Assembly (NCBI RefSeq): GCF_036365525.1
Contig: NC_090379.1
Location: 50,216,500-50,280,499, forward strand
DNA length: 64,000 bases
DNA from: Heterodontus francisci
Lineage: Eukaryota
Direction of reading: 5' to 3'
Position numbers and translations under genes: made by a program. How positions within the stretch are numbered: the first letter of the stretch is position 1; each line of letters opens with the position of its first letter. The notes beneath the pieces are model-generated. The model was not told the DNA's origin, searched no databases, and was given only the letters and a program-made list of their open reading frames with translations. This document shows positions 1 to 64,000 of this stretch, piece after piece.

Positions 1-1860
1 GAGAATAATGCCAATTAATGAGGCTATTAATGAGCTCACTGTCAGCTCGTTAAGGGCCAGTTTGGGATTTTGGTGGGGGCGCATGGGTTGCACGCTGGAT
101 CAAGGACAGACCAGGTGCATGGAGGCAGCAAGACAGCGGGGAGCCAGTTACGGCCACATCATGATATTATGTGGGCCCATAAAAGGGAGAAGGGCTGAAA
201 GGAGCATTCATTCATTGGCGCACAAGTGCCATTGGTTGTGCAGAGGTTGTGGGAAGAGTAATCTGCACGCACTTGGGCAGTGTAGGGAATCATTACCCTC
301 TTGGCATTGTAGGGGGCATAAGAGGAGGGATTTGGAGTTCCAGATATTACTGTAAGTGCAGCTGAGGGCAAGTAAGGCAACAGCTGGAAATGGGAACACG
401 ATTCTCAAATATTGGGTCCAATGGCGATGAGGATCAATATCCTCAGCAGCAGAGTCTCAGCCCCGGACAAGAGGAGGGCAAAGGAGGGGACAAAGGGCAG
501 GAAAGCAACGGTGGCCACATCTTCAGCATAGAGTGTACCCCTGAAAATGGAACGACCTGGACATGTTGGAGAACCAATGCCGCAGGCGACTGCGACTCTC
601 CAGGCAGTAACTTTGAGCTGCCTATGAGAACAATTTCACTGAAGATGCAGCCTTGAATAGATCCACTCTTATGGCCAATGAATGATGCAGGTCTATCCAG
701 AGGTTTTGCTGTTCTCCTTCAAAGACCTTTATTTCTGTTCACCACTTCTTCCCGCTTTTCCAGTTTTGCCATTAAAGAATGGAAGCTCACACATTTGGCG
801 TCATGTCTCAATATTTACAATGTCTTCCAAAAGTTACAAAGTGCACAGTTACAAGTGAAGCAGAGCCCAGTGACCCACTCAGTGCTTTGCCTGACAGACT
901 GGCCTCCACTCTCGGCCACTTCTATGCTGTGCTTCCCTTGTGGCCTCGGATGAGGTGGAGCCAGCCTGCTCACTTGTCTCTGCTTGCGACTGAGATACAC
1001 ATGGCTGTTGTCTTCTTTGTGGAGGTCAGTGGGAGGCACCTCCAGAGGCTACTGCACCGGTGTCATTGCTGGGACAGCCTCCATCACAGGGCCCTGCTGC
1101 ATAGATGATCCCTCAGTCAGAGGGGTCAAGGAGGCTGATGACGATGGTGGTGCTCGATGAGGGGTGGCACCTTCATCCTCCTCGGTGACTCCCGGATGGC
1201 TGGAGGGGAGCACCAGTTGGGGTGCAACTGGCATCCACGCCAAACATTTTAAGCCATCTGCAGCACTGACTAGTCAATGCTACAGAATGTTGCATAGATT
1301 CTGTGCATGTCAGTGCACAGTTCCTGCATCCACTCGGCGTGCTGCTGCATATGACTGTCCATGAGGTTGGCCACTCTCTCAATGGAAGAGCCCATGCGTT
1401 CAATGCCCTGACCCATGGCACTGCACATGGGTTGAATAGAATTCTCCATTCTCAGCCCATGACTGTGCACTGCCTCGGGGAACTATGACATTTGGGAGCA
1501 TATCTGTTGCTGCGAATCTGAGTACAGCCTCCTTACCTGTGACCGTCGAGGCCCTGCATCTATTCCCAGCTAAGCATGCCTGGGCTGAATTTTCCAGAAA
1601 GGCCTGTAGTACCACTGCTGGGACTGGAAGCAGGATTCACTGCCACTGGGTTGGGGGGTTGGGTACGGGGTGGGGCATGCTGAAGTCTGCGATTGAGTTG
1701 CAGCTGACCAATTAACTGTTGGGAGTTGGAGGAGCCGTCCACTCAGGTGACCCGGGTGGGGTGAGATCACGCCGCTGAAAGTGCAGGCACCGTATTTAAA
1801 GAGCTGCCAGCACTCTGATAATTCCATCCACCCACAAAGACAGCACAGTGAAGCCCTGAA
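1..1860. mobile_element. Degenerate PIF/Harbinger DNA transposon remnant
   Basis: 530-607 (+) translates RVYP*KWNDLDMLENQCRRRLRLSRQ, like the HARBI1-type transposase N-terminus seen at 22.9 kb and 53.8 kb. The GC-rich remainder is assigned by context and the boundaries are approximate. Confidence 0.5.
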
Positions 1861-1865
1861 TAAGA

Positions 1866-2645
1866 AGCTCTGGATTTGTTTGCCCTACCTTTTCCCTTCA
1901 AGGGAACATACTTCGACTGCGCCCAAACTATCTCTTCTTTGAAGGTAGCCCATTGTTCAGCTACTGTTTTTCCTTCCAATCTTTGACTCCAATTTATTCT
2001 CCCAGCTACATACTTACCCCATTGAAGTTGACTTTCCCCCTGTTAGTTAATTTTAATCTGGATTGTTCTTTGTCCTTTTCTATAGTCAGCCTAAATCTTA
2101 GGATACAATGATCACTTACCCCTAAATGATCTCCCATTGATACTTGATCCAGTTGGCCCACCTCATTCCCAAGAACCAGGTCTAGCAGTGCCTCCTTTCT
2201 CGTTGGACTAGAAACATACTACTGTAGAAAATTTTCCTGAACATATTCTAAGGAACTCTTGCCCCTCACTGCCCTTTACACTACTACTATCCTTGTCTGT
2301 GTTTGGATAATTAAAGTCCCCCATTATAACTACCCTATAATATTTGCACCTCTCTGTAATTTCCTTGCAAATTTGTTTCTCCACGTTCTTCCCACTAGTA
2401 GGTGGCCTATAGACAACACCAAACCCCTTCGTAATTTTAAAGATCTCTATTTATCACCCTTCAGCCTTCACTTCTCTAGAGAAAAGAGACCCAGCCTGTT
2501 CTGTCTTTCCTGGCAGTTATAATCTCTCAGTTCTGGTATCATCCTTATCAATGTTATTTGCACTTTTTCCAATGCCATTATATCTTTTGCGTAATATGGA
2601 GATGAAGTGTGCACTACGTTCTAAGTGTGGTCTAACCAAGGTTCA
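1866..2645 (-). mobile_element. CR1 LINE fragments (endonuclease/linker and RT 3' part, internally deleted)
   Basis: ORF 1767-1979 (EQWATFKEEIVWAQSKYVPLKGKG) is CR1 ORF2 linker. The downstream piece matches the CR1 LYxxLVRPHLEY region. Confidence 0.8.
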
Positions 2646-4254
2646 ATAATTCCTACTTTATATGTTAGGGATTAAAAATGGGGTTCTGTTCACAAATAGA
2701 ATATTGGAGCTATTTGAGCATCTCAGACACCCAAAGCAATTCTTCTACATATTTGTAGATTGGACCTCTGCTAATGTAATCAAACAAAGAAACCTACTTG
2801 TGCTCTCTCACATCATTTGACACATGTACTGCAAATGATCAGTCTACAGTCAGGCCTTTTAAAGGTTTTTCATAGTATGTATAGTAAAACAGCCCAATTC
2901 TGAAAGCCAGAGGGGAGGGGGATTCGGGTTTCATCATGACAGATTAACAGTAAGTAGGTAATCTTGGAGGTGGCGCATGCATCATCAATCTGCAACAGAG
3001 AGCAGAAACGTAGAATAAGCCCTGCCTCAATCCTATAGTACTTCTATTATTTTTAAACAAAAAGACCCCCTCCGCTTGGAATCCCCACAGTGCTGCATAG
3101 GATGCTATGGAAAAAAAACCATTCTGAACTTGACTTGGACATGAGCTAAACTTTCTTCCTACTGGGAATCAGTGTTAGCTGTTATTAAACCATCACAGTG
3201 CCGGGTGAACCAATTTAGTAGTTCTTACATCTACCGATGGGCTGGGTTGGGGGTTGGTGATCCGCCGGCAGCTAAATTCATTGGATTCCTCTTATTTGAA
3301 TCTTGGATAGAATTCATTCAAGCCTTTTGCACACGAAAAGGAAAGGTTTCCCTTTCACAAGATTACTATAAATACACTGGAAATTTTCCTCCAAACTGAT
3401 GAAACCTGATTGTGAATTTAAATTGAAGGTACTGCAAATTTGTAAATCATCTGGGTTGAAAAAGATTGGAGAATATCAGAACTCCTTCATTTGTCACCTA
3501 GACCATTATTCCTCCTGGAAATTTATTCACTTTAACAGAGCTGCAATCACTGCAGACTCATTTATATCCTTTATGCTCAGACCCTGTATCGTAATCTGCA
3601 TTTAAATCCACAATGACAGATTGAATTCATCTGCTGCATTTACACTGTGGGAAGATCCATTTAGTTTATGGGTAGACACACACATATATACACATATCAG
3701 AAGCCGTGTTAATTTTTACTGTGTATGTGTGCCCATTTTCAAGTTAATTGGACCTTTTAACAAAAGGTTGCTGGAAAAAAACAGGAGTCCTCTGCATGGT
3801 GTGAGTGGTATGGGGAGGATGTGACTGCTATGACTGGAAGATTGAGTCTTTAGTCCACGACCAGTTTGTACTAACATGCATCCATATGCAGGTGCAGCAC
3901 AGATGCAAAGTACATAACTTAACCAACTCATAGCCCCAATTTTGCAAAGACAACATAGTTGTGTTTCTGCCTGCCCACACCATGGGTACATCTATGTTAG
4001 CTGATGAGAGGGCTGGCCTCTCCAAACTTATGAAGCTAGTCACTCCTCCTCATATGTTCCTGGATATGGAAAACAAACACAAAAAACTTGGCAAACTATG
4101 CAAGTGGCTGGGGAACAGGAATTCTGACAAGTTCGCAACCTTTAAAGGGCTGCTTCTCACTATTAAAGGGGCACGCTATTTTGTTTGGCTGAAAACTCAT
4201 TTTACTGGGAACACAATGAAAGCAGGGAAATATATTGGGAAATTCCCTCCCATG

Positions 4255-4360
4255 ACACATGTAGCGATCCTGCTGCAGGAGGCGCAGTAAAGAGGGTGCT
4301 TTTGTCTGGAGGGAACAGCAACCTCCTGGTCAAGCCAGAGGTGCAAGCTGTTTGGATGGA
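4255..4360 (+). mobile_element. Possible Harbinger Myb/SANT ORF remnant
   Basis: Frameshifted ILLQEAQ / KRVLLSGGNSNLLVKPEVQAVW resembles VLLQAVQARREVLFP...AW of the Harbinger Myb ORF at 55.0 kb. Weak similarity. Confidence 0.3.
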
Positions 4361-6898
4361 TTCTCCGAAAGGATGAATGAAGTCTCCCAGGTCCAGAGCC
4401 CCTGGGGCCAAATGAATGAGTCAAGAAAAATGTCTTACTAAATATTCTTTAAACATGTTAATGGCCTCAAAACCTTTTGTGGTCAGCGAGGGCAAAGCCT
4501 GAGTTCCATCCGTGGGCCAGAAGTTTAGTACAGAACCCAGTTATACAGTTATTCTGCCCATTTTCCCTGGGTTTTTGAATTCTGCCGGAGGTGACAATAG
4601 GCACATCTTATTGGAATAGGTAGAGGCATAGGTAGAGCTCATAGACCCACATAGTTAGCCCAAAATATGGGTACAGAACATACTCTAAGGCTGGCCAAAA
4701 ATGGAGAAATTGCAAATGCTGCAGTTATGAAAAAAGAACTGCAAAGTGCTGGTAATATAGAACAGATCAGTCAGCATCTGTGAAATGGCAGGTTATGACA
4801 TTTTGCTTGTGTGCCCTCCTCAGAATTAGTGATTATACTGATAAAGATAGTTAGAAAATTAATTTTTGTTCTATTCTACAGCAAAGTTACCAGCTAACAA
4901 CCCTGAATGCAGTTGTGAATTTGGAAGGCACAAGATTTATTTTCAGAGAGTGTTACCATGCTCTCTTTCTTGAAAATTGTTGATTTTTCAAAGTCCTATC
5001 CAGGTTCAAATATTATGCATTTTTATAACTGATCACAGAACTAGCCCGATTATGAATATTAACTTCAATGTCATAAAAATATTGTTTTAAAACTGGTTCA
5101 CCATTTTCATATAGAATGTAATAATAATTCATTAATTTCACTACTGCCATTCAGGCTTTCACATTTCAAAGTGAATTCAAATAATTTGTTCTGAAGGAAA
5201 TAGTCTCCAGCTTGTGATGAGAGGAACTTCAGAGATGATCTCCCATAAAATCTGATCAGATGTATTTTTAGGAGCTGTCACATATGTGTTCATGGAAAGA
5301 CAGATGAATGTATTGATAGCAACCCAAAGTAAATCTTTTTGCATCTGGAAAGTAAATTGCTAAAGTCAATAGTGTTATTTGATCCAAGTATTGAAGCTGG
5401 AGGCTTCCTCCTACATCATATTTTTCAGATCATAGTTGATGGGTCGAGGCAGAAACCTGAGCTTCATTTCATCTCAAAATTAATACAGTTTGCCTGAACT
5501 GTGACAAAATATATGGATGATACATACTGCACATTGGTCAAACAAGAAGAAAATTAATGAAAGGGTCAGGCTGCATTCCCTGCATCCCTTATAAACCTAC
5601 CACTGGTTACATGAAAATGAATCTATATACACAAACACACAGGAGAAAACTTCATATACTCTGCCCACCAAATGTTCCTTTTCACATAAATGTCAGAAAA
5701 TTATCGACAATTTGAAGTGGTCAGCACTTCAAAATCTGATACCTGCATTCTAACACCATACACATAAGTGGTGGAAGGCTACTAAATATGAGGTGAATTT
5801 AGCATCAAAGCAGACATATATAACAAGTAGGATATCAGAAACAAGAATTTTTCTGTAAATTATTTGATAAGTTTTAGGAGTTTTGAAAATAATTTTTCTT
5901 TCAATCTGCGACCATGCCACAGTGTCCTGAAGTTGCCATCGGTGATTCAATGAAATACAGGAAGGATTTATGTTGGATGCTTATTTTGCTTGAAAATGAA
6001 TCTTTGTAACGAAATGAAAAAAATTATGCAATGCTTCAAAACCATTTGATCAGCCTACTCTATTGAAAGTGTCAGAAATGAAACTCTGTGATGTACTCCA
6101 AACCAATCTTAAGTAGTAAAGCCAGGGATGCCACCAGAGCTAAGCGTGGCTTGTGGCTAAGTTAAGATTTTCCTGCTGGCATTTAGCCATTTTCTAAAGC
6201 AATTGTGCACTTAACAGATAGATTAATAAATCTTTTGACATTTATACCAATTAAGTCATTATTTGAGAAGTGTTATAGGTGTGTTGCTTTCATTGGGCCA
6301 AATGAAATCACATTCTCTGGAATCATGCATTTCTAAAATGTACACTTACAATTCTATTAATATTTTTTTCTTTTCACTAAAACACACACATTTAACTCAT
6401 ATTTTAAAATAATTGAAATTTGGCCCCATAGTTTCTCTTTTCTGTAAGTGAACTCTTAAACAAACAGTGCAGCTGGAAAATGGTCAGATCCTCAGAGAAA
6501 TAAAGTGAAGCAATGTAAGATTGGTAACTGTTATATAGTCAAGTCCTTAGAACATAATGAGCTTCATAGCAAACTTCACTATCTGTTTGTAGTGAGATTT
6601 GCAATCAAAACAATACACTTCTATGTGATCTTTGCTTTTATTTCATTTTGCTAAATGTACCAAGAATGGAATCTAATGATATGCAATAATATTCCTGTAT
6701 TTTCCTGTACCTTGAGTAACACAGTATTAAAACTGTAGAATGGCACTAGTGTAATAGCAATGTAATGTTGCAAAATAATCTATGTCAGAGTGGGAGATAC
6801 TTGCATGTCAGTTTTGCTATTTGCATACAACATCATCAGCATTACTCCAAATTATAGGAAAAGAAATGGCACATAAACCATTGCTTCTCAGGCTAGCT

Positions 6899-7347
6899 GT
6901 CAGCTTTGGCACAGTGGTAGCATTCTTACCTCCAACTCAGAAGGTTTGTGGAGTCAGGCGACACTCCACAAACTTGTCACTTGATACTTCAGTGTAGTAC
7001 TGAGGGAGTGCTGCACTGTCAAATGTGTCATCTTTGGAATGAGACATAAAACCAAGGCCTCGTCTGTCCTCTCAAATGGACTTAAAAGATCCCATAGAAT
7101 TCTTTGAAGAAGAGCAAGAGGCATTCTCATCGTAGTCCTGGCCAATATTTATCCCTCAACCAATACCAAAAACAGATGATCTGGTCATCGTCTCATTTCT
7201 GTTTATGGGACCTTGCTGTGTGCAAATTGGCTGCCTTGAATCCTGTGTTATAACAATGACTATACTTCAAAAAGTACTTCATTGGCTGTAAAACACTTTG
7301 GGATCTCCTGAGGTTGTGAAGGTGCTTTATAAGTTCACCTTCTTTCT
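6899..7347 (+). mobile_element. DeuSINE (SacSINE1-like, tRNA-derived, L2-type tail)
   Basis: A-box tggcacagtggta, Deu-type body (gtactgagggagtgctgcactgtc...gtcctggccaatatttatccctcaacc...caaattggctgcc) and L2-like tail gaggttgtgaaggtgctttataa. Confidence 0.8.
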
Positions 7348-8421
7348 GTTGTAAGATTATTAGATTGCTAAAAGTCACTAAACAGCATACTAATTGTTAG
7401 CACCTAGCTATTAAAAACTAACAAATGACTTGTTATTATAAACTAACATTTAGCTTTATTAGAATCCTTCTTTGTAGTATAGTAAGGTGGAAAACTTATG
7501 AAATAGGGCACAGTACAGACATGATGTCAAGGCAGAGTGATTCTGGGAGATGATGTCAAGTTTTAAAATGCTTACTTGCAGTAAAAAGTGTTAGACTGTG
7601 AAAACAGACAGTGCTGCAATGTTTTGTCTCGTAGTGAGATAAGGCATCCTTGGAAAAGTACAAGCATTGAGTTAAGGTGGTTAACACAAAGACTTTTTCT
7701 ATGTATTAATTCCGTAAAGAAAAGGTTGCCAATCATCACAAAACGATCCTTGGTTGGTTAAGGAAAACATCCTTTAATACAAGACTGAACACTGTTTGGT
7801 ATGAGGGGAGGGTTAACTGTAAAGCTGCCAGAATAAGTTAGCTTGTGACTTTGCCACTATGTGACAGAGAACAAAAACAACAAGAGACAAGAGAAAGTGA
7901 AAACTTGAGTGCGCTTTGCCACCCAGTCTCTAATATGGGTAGTATCTGAGTCGACTGTTCATTACTGCCTGAGTTTGTGACTATGGTTTATCTGAGAACT
8001 TAACAAACGTGTCCTTACCTTTATCTCAATAAAGTTGATTCACAACAAGCTGTTGTGCTGTCAAGTCTGTTCCCACCTTAGAAGGGGGTATAAAACACCC
8101 CTATCTTATTAAAAATCTTATACTATTTATGGGGCTTTTGAAAATAATATGGTGATGAATTTCAGAGTCATTTTTAAAATCGTTTTGTCTGTTATTTTGC
8201 ATCTTCCAGGGGATTGTGTCACCGATCAATGGCAGTGTGTGGCGGGAGGAGGGGGTTGGCAAGAAGAATGGATCTGTATGAATTATACAATGACAGTTTG
8301 GGAAAGCCGGTCTTCTGTTGCTCATCATTCTTGTATGTTTGTAACAGAAGAAAGACAATGGTGAACATAAACAAAAGGGCATAATTGGGTAGACATTCCT
8401 GGTCCTGCAACAGTAGCCATT

Positions 8422-8816
8422 AGAACATAAGAGCATAAGAACTAGGAGCAGGAGTAGGCAATTCAGCCCCTCGAGCCTGCTCCGCCATTCAATACGATCA
8501 TGGCTGATCTTATCTTGACCTCAACTCCACTTTCCTGCCCGTTCTCCATAACCCTTCAACCCATTACTAATTAAAAATCTGTCTATCTCCTCCTTAAATT
8601 TGCTCAATGTCCCAGCATCTACCGTACTCTGTGGTAGTGAATTCCACAGACTCACGACCCTTTGAGAGAAGTGATTTTTCCTCATCTCTGTTTTAAATCT
8701 GCTACCCCTTATCCTAAAACTATGACCTCTTGTTCTAGATTGCCCCACCAGAGGAAACATCCTCTCTACGTCTACTTTGTCAATCCCCTTAATTATCTTA
8801 TATACCTCAATTAGAT
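8422..8816 (-). mobile_element. CR1 LINE 3' end
   Basis: ORF 8521-8760 (RTRGHSFRIRG...FSQRVVSLWNSLP) is the CR1 ORF2 C-terminus, followed by a (ttcttatg)n-type tail. Confidence 0.9.
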
Positions 8817-11051
8817 TGGATCACCCAGGTGTAGAAAATACAGGACAATGAAGTTGGAGGAGTATGGGAGCCCACCTGTCCGTATGGGAGCCCACCTGTT
8901 TTCCCTCCGTTTAAAGTAATGAACAAAAAATTGGGCCTGCTCCTTTATAGGCATGTGACTGGTTTTCCTATATTTGCTATGACCAGGCGTGCAATAGCCC
9001 CAGGCACAGGACCAAGAAAATCTATTCTCATACGTCTGCATTCTTTTTCACACTAACAGTCAGAAATAGGTTGAGCAATAGGACATCCAAAATGTCTGGG
9101 AAAAGACGTTTACATTACTGGAACATTGATGTGCCACTTGAGTGTCTATCTACAGCTCCGTTTGTTCCCACTTGGTTGGCAAATGGCATCATATACTCAT
9201 TAAAGTGATTTGATAAGTTTTTGCCTGGTAACTAACTGCTTGCCCCATTGTTAGGCATCATATAGTCTGTAGTAATCATAATAGTCAAATAACTGCTATT
9301 ACTTAGACTCCCCCTGATAATGCACAGGCCTCAGCTGAGTCATTAACTGTAACATCAACCAAAGGCAAGATGCCTATCTGACTGGAGGGGAATTAAGTTA
9401 ACAGATGTTTCACTCTTTACTCGGAGACTCCCAAGGAGCATAAGCTGACACAAGGGAGATGTTTATGGTCATTTGTCTATCCTCTCAGCCTGAGTTCAGA
9501 TCAACTGGAGAGGCTGAAGAAGAGGTAGTGAGAGAAAATGCATTTTCTTTTCAAATTACAAATATCTTGACATTCTAAGATTTATAGTTTATCTTATGAA
9601 AATCCTGTTCTGAATTTACAGAGATAAAAATGATCTGTATGTCAACATATAGCCATTAAAAATGCCACATGGTTTCTATCCAGCACTTTGTGTTCCTTTT
9701 TCACCAACCTAGAGGTGTTAGTAATTGAAGTCAATGAGGCAAATCAGTCAGTATCCGCACACTTAAATTTTTTGTGACATATGAATATAGCTGCTCCATT
9801 TTTATCAATTTCCAACTAAATCAATGTTTACAGCATTAATTGGCACATTTACTGCACCCTAATATGATACGAGAGATAAATGAGGCAAATTGCTCCTGAC
9901 AGATGGAGAGTAGCTTCTCACAGAGAGGCCTTTTTCTGATGGTAAAAGTGTTCAGCCAGCAAGAAATGGCAGACAATCAATGTGTTGAATGGGCCGACTG
10001 ATGCTGCAGTTTGTTCAGTAGAAGATCTACAGTACTGTACTTGGCATCAAAGAAATAGCGAAAGATTGATTTTTGATGTAATGACTACATAGGGATTTCA
10101 TTCAGCAGGATGCAGCCTGTATAATGGGATGATAATTGATTAATTGATACCTGCCAGGCCAAAGACTAATAACATCCTGATTTTTTTTCAATATCTTTTC
10201 ATTGTTTGAAGCTACATGGGGGTAAATTTATTCACAATATTACTAATTTGTTTATCCCTACTGAAAATAAGGCATAGACCAGCCTTCCAAACATGAGTTG
10301 CCTAAGGTAATGCACCTCCCTCTAAATTCTCTAATTTGCTGGCCTCAAGAAAAAGAATTGAGCTGAGCATTTACATTTGAGATATGCAGCAGGGTTCTAA
10401 CTTCATAATGAAAGAATTGTTTGGATTCAGGTTACGAAGTATGTGGTGTACTAAATTAAGGAGAAATGACAAGACAAGATTGGCTTTGCAAGATGTACTA
10501 TTTATACATCAGAAAATGACACTGCATGAAATATTCCTGTTCTGCAGTCATGACAATTGTGCTGTAGTGATTCACATAATATAAGATTATTAACACGTAC
10601 TGGGTTTTTTCATGCACATGTTACGTGGTCGTTTAAAAATGAGATTCCTAATGTAAAACTAATCCTCTCCTAACAATGTAGTTATTGTTATTAAAGTAGC
10701 CCCCTTTCCAAAGCCTTCTGAGGATTTCCTCAAATACATGCTCAGTTTTGTTTCCATCCTTTTTTAAAATCTTTGCTTGAACATATCTAGGTCCTCCCAA
10801 GGGAGTAGGCTTCCCTCTCCCCCAGCTCCACCCCAACCCAACATGCATATAATGAACAAAGACACTTCTCAGTCCCTGAAATTACACAGCTAATTACTAA
10901 CACCCTACACTCATGCATTGCCACCACTTGCCTTTTTGAGGCATTATGAGAAAAGAAGCTGCTGTAGAGCTATAAATATTTGAGTTAGTATGTTTTGCAT
11001 TTACATTTTGTTATAGTATGGTTTGTCTTATGTTCTAATAATTACTTATGA

Positions 11052-11219
11052 GTTCTCATAGCAACAGTTGACTGATAATAACATTGTCCTTCATCGTATA
11101 ATGTTGCCATGACAATTGTACCCTTTCAATCATTGTGGAAGGTCTTCATTTTATTGTTGCATATCATTGTTGTTCAAATAAATAATCTACTAATTTATTC
11201 TCCTTTAATGCCTGGCAAC
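11052..11219. promoter_or_regulatory. Candidate enhancer: clustered RFX X-box and SOX motifs
   Basis: GTTCTCATAGCAAC (11052-11065), GTTGCCATGACAAT (11103-11116), half site CCTGGCAAC (11211-11219) and several CATTGT/ACAAT, all in non-repeat DNA. Confidence 0.35.
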
Positions 11220-11964
11220 ATGAAGCTTAATATGTGTCTTAACACTGCAGTGGACTCCAAATACATAAATGTCATTTAAATAAAGGAAAATATTTTTCTT
11301 ATAAAGATAGGTTCACTGTGGAAGTTTAATGTATTACTGGAAAATAGCCACTAAACAAACCATTTTGCTCACTAAAATGTAATGACTTCTTTCAGTCTAT
11401 ATAATAATTTAAATTTTTCAGATAGTCCTTCAAAATGAAGTTTAGGTTTTTTTTTTGGAATAAAGTACTTTTCCAGATCATAGACATTTGGGCTAGTTCA
11501 AAAGATTACAAAACAATGTTGTTTAGACATAATGCTTTATTAAAAGGCCACTCTCTGTACAATTCCCCATTTATTTAGAAACTAGTGGCATAATGATGGC
11601 AGCACCATGTTACAACTGCTCTGTTCATGAGCTTTATCCGTGGCCAGTCCCTTTTCTAATTCCCGCAGTAATCTGTTGTTTTCGTCAAACACATCCGTTT
11701 ACTTTTTCCCTAATTCACCTTCAGAAGTTATTAATTTTCCCGTCACAACTCTGCCTTCCAGTCCAAAACACCGACTCCATTCCTTTAACACTTAAGGACA
11801 CCGCCTCACATGCTATTGTACGTCTTTTCTTGTGCATGGTCTTTTGCATGTGTGTTTGTGTGTGTATTCTTCCTCTTTCACTTGTTCTGCTCCTTTTTAA
11901 ACACTGTTTATCTGTGATATTTTTTGGTTCTATGAGCAGGTTTTATACCAGTAGTATCAATTGT

Positions 11965-12045
11965 CTCTTGTTTTCTCGATAGACGCTGCCAGTATTTTCT
12001 GTTTCTGTTTCAGATTTCCAACACCTACGGGATGTTGGTTTTGTT
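11965..12045 (+). mobile_element. Penelope-like terminal repeat fragment
   Basis: agacgctgccagtattttctgtttctgtttcagatttcca matches the repeat at 50700-50765 and 60830-60905. Confidence 0.45.
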
Positions 12046-13440
12046 CACAGCTGGATTGCTTGTGGTTTCTAGCCTGGCTATAATAAAATGGTTAAACAGT
12101 GAGGTGTTAATCAGCCAGTGTCAGTCATTACTTCATAAATTGTAACAAATGCAATTGTTTATCGACAGGGTTTTGCATTTAAATAACACTTGGACTTAAA
12201 GTCCCTTTTCATTTTTAAATCTCTTATAGGCATTATTCAAATTCCTTTACATGCTCTGCAATCTGCAGAAAGCATAATTGTCATGGGACTTGTCTTCATA
12301 CAATTGAGGCTTTCTGATTTCAGCTTTTACTTATTACCATATGCAAATCAATTATTTTGTTCAAATTAAAAATACCATTCAGTGAGCTATCATAAACAAT
12401 ATTGAAAGAGCATGATTAGGCTTAATTTGCATATATAAATAGGACTTTTTAATAACAAAAACCAGAGAGTGGATGGATGAGAAGAGACAATCAGCTAACA
12501 TAAAAGGAAATCCAAAAGTCTCCATTAGCATATCATTATGATCAGGTGAGGAAGGGTCACAAGGCTCTCCTCTTGACCATCTCCTTGTTTGATTGCAACA
12601 GGGTTTATTCCTTTTTAAACAGTTGATATGCTCACCAATTCAGGGAGCGTTTAATCCTTTACCTTTGCTGTGACCAGAAAAGAACAAATTGGACAGGTTT
12701 TCTTGAGTTTAAACAAGAAAGAGTTTATTGTACTTAACCAAAAACCCAATCTAGATAAAATATTAAAATATGCTACACTTCCACTCACACACACACACAC
12801 ACACACACGAGAATCACACATGCAAATAGATTACAGAGTGGAGAGGAATAGTTTGTGTTGGATTAGCATCCAGAACAAGTAAAAATAATATACAGTCTGT
12901 GGTGTCTGTTAATTCGGTGATCTTCTGGCTGAATCTGGAGTTTTAACGTTCTTGGTTGGTAGATGTTCTTGGAGATAGTGGAGCAGGTGATCGTCTTCCC
13001 AGGGGTCTTTATCGTGGATCTTTTACAGCCAGCAGGCAAGCTTCAAATACCCAAGGTCACCTGGAGAGAGAGAGGGTAAGAGAGAGACACCCCCTATGGG
13101 TTCTGCACACGTCAAAATCTAAGGAGCTTTTCCTTTTGCAAAAGTCTGCTAGTTTTTCATAGATGGGGAGGCAGTCTAGTGTCCTCGTTTACAATTTAAT
13201 TAGATTCATCTAGGAATTCTCAATCACTCTCGGGTCTCATTGTTTCAATGTTCAGCCCCTGGAAGGTATGTCTCCACTCATGTAAGCTTCCAGATGGCTT
13301 TGAATGTTCCGCTAGCAAGGATAATACTGGATAATCTACTCGGCTATTCAAGCCATTATCCTGGACATGCATCTTCAAATTGATGTCCTGGAATATGAGG
13401 TATTTCAATGCAAATTGCATTAGCCATCTTGGCTGCCAGT

Positions 13441-15654
13441 TAGAGTCATAGAGTCATAGAGTTATACAGCACAGAAACAGGCCCTTTGGCCCATCGTGTC
13501 TGTGCCGGCCATTAAGCACCTATCTATTCTAATCCCTTTTTCCAGCACTTGGCCCGTAGCCTCATATGCTATGGCGTTTCAAGTGCTCATCTAAATACTT
13601 CTTAAATGTTGTGAGAGTTCTTGCCTCTATCACCCCTTCAGGCAGTGTGTTCCAGATTCTAACCACCCTCTGGGTGAAAAAACTTTTCCTCAAATCCCCT
13701 CTAAACCTCCTGCCCTTACCTTAAATCTATGCTCCCTGGTTATTGACCCCTCCACTAAGGGAAAATGCTTCCTCTTATCTATCCTATCAATGTGCTCATA
13801 ATTTTGTATACCTCAACCAGGTCCCCCCTCAGCCTTCTCTGCTCTAAGGAAAACAACCCTAGCCTATCATAGAAACATAGAAAATAGGAGCAGGAGTAGG
13901 CCATTCGGCCCTTCTGGCTAGCTCCACCATTCAAAAAAGATCATGGCTGATAGTCTAATTCAATACCCGGTTCCTGCTTTTTCCCCATATCCCTTGATCC
14001 CTTTGGCAATAAGAAATATATCTATCTCCTTCTTGAATATATTTAATGATTTGGCCTCCACTGCCTTCTACGGTAGAGAATTCCACATGCTCACCAGCCT
14101 CTGAGTGAAGAAATGTCTCCTCATCTCGGTTCTAAATGGCATACCCCATATCTTAAGACTGTGACCCCTGGTTCTGGACCCCCGCCCCCCCCATCCCCTC
14201 AGCCATCGGGAACATTCTCCCTGCATCTAGCCTGTCTAGTCCTGTTAGAATTTTATAGGTTTCTATGAGATCCCCTCTCATTCTTCTAAACTCTAGTGAA
14301 TATAGGCCTGGTTGACCTAATCTCTCCTCATACGTCAATCCTGCATCCCAGGAATCAGCCTAGCAAATTTTCTTTGCACTCCCTCCATAGCAAGAACATC
14401 CTCCCTCAGATAAGGAGACCAAAACTGCACACAATACTCCAGACATGGTCTCACCAAGGCCCTGTATAACTGCAGTAAGACATCCTTGCTCCTGTACTCA
14501 AATCCTCTTGCAATGAAGGCCAACATACCATACCATTCGCCTTCCTAATTGCTTGCTGCACCTGAATCCAGTCTCTCCTCATAGCTGAAATGCTCCAGCC
14601 CAGGCAACATCCTGGTGAATCTGCTCTGCACCCTCTCCAGTACAATCACATCCATGACCAGAACTGTACACAGTACTCCAGCTGTGGCTTAACTAGCGTC
14701 TTATACAGCTCCATCATAACCTCGCTGCTCTTATATTCTATGCCTCGGCTAATAAAGGCAAGTATCCCATATGCCTTCCTAACCACCTTATCTACCTGTG
14801 CTGCTGCCTTCAGTGATTTATGGACAAGTACACCAAGGTCCCTCTGACCCTCTGTACTTCCTAGGGTCATACCATCCATTGTATATTCCCTTGCCTTGTT
14901 TGTCCTCCCAAAATGCATCATCTCACATTTCTCAGGATTAAATTCCATTTGCCACTGCTCCGCCGATCTTACCAGCCCATCTATATCATCCTGCAATCTA
15001 AGGCTTTCCTCCTCACTATTTACGACACCACCAATTTTAGTGTCATCTGCAAACTTACTGATCATACCTCCTATATTCACTTATAAATCATTAATGTACG
15101 CTACAAACAGTAAGGGTCCCAGCACCGATCCCTGCGGTACACCACTGGTCACAGGCTTCCAATCGAAAAAACAACCATCGACCATCACCCTCTGCCTCCT
15201 GCCACTTTGCCAATTTTGCATCCAATTTGCCAAATTGCCCTGGATCCCATGGGATCTTACCTTCTTAACCAATCTCCCATCGGAACCTTATCAAAAGCCT
15301 TACTGAAGTCCACGTCAACTGCTTTACCCTCACCTACACATCTAGTCACCTCCTTGAAAAATTCAAGTTTGTTAGACAGGATTTCCCCCTGACAAAGCCA
15401 TGCTGACTATCCCTGATTAGTCCCTGCCTCTCCAAGTGGAGATTAATCCTGTCCCTCAGAATTTTTTCCAATAGTTTCCCGACCACTGATGTAATACTCA
15501 CTGGCCTGTAATTACCTGGTTTAACCCTGCTACCCTTCTTGAATAATGGTACCACATTTGCTGTCCTCCAGTCCTCTGGTACCTCTCCTGTGGCCAGAGA
15601 GAGTTTGAAAATTTGTGTCAGAGCCCCTGTTATCTCCTCCCTTGCCTCACATAA
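13441..15654 (-). mobile_element. 5'-truncated CR1 LINE (RT domain to tail)
   Basis: ORFs with [40 protein letters not shown] and LEYCVQFWS, plus a (ctctatga)n tail at 13441-13461. Confidence 0.95.
13869..14565 (-). mobile_element. Second CR1 subfamily 3' fragment nested in the first
   Basis: Own (ttctatgt)n tail. ORFs 14153-14338 and 14335-14526. The host CR1 reads contiguously across it with atc on both sides. Confidence 0.9.
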
Positions 15655-15772
15655 TAGTTTTTTAAAAGTTAAATGTAGGATCCCAGTTTTCTTTTTTAAA
15701 AGTTATTGTAGGTTTCCAACCGATGCATTAAAAAGTCCAATTCAGCATTGTATGTTTTCCTGGCAATATAAA

Positions 15773-17762
15773 TAGTAAAAGCGAAGTAAGGTGAGGGATC
15801 GGGCCAATTAGGGACCAAAAAGGAGACCTACAGATGGAAGCAGAGGGCATGACTGAGGTACTAAATGAAGTTAAGATACTAGATGGGCTAAAAATTGATA
15901 AAAGAGCAGGTATTAGAAAGCTGACTCTACGGGCTAGATTTTATTAGTGCGTTGCGCTCCGCGGTGGCACACTGTGCAAGCAGCAGACTTCCAACACGGA
16001 AAGGCCGAAGCACAGCCCCCATGATATTATGCGCCTCCCCCGATGATGTAGAGGGGGCAGCCGTCGCGTTCCTGGCAATGACATCCGGTGCCACCGCGCA
16101 GGCACCAGCACCATTTTTAAAGGGCTTCAAGCCCTGACAGCTGATTTACAATTTTAAAGGGACCAGCACTTTAATTGTTAATCCAACCATTAAATTCAAC
16201 ATGAAAGCACTACTTCCATCCCCCAATGGTCATAAAATAAATTTATTTCCCTCTCCCCGCTGATAAACCATTACTGACAATCCTGACCTTTAAACCCCAA
16301 ACTTTGCACTCTTTGCCCATCAACCCCTTCCCACCATCCCCACAGCCAATAAAAAATGTTGTCCCTGCTCCTACACCCCTCCCACCCTCAAAATTTTATT
16401 ACTCCCCCTCCTCACCAGGTTCTCGCCTCGGAACTCCATACGGAGTTCCAAAGGCACACAAGCTGCATTCGGCTGCGGTAAAATCGGCATGGGATGGCTG
16501 CCACCTGCAGGTAAGTTTATTTGCATATCATTTAGGTTGATTTAAATATGCAGATGAAGGCCCCTCCGCCAGGCAGCAGAAGGGGGCGCACTGAGGGCCC
16601 CCGCTGCCGGTAATATGCAGCGGGCCCTTCTCGACATTGTGGGTTGAGGCGGGCCTGTCTCTGCAGAATTTTACTGGCCCCTTCCCCCCCGCTGCGACCC
16701 ATGGCATCGAGGGGCTGGTAAAATTCAGCCCTACATAAAATTGATAAGGCACCAGGACTGGATGAGATGCATCTGAGGATGCTGAGGGAAGAAAAGGTGG
16801 AAATCGAAGAGGTACTGGCTGCTATCTTCCAATCCTCCTTATATATGGGGGTGGTGCCAGAGGACTGGAGAATTATAAATGTTACACCCTTCTTCAAAAA
16901 ATGGTCTAAGGATAAGCCCAGCAACAACAGACCACTTAGTTTAACTTTGTGAGTGGGAAAGCTTTAAGAAATAATAATCAGGGACAAAATTAAAGTCTTT
17001 TGGACAAGTGTGGATTAATTAAGGAAAGCCAGCACAGATTTGTTAAAGGCTAATTTTGATTAATTAACTTGATTGACTTTTTTAATGAGATAACAGAGAG
17101 GGTTGATGAGGGTAATGTGGTTAATGTGGTGTGCGTGAACTTCCAAAAACAGTTTGATAAAATGCCACATAATAGGCTTGTCAGCAAAGTTGAAGCCCGT
17201 GGGATAAAAGGGAAAATGGCAGCATGGATACAAAGTTAGCTGAATGACAGGAAACAGAGAGTAGTGATGAACAGTTATTTTCCAGACAAGAGGAAGGTAT
17301 ACAGTGGTGTTCCCCATGGGTCAGTACTAGGACCGCTGCTTTTCTTGATCAATATTAATTGACTTAGACCTGGGTGCACAGGGCACAATTTCAAACTTTG
17401 CAGATGACATAAAACTTGGAAGTATTATGTGAGGAGGTAGTGATAGACTTCAAGAGGACATAGATGGGCTGGTGGAACAGGCAGACACATGGTGGATGCA
17501 ATTTAATACAGAGAAGTGAAAAGTGTTGCATTTTGGTAAGAAGAACGAAGAGAGGCTAAACTAAAGGTTCAATTCTGTAGTGGTTACAGGAACAGGGAGA
17601 CCTGGAGTATATGTGCACAAATTGTTGAAGGTGACAGGGCAAGTTGAGAAAGTCGATAAAAAGGCATATGGAATCCTGAGCTTTATAAAAAGGGACATTG
17701 AGTGCAAAAGCAAGGAAGTTCCGATGAACCTTTATAAAACTCTGATTTGTCCTCAACTGGAG
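15773..17762 (+). mobile_element. Degenerate CR1 ORF2 fragment interrupted by a MITE
   Basis: VPEDWRIINVTPFFKK, FADD region at ~17397 and KAYGILSFIKR, with many stops and frameshifts. Confidence 0.9.
15931..16731. mobile_element. Non-autonomous PIF/Harbinger element (801 bp)
   Basis: TIRs GGGCTAGATTTTA / TAAAATTCAGCCC (11/13 match) and 3-bp TSD TAC (15928-15930, 16732-16734). The CR1 is contiguous across it. Confidence 0.85.
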
Positions 17763-18314
17763 CTCATCTGTTGCTGAAACCCTCATCCATGCCTTTGTTA
17801 CCTCTAGATTTGACTATTCCAATTCACTCCAGGCTGACTTTCCACATTCTACCCTCCATAAACTTGACCTCATGCTCATGTACTAATTCGCACCAAATCC
17901 TGTTCACACATCACTCCTGTGCTCATTGAGCTACATTGGCTCCCGGTTAAGCAACACCTAATTTTTAAAATTCTCATCCTTGTTTTCAATTGCCTCCATG
18001 ACCTCGCCTCTCCCTATCTCTGTAATCTCCACCAGCCCTACAACACTCCGAGCTGTCTGCGCTCCTCTAATTCTGGCCTCTTGAGCATCCCTGATTTTAA
18101 TCACTCCAAAATGGCGGTCATGCTTTCAACTGCCAAGGCCCTAAGCTCTGGAATTCCCTCTCTAAACCTCTTTACTTCACTTTCCTCTTTTAAGATGCTC
18201 CTTATAGGAAACTCTTTGACTAACCTTCTGGTCATCCGCCCTAATATCACCTTATGTGGCTCAGTGTTTGATAATGCTGCTGTGAAGCACCTTGGGACAT
18301 CTTACTACATTAAA
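17763..18314 (+). mobile_element. L2 LINE 3' fragment
   Basis: AETLIHAFVTSRFDYSN and LIELHWLPVKQHLIFKILILVF are L2 ORF2 C-terminal motifs. L2 tail tgtgaagcaccttgggac. Confidence 0.9.
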
Positions 18315-19302
18315 TGCTGCATTAACATCTCACACTGAAGAGTGTCTGCAGAGACTCATCGACAGGATTGCGGCTGCCTGCAATGAATTTGGCCTAACCA
18401 TCAGCCTCAAGAAAATGAACATCATGGGACAGGACGTCAGAAATGCTCCATCCATCAATATCGGCGACCATGCTCTGGAAGTGGTTCAAGAGTTCACCTA
18501 CCTAGGCTCAACTATCACCAGTAACCTGTCTCTAGATGCAGAAATCAACAAGCGCATGGGAAAGGCTTCCACTGCTATGTCCAGACTGGCCAAGAGAGTG
18601 TGAGAAAATGGCACACTGACACGGAACACAAAAGTCCGAGTGTATCAGGCCTGTGTCCTCAGTACCTTGCTCTATGGCAGCGAGGCCTGGACAACATATG
18701 TCAGCCAAGAGCGATGTCTCAATTCATTCCATCTGCGCTGCCTCCAGAGAATCCTTGATATCAGGTGGCAGGACCGCATCTCCAACACAGAAGTCCTCGA
18801 GGCGGCCAACATCCCCAGCTTATACACACTACTGAGTCAGCGGTGCATGAGATGGCTTGGCCATGAGAGCCGCATGGAAGATGGCAGGATCCCCAAGGAC
18901 ACATTGTACAGCGAGCTCGCCACTGGTATCAGACCCACCAGCCGTCCATGTCCCCGCTTTAAAGCCATCCTCAAACGCGACATGAAGTCCTGTGACATTG
19001 ATCACAAGTCGTGGGAGTCAGTTGCCAGCGATCGCCAGAGCTGGCGGGCAGGCATAAAGGCGGGGCTAAAGTGTGGCGAGTCGAAGAGACTTAGCAGTTG
19101 GCAGGAAAAAATACAGAAGCGCAAGGGGAGAGCCAACTGTGTAACAGCCCAGACAACCAATTTTATCTGTAGCACCTGTGGAAGAGTCTGTCACTCTAGA
19201 ATTGACTTTTATAGCCACTCCAGGCGCTGCTTCACAAACCACTGACCACCTCCAGGTGCTTACCCATTGTCTCTCGAGACAAGGAGGCCAAAGAAGAAGA
19301 AG
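18315..19302 (+). mobile_element. RTE-clade LINE, 5'-truncated
   Basis: EFTYLGSTI, YQACVLSTLLYGSEAWT, RWLGH..RMEDGRIPK, C-terminal CSTCGRVCHSRIDFYSHSRRC zinc finger and (GAA)n tail. Confidence 0.92.
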
Positions 19303-19305
19303 ATT

Positions 19306-19423
19306 AATTAAATTTAAATCCCACCAGTTGCCATAGTGGAATTTGAACCCATGACCCCAGGGCATTAGCCTGTGCCTTTGGATTACTACTTTAGTCAAGT
19401 TACCACTCCACCACTATCTCCCC
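19306..19423 (-). mobile_element. tRNA-Leu-like SINE/LINE head fragment (same head as 43062)
   Basis: Reverse complement aligns to 43062-43185 (ggggagatagtggtggagtggtaac...catgggttcaaattccac...aattaat). Confidence 0.75.
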
Positions 19424-19549
19424 ATGTTCTGTTTAATTGCTCGGTTCTGTGTTTGTAAGACTGCTCACTATGCTGTCAGTCAACGCTGAGGGGACATGGT
19501 TCCAAAACTGAAATTAAGACAGACCCTGGCAGCCATCTTGAATAAAGCC

Positions 19550-19571
19550 CACACACACACACACACACACA
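19550..19571. repeat. (CA)n microsatellite
   Basis: About 11 CA units read directly. A similar tract lies at ~12786-12808. Confidence 0.9.
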
Positions 19572-19577
19572 AATCAA

Positions 19578-20063
19578 GGCTGGAATTTTACACACCCCCG
19601 GGGAGCAGGCTGGGAGACAGGGGCGAGGGCATGCGTAAAATTGAGTGGGAGGCACTGGCGCCTTTCTCATTGCCTCCCCGACCCCGCTGCTATTTTAGCA
19701 GTGGTGGTGGAGGTGACAAACGGCCGTTGGCCGCTGAACAATTAATTGCCACTTAAGGGCCTCCTCCAGCGCTGCTTCAGCATCTGAGGAGGCCACCAAA
19801 TATAACTAGCTGGGTGCAGTCACAGCAGTGGCCACTGTTCCTGCTGGCACTCCTGGGACTGAAGAGCTGCTGGGCCTCTGATTGGCTGGCAGCTGTTGGA
19901 GGCAGGACTTTATTCCTCAGAGGGGCGGAAGTCCCAACCAGGGCCAATTAAGGGCCCAGGCCGCATAAAATTGCTGGGTGGCTTCTAGACCCAGTGGAGG
20001 CAGGCCTGCCCTCCACCTTTTAGCTGGTGGGCGGGGCCACCGCCACATTGTAAGATTCCGGCC
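19578..20063. mobile_element. Non-autonomous PIF/Harbinger element
   Basis: TIRs GGCTGGAATTTTAC / GTAAGATTCCGGCC with a candidate 3-bp TSD CAA. Confidence 0.75.
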
Positions 20064-20104
20064 CAAGAGTCTAGTTTCTTCATGCTTGGGATACAAAATA
20101 TAAA

Positions 20105-21050
20105 AGTGCTGTCGAAGGAGCTTTGGCGAGTTGTTGCAGTGCATCTTGTTGATGGTGCACACTGCTGCCACTGTGCACCTGTGATGGAGGGATTGAATAT
20201 TTAAGGTTGGGATGGTGTGCTGATCAAGCTGGCTGCTTTGTCTTGCATGGTGTTGAACTTCCTGAGTGTTGTTGAAGCTATACTCTTCCAGGCAAGTGGA
20301 GAGTATTCCATCACACTCCTGACTTGTGCCTTGTAAACGGTGGACAAACTTTGGGGAGTCACGAGGTGAGTTACTCACTGCAGAATTCCCAGCCTCTGAC
20401 CTGCTCTTGTTGTCATAGTATTTATATAGCTGGTCCAGTTCAGTTTCTGGTCAATGGTAACCCCAGGATGTTGATGGTGGGGAATTCAGCAAAGATAATA
20501 CTATTGAACATCAAGGGGAGGTGATTAGATTCTCTCTTGTTGGAGATGGGCATTGCCTGGCACTTGTGTGGCCTAAATGTTACTTGCCACTTATCAGCCC
20601 AAGCCTAAGTGTTGTCCAGGTCTTGCTGTCTGTGGGCACAGACTGCTTCAATACCTGAGGAGTTGCGACTGGTACTGAACACTGTGCAATCATCAGAGAA
20701 CATCCCCACTTCTCACCTTATGTTGGAGGGAAGGACATTAATGAAGCAACTGAAGATGGTTGGCCTGAGGACACTACCCTGAGGAACTCCTTCAGTGATG
20801 TCCTGGGGCTTAGATGATTGGCCTCCAACAACCACAACCATCTTCCTTTGTGCTAGGTATTTTTCCAGCCAGCGGACGGTTTTCCCCCGATTCCCATTGA
20901 GTTCAATTTTGCTAAGGCTCCTTGATGCCACACTTGGTCAAATGCTGCCTTGGTGTCAAGGCCAGTCACTTTCACCTTACCTCTGGAACTCAATTCTTTT
21001 GTCCATGATTGGACCAAGGCTGTAATGAGGTCTGGAGCCAAGTGGCTCTG
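20105..21050 (-). mobile_element. Fragment of the tRNA-headed LINE family (RT region)
   Basis: APDLITALVQSWTKEL, AAFDQVWHQG and [18 protein letters not shown] are homologous to 45100-46030. Confidence 0.9.
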
Positions 21051-21832
21051 ATGAAATTTGTGAAAGCATTAGCAAATCCCTGTTTTGTGTAAGTACTACT
21101 CATCTCTAAATTTCAATATGTAAGTCTGTGACAGTAAGTGATGAACTAAAAAATATATTCTTCTTACTTGATCACAGTTTCATATAGAATATGCAGAATA
21201 GGGCATCATGCTGTATACTCCATGCCAGAGTAAAGTTGCCAGCCAGATTATGCTCTTAATGTTCAAGTCACTTTCCACTTCTATCAGTAATCATTATAGT
21301 CATATATTGTCGCAGGTGTCAAATAATTTGCCAGTTCGTTGACAGAAATTGACCTCGATCAGAATTTGGAACCCTTTTCTCCCCCAACGCCATTTCAGCA
21401 TATTCCTGTCCCACTGAAGTAAACCTCCAAAGGAACGGTCTTTTTAAAATACAGTCTTGCTTCTACTTAGCCTTTCCTTTATATTTGATAAATGAAAAAC
21501 TACAAGGGTGGATCGGTATTTCCACCAATTTTCCCACAGTAATCCTGTATCACCCTTTCAACAGCAAGTAAATAACACCAGCTTCACACTATAAGAAAAT
21601 TCTTTTAGCTGGTAACAACTTTTACTGTTAGATAAAAATCACTAATAGTTACACTTGTCTCACTTAGCATTTCTTGCCTACAATCTAAAGGTTCTTACAG
21701 CTCAAGTTTGGTATCACCGAATCAGTATTTCTTGATTTATCATCCCCTTCCCCACTATGTTCTGTTCACTTAATTGTTCCCTGTTGTGTGTTGCCCTGTT
21801 TTTCTTCTGCTCTGCTATTTGTGCCTTACTAC

Positions 21833-22027
21833 CAATGTTCCCTCTAAGCTGCACGGGTGTTCAGCCACGCAGCAATCGGGAAGGTATGGAGCAGGAAACA
21901 AACAGGCTGCACACAAGCAACGTTCCCTTTAAGATGGGTGCATGCACGGCCACGTGTCAATCTTAAATGGGCTGCGCAGTGCAACAAGCCGGCCATGCAC
22001 AGTAAACAGGAGTTAGAGGGAACATTG
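21833..22027. mobile_element. hAT-superfamily MITE (195 bp)
   Basis: Perfect 15-bp TIR CAATGTTCCCTCTAA / TTAGAGGGAACATTG and 8-bp TSD CTTACTAC / CTTACTCC (7/8). Confidence 0.88.
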
Positions 22028-22188
22028 CTTACTCCTGTCACTGTCCTGCTTCTCTCTCTCTCTTCTCCCTACTGCTCTCTGCTTTATTTTGTGAAGTTCC
22101 CGGATGGGAGCATTGGGACATGTAAATACACATTGGAGACATATCAAACTTGGATATTCAAATGCCTATACCGATATCCATCTGACTG

Positions 22189-22220
22189 CCAGTTCTGATG
22201 AAAAGTCATTGACCTGAAAC
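22189..22220 (+). mobile_element. Penelope terminal repeat with hammerhead core, split by a Harbinger (remainder ~24596-24628)
   Basis: cagttCTGATGAaaagtcattgacctGAAAc. The continuation tttccagcattatctgcttttat follows the right Harbinger TIR. Confidence 0.6.
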
Positions 22221-22952
22221 TTTGGCCGGAATTTTACCTTCTGAAGTTGGGTGTCCTCCGAGGCTGCTGAGCCAACAAATGATGGGCGATGATATCTTAC
22301 GCACGGCGGGCGAGATGGGAGGCGCCATTTGCCGTTGATTTACAACAATTAAGGGCCAGTTGAACTACTTGAAAATCCAATTCACAGCCATTTTACGCAG
22401 GCTAATGGGTTTGGTGGGGGGGGGGGGGGGGTGGCGGGGGGTGGAGGGCGGTGGTCGGGAACCCGGCAGCTTTAAAAGAGCAGTGTATCTGTGAAGGAGT
22501 TGGAGGTACTGGAATTTTCATTAATCTCTGTTAGATTTGTGCATTGATTGCAAGGTCAGGGCTGATATTGCTGCCTCTCCAGGGTTCACCTGAGTGAGTG
22601 AAACTGTTGGTAGGGCCACAGCATCAGTGATTTATCCTTTGTAGGGATGGGGGCTGCGAGTGCCTGTCCTTGCAGCAGGCAGCAAATAGCTGTCCTCATT
22701 ATATCTTTGGGAAACTGCAGCCATGGGAATTGTCCACCCTGGAGGCGGCTCCTCTAGTGAGGAAGAGAACGCCACAAGGAGGGACAGGAGGACAAGTGGC
22801 CAGGGAAACCAGCGACCTGCTGGCCAACTGCAGCCTGGTAATGGGGGAGGGGCAGAAGGTCACAGAGTGTGCCGGGAGCAACCACCTGTGAGGAGATGAG
22901 TCTACCCAGTAGGCACAGTCGACCGCCCGCGGTTGAGCTTTCTGCAGATGTC

Positions 22953-23142
22953 TTTTTTTTTTCTTTTTCTTTTTCTTTTTTTTTCACGTCAAGGGGGCCT
23001 TTATTCCTCAGGCCCCCTTTATATACATATTTACAGTTTTAAAATAATTTTATTAAAACCAGATAAATAAACAAAAAACTCAAATTAAAATGCCATTCTC
23101 GGCGTCAACGATGCACTCCAGTCCCTGCGGTGCCCACCGGTC
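22953..23142 (-). mobile_element. Tx1-like (L1-group) LINE extreme 3' end with poly(A)
   Basis: DRWAPQGLECIVDAENGILI* then AT-rich 3'UTR and a ~33 nt A-rich tail, with gtc on both flanks. Clade assigned from a recalled C-terminal motif. Confidence 0.65.
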
Positions 23143-23381
23143 AGAGCACCAGTGCTGCAGAAGACTGCACCTATCCTGAGAGACTGTCACATCTCTGTGT
23201 GAGATGATGGCAGCAGAGGTCACATCCAACTGTGTGGGTGGCCATCCAAAGCCGGTCGCACTAAAGGTCACAGTCGCTCTGAACCTCTATGCTTCAGGCT
23301 CCTTCCAGGCTTCCACAGGAGACATGTGCGGAATCTCACAGTCATCAGCACATCACTGTTTTAAGGTGGCAACTGATGCCA

Positions 23382-23682
23382 TTTTTTTTTATTTTAGAGA
23401 TACAGCACTGAAACAGGCCCTTCGGCCCACCGAGTTTGTGCCGATCATCAACCACCCATTTATACTAATCCTACATTAATCCCATATTCCTACCACATCC
23501 CCACACCTATACTAGGGGCAATTTACAATGGCCAATTTACCTATCAACCTGCAAGTCTTTGGCTGTGGGAGGAAACCAGAGCACCCGGCGAAAACCCACG
23601 CGGTCACAGGGAGAACTTGCAAATTCCGCACAGGCAGTACCCAGAATCGAACCCGGGTCGCTGGAGCTGTGAGGCTGCGGTG
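23382..23682 (-). mobile_element. HE1-type V-SINE (tRNA-derived, CR1 tail)
   Basis: B-box gggttcgattc, V domain gggtgctctggtttcctcccacagccaaagac and CR1-like tail ggtgggccgaagggcctgtttcagtgctgtatctcta. Confidence 0.9.
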
Positions 23683-26600
23683 TCTGTCGTCAAAACCAGT
23701 AATTGAGAGCTTGTTAAGATTGTTGAAGACCCAATTGAACGTCATTTCACGAGGAGTTTGTATTTTACAAGGAGTGCACAGGAGCCACAGGGCGTCAGAG
23801 CCCTGGCAGGTATTTAAGGGTGGCAGTTGAGGTCATTGCTGCATTCTGCAGCAGTGGAGTCAGGGAGTTCTCCTTCATAAGAAGTCTGCAGCAGCGCGGC
23901 CAGAGCATTTAGCATGGAGGAGATGGAGTTGAAGAGCCAGGGATCTGTGGTAGAGCCTCCATCGTGCCTTCAAGCTCCTGGCACAGGGGTCAATCAAGAG
24001 GAGGCCGAGAAGGGGCTACGAGGGTGCGTGGGGTGGGCAGTGTTGAGGAAGCAACTGGCAGAGTGGCCCTTCAGACCGGCAGTACCCAAGTGCAATGGGC
24101 ATTGTCCATTCAGGAGGTGGGTCCTCCAGCAAGGAGAAGAATATGAGAGGGAGGGAGGTGCGGGTACACGGATCTGGTCAGCAGAAAACTCATGGCCACC
24201 TGCAGGGACAACCTCAGGATGGGGAAGTGGCAGAAGGATGCATCAGTGACCTTTTTACCCTCTCCCAGTGGCAGGTCCACACTGCTGTCTGGATCTCTTC
24301 TGAGGCTGCTGCAAAACTGGTCACATGCTGGTGGGCAGGATGGCCTGAGGTAGCGTTGTGGTGCTGGAGTCCCTTTAAAGATGGCACCAGCTCATCCGAC
24401 CGTATCAGCTGACAACACAGCTGCCATCTCCATCTCCATCTCCGTCCATTAAATAATCGGCCACCTACCTGCCAGCTGTTAATTCGCCAACTGGCACGAG
24501 ATTACCCCGAGAACAGGGATTGGAATGGGGGCACCAGCGCCACCCACTTCCAGTCCCACCTTCCCTTCCCCACCAGGTCATGTCAAATCCCAGCCACTGC
24601 ATGTTTCCAGCATTATCTGCTTTTATCATGGATATCCATTCAACGACTATGATTTCCAGTTGCCCATACTGATATCTATTGAACTGCTCTGATATCCAAT
24701 TCCCTATACTGATGTTAAATCGATCATATAGTACCACCTCGCTTTCTCATATAAAACACTATTTCAATTTTAAAAAAATGTTTTAAAATACTAAGAAATC
24801 ACCCGTTTGATATAGACAGTGGGACAGTTATTGAATGGCAGAAAATAACCTATAATTCACTGGTGCCTGCACATGGAGAGTTTAAAGCATGAGCAGATGA
24901 TTGCTTTTCAATAGCTGCCTCCTGATATGCATCCCCTTTGTAAAAAAAAAGGTGCAGATGAAACACTGACCATTCTGCCCCCAGTACACTCTTTGCTCTC
25001 CTGTGAAAATGATGCCAGAATTAATGACCCCTAACATATTGCTGTTGCTTTCTTTTCTTCTTACTGTAAGTACTTTTTTCAGTCATTCTTTCAGTGGGAG
25101 TTATCTCTGTGTTTTATATCTGGCTTGTCAGAAATTGTATATGAGGTAGAAGTCCTCTCAGAAAAACTGATAAGACTCTTATCAGCAGCACAGCAAAATA
25201 AGATTTTGTTCCAGAGAATTGTAATAAATTGGAAAGACAGCAACAATTCAGATGGTTGGATAATATCAGAGTACACTTGACAGCTCATTGTACTGTCAAT
25301 CTGTTTACCAATCTCATAGTAACTAAATAGCTCCATTTTTAATTCCCTTTTACTTCTGAAGCATTATATTGGCCCAGATACCAAGTGAATGTAAGTATAT
25401 GGAACAATGAGCTGAAGAATGTAAATCGAATTAGCAAGTGTGCAGTGTCTTTTCAGCTCATTATTTGAACACAGATGCTGTTTTTATGGCGTTCTATGCA
25501 TATGAAGAAACTGAAGTGGAACAAATGAGATTTAGATTTTATTATCCTTTTATAGCATTGCTTATGGGCTTATTTTAATCACTTGGTGAATCCCAACACC
25601 TTTCTCCCCTCTACTAATTTTAAACAATACACCATATTATTAGAATGCATTACCTATTTGCAGACAAGATGGCTGTACCCGATAATCAAAATTCCCACTA
25701 TTTATTGCTTGGAAGTCAAACAAACAGAACTATTAATAGAATCTTCTGCCGGGCGTTTCCTCTGTGTGAAGGTCAGTTTATAGGATTAGCCACAATGCCT
25801 TCAGAAAAGCTGCCACTGGAAATACAATAATGTTTCTCTGTTTCCCCTTCCATAGCCAATATTACAATTATTTAAAAGCAAGTAATATTTTCAGCGATTT
25901 CCTCAGTTGCTGTTACTTTTAGCTCAGCATTTTCTTTGGTGAATTCTTTTGTTAAGCTATTTCTGTTAGAGGTTTTGTTTCAGCATAGACACCACGCACT
26001 TTTGCTTTTACGTGTTTACAAAACTAAAGTCAAACCTTAATATCACATGTCTGTTGGTTATCTCAGCCCTGTCATATTGTCAGTTTTAAAAAAAATCAAT
26101 TGCTCAAATAAGATGACAGTTTAATTGCAGCAGTCAAGTGTCACCTCCTTTGCAGTTTTGGATGCTTATGGATATGAGTGAGGCAGCAGCTTTTTCGATG
26201 AAAATGTGACAGTTGACTCCATGAATTAAAAAAATAAAGGTAACACAGCTTCATTGGACTGGGATTCACTTAGTAACAGCATTAGCAGCTTGTTTCCAGC
26301 AAGGGAGGGCCACAATGGGCATGTTTGTTTCACACTTCTATGACAAGCCTGGGACCCACAATATAAATCTGCGTAGGAAGTATTGTGACGGGACAATGAG
26401 AGGAACAAGGCACTTTTGGCGATGCTCACTAGGTCTCACTTTAGCTTTATATTTCCTTTAAATTTTATTCTACAGGTCACTGTTTTGGATAAGGTTTGCA
26501 AACTGGTCTTAACTGCAAGTCATTAAATGATAGTTCAGTCTCTGAATTACATTTCAAATTTCAATGCAATAAATTATATTATGAGTGCTTTGAAAATGCC

Positions 26601-26708
26601 AAAGACCATTACAACAGCCATATAGTGTTATCAGGGAGGTGCCGCCTTTCTTCTTAGTTCCTTTCCTTTACTGGCACCTATTGGAGCAAAGCTGAGCTGC
26701 CAACCCGT

Positions 26709-26990
26709 TTTTTATAATTCTTTCATGGGATGTGAGTGTTGCTGGCAAGGGCAGCATCTGGTGCCCATCCCTAATTGCCCTTGATAAGGTGGTGGTGAGC
26801 CACCTTCTTGAACTGCTGCAGTCCATCTGCTGTTAGGGAGGGAGTACCAGATTTTTGACCCAGCGACAGTGACTGTGAAGGAACGGCGATATAATTCCAA
26901 GTCAGGATGGTGGTTTGGAGGGGAAATGCATCTGCTGCCCTTGTCCTTCTAGGTGATAGAGGTCACAGGTTTGGAGGTGCTGTCAAAGGA
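26709..26990 (-). mobile_element. 3' end of the tRNA-headed LINE family (with deletions)
   Basis: Reverse complement carries aagggcaattagggatgggca...cacatcccatgaaagaat, as at 46260-46325. Confidence 0.85.
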
Positions 26991-27129
26991 GATTATCACA
27001 AAGACTGCCTATTCCATTTCTGTAATATCACCTGCCTCTGCCTCCACCTCAGCCCATCTGATGCAGAAACTGTCATCCAATCCATGTCTATGTCACCATC
27101 ACATTCAAATATTGCAATGTAAGGAGAAA

Positions 27130-27460
27130 GGGCTAATTGCAATGAGGGCTAATTAATAATCTCGTTGTAAAGGAGCCTTTAGGGAAGAGTGACCATAATA
27201 TGATAGAATTTTACTTTAAGTTTGAAAGTGATGTAGTTCAATCCGAAACTGGGTTCTTAAATCTATGTTCAAGACAGAGATCGATAGATTATAAGTATTA
27301 AAGATATCAAGGGATATCGGGATAGTGCTAGTGCGGGAAAATGGCGTTGAGGTAGAAGATCAGCCATGATCTAGTTGAATGGTGGAGCAGCCTCGAGGGG
27401 CTGAATGGTCTACTCCTGCTCCTATTTCCTACGTTCCTATGTTCCTATATTCTTATGTTC
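27130..27460 (+). mobile_element. CR1 fragments including a 3' tail (short L2 pieces at ~27010-27090 and ~27540-27810)
   Basis: GKSDHNMIEF-coding segment, then ctcgaggggctgaatggtctactcctgctcct and a (ttcctatg)n tail. Confidence 0.75.
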
Positions 27461-30113
27461 TCTTGACTGACCTCTGATCGTCGGTCTTCCATAAATATTA
27501 GTGCTTTCAAAACTCTGCTCCGATCCCACACCAAGACTCATCGCTGCTACTCGTGTTGACCTACTGTGACCTCTGGTCCCCCAAAGCCTCAATTTTATTT
27601 TTCCCTGTAACCTCCTACAGCACCACAATCCCCCTACCAAACTCCCAAAACCTCTGAATTGTGCCTCCCCCTCTTTCTTTGTTCCACCAATGGCTGCTGT
27701 GCTTTTAGCAGCTCAGTCCCCAGTCTCTGGAACTTGTTCCCTAAAACCTGCTCTCCTTTCCACTACCCTCTCATTAGTTAAAGCCCTCCTTACAAACACC
27801 TCTTTGACATAGGACGTATGTGGTAATTTTCCAAATTGTCAGGTAGATACCAGTGGCCTGGCTCCATTATAACAGTTTGATGGCAGAAATGCTGCTGTGT
27901 TACATTCCAAGATGCATTCAGGGCCCATTGTTATCACTGTATACTCAGCCTTAATGCCACATGCAGTGAACTGACTTGGCTGGACACTGGCATTTAAATT
28001 GGTCGGGACCTTGGGTGGGGGGGGGGAGACTGAGTGGGATAGTCTACTTTTGGCTGAAAATACCTTCAAACATTTCAGCTTTGTCTCTTTCACTCATTGC
28101 TTTAGGGCAGCAAGCCGTGAGAGAAAAATATTGCCAGTCACAATGTTATTTTGTGTGATTCATTTCGTAACACAACGTGATTTCATACTTGAAGTAACCT
28201 TTATCAAAAGATGCATTTTATTATTATTGGATGGTTCTTTTCAAAAATCATTTTTGGGTGGGGTACAGTCAGGTTGGGAGCACCATTCTATTAGTGTTTT
28301 GATTGAGTGGAAGAACCTCAGTAATTTACTATCACTGGTACAGTGATCTCTTCCTGGGAAAGTAGGATTAATTTTAAGTGTATTCAAGATCAGTACATGA
28401 AGTGATAATTCATAAGTTGTATAAGTTAAAACTTTAACTCCACTGTAATTGCTAAGCAGGGAAATTACTGCATAAACCCATGGAATAAAACCATGTGCAA
28501 ATTTATAATAAGCACCTCCTGGATGGTATAAACTCCTACAAGCCACCCTCATTATATGGGTCTCAGTTATAGCAGTGTCCCAGTTCTAATAAGTCTAACA
28601 GGCCTTTGCTACTGACTTGTTCATGCTGTTTTATATGCACTTTTAAAAGATCCTCACTCCAGTATGCACCTCATTACAGCACAGTGAGCACATGCCTCCT
28701 CAGGAGATTGTTCTAATGAGGGTGTAGTATATATTGGTATGCATGACTGGCCTCTTCCTTTTGTTCAATCACTGAAAAGCTGCATCTGCATGAAGTGAGC
28801 AGAGGTAGGAACCAAATACAGTTCAATTTTTAAAAAATCGATATGTTTAACCAGTCAAGTAAGAATCCAAAGAAGCATTTAACTAATGTCACAAGAGCAC
28901 GTGTGTGTTACTTTGGTAACGGCTTTGAAATAAACACAACTGGCCAATCAACCAAATCCATATTAAAGGGGTACATAGCTGAAAATCTTCCCTATTCACT
29001 GCGGGGGGCTGGGGGGAGGCAATCATACAGTATTAGGCACTGTTCTCTTACCATATGAATAGTAACACTAGCTTTTAGGGAGTTCTGTTAAATATTTTAA
29101 CTTAGGATTGAAAATGCTGATAGTTATATATTTAGGCAGCCTTTGTTTTCAGAGCATAAGGTATTGCCCAAGAGTCTTGTGCCAAATGATAGATTTGGAT
29201 TTTAAAGCTGTAAATAACACCCAAGCAATAGGTCAACACAAAGGTATGCTTGTCTCTTTCAGAGCAATCACCACAAAAAGCTACGGACCCTTTAAGAATT
29301 CCCAAGCAAATACTCACCAATAATTTTCTTGATTACTACGTATGACTTTATAAATCTCCAAGCTAACCACAAAGATCCTGTTGAGTCATTCACTTACTTT
29401 GCCCTTAGTTTGCTTAATCCATAGCTGCGGTCAATAGCATATTAATATTACAGATTAATTTCAGGCTTAAGCTTGTCTGAGCCAATTAAACGGTCATGCT
29501 GAATTCACTGTGAGAACAAAATTATCTTTATGCACACAGAAAAGGAAGAAAATATTAAAGCAAATTGAGTGCTGATGAAATTAATCATAATCATTGTAAG
29601 TACTTTCAGCTGCCATCACCCAGTGGGAGATGTAGTTTGACTATATCTCCAATACAGCTTCAGACCAACCTTTGATATCCTTTTCACAGATCCTGAAGAC
29701 ATGCTTGAAAGTGCAACTGAGAAGTGCAAATGTGAAAAAGCACTTGGGACATGGTCATTCTTGCCATTTGGGCACTGCATATACCTAACCTCTTTAGCTG
29801 TTTAACAGGGAAAATTTCTAATTAACAAAAAAAAAGATCGTGCTGTGGATTACTGGTGACACTATCTGAGGAATAGCATGTCAGCCAGTTAAAATACTCA
29901 AGGACTTCATAACTTATACTAGTGCAATCATCATTGTATTATAATTAGAGCTTAAATTGTCATGTTCCCAGGCTGATCTGATCTAGATCAGACTTGACAC
30001 TCAACATGATATCTTCATAATTGAAACCCTTGCCATGATACTTTATTCTAAAGACTTATTCCTTTTTTAAAAAAAGAAGCTTAATTCCCCTTTCAATTGC
30101 TTTAAGCTCCCTG

Positions 30114-30432
30114 ATGGATGAGACGTTAAACCAAGGCCCTGTCTGCCCTCTCAGGTGGACATAAAGGATCCTCTGGCACTATTCAAAACAGAGCAGGGAG
30201 TTCTTCTCATGTCCTGGCCAATATTTCTTCCTCAATTAACATCACTAAAAAACAGATTATCTGGTCATTATGGCATTGCTGTTTGTGGGACCTTGTTGTA
30301 CGCAAATTGGCTGCCACGTTTCCTGCATTACAACAGTGACTACACTTCAAAAGGCACTTCAATGGCGGTAAAGCACTTTGGGAAGGCCTGAGGTTGTGAA
30401 AGAAGCTACATGAATGCAAGTTTTTCTTTCTT
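30114..30432 (+). mobile_element. 5'-truncated DeuSINE (SacSINE1-like)
   Basis: Aligns to 7035-7347 (gatgagacgttaaaccaaggcc...caaattggctgcc...gaatgcaagtttttctttc). Confidence 0.85.
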
Positions 30433-30583
30433 TTATCTTACCCATCAACCAAGAAGGCAAGCAGCTGGTTATCTCATTTGTGTCTCCTGTGTTGCACTGT
30501 ACCTGCTGCTAGGAGTAATAAGTGATGAATACCCTGAGTAATTCACTCATTGATTTTTCCTTATTGTGAAGCATTGTTGGCCC

Positions 30584-30806
30584 CACCTGCCACCTTCTAC
30601 CAGTGTCGGCTCCTCCTGCCATCTACTACCAGTGTTGGCTCCATCTGCTACTTTCTACCAGTGTCAGTTCTGCATGCCTTCTTCCACCAGTGTCAGCTCT
30701 ACCTGCCTTCTTCTACCAGTGTCAGTTCTGCCTGCCACCTTCTACCTGTACTGCTCCACCTGCCACCTTTCACCAGTGCTGGCTCTGCCTGTCACCCTCT
30801 ACCGGT
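30584..30806. repeat. 29-bp minisatellite, ~7.7 degenerate copies
   Basis: Unit approximates CACCTGCCACCTTCTACCAGTGTCGGCTC and repeats directly. Confidence 0.9.
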
Positions 30807-31282
30807 AGCCTTATCTGCATTGAAAACTCATTGTGAGGAGAATGACTGGTGAGAGCCTGCAGCCTACCACATTGTGGCACAGTGAGCTTGTTCCCCCAAT
30901 ACACTTTGCTGCAGACTGTCGCAGTAATGCACTGCCATTGTGGAGAACCAACTAAAATTATATAGAAAGGGTTAAATCTTTGTTGCAGAAATTATTTATT
31001 CAGTACAGCAATAGCAAAGCATAAACTAGATCAACAAAAACACAGAGGGCTGATGTTCTCCAAGTGCAATATGGAATAACATAAAAGCTAAATCTGCAAC
31101 TCGATTATTAAGTATTTTGGCAGCTTTGATTCAGTGTTACTAAATTTTTGATCATGTAGTCTATTGATATCATTAGATCAGCTGTTATGGAAGGCTTTCA
31201 CACCAATAGAATATTGGATCTTTTTAGCATCACAAGATGATATTGATTTCATATTCAGTGTGCATATATAACAAAAGATCTA

Positions 31283-33235
31283 TTTTTTTTATTCATTCAT
31301 GGGATGTGGGCGTCACTGGCTATGCCAGCATTTATTGCCCATCCCTAATTGCCCTTCAGAAGGTGGTGGTGAGCTGCCTTCTTGAACCGCTGCAGTCCAT
31401 GTGAGGTAGGTACACCCACAGTGCTGTTAGGAAGGGACTTCCAGGATTTTGACCCAGCGACAGTGAAGGAACAGCAATATAGTTCCAAGTCAGGGTGGTG
31501 TGTGACTTGGACGGGAACTTGCAGGTGGTGATGTTCCCATGCATCTGCTGCTCTTGTCCTTCGAGGTGGTAGAGGTTGCGGGTTTGGAAGGTGCTGTCTA
31601 AGGAGCCTTGGTGCATTGCTGCAGTGCATCTTGTAGTTGGTACACACTGCTGCCACTGTGCGTCGGTGGTGGAGGGAGTGAATGTTTGTGGATGGTGTGC
31701 CAATCAAGTGGGCTTCTCTGTTCTGGATGGTGTTGAGCTTCATGAGTGTTGTTGGAGCTGCACCCATCCAGGCAAGTGGAGAGTATTCCATCACACTCCT
31801 GACTTGTGCCTTGTAGATGGTGGACAGGCTTTGGGGAGTCAGGAGGTGAGTTACTCGCCGCAGGATTCCTAGCCTCTGACCTGCTCTTGTAACCACGGTA
31901 TTTATATGGCTACTCCAGTTCAGTTTCTGGTCAATGGTAGCCACTAGGATGTTGATAGTGGAGGATTCAGCGATGGTAATGCCGTTGAATGTCAAGGGGA
32001 GATGGTTAGATTGTCTCTTGTTGGAGATGGTCGTTGCCTGGCACTTGTGTGGTGCAAATGTTACTTGCCACTTATCAGTCCAAGCCTGGATATTGTCCAG
32101 GTCTTGCTGCATTTCTACACGGACTGCTTCAGTATCTGAGGAGTTGCGAATGGTGCTGAACATTGTGCAAACATCAGCAAACATCCCCACTTCTGACCTT
32201 ATGATTGAAGGAAGGTCATTGATGAAGCAGCTGAAGATCAATCGAGGCATAGGTTACAAAAACAGGGAGGTCATGTTGGAGTTGTACAGAACTTTGGTAA
32301 GGTCACAGCAGGAGTCCTGTGTGCAATTCTGGTCGCCACATTATAGGAAGGATGTGATTGCATTGTAGGGGGTGCAGAGGCGATTCACCAGGATGTTGCC
32401 TGGGATGGAACATTTAAACTATGAAGAGAGGTTGGATAGGCTTGGGTCGTTTTCGCTGGAGCAGAGAAGACTGAGGGGTGACCTGATCGAGGTGTACAAG
32501 ATTATGAGGGGCATGGACAGGGTGGATAGGGAGATGCTGTTCCCCTTAGTTGAAGGGTCAGTTACGAGGGGTCACAAGTTTAAGGTGCGGGGCGGGAGGT
32601 TTAAGGGGGATTTGAGGAAGAACTGTTTTACCCAGAGGGTGGTGACGGTCTGGAATGCATTGCCTGGGAGGGTGGTAGAGGCAGGTTGCCTTACATCCTT
32701 TAAAAAGTACCTGGATGAGCACTTGGCACGTCATAACATTCAAGGCTATGGGTCAAGTGCTGGCAAATGGGATTAGGTAAACAGGTCAGGTGTGTTTAAT
32801 ACATCGGTGCAGACTCGATGGGCCGATGGGCCTCTTCTGCACTGTATTATTCTGTGATTCTGTGAAGATGGTTGGGCCTAGGCCAGTACCCTGGGACTGA
32901 GGAACTTCTGCAGTGATATCCTGAAGCTCAGATGATTGACCTCCAACAACCACAGCCATCTTCCTTTGTGCTAGGTATGACTCCAACCAGCAGAGAGTTT
33001 TACCCCTGATTCCCATTGACTCCAATTTTACTAGGGCTCCTTGATGCCATACTTGGTCAAATGCTGCCTTGATGTCAAGGGCAGTCACTCTCACCTCACC
33101 TCTTGAGTTCAGCTCTTTTGTCCATGTTTGAACCAAGGCTGTAAAGAGGTCAGGAGCTGAGTGGCCCTGGCGGAACCCAAACTAAGCATCACTGAGCAGG
33201 TTATTGCTAAGCAAGTGCTGCTTGATGGCACTATT
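31283..33235 (-). mobile_element. 5'-truncated copy of the tRNA-headed LINE family, split by a CR1
   Basis: ORF 31345-32250 (301 aa) is near-identical to 45390-46271 and ORF 32786-33136 continues it upstream. The RT motif reads FADV (inactive). Poly(A) at ~31283. Confidence 0.93.
32239..32862 (+). mobile_element. CR1 3' fragment with 7-bp TSD
   Basis: ORF 32372-32776 (QRRFTRMLPG...[13 protein letters not shown]...FTQRVVTVWNALP), (attctgtg)n tail and TSD TGAAGAT at 32232-32238 and 32863-32869. Confidence 0.95.
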
Positions 33236-33356
33236 CAAACACCAGGAACAGGACACAGCTGAAAATAGCAAAATATAGATAAAAGTAGCACATAAATGCC
33301 CGCTTATTATTGCTGAGATGCATGGACAGTAACCAGGTGTATTCATTTTAATATGA

Positions 33357-33455
33357 GAACAGAAAGTGCCGGAAATACTCAGCAGGTCTGGCAGCATCTG
33401 TGTAGAGAGAAACAGAGATAACGCTTCAAGTCTGTGACCTTTCATCAGAACTGGC
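33357..33455 (-). mobile_element. Penelope terminal repeat with mutated hammerhead core
   Basis: Reverse complement reads ccagttCTGATGAaaggtcacagacttGAAGcgttatctctgtttctctctacacagatgctgccagacctgctgagtatttcc. Confidence 0.7.
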
Positions 33456-33699
33456 CAGACTGAAGAAACTTTCAAAAGAAGTTGCTAGAGTTACAGAAGA
33501 GCTCGCAAAGCATTTTTTTTCACTTTGCACCTGGATTGAGTTTGGCTTACCTCTGAAAGCTCTAGGAAATGTTTTATTGCCGCCCACAGTAAGAGGTGCT
33601 GAGTATCATTTACAGGAATTCCAATGTGCATTTCCTTATACATAATTATAATGGAGTAGGAGAAAGAAGAAAAGGAGGAGTGAAAAATGCAGGCAAAGA

Positions 33700-34500
33700 G
33701 AGGAAAGGCCTGTGCTTGAGGATGCCATGCCCTACAAGATCTTACCCCTCCTAAAGTCCTCTAGATCATACTAATACTTTAGTGAAGAGATATGTGTCAT
33801 AGGAGGGTAATCAGCTAAAGAGGCAATACAGGATCTGTGCCAGCATCTACATGAAGACCCGAAGCCTAGATCATCTCCCTGGGCAGCTCTGCCTGTGAAA
33901 GATAACTGCACTCAACTTTTATACCACAGGCTTATTTCAAACCACTATGGGAGATCTGTGCAATATTAGTCATGGTATCATCCGGGCATGCATTCATCAA
34001 GTAACTAACACACTTTATAGTACTCTTAGAGAAGTCACCCAGTTCAGAATGACAGCATGTTAAGGCGATCCAGTTTTATAACATTGTTGGGTTCCCCATA
34101 GCACTGACTGCAATAGATGGAACCCACATACCATTACAAGCTCTAAGCGTCAACCTCCTCAAATTTGTTAACAAATAGAAGTACCACTTGCTGATTGCTC
34201 AGATTGTGTAAAGCAACAATGCAAAGAGTCCTTCATGTGAATGCCAAGTTTTCTGGAAATTGCCATGATGCTTTCATCCTCAGGAATGAACTCTTCAAGG
34301 TAGATAGTTAATTGAGCAGGTGGATTGTGGATGTTAAGGCTTGCAGCCATGGATAATGGTCCTTCTAAAGGTTGTGAGAAGTGTTACATGCCTGTACCAG
34401 ATCATTAAGAGAGTCTTCAAGGTTTTCAAGGGATGCTTTTTGCTGCCTTAATAGATCAAGCAGGACTTCGAAATATGTTCCAGACCAAATGTCATACAAG
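33700..34500 (+). pseudogene. Harbinger (HARBI1-like DDE) transposase remnant
   Basis: ALNFYTTGLFQTTMGDLCNISHGIIRACIHQVTNTLY and VGFPIALTAIDGTHIPLQA (DGTH at 34116-34127). Confidence 0.8.
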
Positions 34501-34614
34501 TAGCCTGCAGTGGTCACCATTCCACTGGGCTCTGAATCTGTTTGTCCACTGATATTGAGTTTGGCTTACCTCTGAAATCTCTAGTAAACTTTTATTCCCA
34601 CCCATAGTAAGATA

Positions 34615-35982
34615 ACTATAATCCATTATCAAAGATTTTATAGCAGAGTACTTAGAGAACAGTGGTAGAATTGGGCAGAGTCAGCATGGATTTACGAAAG
34701 GGAAATCATGCTTGACAAATCTACTACATTTCTTCGAGGATGTAACTAGTAGAGTTGATGAGGGGGAGTCAGTGGATGTGGTTTATTTGGACTTTCAGAA
34801 GGCTTTCAACAAAGTCCCACATAAGAGATTAGTGTGTAAAATTAAAGCGCATGGGATTGGGGGTAGTGTATTGGGATGGGTAGAAAATTGGTTGGCAGAC
34901 AGGAAACAAAGAGTAGGGATAAATGGGTATTTTTCTGAATGGCAGGCAGTGACTAGTGGGGTACCACAGGGATTAGTGCTAGGACCCCAGCTATTCACAA
35001 TATATATTAATGATTTAGATGATCTAAATGTAATATCTCCAAATTTGCAGATGACACAAAACTGGGTGGGAGAGTGAGTTGTGAGGAGGATGCAAAGAGG
35101 CTTCAGGGTGATTTGGACAAGTTGAGTAAGTGGGATAATGCATGGCAGATGCAGTATAATGTGGATAAATGTGAGGTTATCCACTTTGGTCGCAAAAACA
35201 GGAAAGCAGATTATTATCTGAATGGCTATAAACTGAGAGAGGGGAATATGCAGCGAGACCTGGATGTTCTCATACACCAATCACTGAAGGTAAGCATGCA
35301 GGTGCAACAGGTGGTAATAAAGGAAAATGGTATGTTGGCCTTCATAGTGAGAGGATTCGAGTACAGGAGCAGGGATGTCTTGCTGCAATTATACAGGGCC
35401 TTGGTGAGGCCACGCCTGGAATATTGTGTGCAGTTTTGGTCTCCCTATCTGAGGAAGGATGTTCTTGCTATGGAGGGAGTGCAGCGAAGGTTTACCAGAC
35501 CGATTCCTGGGATGGCCAGACTGATGTATGAGGAGAGATTGAGTCGGTTCGGATTATATTCGCTGGAGTTCAGAAGAGTGAGGGGGATCTCATAGAAACC
35601 TATAAAATTCTAACAGGACTTGACAGGGTAGATGCAGGAAGGATGTTCCCGATGGTGGGGGGGGGGAGTCCAGAACCAGGGGTCCTAGTCTAAGGATAGG
35701 CGGTAAACCTTTCAGGACTGAGATGAGGAGAAATGTCTTCACCCAGAGAGTGGTGAGCCTGTGGAATTCGCTAACACAGAAAGCAGTTGAGGCCAAAACA
35801 TTGTACGCTTTCAAGAAGGAGTTAGATATAGCTCTTGGGTCTAAAGGGATCAAAGGGTATGGGGAGAAAGCGGGAACAGGTTACTGAGTTGGATGATCAC
35901 CCAGGATCATAATGATTGGCAGAGCAGGCTCGAAGGGCCGAATGGCCTACTCCTGCTCCTATTTTCTATGTTTCTGTGTTTC
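34615..35982 (+). mobile_element. CR1 LINE, RT to 3' tail
   Basis: [37 protein letters not shown] and (ttctatgt)n tail. Confidence 0.95.
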
Positions 35983-36111
35983 TATAAGTGGCCTGACTGG
36001 TCTAATGACAGTTATCCAATCCTGAGAAACAGTGTCCTGCATCTTGACCGCTAACATTTGAAAGTCAGTACACAGTATGCTTACAAATCTATTTCCATTA
36101 AAACCAGCGCA

Positions 36112-39100
36112 GCATAAGAACATAAGAAATAGGAGCAGGAGTAGGCTATTTGGTCCCTTGAGCCTGCTCCACCATTCAACAAGATCATGGCTGATCTGAT
36201 TATGGCCTGAACTCCACTTTCCTGCCAGCCCCCATAGCACTTGACTCTCCTGTAGATCGAAAATTTGTCCAACTCAGCCTTGAATATATTCAATGACTCA
36301 GCCTCCACTGCTCTCTAGGGAAGAGAATGCCAAAGATTAACCACCCTCTAAGAGAAGAAGTTCCTCTGTCTTAAATGGGCAACCCCTTATTTTGAAACTG
36401 TTCCCCCACGAGGGGAAACATCTTTCAACATTTACCCTGTCAAGCCCCCTCAGAATCTTATATGTTTCAATAAGATCACCTCTCATTCTTCTGAACTCCA
36501 ATCAGTATAGGCCCAACTTGCTCAACCTTTCCTCATAAGGCAACCCCTTCATCGCAGGAATCAACCTCGTGAAACTTCTCTGTACTGGCTCCTATGCAAG
36601 TATATCCCTCCTTAAATAAGGAGACCAAAACTGTATGCACTACTCTAGGTGTGGTCTCGCCAATGCCTCACTAAGTCATGTAGCATTACTTCCCTACTTT
36701 TATATTCCATCTCCCTTGCAAAAAAAAGGCTAACGTTGCATTTGCCTTCCGAATTACTTCTTGGAACTGCATGCTAACTTTTTGTGATTCATGTACAAGG
36801 ACACACAGTTCCCATTGTACTGCTGCATTCTGCAGTCTCTCTCCATCTAAATAATATTCTGCTTTTTATTCTTCCCATCAAAGTGGACAACCTGACATTT
36901 TCCCATATTATCTACCACTCCATCTGCCAAATTTTTGTCCACTCACTTATCAAATCTATATCCCTTTGTAGATTCTTTGTGTTCTCCTCACAACTTGCTT
37001 TCCTACCTATCTTTGTATCGGTGGTGTTCTCAGGACTGAAGTAAAATTCAGCTGAGTTTAGTGAAAGATATGAGACTGCATGATGTTGAAAACAATGGAT
37101 TCTTCTTTATTCTTTTACTTTCATTTTCCAGCCCCTCTGCTGGCATATATGTGTCTGGTAGCCTCAAGTGAATAAAATGCACAATGTAATTTTCAAAACA
37201 CTACAGTATTGCTACAATACACTCGGTCCCTGTATCCCAGTCATTAATATAGAATGTAATTGGTTGAGGCCCCAGCACTGATCCCTGTGGCATCCCACTG
37301 GTTAAAGTTTGCTAACCTGAAAATGCCCCATTTATCCCACCTCTCTGTTTTCTGTTAGTTAGCCAATTCTCTATCCATGCTAATATATTACCCCCAACAC
37401 CATGAGCTCTTATCTTGTGCAGTAACCTGTTATACGGCACCTTATCGATGCCTTTTGGAAATCCAAATTACCTCATCTATTGGTTCCCTTTTATCCAACC
37501 TGCTTGTTGCATCCTTAATAAACTCTAATAAATTTTGCAAACACTATTTCCCTCTCACAAACCCTTGATGACTCTGCTTGATTGTATTATGATTTTCAAA
37601 ATGTCCTGCTGCTATTTCTTTAATAATGGATTCCAGCATGTTCCCAATGACAGATGCTAGGCCTATAGTTTCCCACTTTCTGTTTCCCTCCTTTCTTGAA
37701 TAGAGGTGTTACATTTGTGGTTTTCCAATCAGCTACGACCTTTCTAGAATCTAAGGATTTTTGGAAGTTTACAACCAATGCATCAACTATCTCTACAACC
37801 ACTTCTTTTAAGACCCCAGGATGCAGGCCATCAGGTCCTGTAGACTTGTCATTGGTTTTCCTAGTACTTTTTCTTTCGTGATAGTGGTTGTTTTAATTTC
37901 CTTACTCCCTTTTCCCCTTGATTTTCTACTATTCTTGGGATATTTTTGTGTCTTCTTCTGTGACAGATGCAAAATACTTGTTCAAAGTCTCTGCCATTTC
38001 CTTGTTTCCAATTATTAATTCCACAGTCTCATCCTCTAAGGGGCCAATGTTTACTTCAGCTACTCTCTCCCTTTTTATATACTTGTGGAAGTTCTTACTG
38101 TCTGTTTTTATATTTCTTGTTAGATTACTCTCATATTCTAATTTTTCCCTCTTTATTTTCCTTTTGTCATCCTTTGCTGGTTTCTAAAATTTACCCAATC
38201 TTCTGGCCTACCACTAATCTTCGCAGCATTGTATGCCTTTTCTTTCAATTCGATATCATCCATAACTTCCTTAGTTAGCTATGGGTGGTGCATCCTTCTC
38301 ATAGAGTCTTTCTTTCTGAATGATATATATCTTTGTTGAGTGTCATAAAATATCTCCTTAAATGTCTGCCACTGCTTATGTACTGTGTTACCTTTTAACC
38401 TATTTTCCCAGTCCACTGTAGCCAACTCTGTCTTCAAACATTTGTAATTGCATTTATTTAAGTTTAAGACACTAGTTTCAGACCCAAGTTTCTCACCCCC
38501 AAACTGAATGTGAAATTCTAAAATGTTATGATCACTCTTACCTAGAGGATCCTTTACTATGAGATAATTAATTAATCCTGCCTCATTACACATTACCAAG
38601 TCTAAAATAGCCTGTTCCCTGGTTGGTTCCACGATGTAGTGTTTGAAGAAACCGTCCGAATACAGTCTATGAACTCATCCTCAAGGCTACCTTTAGTGAT
38701 TTGCCTAATCTAAATAAAGATTAAAATCACCCACAATTATTGCAGTAGCTTTCTTCCAAGCCCCCATTATTTCTTGATTTATACTCTGTCCTACAGTGTG
38801 GCTATTGTTAGGTGGCCTATAAATTACTCCCACCAGTGACTTCCTTCCTTTGCTATTTTTTTTATCCCCATCCAAACTGATTCTATATCTTGATCTTCCA
38901 AGACAAGATCATTTCTCAGTGCTGTACTGATCTCATCCTTTAATAAAAAATGCTACCACACATCCTTTTCCTTTCTTCCTATCCTTCAGAAATGCCAAGT
39001 ACACTTGAATATTTAGTTCCCAGCCTTGGTCACTCTGGAACTATGTCTCTAATAGTTATCATATCATACCCATTTATTTCTATTTATGCTCTCAATTCAC

Positions 39101-41115
39101 CCATCTTGTTATGAATGCTGCATGACAGCTTTAATTCTGTTTTTTTACAATTTTTCCCTAGCCTGACCCTATTTGCTGATGCACCCTGCCCCTTCTTGTC
39201 AGTCTGATTATCATTACCTTTATCGCTACCCTGCACTATTGCCTTGTCCTTTCTCATTAATTTTCTAAATCTCCCCTTGCCCCTACTATTTAGTTTAAAG
39301 CCCTCTCTACAGTCTTTGTTATACGATTTGCCAGGACACTGGTCCCAGTACGGTTCAAATGAAGCCTGTCCTAATGGTACACCTTCCTCTTTCTCCAGTA
39401 CTGATGCCAGTGCCCCATAAAGTGAAACCCATTTCTCCCACACCAATCTTTGAGCCACGCATTCAACTCTCTGATTTTATTTACACAATGCCAATTTTCT
39501 CGTGGCTCAGCTAGTAATCCAGAGATTATTACTTTTGTGGTTCTAATTTTTAATTTAGTCCCGAGCCACTCATCCTCCCTCAGCAGAACCTCCATCTTAG
39601 TCCTACCTATGCTGTTGGGTACCTATGTGGACCACACAACTGGATCCTTCACCTCCCACTCCAAGTTCCTCCCCAGCCCTAAGAAGATGTCCTTAACTCT
39701 GGCATCGGGCAGGCAACACAGCCTTCAGGACTCATGCTATTGGCTGCAGAGAACAATATCTATCCAGATAACTATACTGTCCCATACTACTACTACATTC
39801 CTTTTCACTTCCCCCAATTGAATGATCCTCTATACCATGGTGCTGTAGTCAGTTTGCTCATCCTCCCTGCAGCCCCTGCTCTCATTTACATTGGCAGCAA
39901 GAACCTCAAACCTGTTGGGCAAATACAAGGGCTGAGGCTCTTCCAGTGCTACCTTCTGGATCCCGATACCAGCCTCACTCACACCCTCCTGTCCCTGACC
40001 ACGTACCAAATCTGAAATATCTACTCCTAAGGGTTGTGACTGCCTCCTAGAATGAAGTGTCCAGATAAATTTCTTCCTCCCTGATGCATTGCTGTCTGAA
40101 GCTCAGATTCCAGCTGATCAACTCTGAGCCGAAGTTCCTCGAGCTGCAGACACTTACTGCAGATGTGATTGCAGTGGATCACACTGGTGTCCACCAGCTC
40201 CCACACGATACAGCTGCAATACATCAGCTGCCCTGCCATCTTTATTGTATTTTGTTTAACCAATTAGGGATTCACATTTAGAAACATTGCTCAATGGTAA
40301 TTTGTAGTTATAGGCAAGTAGCTCATCTCCTGACTCCCCAAAGCCTGTCCACCATCTACAAGGCACAAGTCAGGAGTGTGATGAAATACTCTTCACTTGC
40401 CTGGATGGGTGCAGCTCCAACAACACTCAAGAAGCTCGACACCATCCAGGGCAAAGCAGCCCTCTTGATTGGCACCCCCTCCACAAACATTCACTCCCTC
40501 CACCACCAACGCTCAGTGGCAGCAGATGCACTGCAACAATGCACCAAGGCTCCTTAGACAACACCTTCCAAACCCATGACTTCTACCACCTAGAAGGACA
40601 AGGGCAGCAGATGCATGGGAACACCACCACCTGCAAGTTCCCCTCCAAGCCACACACCATCCTGACTTGGAACTATATCACCGTTACTTCAATGTTACTG
40701 GGTCAAAATCTTGAAACTCCCTTCCTAACAGCACTGCGGGTGTACCTACCCCATATGGACTGCTGCGGTTCAAGAAGGCGGCTCACCACCACCTTCTCAA
40801 GGGAAATTAGGGATGGGCAATAAATGCTGTTCTAGCCAGCGATGCCCACATCCCATGAATGAATAAAAAAAATTAAGTAGTTTAACCAGTTAAGCTATAA
40901 ATTTAATACAGTACTTATATCTTCCCAGTACCAGTTTAGAGAAAATAAAAGAAACCTTAAAACTCACCAAGCTATCACCTACCTGCTTAACTAATTAATG
41001 CCTCTGGATTTCAGCTCTCAAGTCTCACTGTGTCCCTCTCTCGGATCCCTCCTTGTTCTGTAAAAGACTAGAACAGCATCTCTTCCCTCACTGCGCCAAA
41101 TTCCCACACTCACCA
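36112..41115 (-). mobile_element. Near full-length degenerate CR1 LINE (5'UTR, ORF1 zinc finger/leucine zipper plus SGNH esterase, ORF2 APE-RT, tail)
   Basis: ORF1: CSCIVWE...CSKCLQLEELRLRVDQLESEL and KVIISGLL...LNAWLKDWCGRNGFHF. ORF2: PTREQAILDLVMCN, GKSDHNILEF, DWKTTNVTPLFKKG. Tail at 36112. The 5'UTR extent (40873-41115) is inferred. Confidence 0.88.
40313..40872 (+). mobile_element. 3' fragment of the tRNA-headed LINE family
   Basis: HLLTPQSLSTIYKAQVRSVM, with the same tail and poly(A) as 46260-46335. Confidence 0.92.
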
Positions 41116-41611
41116 AATTCCTGACTTAAGCATCCTGTCGAAGAAGGCCTCCATCGAGCTAGACGTTGCGCTACTTACTTCTACCTGTTTTTCCACGGAG
41201 GTGATGTCAACTAGTAGTCCTGGGCTATTGCTGAGGTGGGGATCAGTTGCTAATTCCATTGAAGTTGTCACATTCACCATTGATGCCTCCAACAAAGAAA
41301 AAACTTCTCCGATATGCCCCCTCCCTGCTTTTCATGCACATTGCAAGAAAGTTTCTTGAAAAATAGATTTGACAAATTTGGTGACAGCTAGCATTTGAGG
41401 ACTGTGTCCCAGGTGGCATCAGACATTATGTAGAAGAAAGGGTTATAAATAAGAACAGTTAGGGGAGATGATAACACTTTCCATAAGATTCCAATTTAGT
41501 GACCTCTTAACAACAGTAGAGTCTGAAGGGTTACAGTATGCAGCAGTTCATCTTAGAGGATGAACAGTGGGCTTGGGCCAGGGTACCAAAGGACAGTGAC
41601 CAGCATATTAT

Positions 41612-41854
41612 CTTGCCTGCCATCAACAGGTCATTAGACTTTTTCCAGCATTGATCTGAATTCTGGGGTGAGATCGGTAGCACCACTGCCACCTTCCTCC
41701 ACATGACATGTGAGAACTATCACTGTGGTTTTCTCCTGTGATCATCCAACAGTCTCACTCTCTTTTGTTACATTTCATTCAGGATTGTCTATATGTTAGT
41801 CTCATTGAAATTGGGTGCCCTTCTTTGCTACTTATTTGTAATGAAATGCTCCAT
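41612..41854 (-). pseudogene. Harbinger Myb/SANT-like ORF remnant
   Basis: One frame with stops: QRRAPNFNETNI*TILNEM*QKRVRLL...MWRKVAVVLPISPQNSDQCWKKSNDL, a Myb_DNA-bind_5-like pattern. Confidence 0.75.
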
Positions 41855-41936
41855 TCTTTGGGTGCCTCTGTCAGGCCTTCCACGGGAAAACATGCTTTAA
41901 AAGTGGCACAAAATCGCACATGGGCCGTCCATTAAA

Positions 41937-42085
41937 AGCATAAGAAATAGGAGCAGGAGTAGGTCATACAGCCCTTCGAGCCTTCTCTGCCATTCAATAA
42001 GATCATTCTGCATCAACTCCATCTTCCCGCCCTATCCTCATATCCCTTGATTCCCTAGTGCTGAAAAATCTATCCATCCCAGCTA
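41937..42085 (-). mobile_element. CR1 3' tail fragment
   Basis: cataagaaataggagcaggagtagg...ccattcaataagatcat, as in other CR1 tails. Confidence 0.8.
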
Positions 42086-43061
42086 TGTGGCAGTCGACTC
42101 AGTGCATCAAAAACTTTCCTACCTATGTGCTGATCCCCTAGCTTACTGCTGCAATCTTCAGTCAGAATTGGCCTCATAAGGGCTGCATTCTTCATTTCCT
42201 AGGCTCAATCAAGTGTACTACACATGTGTTCCACAGGAGTTGCACTACTGAACCACCAATAGATATTAAAACCAACTAACCCCACAATTTACAGAGGGTA
42301 AGCGTTGGCAAGCATCAACGGGGGACATTCCCAACTCATATGTGTAACACTGGTGTAAGCAGCACCATGGCATTTTGGGCCCACTTGAGAATAAATATAA
42401 TATTGTCACCTCCCAAATCCATGCCCATCATTCCTGGAACTCCATGTTTGAATCTCTCCAATCAGGTTTCCACCCCTGTCACAGTATTGAAACAGCTCTT
42501 ATCAAAGTCACTGATCACATCCTATGTGACTGTGACAAAGGAAAGCTTTCTCAATCTGTCTGCAGCCCATGACATGGTAGGCCACACTATCCTCCTACAA
42601 AGTGGCTGCACTGTCGTCCAGCTGGGTGGGACTGCACTCACCTGGTTCCATTCTTATTGATCTAATCATAATTAGAGTATCACTTGCAATGGCTTCTCTT
42701 CCTGCTCCTGCACTGTTACCTCTGGTGTCCCCCAAGAACCTATCCTTGGCCCCCTCCTATTTCCCATCTACATGCTACCCCTTGGTGACACCATCCAAAA
42801 GCACTGTGTTAGTTTTCACATGTATGCTGACCATACCCAGCTCTACCTCACCACCACCTCTTTCAACTCCTCCACTGTTGCCAAATTATCAGACTGCTTA
42901 TCTGACATCCAGTACTGGATGAGCAGAAATTTCCTCCAATTAAATATTGGGAAGACTGAAGCCATTGTTTTCAGTCCCTGCTCCATACTCCGCTCCTTAG
43001 CTATCAACTCCATCCCTCTCCATGGAAACAGTCTGGAACTAAACTGTATGTTCGTAACCTT

Positions 43062-46000
43062 GGGGAGGCAGTGGCATAGTGGTATTGTCACTGGACTAGT
43101 AACCCAGAGACCCAGGGTATTGCTCTGGGGACATGAGTTCAAATCCCACCACAGCAGAAGGTGGAATTTGAATTCAATTAATAAATCTGGAATTAAAAGC
43201 TAGTCTAATGATGGAACCATGAAACCATTGTCGATTGTTGTAAAAACCCAACTGGTTCACTAATGTCCTTTAGGGAAGGAAATCTGCTGTCCTTACCTAG
43301 TCTGGCCTACATGTGACTCCAGACCCACAACAATGTGGTTGACTCTTACATGCCCTCTGAAATGGCCTACCAAGCCACTCAGTTGTATCTAACCGCGATG
43401 AAGTCAATAAAAAGGAATGAAACTGGACGGACCACCTGGCATCGACCTAGGCACCGGAAACGACAATGGCAAACCGAGCCCTGTCAACCCTGCAAAGTCC
43501 TCCTTACTAACATCTGGGGGCTTGTGCCAAAGTTGGGAGAGCTGTCCCACAGACTAGTCAAGCAACAGCCTGACATAGTCATACTCACGGAATCATACCT
43601 TACAGACAATGTCCCATACACTGCCATCACCATCTCCGGGTATGTCCTGACCCACGAGCAGGACAGACCCACCAGAGGTGGTGGCACAGTGGTATACAGT
43701 AGGGAGGTAGTTTCCCTGGGAGTCCTCAACATCGACTCCGGACCCCATGGTCTCATGGCATCAGATCAAACTTTGACATGGAAACCTCCTGCTGATTACC
43801 ACCTACTGCCCTCCCTCAGCTGATGAGTCAGTACTCCTCCATGTTGAACAGCACTTGGAGGAAGCACTGAGGGTGGTGAGGGCACAAAATGTACTCTGGG
43901 TGGGGGACTTCAATGTCCATCACCATGAGTGGCTCGGTAGCAACACTACTGACCGAGCTGGCCGAGTCCGAAAGGACAGAGCTGCTAGACTGGGTATGCG
44001 GCAGGTGGTGAGGGAACCAACACGAGGGGAAAACATACTTGACCTCATCCTCACCAATCTGCCTGCCGCAGATGCATCTGTCCATGACAGTATTGGTAGG
44101 AGTGACCACCGCACAATCCTTGTGGAGACAAAGTCCCGCCTTCACATTGAGGATATCCTCCATCGTGTTGTGTGGCACTGCCACTGTGCTAAATGGGATA
44201 GATTTCAAACAGATCTAGCAATACAAAACTGGGCATCCATGAGGCGCTGTGGACCATCAGCAGCAGCAGATTTGTACTGAACCACAATCTGTAACCTCAT
44301 GGCCCAGCATATCCCCCACTCTACCATTACCATTAAGCCAGGAGACCAACCTTGGTTCAATGAAAAGTGCAGGAGGGCATGCCAGGAGCAGCACCAGGCA
44401 TACCTCAAAATGAGGTGTCAACCTGGTGAAGCTACAACACAGGACTATCTGCATGCCAAACTGCGTAAGCAGCATGCGATAGACAGAGCTAAGCAATCCC
44501 ATAACCAAAGGATCAGATCTAAGCTCTGAGGTCCTGCCAAATCCAGCCATAAATGGTGGTGGACAATTAAACAACTAACTGGAGGAGGTGGCTCCACAAA
44601 TATGCGCATCCTCAATGATGGGGGAGCCCAGCACATCAGTGCAAAAGATAAGGCTGAAGCATTTGCAACAATCTTCAGCCAGAGGTGCCGGGTTGATGAT
44701 CCATCTTGGCCTCCTCCTGAAGTCCCCAGCATCACAGATGCCAGACTTCAGCCAATTCGATTCACTCCGCGTGATATCAAGAAATGACTGAAGGCACTGT
44801 ATACTGCAAAAGCTATGGGCCCTGACAATATTCCGGCAATAGTACTGAAGACCTGTGCTCCAGAACTTGCCGCGCCCCTAGCCAAGCTGTTCCAGTACAG
44901 CTACAACACTGGCATCTACCCTGCAATGTGGAAAATTGCCCAGGTATGTCCTGTACACAAAAAGCAGCACAGGTCCAACCCGGCCAATTACTGCCCCATC
45001 AGCCTACTCTCAATCATCAGTAAAGTGATGGAAGGTGTATTGCTTAGCAATAACCTGCTCAGTGATGCTCAGTTTGGGTTCCGCCAAGGCCACTCAGCTC
45101 CTGACCTCGTTACAGCCTTGGTTCAAACATGGACAAAAGAGCTGAACTCAAAAGGTGAGGTGAGAATGACTGCCCTTGACATCAAGGCAGCATTTGACCG
45201 AGTATGGCATCAAGGAGCCCTAGCAAAACTGAGGTCAATGGGAATCAGGGGGAAAACCCTCCACTGGCTGGAGTCATACCTAGCACAAAGGAAGATGGTT
45301 GTGTTGTTGGAGGTCAATTATCTGAGCTCCAGGACATTAGTGCAGGAGTTCCTCAGGGTAGTGTCCTAGGGCCAACCATCCTCAGCTGCTTCATCAATGA
45401 CCTTCCTTCAATCATAAGGTAGGAAGTGGGGATGTTCGCTAATGACTACACAATGTTCAGCACCATTCGTAACTCCTCAGATACTGAAGCAGTCCGTGTA
45501 GAAATGCAGCAAGACCTGGACAATATCCAGGCTTGGACTGATAAGTGGCAAGTAACATTCGCGCCACACAAGTGCCAGGCAATGACCATCTCCAACAAGA
45601 GAGAATCTAACCATCTCCCCTTGACATTCAACGGCATTACCATCTCTGAATCCCCCACTATCAACACCTTAGGGGCTACCATTGACCAGAAACTGAACTG
45701 GAGTAGCCATATAAATACCATGGCGACAAGAGCAGGTCAGAGGCTAGGAATCCTGAGGCGAGTAACTCACCTCCTGACTCCTCAAAGCCTGTCCACCATC
45801 TACAAGGCACAAGTCAGGAGTGTGATGGAATACTCTCCACTTGCCTGGATGGGTGCAGCTCCAACAACACTCATGAAGCTCGACACCATCCAGGACAAAG
45901 CAGCCCACTTGATTGGCACACCATCTACAAACATTCACTCCCTCCACCACTGACGCACAGTGGCAGCAGTGTGTACCATCTACAAGATGCACTGCAGCAA

Positions 46001-46335
46001 TGCACCAAGGCTCCTTAGACAGCACCTTCCAAACCCGTGTCCTCTACCAACTAGAAGGACAAGGGCAGCAAATACATGGGAACACCACCACCTGCAAGTT
46101 CCCCTCCAAGTCACACACCATCCTGACTTGGAACTATATCGCCGTTCCTTCACTGTCGCTGGGTCAAAATCCTGGAACTCCCTTCCTAACAGCACTGTGG
46201 GTATATCTACCCCACATGGACAGCAGCTGTTCAAGAAGGCTGCTCACCACCACCTTCTGAAGGGCAATTAGGGATGGGCAATAAATGCTGGCCTGCCCGT
46301 GACGCCCACATCCCATGAATGAATTAAAAAAAAAA
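43062..46335 (+). mobile_element. Full-length CR1/L2-group LINE with tRNA-derived head, single ORF and poly(A)
   Basis: A-box TGGCATAGTGG (43072-43082), B-box GTTCAAATCC (43137-43146), ~250 nt SINE-like body, APE-RT ORF, short 3'UTR and A10 tail. Confidence 0.92.
43398..46271 (+). pseudogene. Disrupted APE endonuclease-reverse transcriptase ORF
   Basis: LLTNIWGL, PDIVILTESYL, RGGGTVVY, VGDFNVHH, ILDLILTN, SDH (APE). [46 protein letters not shown] (RT). Several stops and frameshifts. Confidence 0.92.
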
Positions 46336-48219
46336 TTTGACCCCGAGATGAGCTTCCAACCGTATATTTGCGTCATTCCTAAGACTGCCTATTTTCTCCT
46401 CCATAACGTCGTCCCACCTGACCCCTGTCTCTAGCTCATCTGCTGCTGAAACCCTCATTCATATTCTTGTTACTTCTAGACTTGACTATTCCAACCACTC
46501 CTGGTGGGTCTCCTACATTCTCCTCTTCGTAATCTTGAGGTCACCCAAAATTCTGCTGGCCGTGTCTTAATTTGCACCAGGTCCCATTTGCCTATCACCA
46601 CTGTGCTCATTGACCTACATTTGCTCCCAGTCAAGCAATGTCTTGATTTTAAAATTCACATCCTTGTTTTCAAATCCCTCCATGGCCTCACACCTCCCCC
46701 CTCCCCCTCCCCACCTCTGTAATCTCCTCCAGCCCCACAACCTCTGAGATATCTGCACTCCTCTAATTCTGGCCTCTTGAGCTTCCCAATTTTAATCACT
46801 CCACCACTGGTGGCCGTGCTTTCAGCTGCCTTGGTCCTAAGCTCTTGAATACCCTCCCTGCATCTCTCTGCCTCTCCACCTTGCTTTCCTCCTTTAAGAC
46901 ACTCCTTAAAACCTTCCTCTGACAAAGCTTTTGATCATCCTTCTGTGGCTCAGTGTCATATTTTGTTTTATAATGCTCCTGTGTAGCGCCTTGGGATGTT
47001 TTATTGCATGAAAGGTGCTATATAAATATAAGGTGTTGTTTGCTGTTATTGTTGCTGTTGTTTTAGAGATAACCCTGAATTTTCCATAATAAAAATAATA
47101 ATAACAAATGCCTTGAATTTGTTTTCTTTCCACAAAAGACCTCTTTGCACATGCGGCCCAACTGTAAATGTGTAGTGGAGAATTCAATGCTCTAATTGGC
47201 TAATTCACCAGATTATTTAGTACAATTATTATTATTGAACTTGACTCTACAGGAATCAGACTCCAAACAACATGTTTAATGCAGAGATCAATAGTGCTTG
47301 TTACTAATTCATTTTTAGTATTTCACCTTTCCGCAAAGAACAATTTCAAAATAGATGTTCCCCCCTTAGCAACAGCAGTCGTTATGTGCTTTTGGAGACA
47401 TGCTAATCATACTTTGTCACCACATAGAAGTTGTACAATGCTTACTGCTGCAAATCTAAGAGCTTTCTGTGATTGAAAATCAATATTTCACTACAGTGCA
47501 GAATGACGTTAAATGCACAGAAAACTGCACTTCAAAAATATGAAATGGCCAAAGTAAACTTCATACATATTTGAGGTGTCAGCTGGTAGCAAAACCTCAC
47601 TAATCATCTCTACAAACCAGCTGAGGACTATTGTTACATACATGGAAAAGTTCCACTTATACATTTTACTGTTTCAATGCTTTTACTGGCATTTAATCAC
47701 TTGGATTCAGTTCAGGCCTTTTCAATATCTGTTCACATGGCTTAGAAAGTGAAGAAAAGCCCTACCAGCCTGACTCCATGGAGAAGTCAGTTTGCTTTCA
47801 GTTGAGTTGGATCTTTAAATAATTCAATATTTTATTCAGTAAAGCTTAGGCTTGTAGCATTTTGGGACTTTTACTGACGGCCTGAAAGGGATTTTGCTTT
47901 AATGCATGTCGTATTTGTATAAAGGCTGGATTCAGCTTACAAAGGATTAACTCCCAGAGGTGGAGCTTTTTTTTGTTTACCTAACACATAAAACTATTCA
48001 GAACATTGATTAGAATGGTGGGGATACCAGACAGGGCAGACTTTTACATGCTATACTAACCTTGAGACATGGAGGTATATTTTCAACTGGCTGCCCAAAC
48101 ATAAAACTACCATTATAAATTGGTCACCCATAATAGAAAACACTCAATTTTATTTCAACTGATTTCAAGGTAAATCCTGCCATACTTACCTGACACCTAC
48201 CCACCATGACATTGGCACA

Positions 48220-48393
48220 GGAAAGGAGTGCGGAAACAAGAAAAATATGGAATGAGAGGAGGGTGGGAGTGGGGAAACAGAAATAATCCAAAATCACAGG
48301 AGGAAGGGAATGAGAACCAGCAGTAATTCAGAATTAAGAAGGAGGGAGTGGGAAACCAGCAGTAATATGGAATCACAGGGGGGAAGGAGTGGG
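48220..48393. repeat. Degenerate purine-rich tandem repeat (~40-bp unit, ~4.5 copies)
   Basis: Recurring ggagtgggaaaccagcagtaatatggaatcacagg-like units. Confidence 0.6.
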
Positions 48394-50669
48394 TATATTT
48401 AAATAAAACCAGAAGGGCTAAAATGGTGTGGGCCTAATGTCAGTGAGCCCGGGTAAGCATTCCACTCACCTTGCCAGGCCCACATGCCCTGTTCATCCCA
48501 AGTTAAAAACGGGCCCATGAGAGTGATACGGGTAAGAGGTGAGGGCAGGCAGAGTGAAACAGTTTAACACCATGTGAGTGGTGTTCATGGGAACTGAAAA
48601 AAATTGTATTTTGAACTTACATAACAGGAACAAGGAATAAAGCAGCCATGAAGTGATAAAAGCTTCTGTTCTTATCAAAATAGCAAAATGAAAGGGAAGT
48701 ATTGTACAGTATTAGTCTCTTGCTATTGAGTGGTCTTGATACCATGATAATTTGTGACTTATGCAATTTTAATGCCAAAACCAATACACGTTTTGTTTTC
48801 AGGCTTCTCCCACATATATGGAGCAGTTCAAAGGCCAGAGATTGTGGGAATCATAGATTTACAGTCTCATTTGTTGGATAATCTAGTAGCAGATTTCTGC
48901 AATGGGACCCGTTTCATACCAGAGCATGCCCAAGGCCAGTTGTTATTAAATTCCAACCCAGCTATAGGTCACAGAATGTCAAGACTAATATAGGCTATTG
49001 GTTTCTAGAACAAATGTGATGAATTATAAATCCTTTCACATTAGTGCAGTCTTATTTAGGATGTAATATGTAAAATTTCAAAACCGTGTAAAATACATTT
49101 AAAGGAAAGGTGTCTGTTTGCCAGTCAATGATTTTTAATTTCTTAGTTTCTAACCAAAAATATTAAACTAATGTGAAGTTAAAGTTTGACTTATAAACTA
49201 GGATTAGTATGGATTCTATATTGTAAAAGCATGATGTTAGTATTAGCAGGAAAAATCATAATTTTCATGCCCTACATTGAAAGTAAAAGTATGCATTTTA
49301 TAAAGTCTCTAGTAATATTTTTCAGATCAGACATCAGCAAGAAGTCTGGTGATGTGTTGTAGTGGGATATCAATCCACTGTAAATGATGAGTTTCTGATT
49401 TCGCTTAGGCCGTTAGAGGATGATGTGAACAGAGGCCAAAAACTTGCCGAAGGACAAGAGCAAAAATTGAACAGGTCATGCTGGGCATTACTGAAAATCT
49501 GCGGGAAGCTTGGTGCATTGCTGCATTAACAATGTGTAAGCACATGGTGCAGAAAAGCCAAAAGAATTAACAAAGAAAGAGGAAAGACAGTGACCAGTAA
49601 TATTTCTCAGAAAAACAAAACTAAAATTGTTATATGTGATAATTAAACAATGAGGAAAAAGGGAGGCACTTTCGATCTGTTACAAACACAAGCTATCACT
49701 CAAAAACAGCTGCTGTCTTAAGATTCTGAGGAGTGGGTGAGTGTTAATCCTGCTATGTTGAATAGGGCCTAAACCCCACAGTTGAGCTCAAATTGACCAA
49801 GTTTTGGAGCAAAAAGGTACAATTTAATCCTTCTAGAATAGAGTTTCAGTTGAAAGGTTTTGCACTCTGATTATATTGCTTCCATTTTCCAGTTTTATTG
49901 CAAAATTAACTATTTATCAAGTTTAATGCTTCTTAACTTCAGGGATTAGATGGAATTGATATTGAGGTGTCAATGATTTTGCACTGCACTGACTGGTTAA
50001 ATCACAAAATGAACATCAGATATAGGGTAGCAACCAATAATCTCTTCTAACTGGGAGATGATAACATTGTATTTGATACTTAGTACCACCATTTTATCTG
50101 TGCTCCAAAATAAAACACTAAGTGTTAGCTATCACACTACTGGATTCAGAGGATTTAGTCTTGAAAGGTTTGTTAAATATTGCCATGCTGTCTCAAACTG
50201 TTGCTACAGCAGGGTGTTAAACTCTAACAAGCAGCCTTTGAAGTCTAATGAGAACATTGTGAGGTAGAAATCTAATAATAAACCCCTGAAATATTTCCCA
50301 ACAAATTTAATAATACATTATTTGGAGCATTGTATTCTTGCATGCAGAATAAATTATATTAAAATAAATGAACAGATAAGTTACAGTGTAAGGAAAGTGA
50401 GACTATTCTACTGTTCGCCAACGACTGCAAAATCTGTCTGCTTTCACCTGACAGCAAGGGGTTGATGAGAAAGGACTCTTTTGCATCTCATTTTAATTTA
50501 CTTCAGTGAGTATTGCCTGTCTGTGATTATTTCACGAAACCAATAGAACAAAATTCCTTTTCTTATTCCTGACTTTTCATGTGTTATTTTTCTTCTACTT
50601 AGTTGGGGATTGTGAGTCCACATCACACATTTCTTTTGAACAAATACATCAAGTGCACTCATGAGAACT

Positions 50670-50765
50670 CTGATGAAAGGTCATCGACCTGAAACGTTAA
50701 CTCTATTTCTCTCTCCACAGATACAGCCTCAGCTGCTGAGTATTTCCAGCATTTTCTGCGTTTAT
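50670..50765 (+). mobile_element. Penelope terminal repeat with intact minimal hammerhead core
   Basis: CTGATGA a AGGTC atc GACCT GAAAC GTT AACT followed by ctatttctctctccacagat...gagtatttccagcattttctg. Confidence 0.75.
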
Positions 50766-51282
50766 TTAAGCCTGTTAATGAGCTTGTTGTCAGCTCGATA
50801 AGGGCTATCCTGCATTTTTTGTGCAGGGAGGTGGTTGGGGCCATCTCAGGAGTCAAAGCACTCATCAGGATGGCAAGAACACTAGGGCACATCTGTTTGA
50901 GGCACATTTCACCTAGCACTACTCATCCAGCAAGACTGCATACTCTGGTACTCACTTTGCTCTGATTGTGAGAACACATCCAAAAGACACACAACTTTGA
51001 ATAGTTCTATTCTTACCAACAATGCATGGAACTCATCTCTCCAGTGATCTCAGTGTCCCTGTTCAAAGATCATTACTTCCCTTCACCACTTCTTTTGCAG
51101 TTTTGCCATCAAAGAAAGGAAGCTCACATGTCTGGGAACACAGCACAACATTTCCAATGTAATTAAATTAACAATTCACACAAGCAAACATGAAAGCCAG
51201 CCAAGTGAATCACTAAGTGCAATGAATGACACAGTGGCCTTAGCTCTCGGCCCCTTCTACGCGGTGCTCCCCTTGTGACCTC

Positions 51283-51828
51283 GGATGAGTGCAGCTCTAA
51301 CAACACTCAAGAAACTCGACACCATCCAGGACAGCACAGCCTGCTTGATCGGCACCCCATCCACCATCTTAAACATTCACTTGATGGGCCAAATGTCCTC
51401 CTTCTGTGCCATAATGCCTCTATATGACTGTATGACTCTCCCTCCACCACAGGCGCATTGTGGCAGCAGTGTGTACCATCTCCAAGATGCATTGCAATAC
51501 CTTGCCAAGGCTTCTGCGAAAGTACCACCCAAACCCACAACCTCTACCACCTATAAGGACAGGGCAACAGGCACATGGGAACGCCACCACCTGCAAGCTC
51601 CCCCCTCTAAGTCACACACCATCCTGATTTGGAAATATATCACTTCATTGTCACTGAGGGAAAATCCTGGAATTCCTTACCTAACGGCACGATGGGAGTA
51701 TCTTCAACACTTGGACTGCAACAGTTCAGGAAGGTAGCTCACCACCACCTTTTCAAGTGCAATTAGGGATGGCTAATAAATGCTGGCCTTGCCAGCGATG
51801 CTCACATCCCTTGATTGACTAAAAAAAG
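51283..51828 (+). mobile_element. 3' fragment of the tRNA-headed LINE family with a ~55-bp CR1 tail inserted (~51380-51435)
   Basis: TTLKKLDTIQD...LIGTPST, family tail and poly(A). Confidence 0.85.
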
Positions 51829-51829
51829 A

Positions 51830-53200
51830 GTACATGAACAGGAGGGGAGAGCATGACAAGGGAGAATACAAAGAGATTAGGAGTGATGTCAAAAAGAATT
51901 AGGAAGGCAAAGAGGAACTATGAAATTAAATTATCAAAGAGCATAAAACAAAATAGTAAAATATTCTCGAAGCACATAGATGAAAGAAGGCAAGTCCACA
52001 CGGGAATAGGGCCATCAAGAAATGGAAAGCATACAAACACAGGCAACAATAGCAAAATGGCAGAGGAGAAAGATCAAGTGGACATGACATTGAAAGATGA
52101 GGTTAGAAATTATATAACTGTATTTAAAATAAAAAAGGAAAACTATAAAATAAACTAATCAAGCTCAAAGAGGATAAAACCCCTGCTCCAGATGGATTGC
52201 ATCTGTGTATTCTAAAAAATCTAGGGAAGTGATAGCAGAGGCATTATTACATATATTTAATTCTAATGCATTAGAAAAAGGTGTATTGCTAGAGGGCCCT
52301 GGGGATAGCTAACACTAACCCTACACTAAAGAAAAGAGATTGAACATGTCCAACAACAACTTATATTTATATAGTACCTTTAATGTAATAAAATACCTCA
52401 AGGTGCTTTACAGGAGCTTTATAAAACAAAGTGTGACACTGAGCCACAAGAGGAGATATTTGATTAGATGACCAAAAGCTTGGTCAAAGAGGTAGGTTTT
52501 AAGGAGTGTCTTAAAGGAGGAAAGCGAGGTGGAGAGGCGGAGAGGAGTAGAGAAGAGGGTATTCCAGAGCTTGGGGCCGAGGCAACTGAAGGTGTGGCTA
52601 CCAATGGTGAAACGATTAAAATCAGGGATGCATAAGAGGCCAGAATTAGATGAGAATTTTGAGGGCTGTGGGGCTACAGAGATAGGGAGGGGTGAGGCCA
52701 TAGAGGGATTTGGAAACAAGGATGAGAATTTTAAAATCAGGATGTTGTTCAGGGAACGATAGACTAGTCAGCTTATCCTCGGTGGTAGTAAAAGTAATAG
52801 AATCCCTACTAAAGAAGAAACTGGAAATGCATCTAGAAAGCAAAAATCTAATAATAGCATGGATTTCAAAAAAAATCTTGCTTTTCCCAAATCATTGAGT
52901 TCTTTGAAGAGGTACAGTATGAGTAGACAAAGGTAATGAAGTAGATATAATTTATTTAGATTTCCAAAAGGCCTTTGATAAGGTGCCACATAATAGAATA
53001 ATGAATAAGGTCAGAGCACACAAAGTCAGGGGACAGGTAGCAGAATGGATAGCTAGCTGGCTGCAGGACAGAAAACAGAGATTAGGGTAAAGGATAATAT
53101 TCAGAGTGACAGAAGGTGGACAGTGGGGTCCCACAAGGATCAGTGCTGGGACCACTATTATTTATGATTTACAGTAACAATTTAGACTTTGGAATCAAAA
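51830..53200 (+). mobile_element. Old CR1 ORF2 fragment
   Basis: [22 protein letters not shown]-coding segment and [14 protein letters not shown]. Confidence 0.85.
52351..52750 (-). mobile_element. L2 3' end inserted in the CR1
   Basis: DFKILILV, FSCLGPKLWNTL, SLSSFKTLLKTYLFDQAF and tail ggtactatataaatataagttgttgttg. Confidence 0.9.
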
Positions 53201-53204
53201 CACA

Positions 53205-55125
53205 TACTGCAAAATTTGGTTACGTGGCGCCTGTATTTTTGGCTCTACGGGTACTGATCTGGGTCCAAAATGGCAATAGCTGCACATGCACACATTTCTG
53301 TTGCTGGCCGCACTAGACGCCATTTTGGTGAGGGCGTTCATGTGAGCTCAAGGAGTGTGCAGTGGAAGCATGCAGAGTAGGCAGATCCTGATATCTGTCA
53401 GTGGGTAATGCTGATTTGATACACCGGTGTCATTTTCAGCCTCAACGTTCCATGTGAACATGCTTTTAGCAGCAGGAAGAAATCCTCCACCAGTGCTATT
53501 TAAAGGGATTATCAACTACTTTCAGGTGAGTTGCTGATTGATTTCTTTCGGCTGTTGCTATGATTGTAGAAATGTTTTGTGTTTTGTGCTGCTGATAAAG
53601 TTGCTGTGTCTACAGGGAGTGATGTGGCATGTGCTGAAGGCCTTGGTTCTGACTTCAAGCTTTCTGCTCAGACACATGGGTGCAGTCGTTTGTATTCCCC
53701 TTGATCTGCAACATGGCAGGGAGAATAAGTAGGGGCAAAACAGAGGAGAATGAGCTGCTTGAAGAGGAAGGAGGTGGGGGGCGGGGGAGGGAGAAGGGAT
53801 CTGAGTAGGATGCCATATCCACCAAGGGTTTGCAAGGAACAATTCTCCTACCACAACCTCAAGGAAGAACAGTGCGTGAGATGTCTTTGCTTCACCAAGG
53901 AGGTGCTCACTGAAATCTGCTACCTGTTGCAGCCCGAACTGCATCCTCAAAGCAGGGTGAGGATGGCATTGCCAGTGGCTGTGAAGATGACTGTGGCCAT
54001 GAACTGTTAAGCATCAGGCTTCTTCCAGGCTGGAGCAGACCTTATTTGCAACATCTCCCACATTGTCATCCATTGTTGCATGAGGGACATCACTGAGTCT
54101 CTGTATGCAAAGAGAGCTGTAAAAATTTCATCGTCTCTTGCCAGAGAGAAGTACGTGGAGCAAGTACTCAGCTTTGTCAGGACTGCAGACTTCCCCATGG
54201 TGCAGGGTGATATTGACTGCACACATCGCTTTACAGACACCACATATAAATTATGAGATGTACTGCAACTGAAAGGGATTCCACACTCCCAACATTTAGC
54301 TGGTGTGTGGCCATACCCAATGTATCACACAGGTCAATGCCCAGTATACTGGGCAGCAAATCATGTTACCTTGATTCTGAGCCACCACGACAAACAAGAG
54401 GCTGGCTATTGGGTGACAAGGGTTATCCACTAACCTCTTGGTTTATACTCCAGTGCTACAGCCATGCACGTGTGGGCAGCATACGGATAATGAAAACTTT
54501 TCTGCCACACAAAATATGATCAAGCAGTTCATTGGGTCATTGGAGTGCTTAAGCAATGCTTCTGCTGCCTGGACCGCTCTGGAGGAACCCTGCAAAACTT
54601 GACAGGGCAGTGTCATGATTCATCATTGTCTGCTGAATGCTGCACATCTGTGCCATCTCGAGAGCACAGCCCTTGTCACCAGGTATACAGCAAGCAGCTG
54701 AGGAAGAGGAAGAGGGAGACGAGGAGGAAGGCAGGAGGCAACAAACACTGCCCTTTTCTAGTCAAGCTATCCATGATTAGCTCATCCAACTGTGGTGCTA
54801 GTGAACACAACCTCAATTCCCCATCACCAACAGTCCCACAACTTCCTTCCCTCTGGTACTGACATCACATTGGCCACAATGCAAAAATAACAGCCACCAC
54901 AAAATAAACATTCCTAATTGCGAGGACAACCCTGTAGCTACTGACCTCCTCTGTGATCTCCTTCCAGGCTTGCTTCATCTGGTGGGCCGCTCTCCTCCTC
55001 CTGTCTCAGGGGAAGAGGACCTCCCTCCTTGCCTGAACAGCTTGGAGGAGAACCTGCATGGAGGATTCACTGAACTGTGGGGTCATCCTGGATCTTCCTT
55101 CTGCCATTTCTTGTGCTGCCCCTGG
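53205..55125 (+). mobile_element. PIF/Harbinger transposon remnant: transposase (+, ~53800-54700) and Myb/SANT ORF (-, ~54920-55110)
   Basis: EEQCVRCLCFTKEVLTEIC, ALPVAVKMTVAMN, FPMVQGDIDCTH, GWLLGDKGYPL, CLDRSGGTLQ. Antisense PQFSESSMQVLLQAVQARREVLFP. Confidence 0.88.
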
Positions 55126-58060
55126 ATGACAAAAGAGGTAGAGATTAAGATAAAGAAGAAAAAGTGTACTTATGACAGATGCGAGGTAGAAAACACTATT
55201 GAGGACCAGGCTGAATATAGAGGGTTCAGAGAGGAAGTGAAAAAGCAAATAAGAGAAGCAAAGAGAAAACATGAAAAGAGACTGGCAGCTAACATTAAAG
55301 GGAATCCCAAAGTTTTCTGTAGACATATAAATAGTAAACGGTTGGTAACAGGAGGAGTGGGGCCAATTAAGGACCATACAGGGGATTTATGTATGGAGGC
55401 AGAGGGCACAGCTGAGGTATTAAATTAATAATTTGCATCTGTCTTTATCAAGGCAGAAGATGCAACCCAGGAACTGGTGAAAGAGGAGGTAATTCAGACA
55501 CTATAAAGGTTTAAAATTGATCAAGAGGACATATTAGATACGCTGACTGTCCTTAAAGTGGATAAGACACCAGGACCGGATGAGATACATCCAAGGATAC
55601 TGAGTGAAGAGAGTGTGGAAATCGAGGAGGCATTGGCCATAATTTTACAGTCTTCCTTACACTCAGGGATGGTGCCAGAGGACTGGAGAATTGCAAATGT
55701 TATACCCTTGTTCAAAAAAGGGTGTAAAGATAAGCCCAGCAACTACATGCCAGTCAGTTTAACTTCGGTGGTGGGGAAACTTCTAGAAAGAATAATTTGG
55801 GACAAAATTAATAGTCACATGGACAAATGCAGGTTAATTAAAGAAAGCCAGCATGGATTTCTTAAGGGAAATCATGTTTAACTAACCTGCTGTAGTTTTT
55901 TGAGGTGGTAACATGGAGGGTTGATGAGGGCAGTGCTGTTGATGTGGTGTACATGGACTTTCAAAAGGTGTTTGATACAGTGCCACACAACAGACCTGTG
56001 AGCAAAGTTATAGCTCAGCGAATAAAAGGGATGGTAGCAACATAGATACGGAATTGGCTGAGTGACTTGAAACAGAGTCGTGATTATTGGATGTTTTTCG
56101 GACTGGAGAAAGGTTTGTAGTGGAGTTCCCCAGGAGTCAGCGTTGGGACTCTTGCTTTTCCTGATATATATTAATGACCTAGACTCTGGTGTACAGGGCA
56201 CAATATCAAAGTTTGTGGATGATACAAAACTTGGAAGAATTGTGAACTGTGAGGAAGATAGAGTTCTTCTTCTTTGGCCTCCTTATCTCGAGAGACAATG
56301 GGTAAGCGCCTGGAGGTGGTCAGTGGTGTGTGGAGCAGCGCCTGGAGTGGCTATAAAAGCCAATTCTAGAGCGACAGGCTCTTCCACAGGTGCTGCAGAA
56401 ATTTTTTTTTGTCGGGGCAGTTACACATTTGGCTCTCCCCTTGCGCTTCTGTCTTTTTTCCTGCCAACTGCTAAGTCTCTTCGACTCGCCACACTTTAGT
56501 CCCGCCTTTATGGCTGCCCGCCAGCTCTGGCGAACGCTGGCAACTGACTCCCACGACTTGTGATCAATATCACAGGACTTCATGTCGCGTTTGCAGACGT
56601 CTTTAAAGTGGAGACATGGTCGGCCGGTGGGTCTGATCATGTTGTTCGGTGCGGTGTTGCAGTCCACTTTTCGGGCAATGACCCTGAGCTCCAAGCACCC
56701 ATTGAAGCAGGTGGATTGTGGCGGGAACCTTATTGACCGGGGGCTGCCCGGTTTGAGGCAGGCGGTAGCTGTCCAGTGAGGTGCAATGACCTCTCCCACT
56801 GACAAAGTCAACCCGTGGCGCCCAATCTCTATGCCAATTGAGCTGGACTTATAACCCATAACTGCTGCCTTCCGTGTTGTTTCAGTCGCTGTGAGGCGAC
56901 TATGAAGTGACCTCTCCATGGCGCATGCCTGGGCGAATGTATGGAGGTTGAGAGTTGCCCAAGTGTCAAAACCCCCCTCTCGGCCTTTCTGGTGGGGTCC
57001 AAAGGAGTGCAGAGCACGACGTTTGGCACCGGTATGGCTGCAGGAACTGCCAGAAACATGCCAAGGGTGACCCATGACCGCCTACGGGGTTCCGCTCCGT
57101 ATTTTCTGTTAGGGTTTACTCCCTTAGCCTTAGTCTCTCCCGAGATGCCCACAAGGCAGTGGGGTTGTTAGGGGCGCTACACAGGTGTAGGAGTGTAGAA
57201 CTCCAAAAAGACATAGACATGTTGGTGGAATGGGCAGACAGGTGGCAGATGAAGTTCAGTGCAGAGAAATGTGAAGTGATTCATTTTGGTAGGAAGAACA
57301 TGGAGAGACAATATAGAATAAAAGGCACAATTCTAAAGGGGGTGCAGGAGCAGAGAGACCTGGGTGTATATGTGCATAAGTCATTGAAGGTGGCAGGACA
57401 GGTTGGGAGAGCAGTTAATAAATTATACTGTATCCTGGGCTTTATTAATAGAGGCATAGAGCACAAGAACAAGAAAGCTATGTTGAACTTGTATAAAACA
57501 CGAGTTCAGCCTCAGCTGGTGTATTGCATACAGTTCTGGGTGCCATACTTTAGGAAAGACGTGAGGGTATTGGAGAGAGTACAGAAAAGATTCACACAAA
57601 TGGTTCCATGGATGAGGAACTTCGTTATGAAGATAGATTGGAGAAGTTAGGACTGTTTTCCTTGGAGAAGAGAAGGCTGAGAGGTGATTTGATAGAGGTA
57701 TTCAAAATCATGAAGGGTCTGGACTGAATAGATAGAAACTGTTCCCACTCGTGAAAGGATCAAGAACGAGAGGGCACAGATTTAAAGTATTTGGTAAGAG
57801 AAGCAAAAGTGGCATGAGCAAAAACTTTTTCACGTAGCGAGCGGTTAAGGTCTGGAATACACTATCTGAGAGTGTGGTGGAGGCAGGTTCAGTTGAAGCA
57901 TTCAGAAGGGAATTAGACTATTATACGAAAATGTGCAGGGTTACGGGGAGAAGGCAGGGGAATGGAACTGAGTGAATTGCTCTTTCAGAGAGCTGGTGTG
58001 GACATGATGGGCTGAATGGCCTCTTTCTGCACTGTAACAATTCTGTGATTCTGTGATTCT
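55126..58060 (+). mobile_element. CR1 LINE ORF2 to tail, split by an RTE derivative
   Basis: KTPGPDEIHPRIL, VPEDWRIANV, FVDDTKLG, WADRWQMKF and (attctgtg)n tail. Confidence 0.95.
56265..57190 (-). mobile_element. Internally deleted (5' part plus 3' part) RTE LINE derivative
   Basis: 56265-56637 is near-identical to 18928-19300, including the (GAA)n tail. 56638-57190 is a CpG-rich putative 5' leader. GAGT flanks both sides (56261-56264, 57191-57194). Confidence 0.85.
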
Positions 58061-58074
58061 ATAGGCTTGACCTA

Positions 58075-59955
58075 GTGATAACTTTTCCGTTGTGGGGGAA
58101 CCAAAACTCAGGTTCTGAGATGTACAATAGTCACTAATAAATCCAATAAGGAATTCAGGTGCAACATCTTTATGCAGAGAGCAGTTAGAATGTAAAACTT
58201 GATACCCCATGGAGTAATTTAGGCAAATAGCATAGGTACTTTTAAGGGGAAGCTAGATAAGTACACGAGGAAGAAAGGTGTCGGATATGCACCTCAAGCG
58301 CTGTAACCTGCAGGGCTACGGACCAAATGCTGGAAGGTGAGATTAGGCTGGGTTGCTTGTTTTTGTCTGGCACAGACACATTGGGCCAAGTGGCCTCTTT
58401 CTGTGCCATTGACTTTCTATGTTTCTGTGAAAGGAATAGGAGGATATGCTGATAGAGCTAGATGAAGTAAAGTGCAAGGAGGCTCATGTGAAGCATAAAC
58501 CATAGATCAATTAGCATAGACCAGGTTGGCTGAATGGCCTGTTTCTGTACTGGAAATCCTAATTAATCCTATGTAAGTTCAAGCTATAGGGGTAGAAATT
58601 CATTTTGGGCAGTAGTGCAATATGGGTGGTATTGCATTCACTACCTGTTACACAGCTCACACAATATTCAGTTCTGTTGACTTCAACAGAATCCATTTGG
58701 TTTGAGTTGAGAAGCAAAAAGGGTATGATGACACTACTGGGGGAATTCCATAGGCCTCCAAATAGTGAGAGAGAGAGACAGAAGTGCAAATCTGCAGTGA
58801 CACCAAACAGATGTGCAAGAACTATAGAGTGGTGATATGGGGGACTTCAATTACCCAAATATCAATTGGGTAAATATGTTCTCAGTCCAATTGGGAAGGA
58901 GGCATTGCTGGATCTGATGCTGGAGAATGAGGTGGGCCAAGAGGAGTCTGTGGAGGAACACTGGGGTTAGAGTGATCATTGTATCATAAGGTTTAGACTC
59001 GTAATAGAGAAGAGCAAGGAACAATTTAAAATAGAATTTCAATTGGATGAGAGGAAACCTAGCCAGTGTAAAATGGAACCAAACATTGACAGGAAAAACT
59101 GTAACAGAACCATGGGTGGTCCTTAAGGAGGATATATTTCAGGTGCAGGCTGGATACATTCCAACAAGTGCGAAAGGTAAGAGAACCAAAGCCAGGGCTC
59201 CTTCAATGATGAAGGAGATAGAGAATATGATGAAACAAAAAAAGAGGGTGCATGATGCATGTCAGGTGAATTCTTCAAGCAAGAACCAGGCCAAATGCAG
59301 TAACTTGAGAGGGAAACTTAAGAGGGAAATAAGACTGGCAAAGAGAGAATATGAAAATAGAATGGCAGTTAGGGGGTGAGGCTTATTATGGACAAAGAGG
59401 ATGACATCGGCTTAGAGTTGCAGGGCAAGGCTAGAATGCTTAATGAGTACTTTGTATCAGTGTTTACTAAGGAAGAGGATGCTGACAAAATATTGATAGC
59501 AGTGGAGATGAAAGAGGTAATGGATGGGGTGAAAATTGATAGGCAGGATGTACTGGAAAGGATGGCTGTCCTTAGAGTGGATAAGTTGCCTTGTCTGGAT
59601 GGCTTGCATCCCAGATTGCTAAAGGAAATGGGTTTGGAGATAGTGGAAGGGCTTGCCATAATCTTCCAATCTTCCCTAGATATGGGGGAGGTGCCAGAGG
59701 ATTGGAGAGTGGCAAATGTGTCACCCTTATTCAATGAAGGGTGCAAGGACATTCCTATTAACTACAGGTCAGTCAGTTTAACATCAGTGATGTGTAAGGT
59801 TTTAGAAGGAATAATCAGGGAAAAAAACCAACAGGCTCTTGGAGAGGTTTGAGTTAAGTAAGCATAGCCGGCACAAATTTGTAAAAGGCAGATCGTGCTT
59901 GAATTTTTTGATGAAGTAACGGAGAAGGTTGATGAAGGGAAAATGATGGATGTTT
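58075..59955 (+). mobile_element. Stack of old CR1 fragments (tails 58075-58555; endonuclease-RT 58680-59955)
   Basis: ESIWFELRSKKG, GDFNYPNINW-coding segment, LNEYFVSVFTKE and VPEDWRVANV. Confidence 0.85.
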
Positions 59956-59959
59956 ATCG

Positions 59960-60086
59960 GAACTTACTGTGTGCAAATTGACAGTATAACAGGTGCTATA
60001 TTTCAAAAGTACTTCATTGGCTATAAAGTGCTTTGGGACATCCTGAGGTTGTGAAAGGCTCTATATAAATGCAAATCTTTCTTTCT
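59960..60086 (+). mobile_element. DeuSINE 3' fragment
   Basis: ttcaaaagtacttcattggctataaagtgctttgggacatcctgaggttgtgaaagg...aaatgcaaatctttctttc. Confidence 0.8.
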
Positions 60087-60589
60087 GTCATTATCACAAG
60101 ATTTGTAATTGTTATTTTCCCCAGTAGACTGTGGAAAATTTGACAATGGAATAGGATGAGAGGGATTATAGAAACCCAAATAATTTGCAATTATAATTAA
60201 GCAACATTTGTTTAAAAATACAAAATAAAAACAGAAAATGCTGGAAAGATATTGTAGGACAATTAGTGTCTGTGAAGTGAAAAGGCACATTCGGGCATTT
60301 TGTGTGTGTAACTCTTCATCAGTGCTGGAGAATTGCAACAAAATGGGTGTGATGATAGAGGTGGAAAATACAGTAAATTGCAGAGCCTAGCCACCAAGTT
60401 TCTCATCTCTCCTATTTTCTTGCATTTCCTTAGGCCTCCCACTGAAGTTATTTACATATCATTTGTCCCTTTAATTTTTTTTTTACTTTTGACTGAACTA
60501 ATTTGCTACATTATTACACTCACAATACTATCTTGGTTTGCTTTATATACAGTATTAAATGTCTGTTTTTATATCCAGCTGTACCTTCA

Positions 60590-60915
60590 GTTCACGAGGC
60601 CCTAAGCTCTGGAATTCTCGCCCTAACCCTCTCTGCCACTATACCACTCTCTTCTCCTTTAAGACCCTCCTTTAAACATCCCTTTTTGGGCATCTGTCCT
60701 AATATCTCCTTCTGTGGCTTGTTGTCGGATTTTATTTGACACTTCTGTGAAGCGACTTAGGATGTTTTACTATGTTAAAGGCGCTATATAAATGCAAGTT
60801 GTTGTACTTTGTCCAAAATGTTAACTTGTATTTCTCTCTCCACAGATGCTGCCTGGCCTGATGAGTATTTCCAATAGCTTCTACTTCTGTTTCAGATTTC
60901 CAGCAGCTGCATTTT
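60590..60915 (+). mobile_element. L2 3' end (60590-60805) followed by a Penelope terminal fragment (60815-60915)
   Basis: ggccctaagctctggaatt...aaaggcgctatataaatgcaagttgttg, then tctctctccacagatgctgcc...gagtatttcc. Confidence 0.75.
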
Positions 60916-61549
60916 TACTTGATCGCCAAATTTAACAGAGTCTAATACCTCAGACTGTTGTGAAAATACCCGGACTTAATTTATATCCATATTTTTATCT
61001 CATCTCTGCTCTTTATGAAAATGGCTATACAGGCACAATTACTGAATGTAAATAATATAATTTGCCAGCATACACCAGCAAACATTAACCTAAGCTCTGT
61101 GTTTTTAAAAAAACTGCTGCTCAGTAATAACTGGAATGATATAGGATTAAGCGGATAAGAGAAATAACAGTTTAGAAGTAAACACTGACATTTATTGCAT
61201 TGAAAAGCCCAGCTTTCATGCTGGAGTATGGCTTATTTTGCTGTATTTACTAGTCTTCATTAAAAATAATCTAAAATGAATTCTATCCATCACAAAATGA
61301 AATGACTTTTAGCAGAATGAGTAACTGGTGAGTGCAGCAATTCAAAATTAAATATATAATTTTGATGCAAGAATAACTGGGTGAGCCTGGTAGAATGGTT
61401 GACTTGCGCATGCAGGAATATGTGTGAAAGAAGGAATAAAATTGGACTTGGCAAAGGATTATTTAATCGCCACTGTCACATCGTTTCACAGTGGTGGTAA
61501 TTAGTAGTTATAGATCCGCTCTTCAGTTTTCCGGCTTTATCCATACTAT

Positions 61550-61825
61550 CTCAAAGTCAGTGCTGGCTTACAGCTCTCTGTTAGCTCATGCACATCGCCA
61601 TTCTTTATGAGTGAGTTTGGAGAGTGAGTGTGAGAGACTATTTGGCCATGAAAAATTATCCTACTGGATCTCAGTGTCAACAGTTCAGTTCTCAACTCCC
61701 AGTCACAAATATTCTTCCAGCAAGAGTCTGCTACCCAGCTCAGGGGGCTGCGTCCAACTGTAGCACTCCCACTGACACCCAGCTGAAATGATCACAGATC
61801 AATAACTGGACATTCCTGGTCACCT
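61550..61825 (-). mobile_element. Possible ancient SINE-like repeat remnant
   Basis: Reverse complement (gaccaggaatgtcc...ggccaaatagtctctcacactcact...aagaatggc) resembles an old elasmobranch SINE as I recall it. Unverified. Confidence 0.35.
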
Positions 61826-62195
61826 AGGGCAGTTATCAAGGTGATCTTTATTTACAGCTATCAGCCTGGATAATCCACAATAAGTTATTGAGGTCTAATC
61901 ACCAAGAGCCACCAGCTGCCTCCCACTCTGATGATGGGGTTCTTGCGGGGATAGGGGGAGGTTCCCTGGCAGGAACCTCACTGGAAGTGTATCTGGAACA
62001 CCCAACTGTTGGCAGGTACGCCTGGTCTGACTTTTCCTTAGACTGCTAGATAGCAAAATTTCCACCATCATTTCACTAAGTTGCTGTGGATCTGCTCGAG
62101 AGTTGTGATCTTGTTAATGTTAAATTTTTTGGCTTGAGTTGGAGGGCTCTAACTGCCCCTGAGATGGCAATTGTGGTAGGGGAAGGGGTAGGGGA

Positions 62196-64000
62196 ACATA
62201 GGAAATAGGAACAGCAGTAGGCCATTTGGCCCCTTGAGCCTGCTCCACCATTCAACGAGATCATGGCTGATCTTCTACCTCAATGCCATTTTCCTGCACT
62301 ATCCCCATATCCCTTGACATCTTAAATATCTAGAAATTTATCGATCTCTGTCTTGAATATACTCAATGACTGAGCTTCCACAGTCCCCTGAGGCAGAGAA
62401 TTCTAAAGGTTCATCACCCTCTGAGTGAAGAAATTCCTTCTCATCTCAGTCCAAACAGCTACCTCTTATTCTGAGACTGTGTCCCCTAGTTCGAGACCCC
62501 CCCAGCCAGGGGAAACATCCTGCATCTACCCTGTCAAGCCCTGTAAGAATTTTGTATGCTTCAAGGAGATCACCTCTCATTCTTTTAAACTCTAGAGAAT
62601 GGGCGGCACAGTGGTTAGCACTGCAGCCTCACAGCTCCAGCGACCCGGGTTCAGTTCTGGGTCCTGCCTGTGCAGAGTTTGCAAGTTCTCCCTGTGACCG
62701 TGTGGGTTTCTGTCGGGTGCTCTGGTTTCCTCCCACAGCCAAAGACTTGCAGGTTGATAGGTAATTTGGTCATTGTAAATTGCCCCTCGTGTAGGTAGGT
62801 GGTAGGAGAATGGTGGGGATGCGGTAGGGAATATGGGATTAATGTAGGATTAGTATAAATGGATGGTTGTTGGTCAGCACAGACTTGGTGGGCTGAAGGG
62901 CCTGTTTCAGTGCTGTATCACTAAATAAAATAAGATAGGCCCAGTCTCCTCAATCTCTCCTCATAGGACAATCCTGCCATCCCAGAGATCAGTCTGGTGA
63001 ACCTTCATTGCACTCCCTCTATGCAAGTATATCCTTCCTTAGTTAAGGAGACCAAAACTGTACACAATACTCCAGGTGGTCTCAACATGGCTCTATACAA
63101 TTGCAGCAAAACTTCTTTATTCCTGTACTCAAATCCCCAAGATTACTAATTAGCCCTTTTTCATTGCACAATACTAGATCTAAAATAGCTCTAGTTGGTT
63201 CCTTAACATACTTTTCCAGAAAACCATCTCATACACACTCCAGGTATTTGGCTTCCACAACATTAGCGCTAATTAGATTTACTCAGTCTATATGTAGATT
63301 GAAGTCGCCCATAATTACTGTATTACCTTTGTTACATGCATCTCTAATTTCCTTATTTATACAGTGTCCTACATTACCACTACTGTTTGGTGGCCTATAA
63401 ACAAATCCTACCAATGTTTGCTGCCCTTTGCTGTTTCTTAGCTCCACCCAATCTGATTCTACATCTTGCTCTTCCGAGCTAAGATCCTATCTCACTAATG
63501 TACTGATCTCATCCTTTATTAACAATGCTAGTCCACCTAATTTTCCTTTTTGCCTATCCTTCCTAAATGTCAAATACCCTTGGGCATTCAGTTCCCAGCC
63601 TTGGTCACCCTGCAGCCACTCTCCGTAATGGCAATTAGATCATTCCTGTTTACTTGCATTTGTGCTGTCAATTCATCTACCTTGTTGCGAATGCTGTGTG
63701 CATTCAGATAGCATGCCTGTAATTCTGTCGTCTTATTATTTTCACAACCTCTAGCCTTATGTGCAGGCACACTCTTAAATTTGTATGCTCTGTCCTTTCC
63801 TACCACACTCAGATTATCAATTGCTTTATTGTTACCTTGCTCACTTGCCTTTTCCTCTCTCTTTAATTTATCACATCTTCCCTCACCTGATCCATTGGCT
63901 GCACTATTTAGTTCAAAGCCCTCTCAACCGCCCTAGTTATACGATTCGCCAGAACACTGGTGCCTGCACGGTTCTGATGAAGACATCCCAACGGTACAGC
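62196..64000 (-). mobile_element. CR1 LINE fragments (tail/RT end and endonuclease start) running off the window
   Basis: CR1 tail at 62196, ACYLNAHSIRNKVDEL...DLIAITES (63588-63806) and antisense MGDFNL. Confidence 0.88.
62601..62934 (+). mobile_element. Full-length HE1-type V-SINE
   Basis: gggcggcacagtggttagcactgcagcctcacagctccagcgacccgggttc head, V domain, CR1-like tail and (taaaa)n. The CR1 is contiguous across it. Confidence 0.92.

Follow-up and report, generated by a model that had tools for sequence, protein, structure and literature searches.

The standing rule assigns LINEs to RNA polymerase II (Pol II), R2 to Pol I, and reserves Pol III for non-coding SINEs; self-sufficient retrotransposons are not known to use Pol III.

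The accessible parts of published accounts treat LINEs as Pol II units (PMC5786205, PMC10886601) and SINEs as Pol III units whose length is held to be limited by the processivity of the polymerase (PMC10886601). The same accessible text describes Cassandra, Helenus and Ajax (TRIMp3) as non-autonomous, non-coding LTR elements of 311–1,263 bp with a Pol III promoter derived from a small RNA, and argues that autonomous partners must use Pol II (PMC10886601). SacSINE1 is a SINE of 463 bp (available portion of PMC2746220) for which LINE homology is reported at the tail only, the tail donor being L2-2_CM (available portion of PMC5499810), and for AmnSINE1 an undiscovered L2-like partner was once proposed (as cited in the accessible part of PMC9004415). 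RIME, NARTc, Bov-A and WALLSI3 are bipartite non-autonomous LINE derivatives, and SINE bodies have been proposed to come from LINE 5' UTRs (accessible text of PMC5786205). R2 and Perere-3 are single-ORF LINEs whose RNA is uncapped, through Pol I co-transcription or ribozyme cleavage, and yet is translated (accessible text of PMC8501958).

The LINE described here was found in the window, the whole 64,000-nucleotide stretch of DNA that was analysed, and combines features of these systems. Its predicted Pol III promoter is derived from a small RNA, as in Cassandra, Helenus and Ajax, but the LINE codes for protein and is a non-LTR element. The DeuSINEs SacSINE1, SacSINE1-CM and LmeSINE1 have a tRNA head with A and B boxes, a central body and a LINE-type tail, as do the SINEs of this genome; in contrast to the DeuSINEs and L2-2_CM, here the LINE itself carries head and body in front of a 975-codon ORF, SacSINE1 being compared by description only. 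The SINE families of the genome are probably of the SacSINE1/Deu type, and the 5' UTR body of the LINE presumably resembles the Deu domain of SacSINE1. RIME, NARTc, Bov-A and WALLSI3, as described in the accessible text, likewise join LINE 5' and 3' ends through internal deletion; the accompanying model (PMC5786205, accessible text) has a small-RNA head added after the deletion and an autonomous LINE transcribed by Pol II, whereas in the present family the coding element itself bears the head. A precedent for cap-independent initiation in single-ORF LINEs is provided, within the accessible account, by R2 and Perere-3, but these depend on ribozymes and on promoters of the host for Pol I or Pol II, while the present LINE has a predicted A/B-box promoter of its own. 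The single-ORF APE-RT LINEs of marine invertebrates are similar in length and RT, but relatives with DNA showed no A/B-box head and have normal T-runs. No description of a tRNA-headed coding LINE was found in the openly accessible literature that was searched.

Architecture of the element and its family

The window copy, at 43062–46335 on the plus strand (3,274 nt; family length ~3.29 kb), is a full-length but dead copy of a tRNA-headed single-ORF LINE. The tRNA-derived head with its long variable arm spans 43062–43160 (+) and copies start at the G at 43062, as judged from ARAGORN on sister copies, a weak match to the tRNA clan and the pile-up of 5' ends. Sequence and column conservation place a Pol III type 2 A-box, TGGCATAGTGG, at 43072–43082 (+; first base at element nt 11) and the matching B-box, GTTCAAATCC, at 43137–43146 (+), both as originally predicted. 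The head had also been called tRNA-Leu-like, a label that is unsupported: ARAGORN gave tRNA-Thr(AGT) in 4 of 5 sister copies tested and called no tRNA on the window. The head matched the tRNA clan at 17.8 bits, below the gathering score, and an Rfam search of the window gave weak matches only and nothing at gathering score. A scan of viral contigs gave no match.

Downstream of the head, a 5' UTR body at 43161–43384 (+), common by comparison to the LINE and the SINEs of the genome, contains an in-frame AUG-GCC followed by codon UAC in this copy (43362–43370, +; UAG in 53/76 copies). A single APE endonuclease and reverse transcriptase frame (PF03372, PF14529, PF00078) occupies 43371–46271 (+) and is broken by six in-frame stops (43774, 44278, 44527, 44785, 45420 and 45951), frameshifts at 43750 and 45303 and a 24-nt deletion at 45039, with FAND at the site where the family has FADD, bearing out the earlier view that the copy is dead. 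The stop codon at 46269–46271 and the poly(A) at 46326–46335 leave a 3' UTR of 54 nt, against a predicted 55. The 3' end shared by LINE and SINEs extends over 46188–46335 (+), the long SINE form starting from 46188 and the short forms from ~46258, and in the window copy comprises AATAAA at 46280 (~45 nt before the poly(A)), (TGAA)n and A10.

Three further copies lie in the window: 5'-truncated ones at 31283–32238 (minus strand, 94% identical) and 40312–40872 (plus strand, 89% identical, sense strand without TTT), and an internal fragment at 20103–21046 (minus strand, 85% identical). All lack TTTT on the sense strand, as had been noted. The third had been listed as a sister copy like the others and does share the lack of sense TTTT, but it is older and decayed, with best genome matches of 87%. 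A reading of the diverged window copies as distinct sister families was rejected; their best matches are only 81–87% and mostly to the young family.

The architecture of tRNA head and single ORF is family-wide. A query made of head and junction gave 4,032 candidates in the 6.0-Gb genome, the best 40 of which (window copy included) all cover the query from nt 1–5 at ≥93%. Twenty of the 39 others are contiguous and full-length, at ~3.29 kb and 2.9–5.9% off the column majority, and the remaining copies are interrupted, deleted or 3'-broken. Because this sample had been selected by its head, a second was taken with a mid-ORF protein query, comprising 60 of 150 scored matches, of which 20 were picked for the length of their frames and 40 by rank. 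The 5' end fell at nt 1–6 in 20 of these 60 copies (7/20 long-frame and 13/40 rank-order), with scattered truncations in the others. When the upstream flanks of the 60 copies were compared nothing was common except one 66-nt match between two copies, thus giving no sign of an ORF1 or alternative 5' end, and a hidden ORF1 or other 5' end was rejected. The lack of ORF1 in the original prediction stands, but is weak evidence, since the closest homologues also have one APE-RT protein on contigs of ~3.2–4 kb.

The junction of body and ORF was bridged by contigs from 4/4 sequencing runs of four organisms. A chance SINE-LINE adjacency peculiar to the window copy was rejected, the head-ORF junction being a structure of the family in genome copies and in the contigs of all four organisms. 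Insertion into a tRNA or SINE target was also rejected, as no SINE remainder follows the tail and the flanks are unrelated; the 20 copies examined yielded no consistent target-site duplication. The copies are dispersed, with a common 3' end, an A-rich tail and variable 5' truncation, as in an autonomous APE-type LINE. Family members are abundant, with matches making up 4.2% of the control loci (272 kb) and 11% of the window, neither of which is a random sample.

Among 102 tail matches, a single T precedes the A's in 50 and 4–6 T in 12. These T-runs look like A>T change after insertion and not a terminator, because the total of T plus A stays near 10, and their reading as Pol III terminators was not supported. 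No family-wide 3' terminator was found in the tails. T+ SINEs (B2, Dip, Ves) have AATAAA and a built-in terminator before the A tail, whereas the LINE has AATAAA without the terminator.

The nearest proteins (P0001–P0012 etc.) are 43–49% identical over the RT half and come mostly from environmental contigs; the nearest named matches are the amphioxus proteins P0126 and P0139. In a quick tree, built without labelled L2/Crack references, the element and its nearest homologues form a supported clade apart from the CR1s of the genome, and locus L070, the only DNA among the nearest homologues P0001–P0012, groups with P0007. An upstream A/B-box was detected by pattern in 0/80 related loci, many contigs of which may lack true 5' ends, and a tRNA was called in 0/43 of these loci scanned.

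The reading frame and its initiation

The family frame is 975 codons long from stop to stop (nt 308–3232) and has APE and RT domains, with the motif FADD; Pfam domains PF03372, PF14529 and PF00078 were found in natural copies. Variants were counted in 100 copies, with CpG-type changes excluded and variants at 10% or more taken as shared. Shared variants gave an N/S of 25/43 against 1605/514 for singletons (P = 3e-11), a contrast which means that the source elements made a working protein, and that the ORF was under purifying selection in them. None of the 100 projected copies is intact. Among the best 150 scored matches the longest frames have 860 aa and, in a single case, 1,073 aa, the latter being a chance fusion to the frame of another LINE. 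The ORF begins with a basic N-terminal extension, similar to that of some homologues, and its translation is suggested by the common variants at nt 325, 334 and 343, all of which are synonymous.

The AUG-GCC-UAG cassette occurs in 53/76 copies, and the other 23 have CAG (8), TAC (6), GAG (5) or other codons in place of UAG. The sole in-frame AUGs near the start of the ORF precede UAG, the first Met after UAG is codon 285, and nine upstream AUGs lie in the first 300 nt of the family, ahead of the ORF. The cassette is also retained in most old copies; the loss of UAG is spread over more than one subfamily and some other TAG triplets are equally variable. With the cassette in most copies, the next Met at codon 285 and nine earlier AUGs, ordinary scanning to an AUG is unlikely in most copies, whichever polymerase makes the RNA. 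Initiation is likely to be non-canonical, with read-through, re-initiation or a UUG start as candidate routes. For one copy, the predicted fold at its 5' end (337 nt, z = -1.97) gave no evidence of an IRES.

T-run avoidance on the coding strand

The window copy contains no T-run of four or more and nine TTT in 3,274 nt at 21.0% T, agreeing with the count made by eye in the original prediction. The longest TTTT-free stretch on the plus strand of the window is 42972–46391 (3,420 nt), the next being 1,193 nt, and an ordinary CR1 in the window has the T-runs at 34930–34934 and 35434–35437 that had been reported for it. The expectation of 5–6 runs of T4+ was too high; recomputed values are 4.3 from composition, 2.1 from a synonymous shuffle and 1.6 from a dinucleotide shuffle. 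The P-values for zero T4+ alone are 0.009 (base composition), 0.089 (synonymous ORF shuffle) and 0.18 (dinucleotide shuffle). The absence of TTTT is weak by itself, and the real signal is in TTT and interrupted T-runs. With protein and codon usage fixed, the ORF has 4 TTT against 12.7 expected (ratio 0.31, P ~0.0005), and no TTTT/TVTTT/TTTVTT site against 4.2 expected (P = 0.006). Such TVTTT motifs terminate SINE transcription by 20–50% in cells, according to the available part of PMC8466645.

The avoidance is specific to the lineage of the LINE and to its coding strand. The same TTT ratio in the 72 related ORFs of at least 300 aa (among 80 loci) has a minimum of 0.79 and a median of 0.99. Two CR1-type families of the genome served as controls, one of which, first taken for L2, proved CR1-like from its tail repeat and the tree; these gave 27/32.4 (0.83) and 35/38.1 (0.92). 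One of the two was slightly low in terminator-like sites (10 vs 16.2, P = 0.013). T-runs in the family are thus depleted far beyond these controls and the related ORFs and do not occur at the rate given by composition. A-runs, the antisense T-runs, are at expectation, showing strand specificity, and self-cleavage or homopolymer avoidance was rejected on this ground. Pyrimidine tracts, AWTAAA and GTRAG were tested and none was depleted, so avoidance of splice sites or polyadenylation signals was rejected as a cause; the element contains six A(A/T)TAAA, and two of these are in the head.

The avoidance is visible in codon and amino-acid choice. Third-position T:C is 5:49 before T and 50:117 before C (P = 0.002), an effect of the next base that was not found in the CR1 controls. 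The log odds ratio of -1.35 lies beyond all 66 homologues of at least 400 aa (minimum -1.17). Phe makes up 1.85% of the protein, below all 119 homologues (minimum 1.98, mean 3.63, outlier P0013 excluded), and codon TTA is never used in the ORF. The dinucleotide TT is itself avoided (O/E 0.71, 76 vs 96.6). Older copies are similar, 22 fragments totalling 10,508 nt having 5 T4 against 21.5 expected by composition and 49 A4 against 56.1. Among variants, T was gained next to T in 6/15 recent shared cases against 83/168 singletons, a comparison of low power.

Related SINEs and the probable transcribing polymerase

The SINEs examined consist of the 5' and 3' ends of the LINE, joined at several breakpoints and without a block of their own. 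The young SINE (~390 nt, 30 loci) runs to LINE nt 304, followed by ACTCAGTT of nt 314–321, and is joined to ~nt 3220; in a second form (6 copies) LINE nt 321–323 is joined to 3213–3222. A long form of ~480 nt, roughly the published length of SacSINE1 (463 bp), joins LINE ~nt 336–350 to ~nt 3152, with head and tail both mapped in 28/30 loci, and includes the first codons of the ORF and its last 27 codons. Old copies of the long form diverge by 10.4% from their own majority, compared with 3.1% for the young SINE. Ten diverged LINE fragments that cross the junction (74–89%) were compared with the old SINE head, and 5/10 carry 10–14 of its 20 diagnostic bases. The joining of head and ORF therefore goes back to an earlier generation, and the LINE has borne the head for two generations or more.

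With no SINE-own block and several breakpoints, derivation of the SINEs by deletion from a head-bearing LINE would fit better than capture, which must fall at the body-tail border of the SINE. The original prediction of a SINE-LINE chimera was right in linking the two, but its direction is probably reversed, or at least undecided. At its 5' end the LINE has what marks a SINE2, a tRNA-derived head carrying A and B boxes, but at 3.3 kb and with a selected ORF it is neither short nor non-coding, and only its deletion forms are SINEs.

We consider it likely, at a probability of about 0.6, that this autonomous single-ORF LINE is transcribed end to end by Pol III from its tRNA-derived A/B-box head. 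Support comes from the 5' pile-up at the head, coding selection, the lineage- and strand-specific avoidance of T-runs and the likeness of older copies. The earlier proposal of a LINE selected to stay transcribable by Pol III accordingly keeps its two main observations, the family-wide head and the T-run depletion, but not its tRNA-Leu label nor, probably, its direction of chimera formation. With TFIIIC bound to the A and B boxes, transcription by Pol III would begin at G+1; the need for 3.3 kb free of terminators would have shaped the coding strand against T-runs. Translation of the uncapped RNA would dispense with cap-dependent scanning, which the nine upstream AUGs disfavour, and rely on internal entry, re-initiation or read-through, with the AUG-GCC-UAG cassette or a near-cognate UUG at 43383, five codons after UAG, as candidate start sites. 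The RNA would then serve as template for the LINE protein that it encodes, with target-primed reverse transcription starting from the 3' tail, and internal deletions of LINE RNAs would likely have given the SINE families.

The most serious alternative, though an unlikely one, is transcription of the LINE by Pol II, whether from a promoter lying inside the SINE-like 5' UTR or from those of the host, with the A- and B-box as passengers and U-run avoidance serving another end, such as escape from U-rich-binding proteins or from small-RNA silencing. It would agree with the Pol II status accorded to LINEs (PMC5786205, PMC10886601, accessible text) and with the AATAAA ~45 nt before the poly(A), but motifs relevant to Pol II are not avoided (six A(A/T)TAAA; donors and Y-tracts at expectation). 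Avoidance of TT itself goes beyond the strict needs of Pol III termination and counts for Pol II and against Pol III; the two CR1-type families and 72 related ORFs, however, have no comparable T avoidance. The boxes can be argued both ways, since in full-length copies they are intact and begin 10 nt after the exact 5' end, but their conservation is not significantly elevated (16/113 vs 112/570 elsewhere in the head among 7 old copies, P = 0.19), with a B-box T>C change common to 3/7 old copies. The head also contains TATTT at nt 57–61 in ~47% of copies, a moderate terminator according to the accessible part of PMC8466645, which favours Pol II, and the lack of a 3' terminator and of T avoidance in shared variants counts further against Pol III.

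A division of labour, in which Pol III makes the template RNA but the protein is translated from other, capped RNAs of Pol II, produced by host read-through into copies or by the minority of copies without UAG after the AUG, is improbable. Uncapped RNA is generally translated poorly, and UAG stands two codons after the AUG in most copies, yet 23/76 differ, both of which such an arrangement would accommodate. Against it, purifying selection on source elements fits a protein that works on the RNA encoding it, most old copies retain AUG-GCC-UAG as well, and UAG loss extends beyond one subfamily, with some other TAG triplets as variable. That T-run avoidance is a neutral quirk of RT mutation bias and the head a one-off captured SINE without a role is highly improbable: a dinucleotide null explains the zero TTTT (P = 0.18) and nearly the TTT of the whole element (P = 0.05), but the bias at synonymous sites depends on the next base, reaches amino-acid usage and does not show in the closest relatives with DNA, and head and depletion persist in older copies.

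Should Pol III transcription hold, the LINE would represent a natural 3.3-kb Pol III mRNA with codon and amino-acid choice shaped against terminators, and the translation of uncapped Pol III RNA and the origin of conserved SINE body domains would become directly testable. More tentatively, a coding LINE lineage may exist wholly on Pol III, with cap-independent translation through a 5' UTR that is the Deu domain, and with the vertebrate DeuSINEs as its deletion products. SacSINE1 and LmeSINE1, and by head exchange SINE3 and AmnSINE1, would then be deletion products of the LINE, the conservation of the Deu domain would be explained as that of a translation or RNA-structure element, and the LINE would be identified with the undiscovered L2-like partner that AmnSINE1 was once proposed to have (as cited in the accessible part of PMC9004415). 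If transcription by Pol III and translation without a cap are both confirmed, the LINE would count as a new kind of element, and otherwise as a variant of the single-ORF LINE. Should Pol II make the RNA after all, the way in which the LINE is built still shows how plain deletion of a LINE that bears a head can lead to SINEs.

Host sequence and nested copies

The element (43062..46335, + strand), a dead full-length copy of the tRNA-headed LINE family, is enclosed by an older C/T-rich LINE on the + strand of the window, whose left and right flanks (42700-43061 and 46336-46700) appear continuous. A decayed GVPQ..ILGP-like RT motif is legible in the left flank at approximately 42720-42760 (+ strand), and the enclosing LINE is presumably a true L2. 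Family members were frequently found nested within or adjoining one another, as at the genomic loci L031, L035, L178, L343 and L069, with L035 comprising a LINE copy that contains a SINE form. At a further locus, L300 (G000:C3:89131504-89136204, - strand), a 5'-truncated family copy lies in frame within the endonuclease region of another LINE, resulting in a chance frame of 1,073 codons with two APE domains.

The tRNA-derived head

At locus L058 (404-500), the head may be related to class II tRNAs, for instance Ser(AGA), to judge by its anticodon arm and its long variable arm; Ser(AGA) would be one change from the Thr(AGT) call. A solitary 121-nt head of the same type as that of the element, with 74% identity, is located at 19303-19423 (- strand) of the window and is followed by unrelated sequence. 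This is an old copy, either tailless or interrupted.

A tails, subfamilies and the long SINE form

Among 102 tail matches at loci of this genome the A tails seldom exceeded 11 nt, and in T(n)A(m) tails, where a T run precedes the A run, n+m remained close to 10. This suggests that A-tract length is limited genome-wide and that tracts undergo A>T conversion from their 5' side. The long SINE form, in which the 5' end of the LINE is joined to its 3' end, occurs both as young copies (L393, L417 and L281, 92-97% to the young LINE) and as old copies with a nearly identical breakpoint, and therefore either the same deletion arose more than once or there was an exchange of heads. Across 100 copies the subfamily-diagnostic sites form a mosaic along the LINE, suggesting that the family had many simultaneous source elements or underwent frequent template switching.
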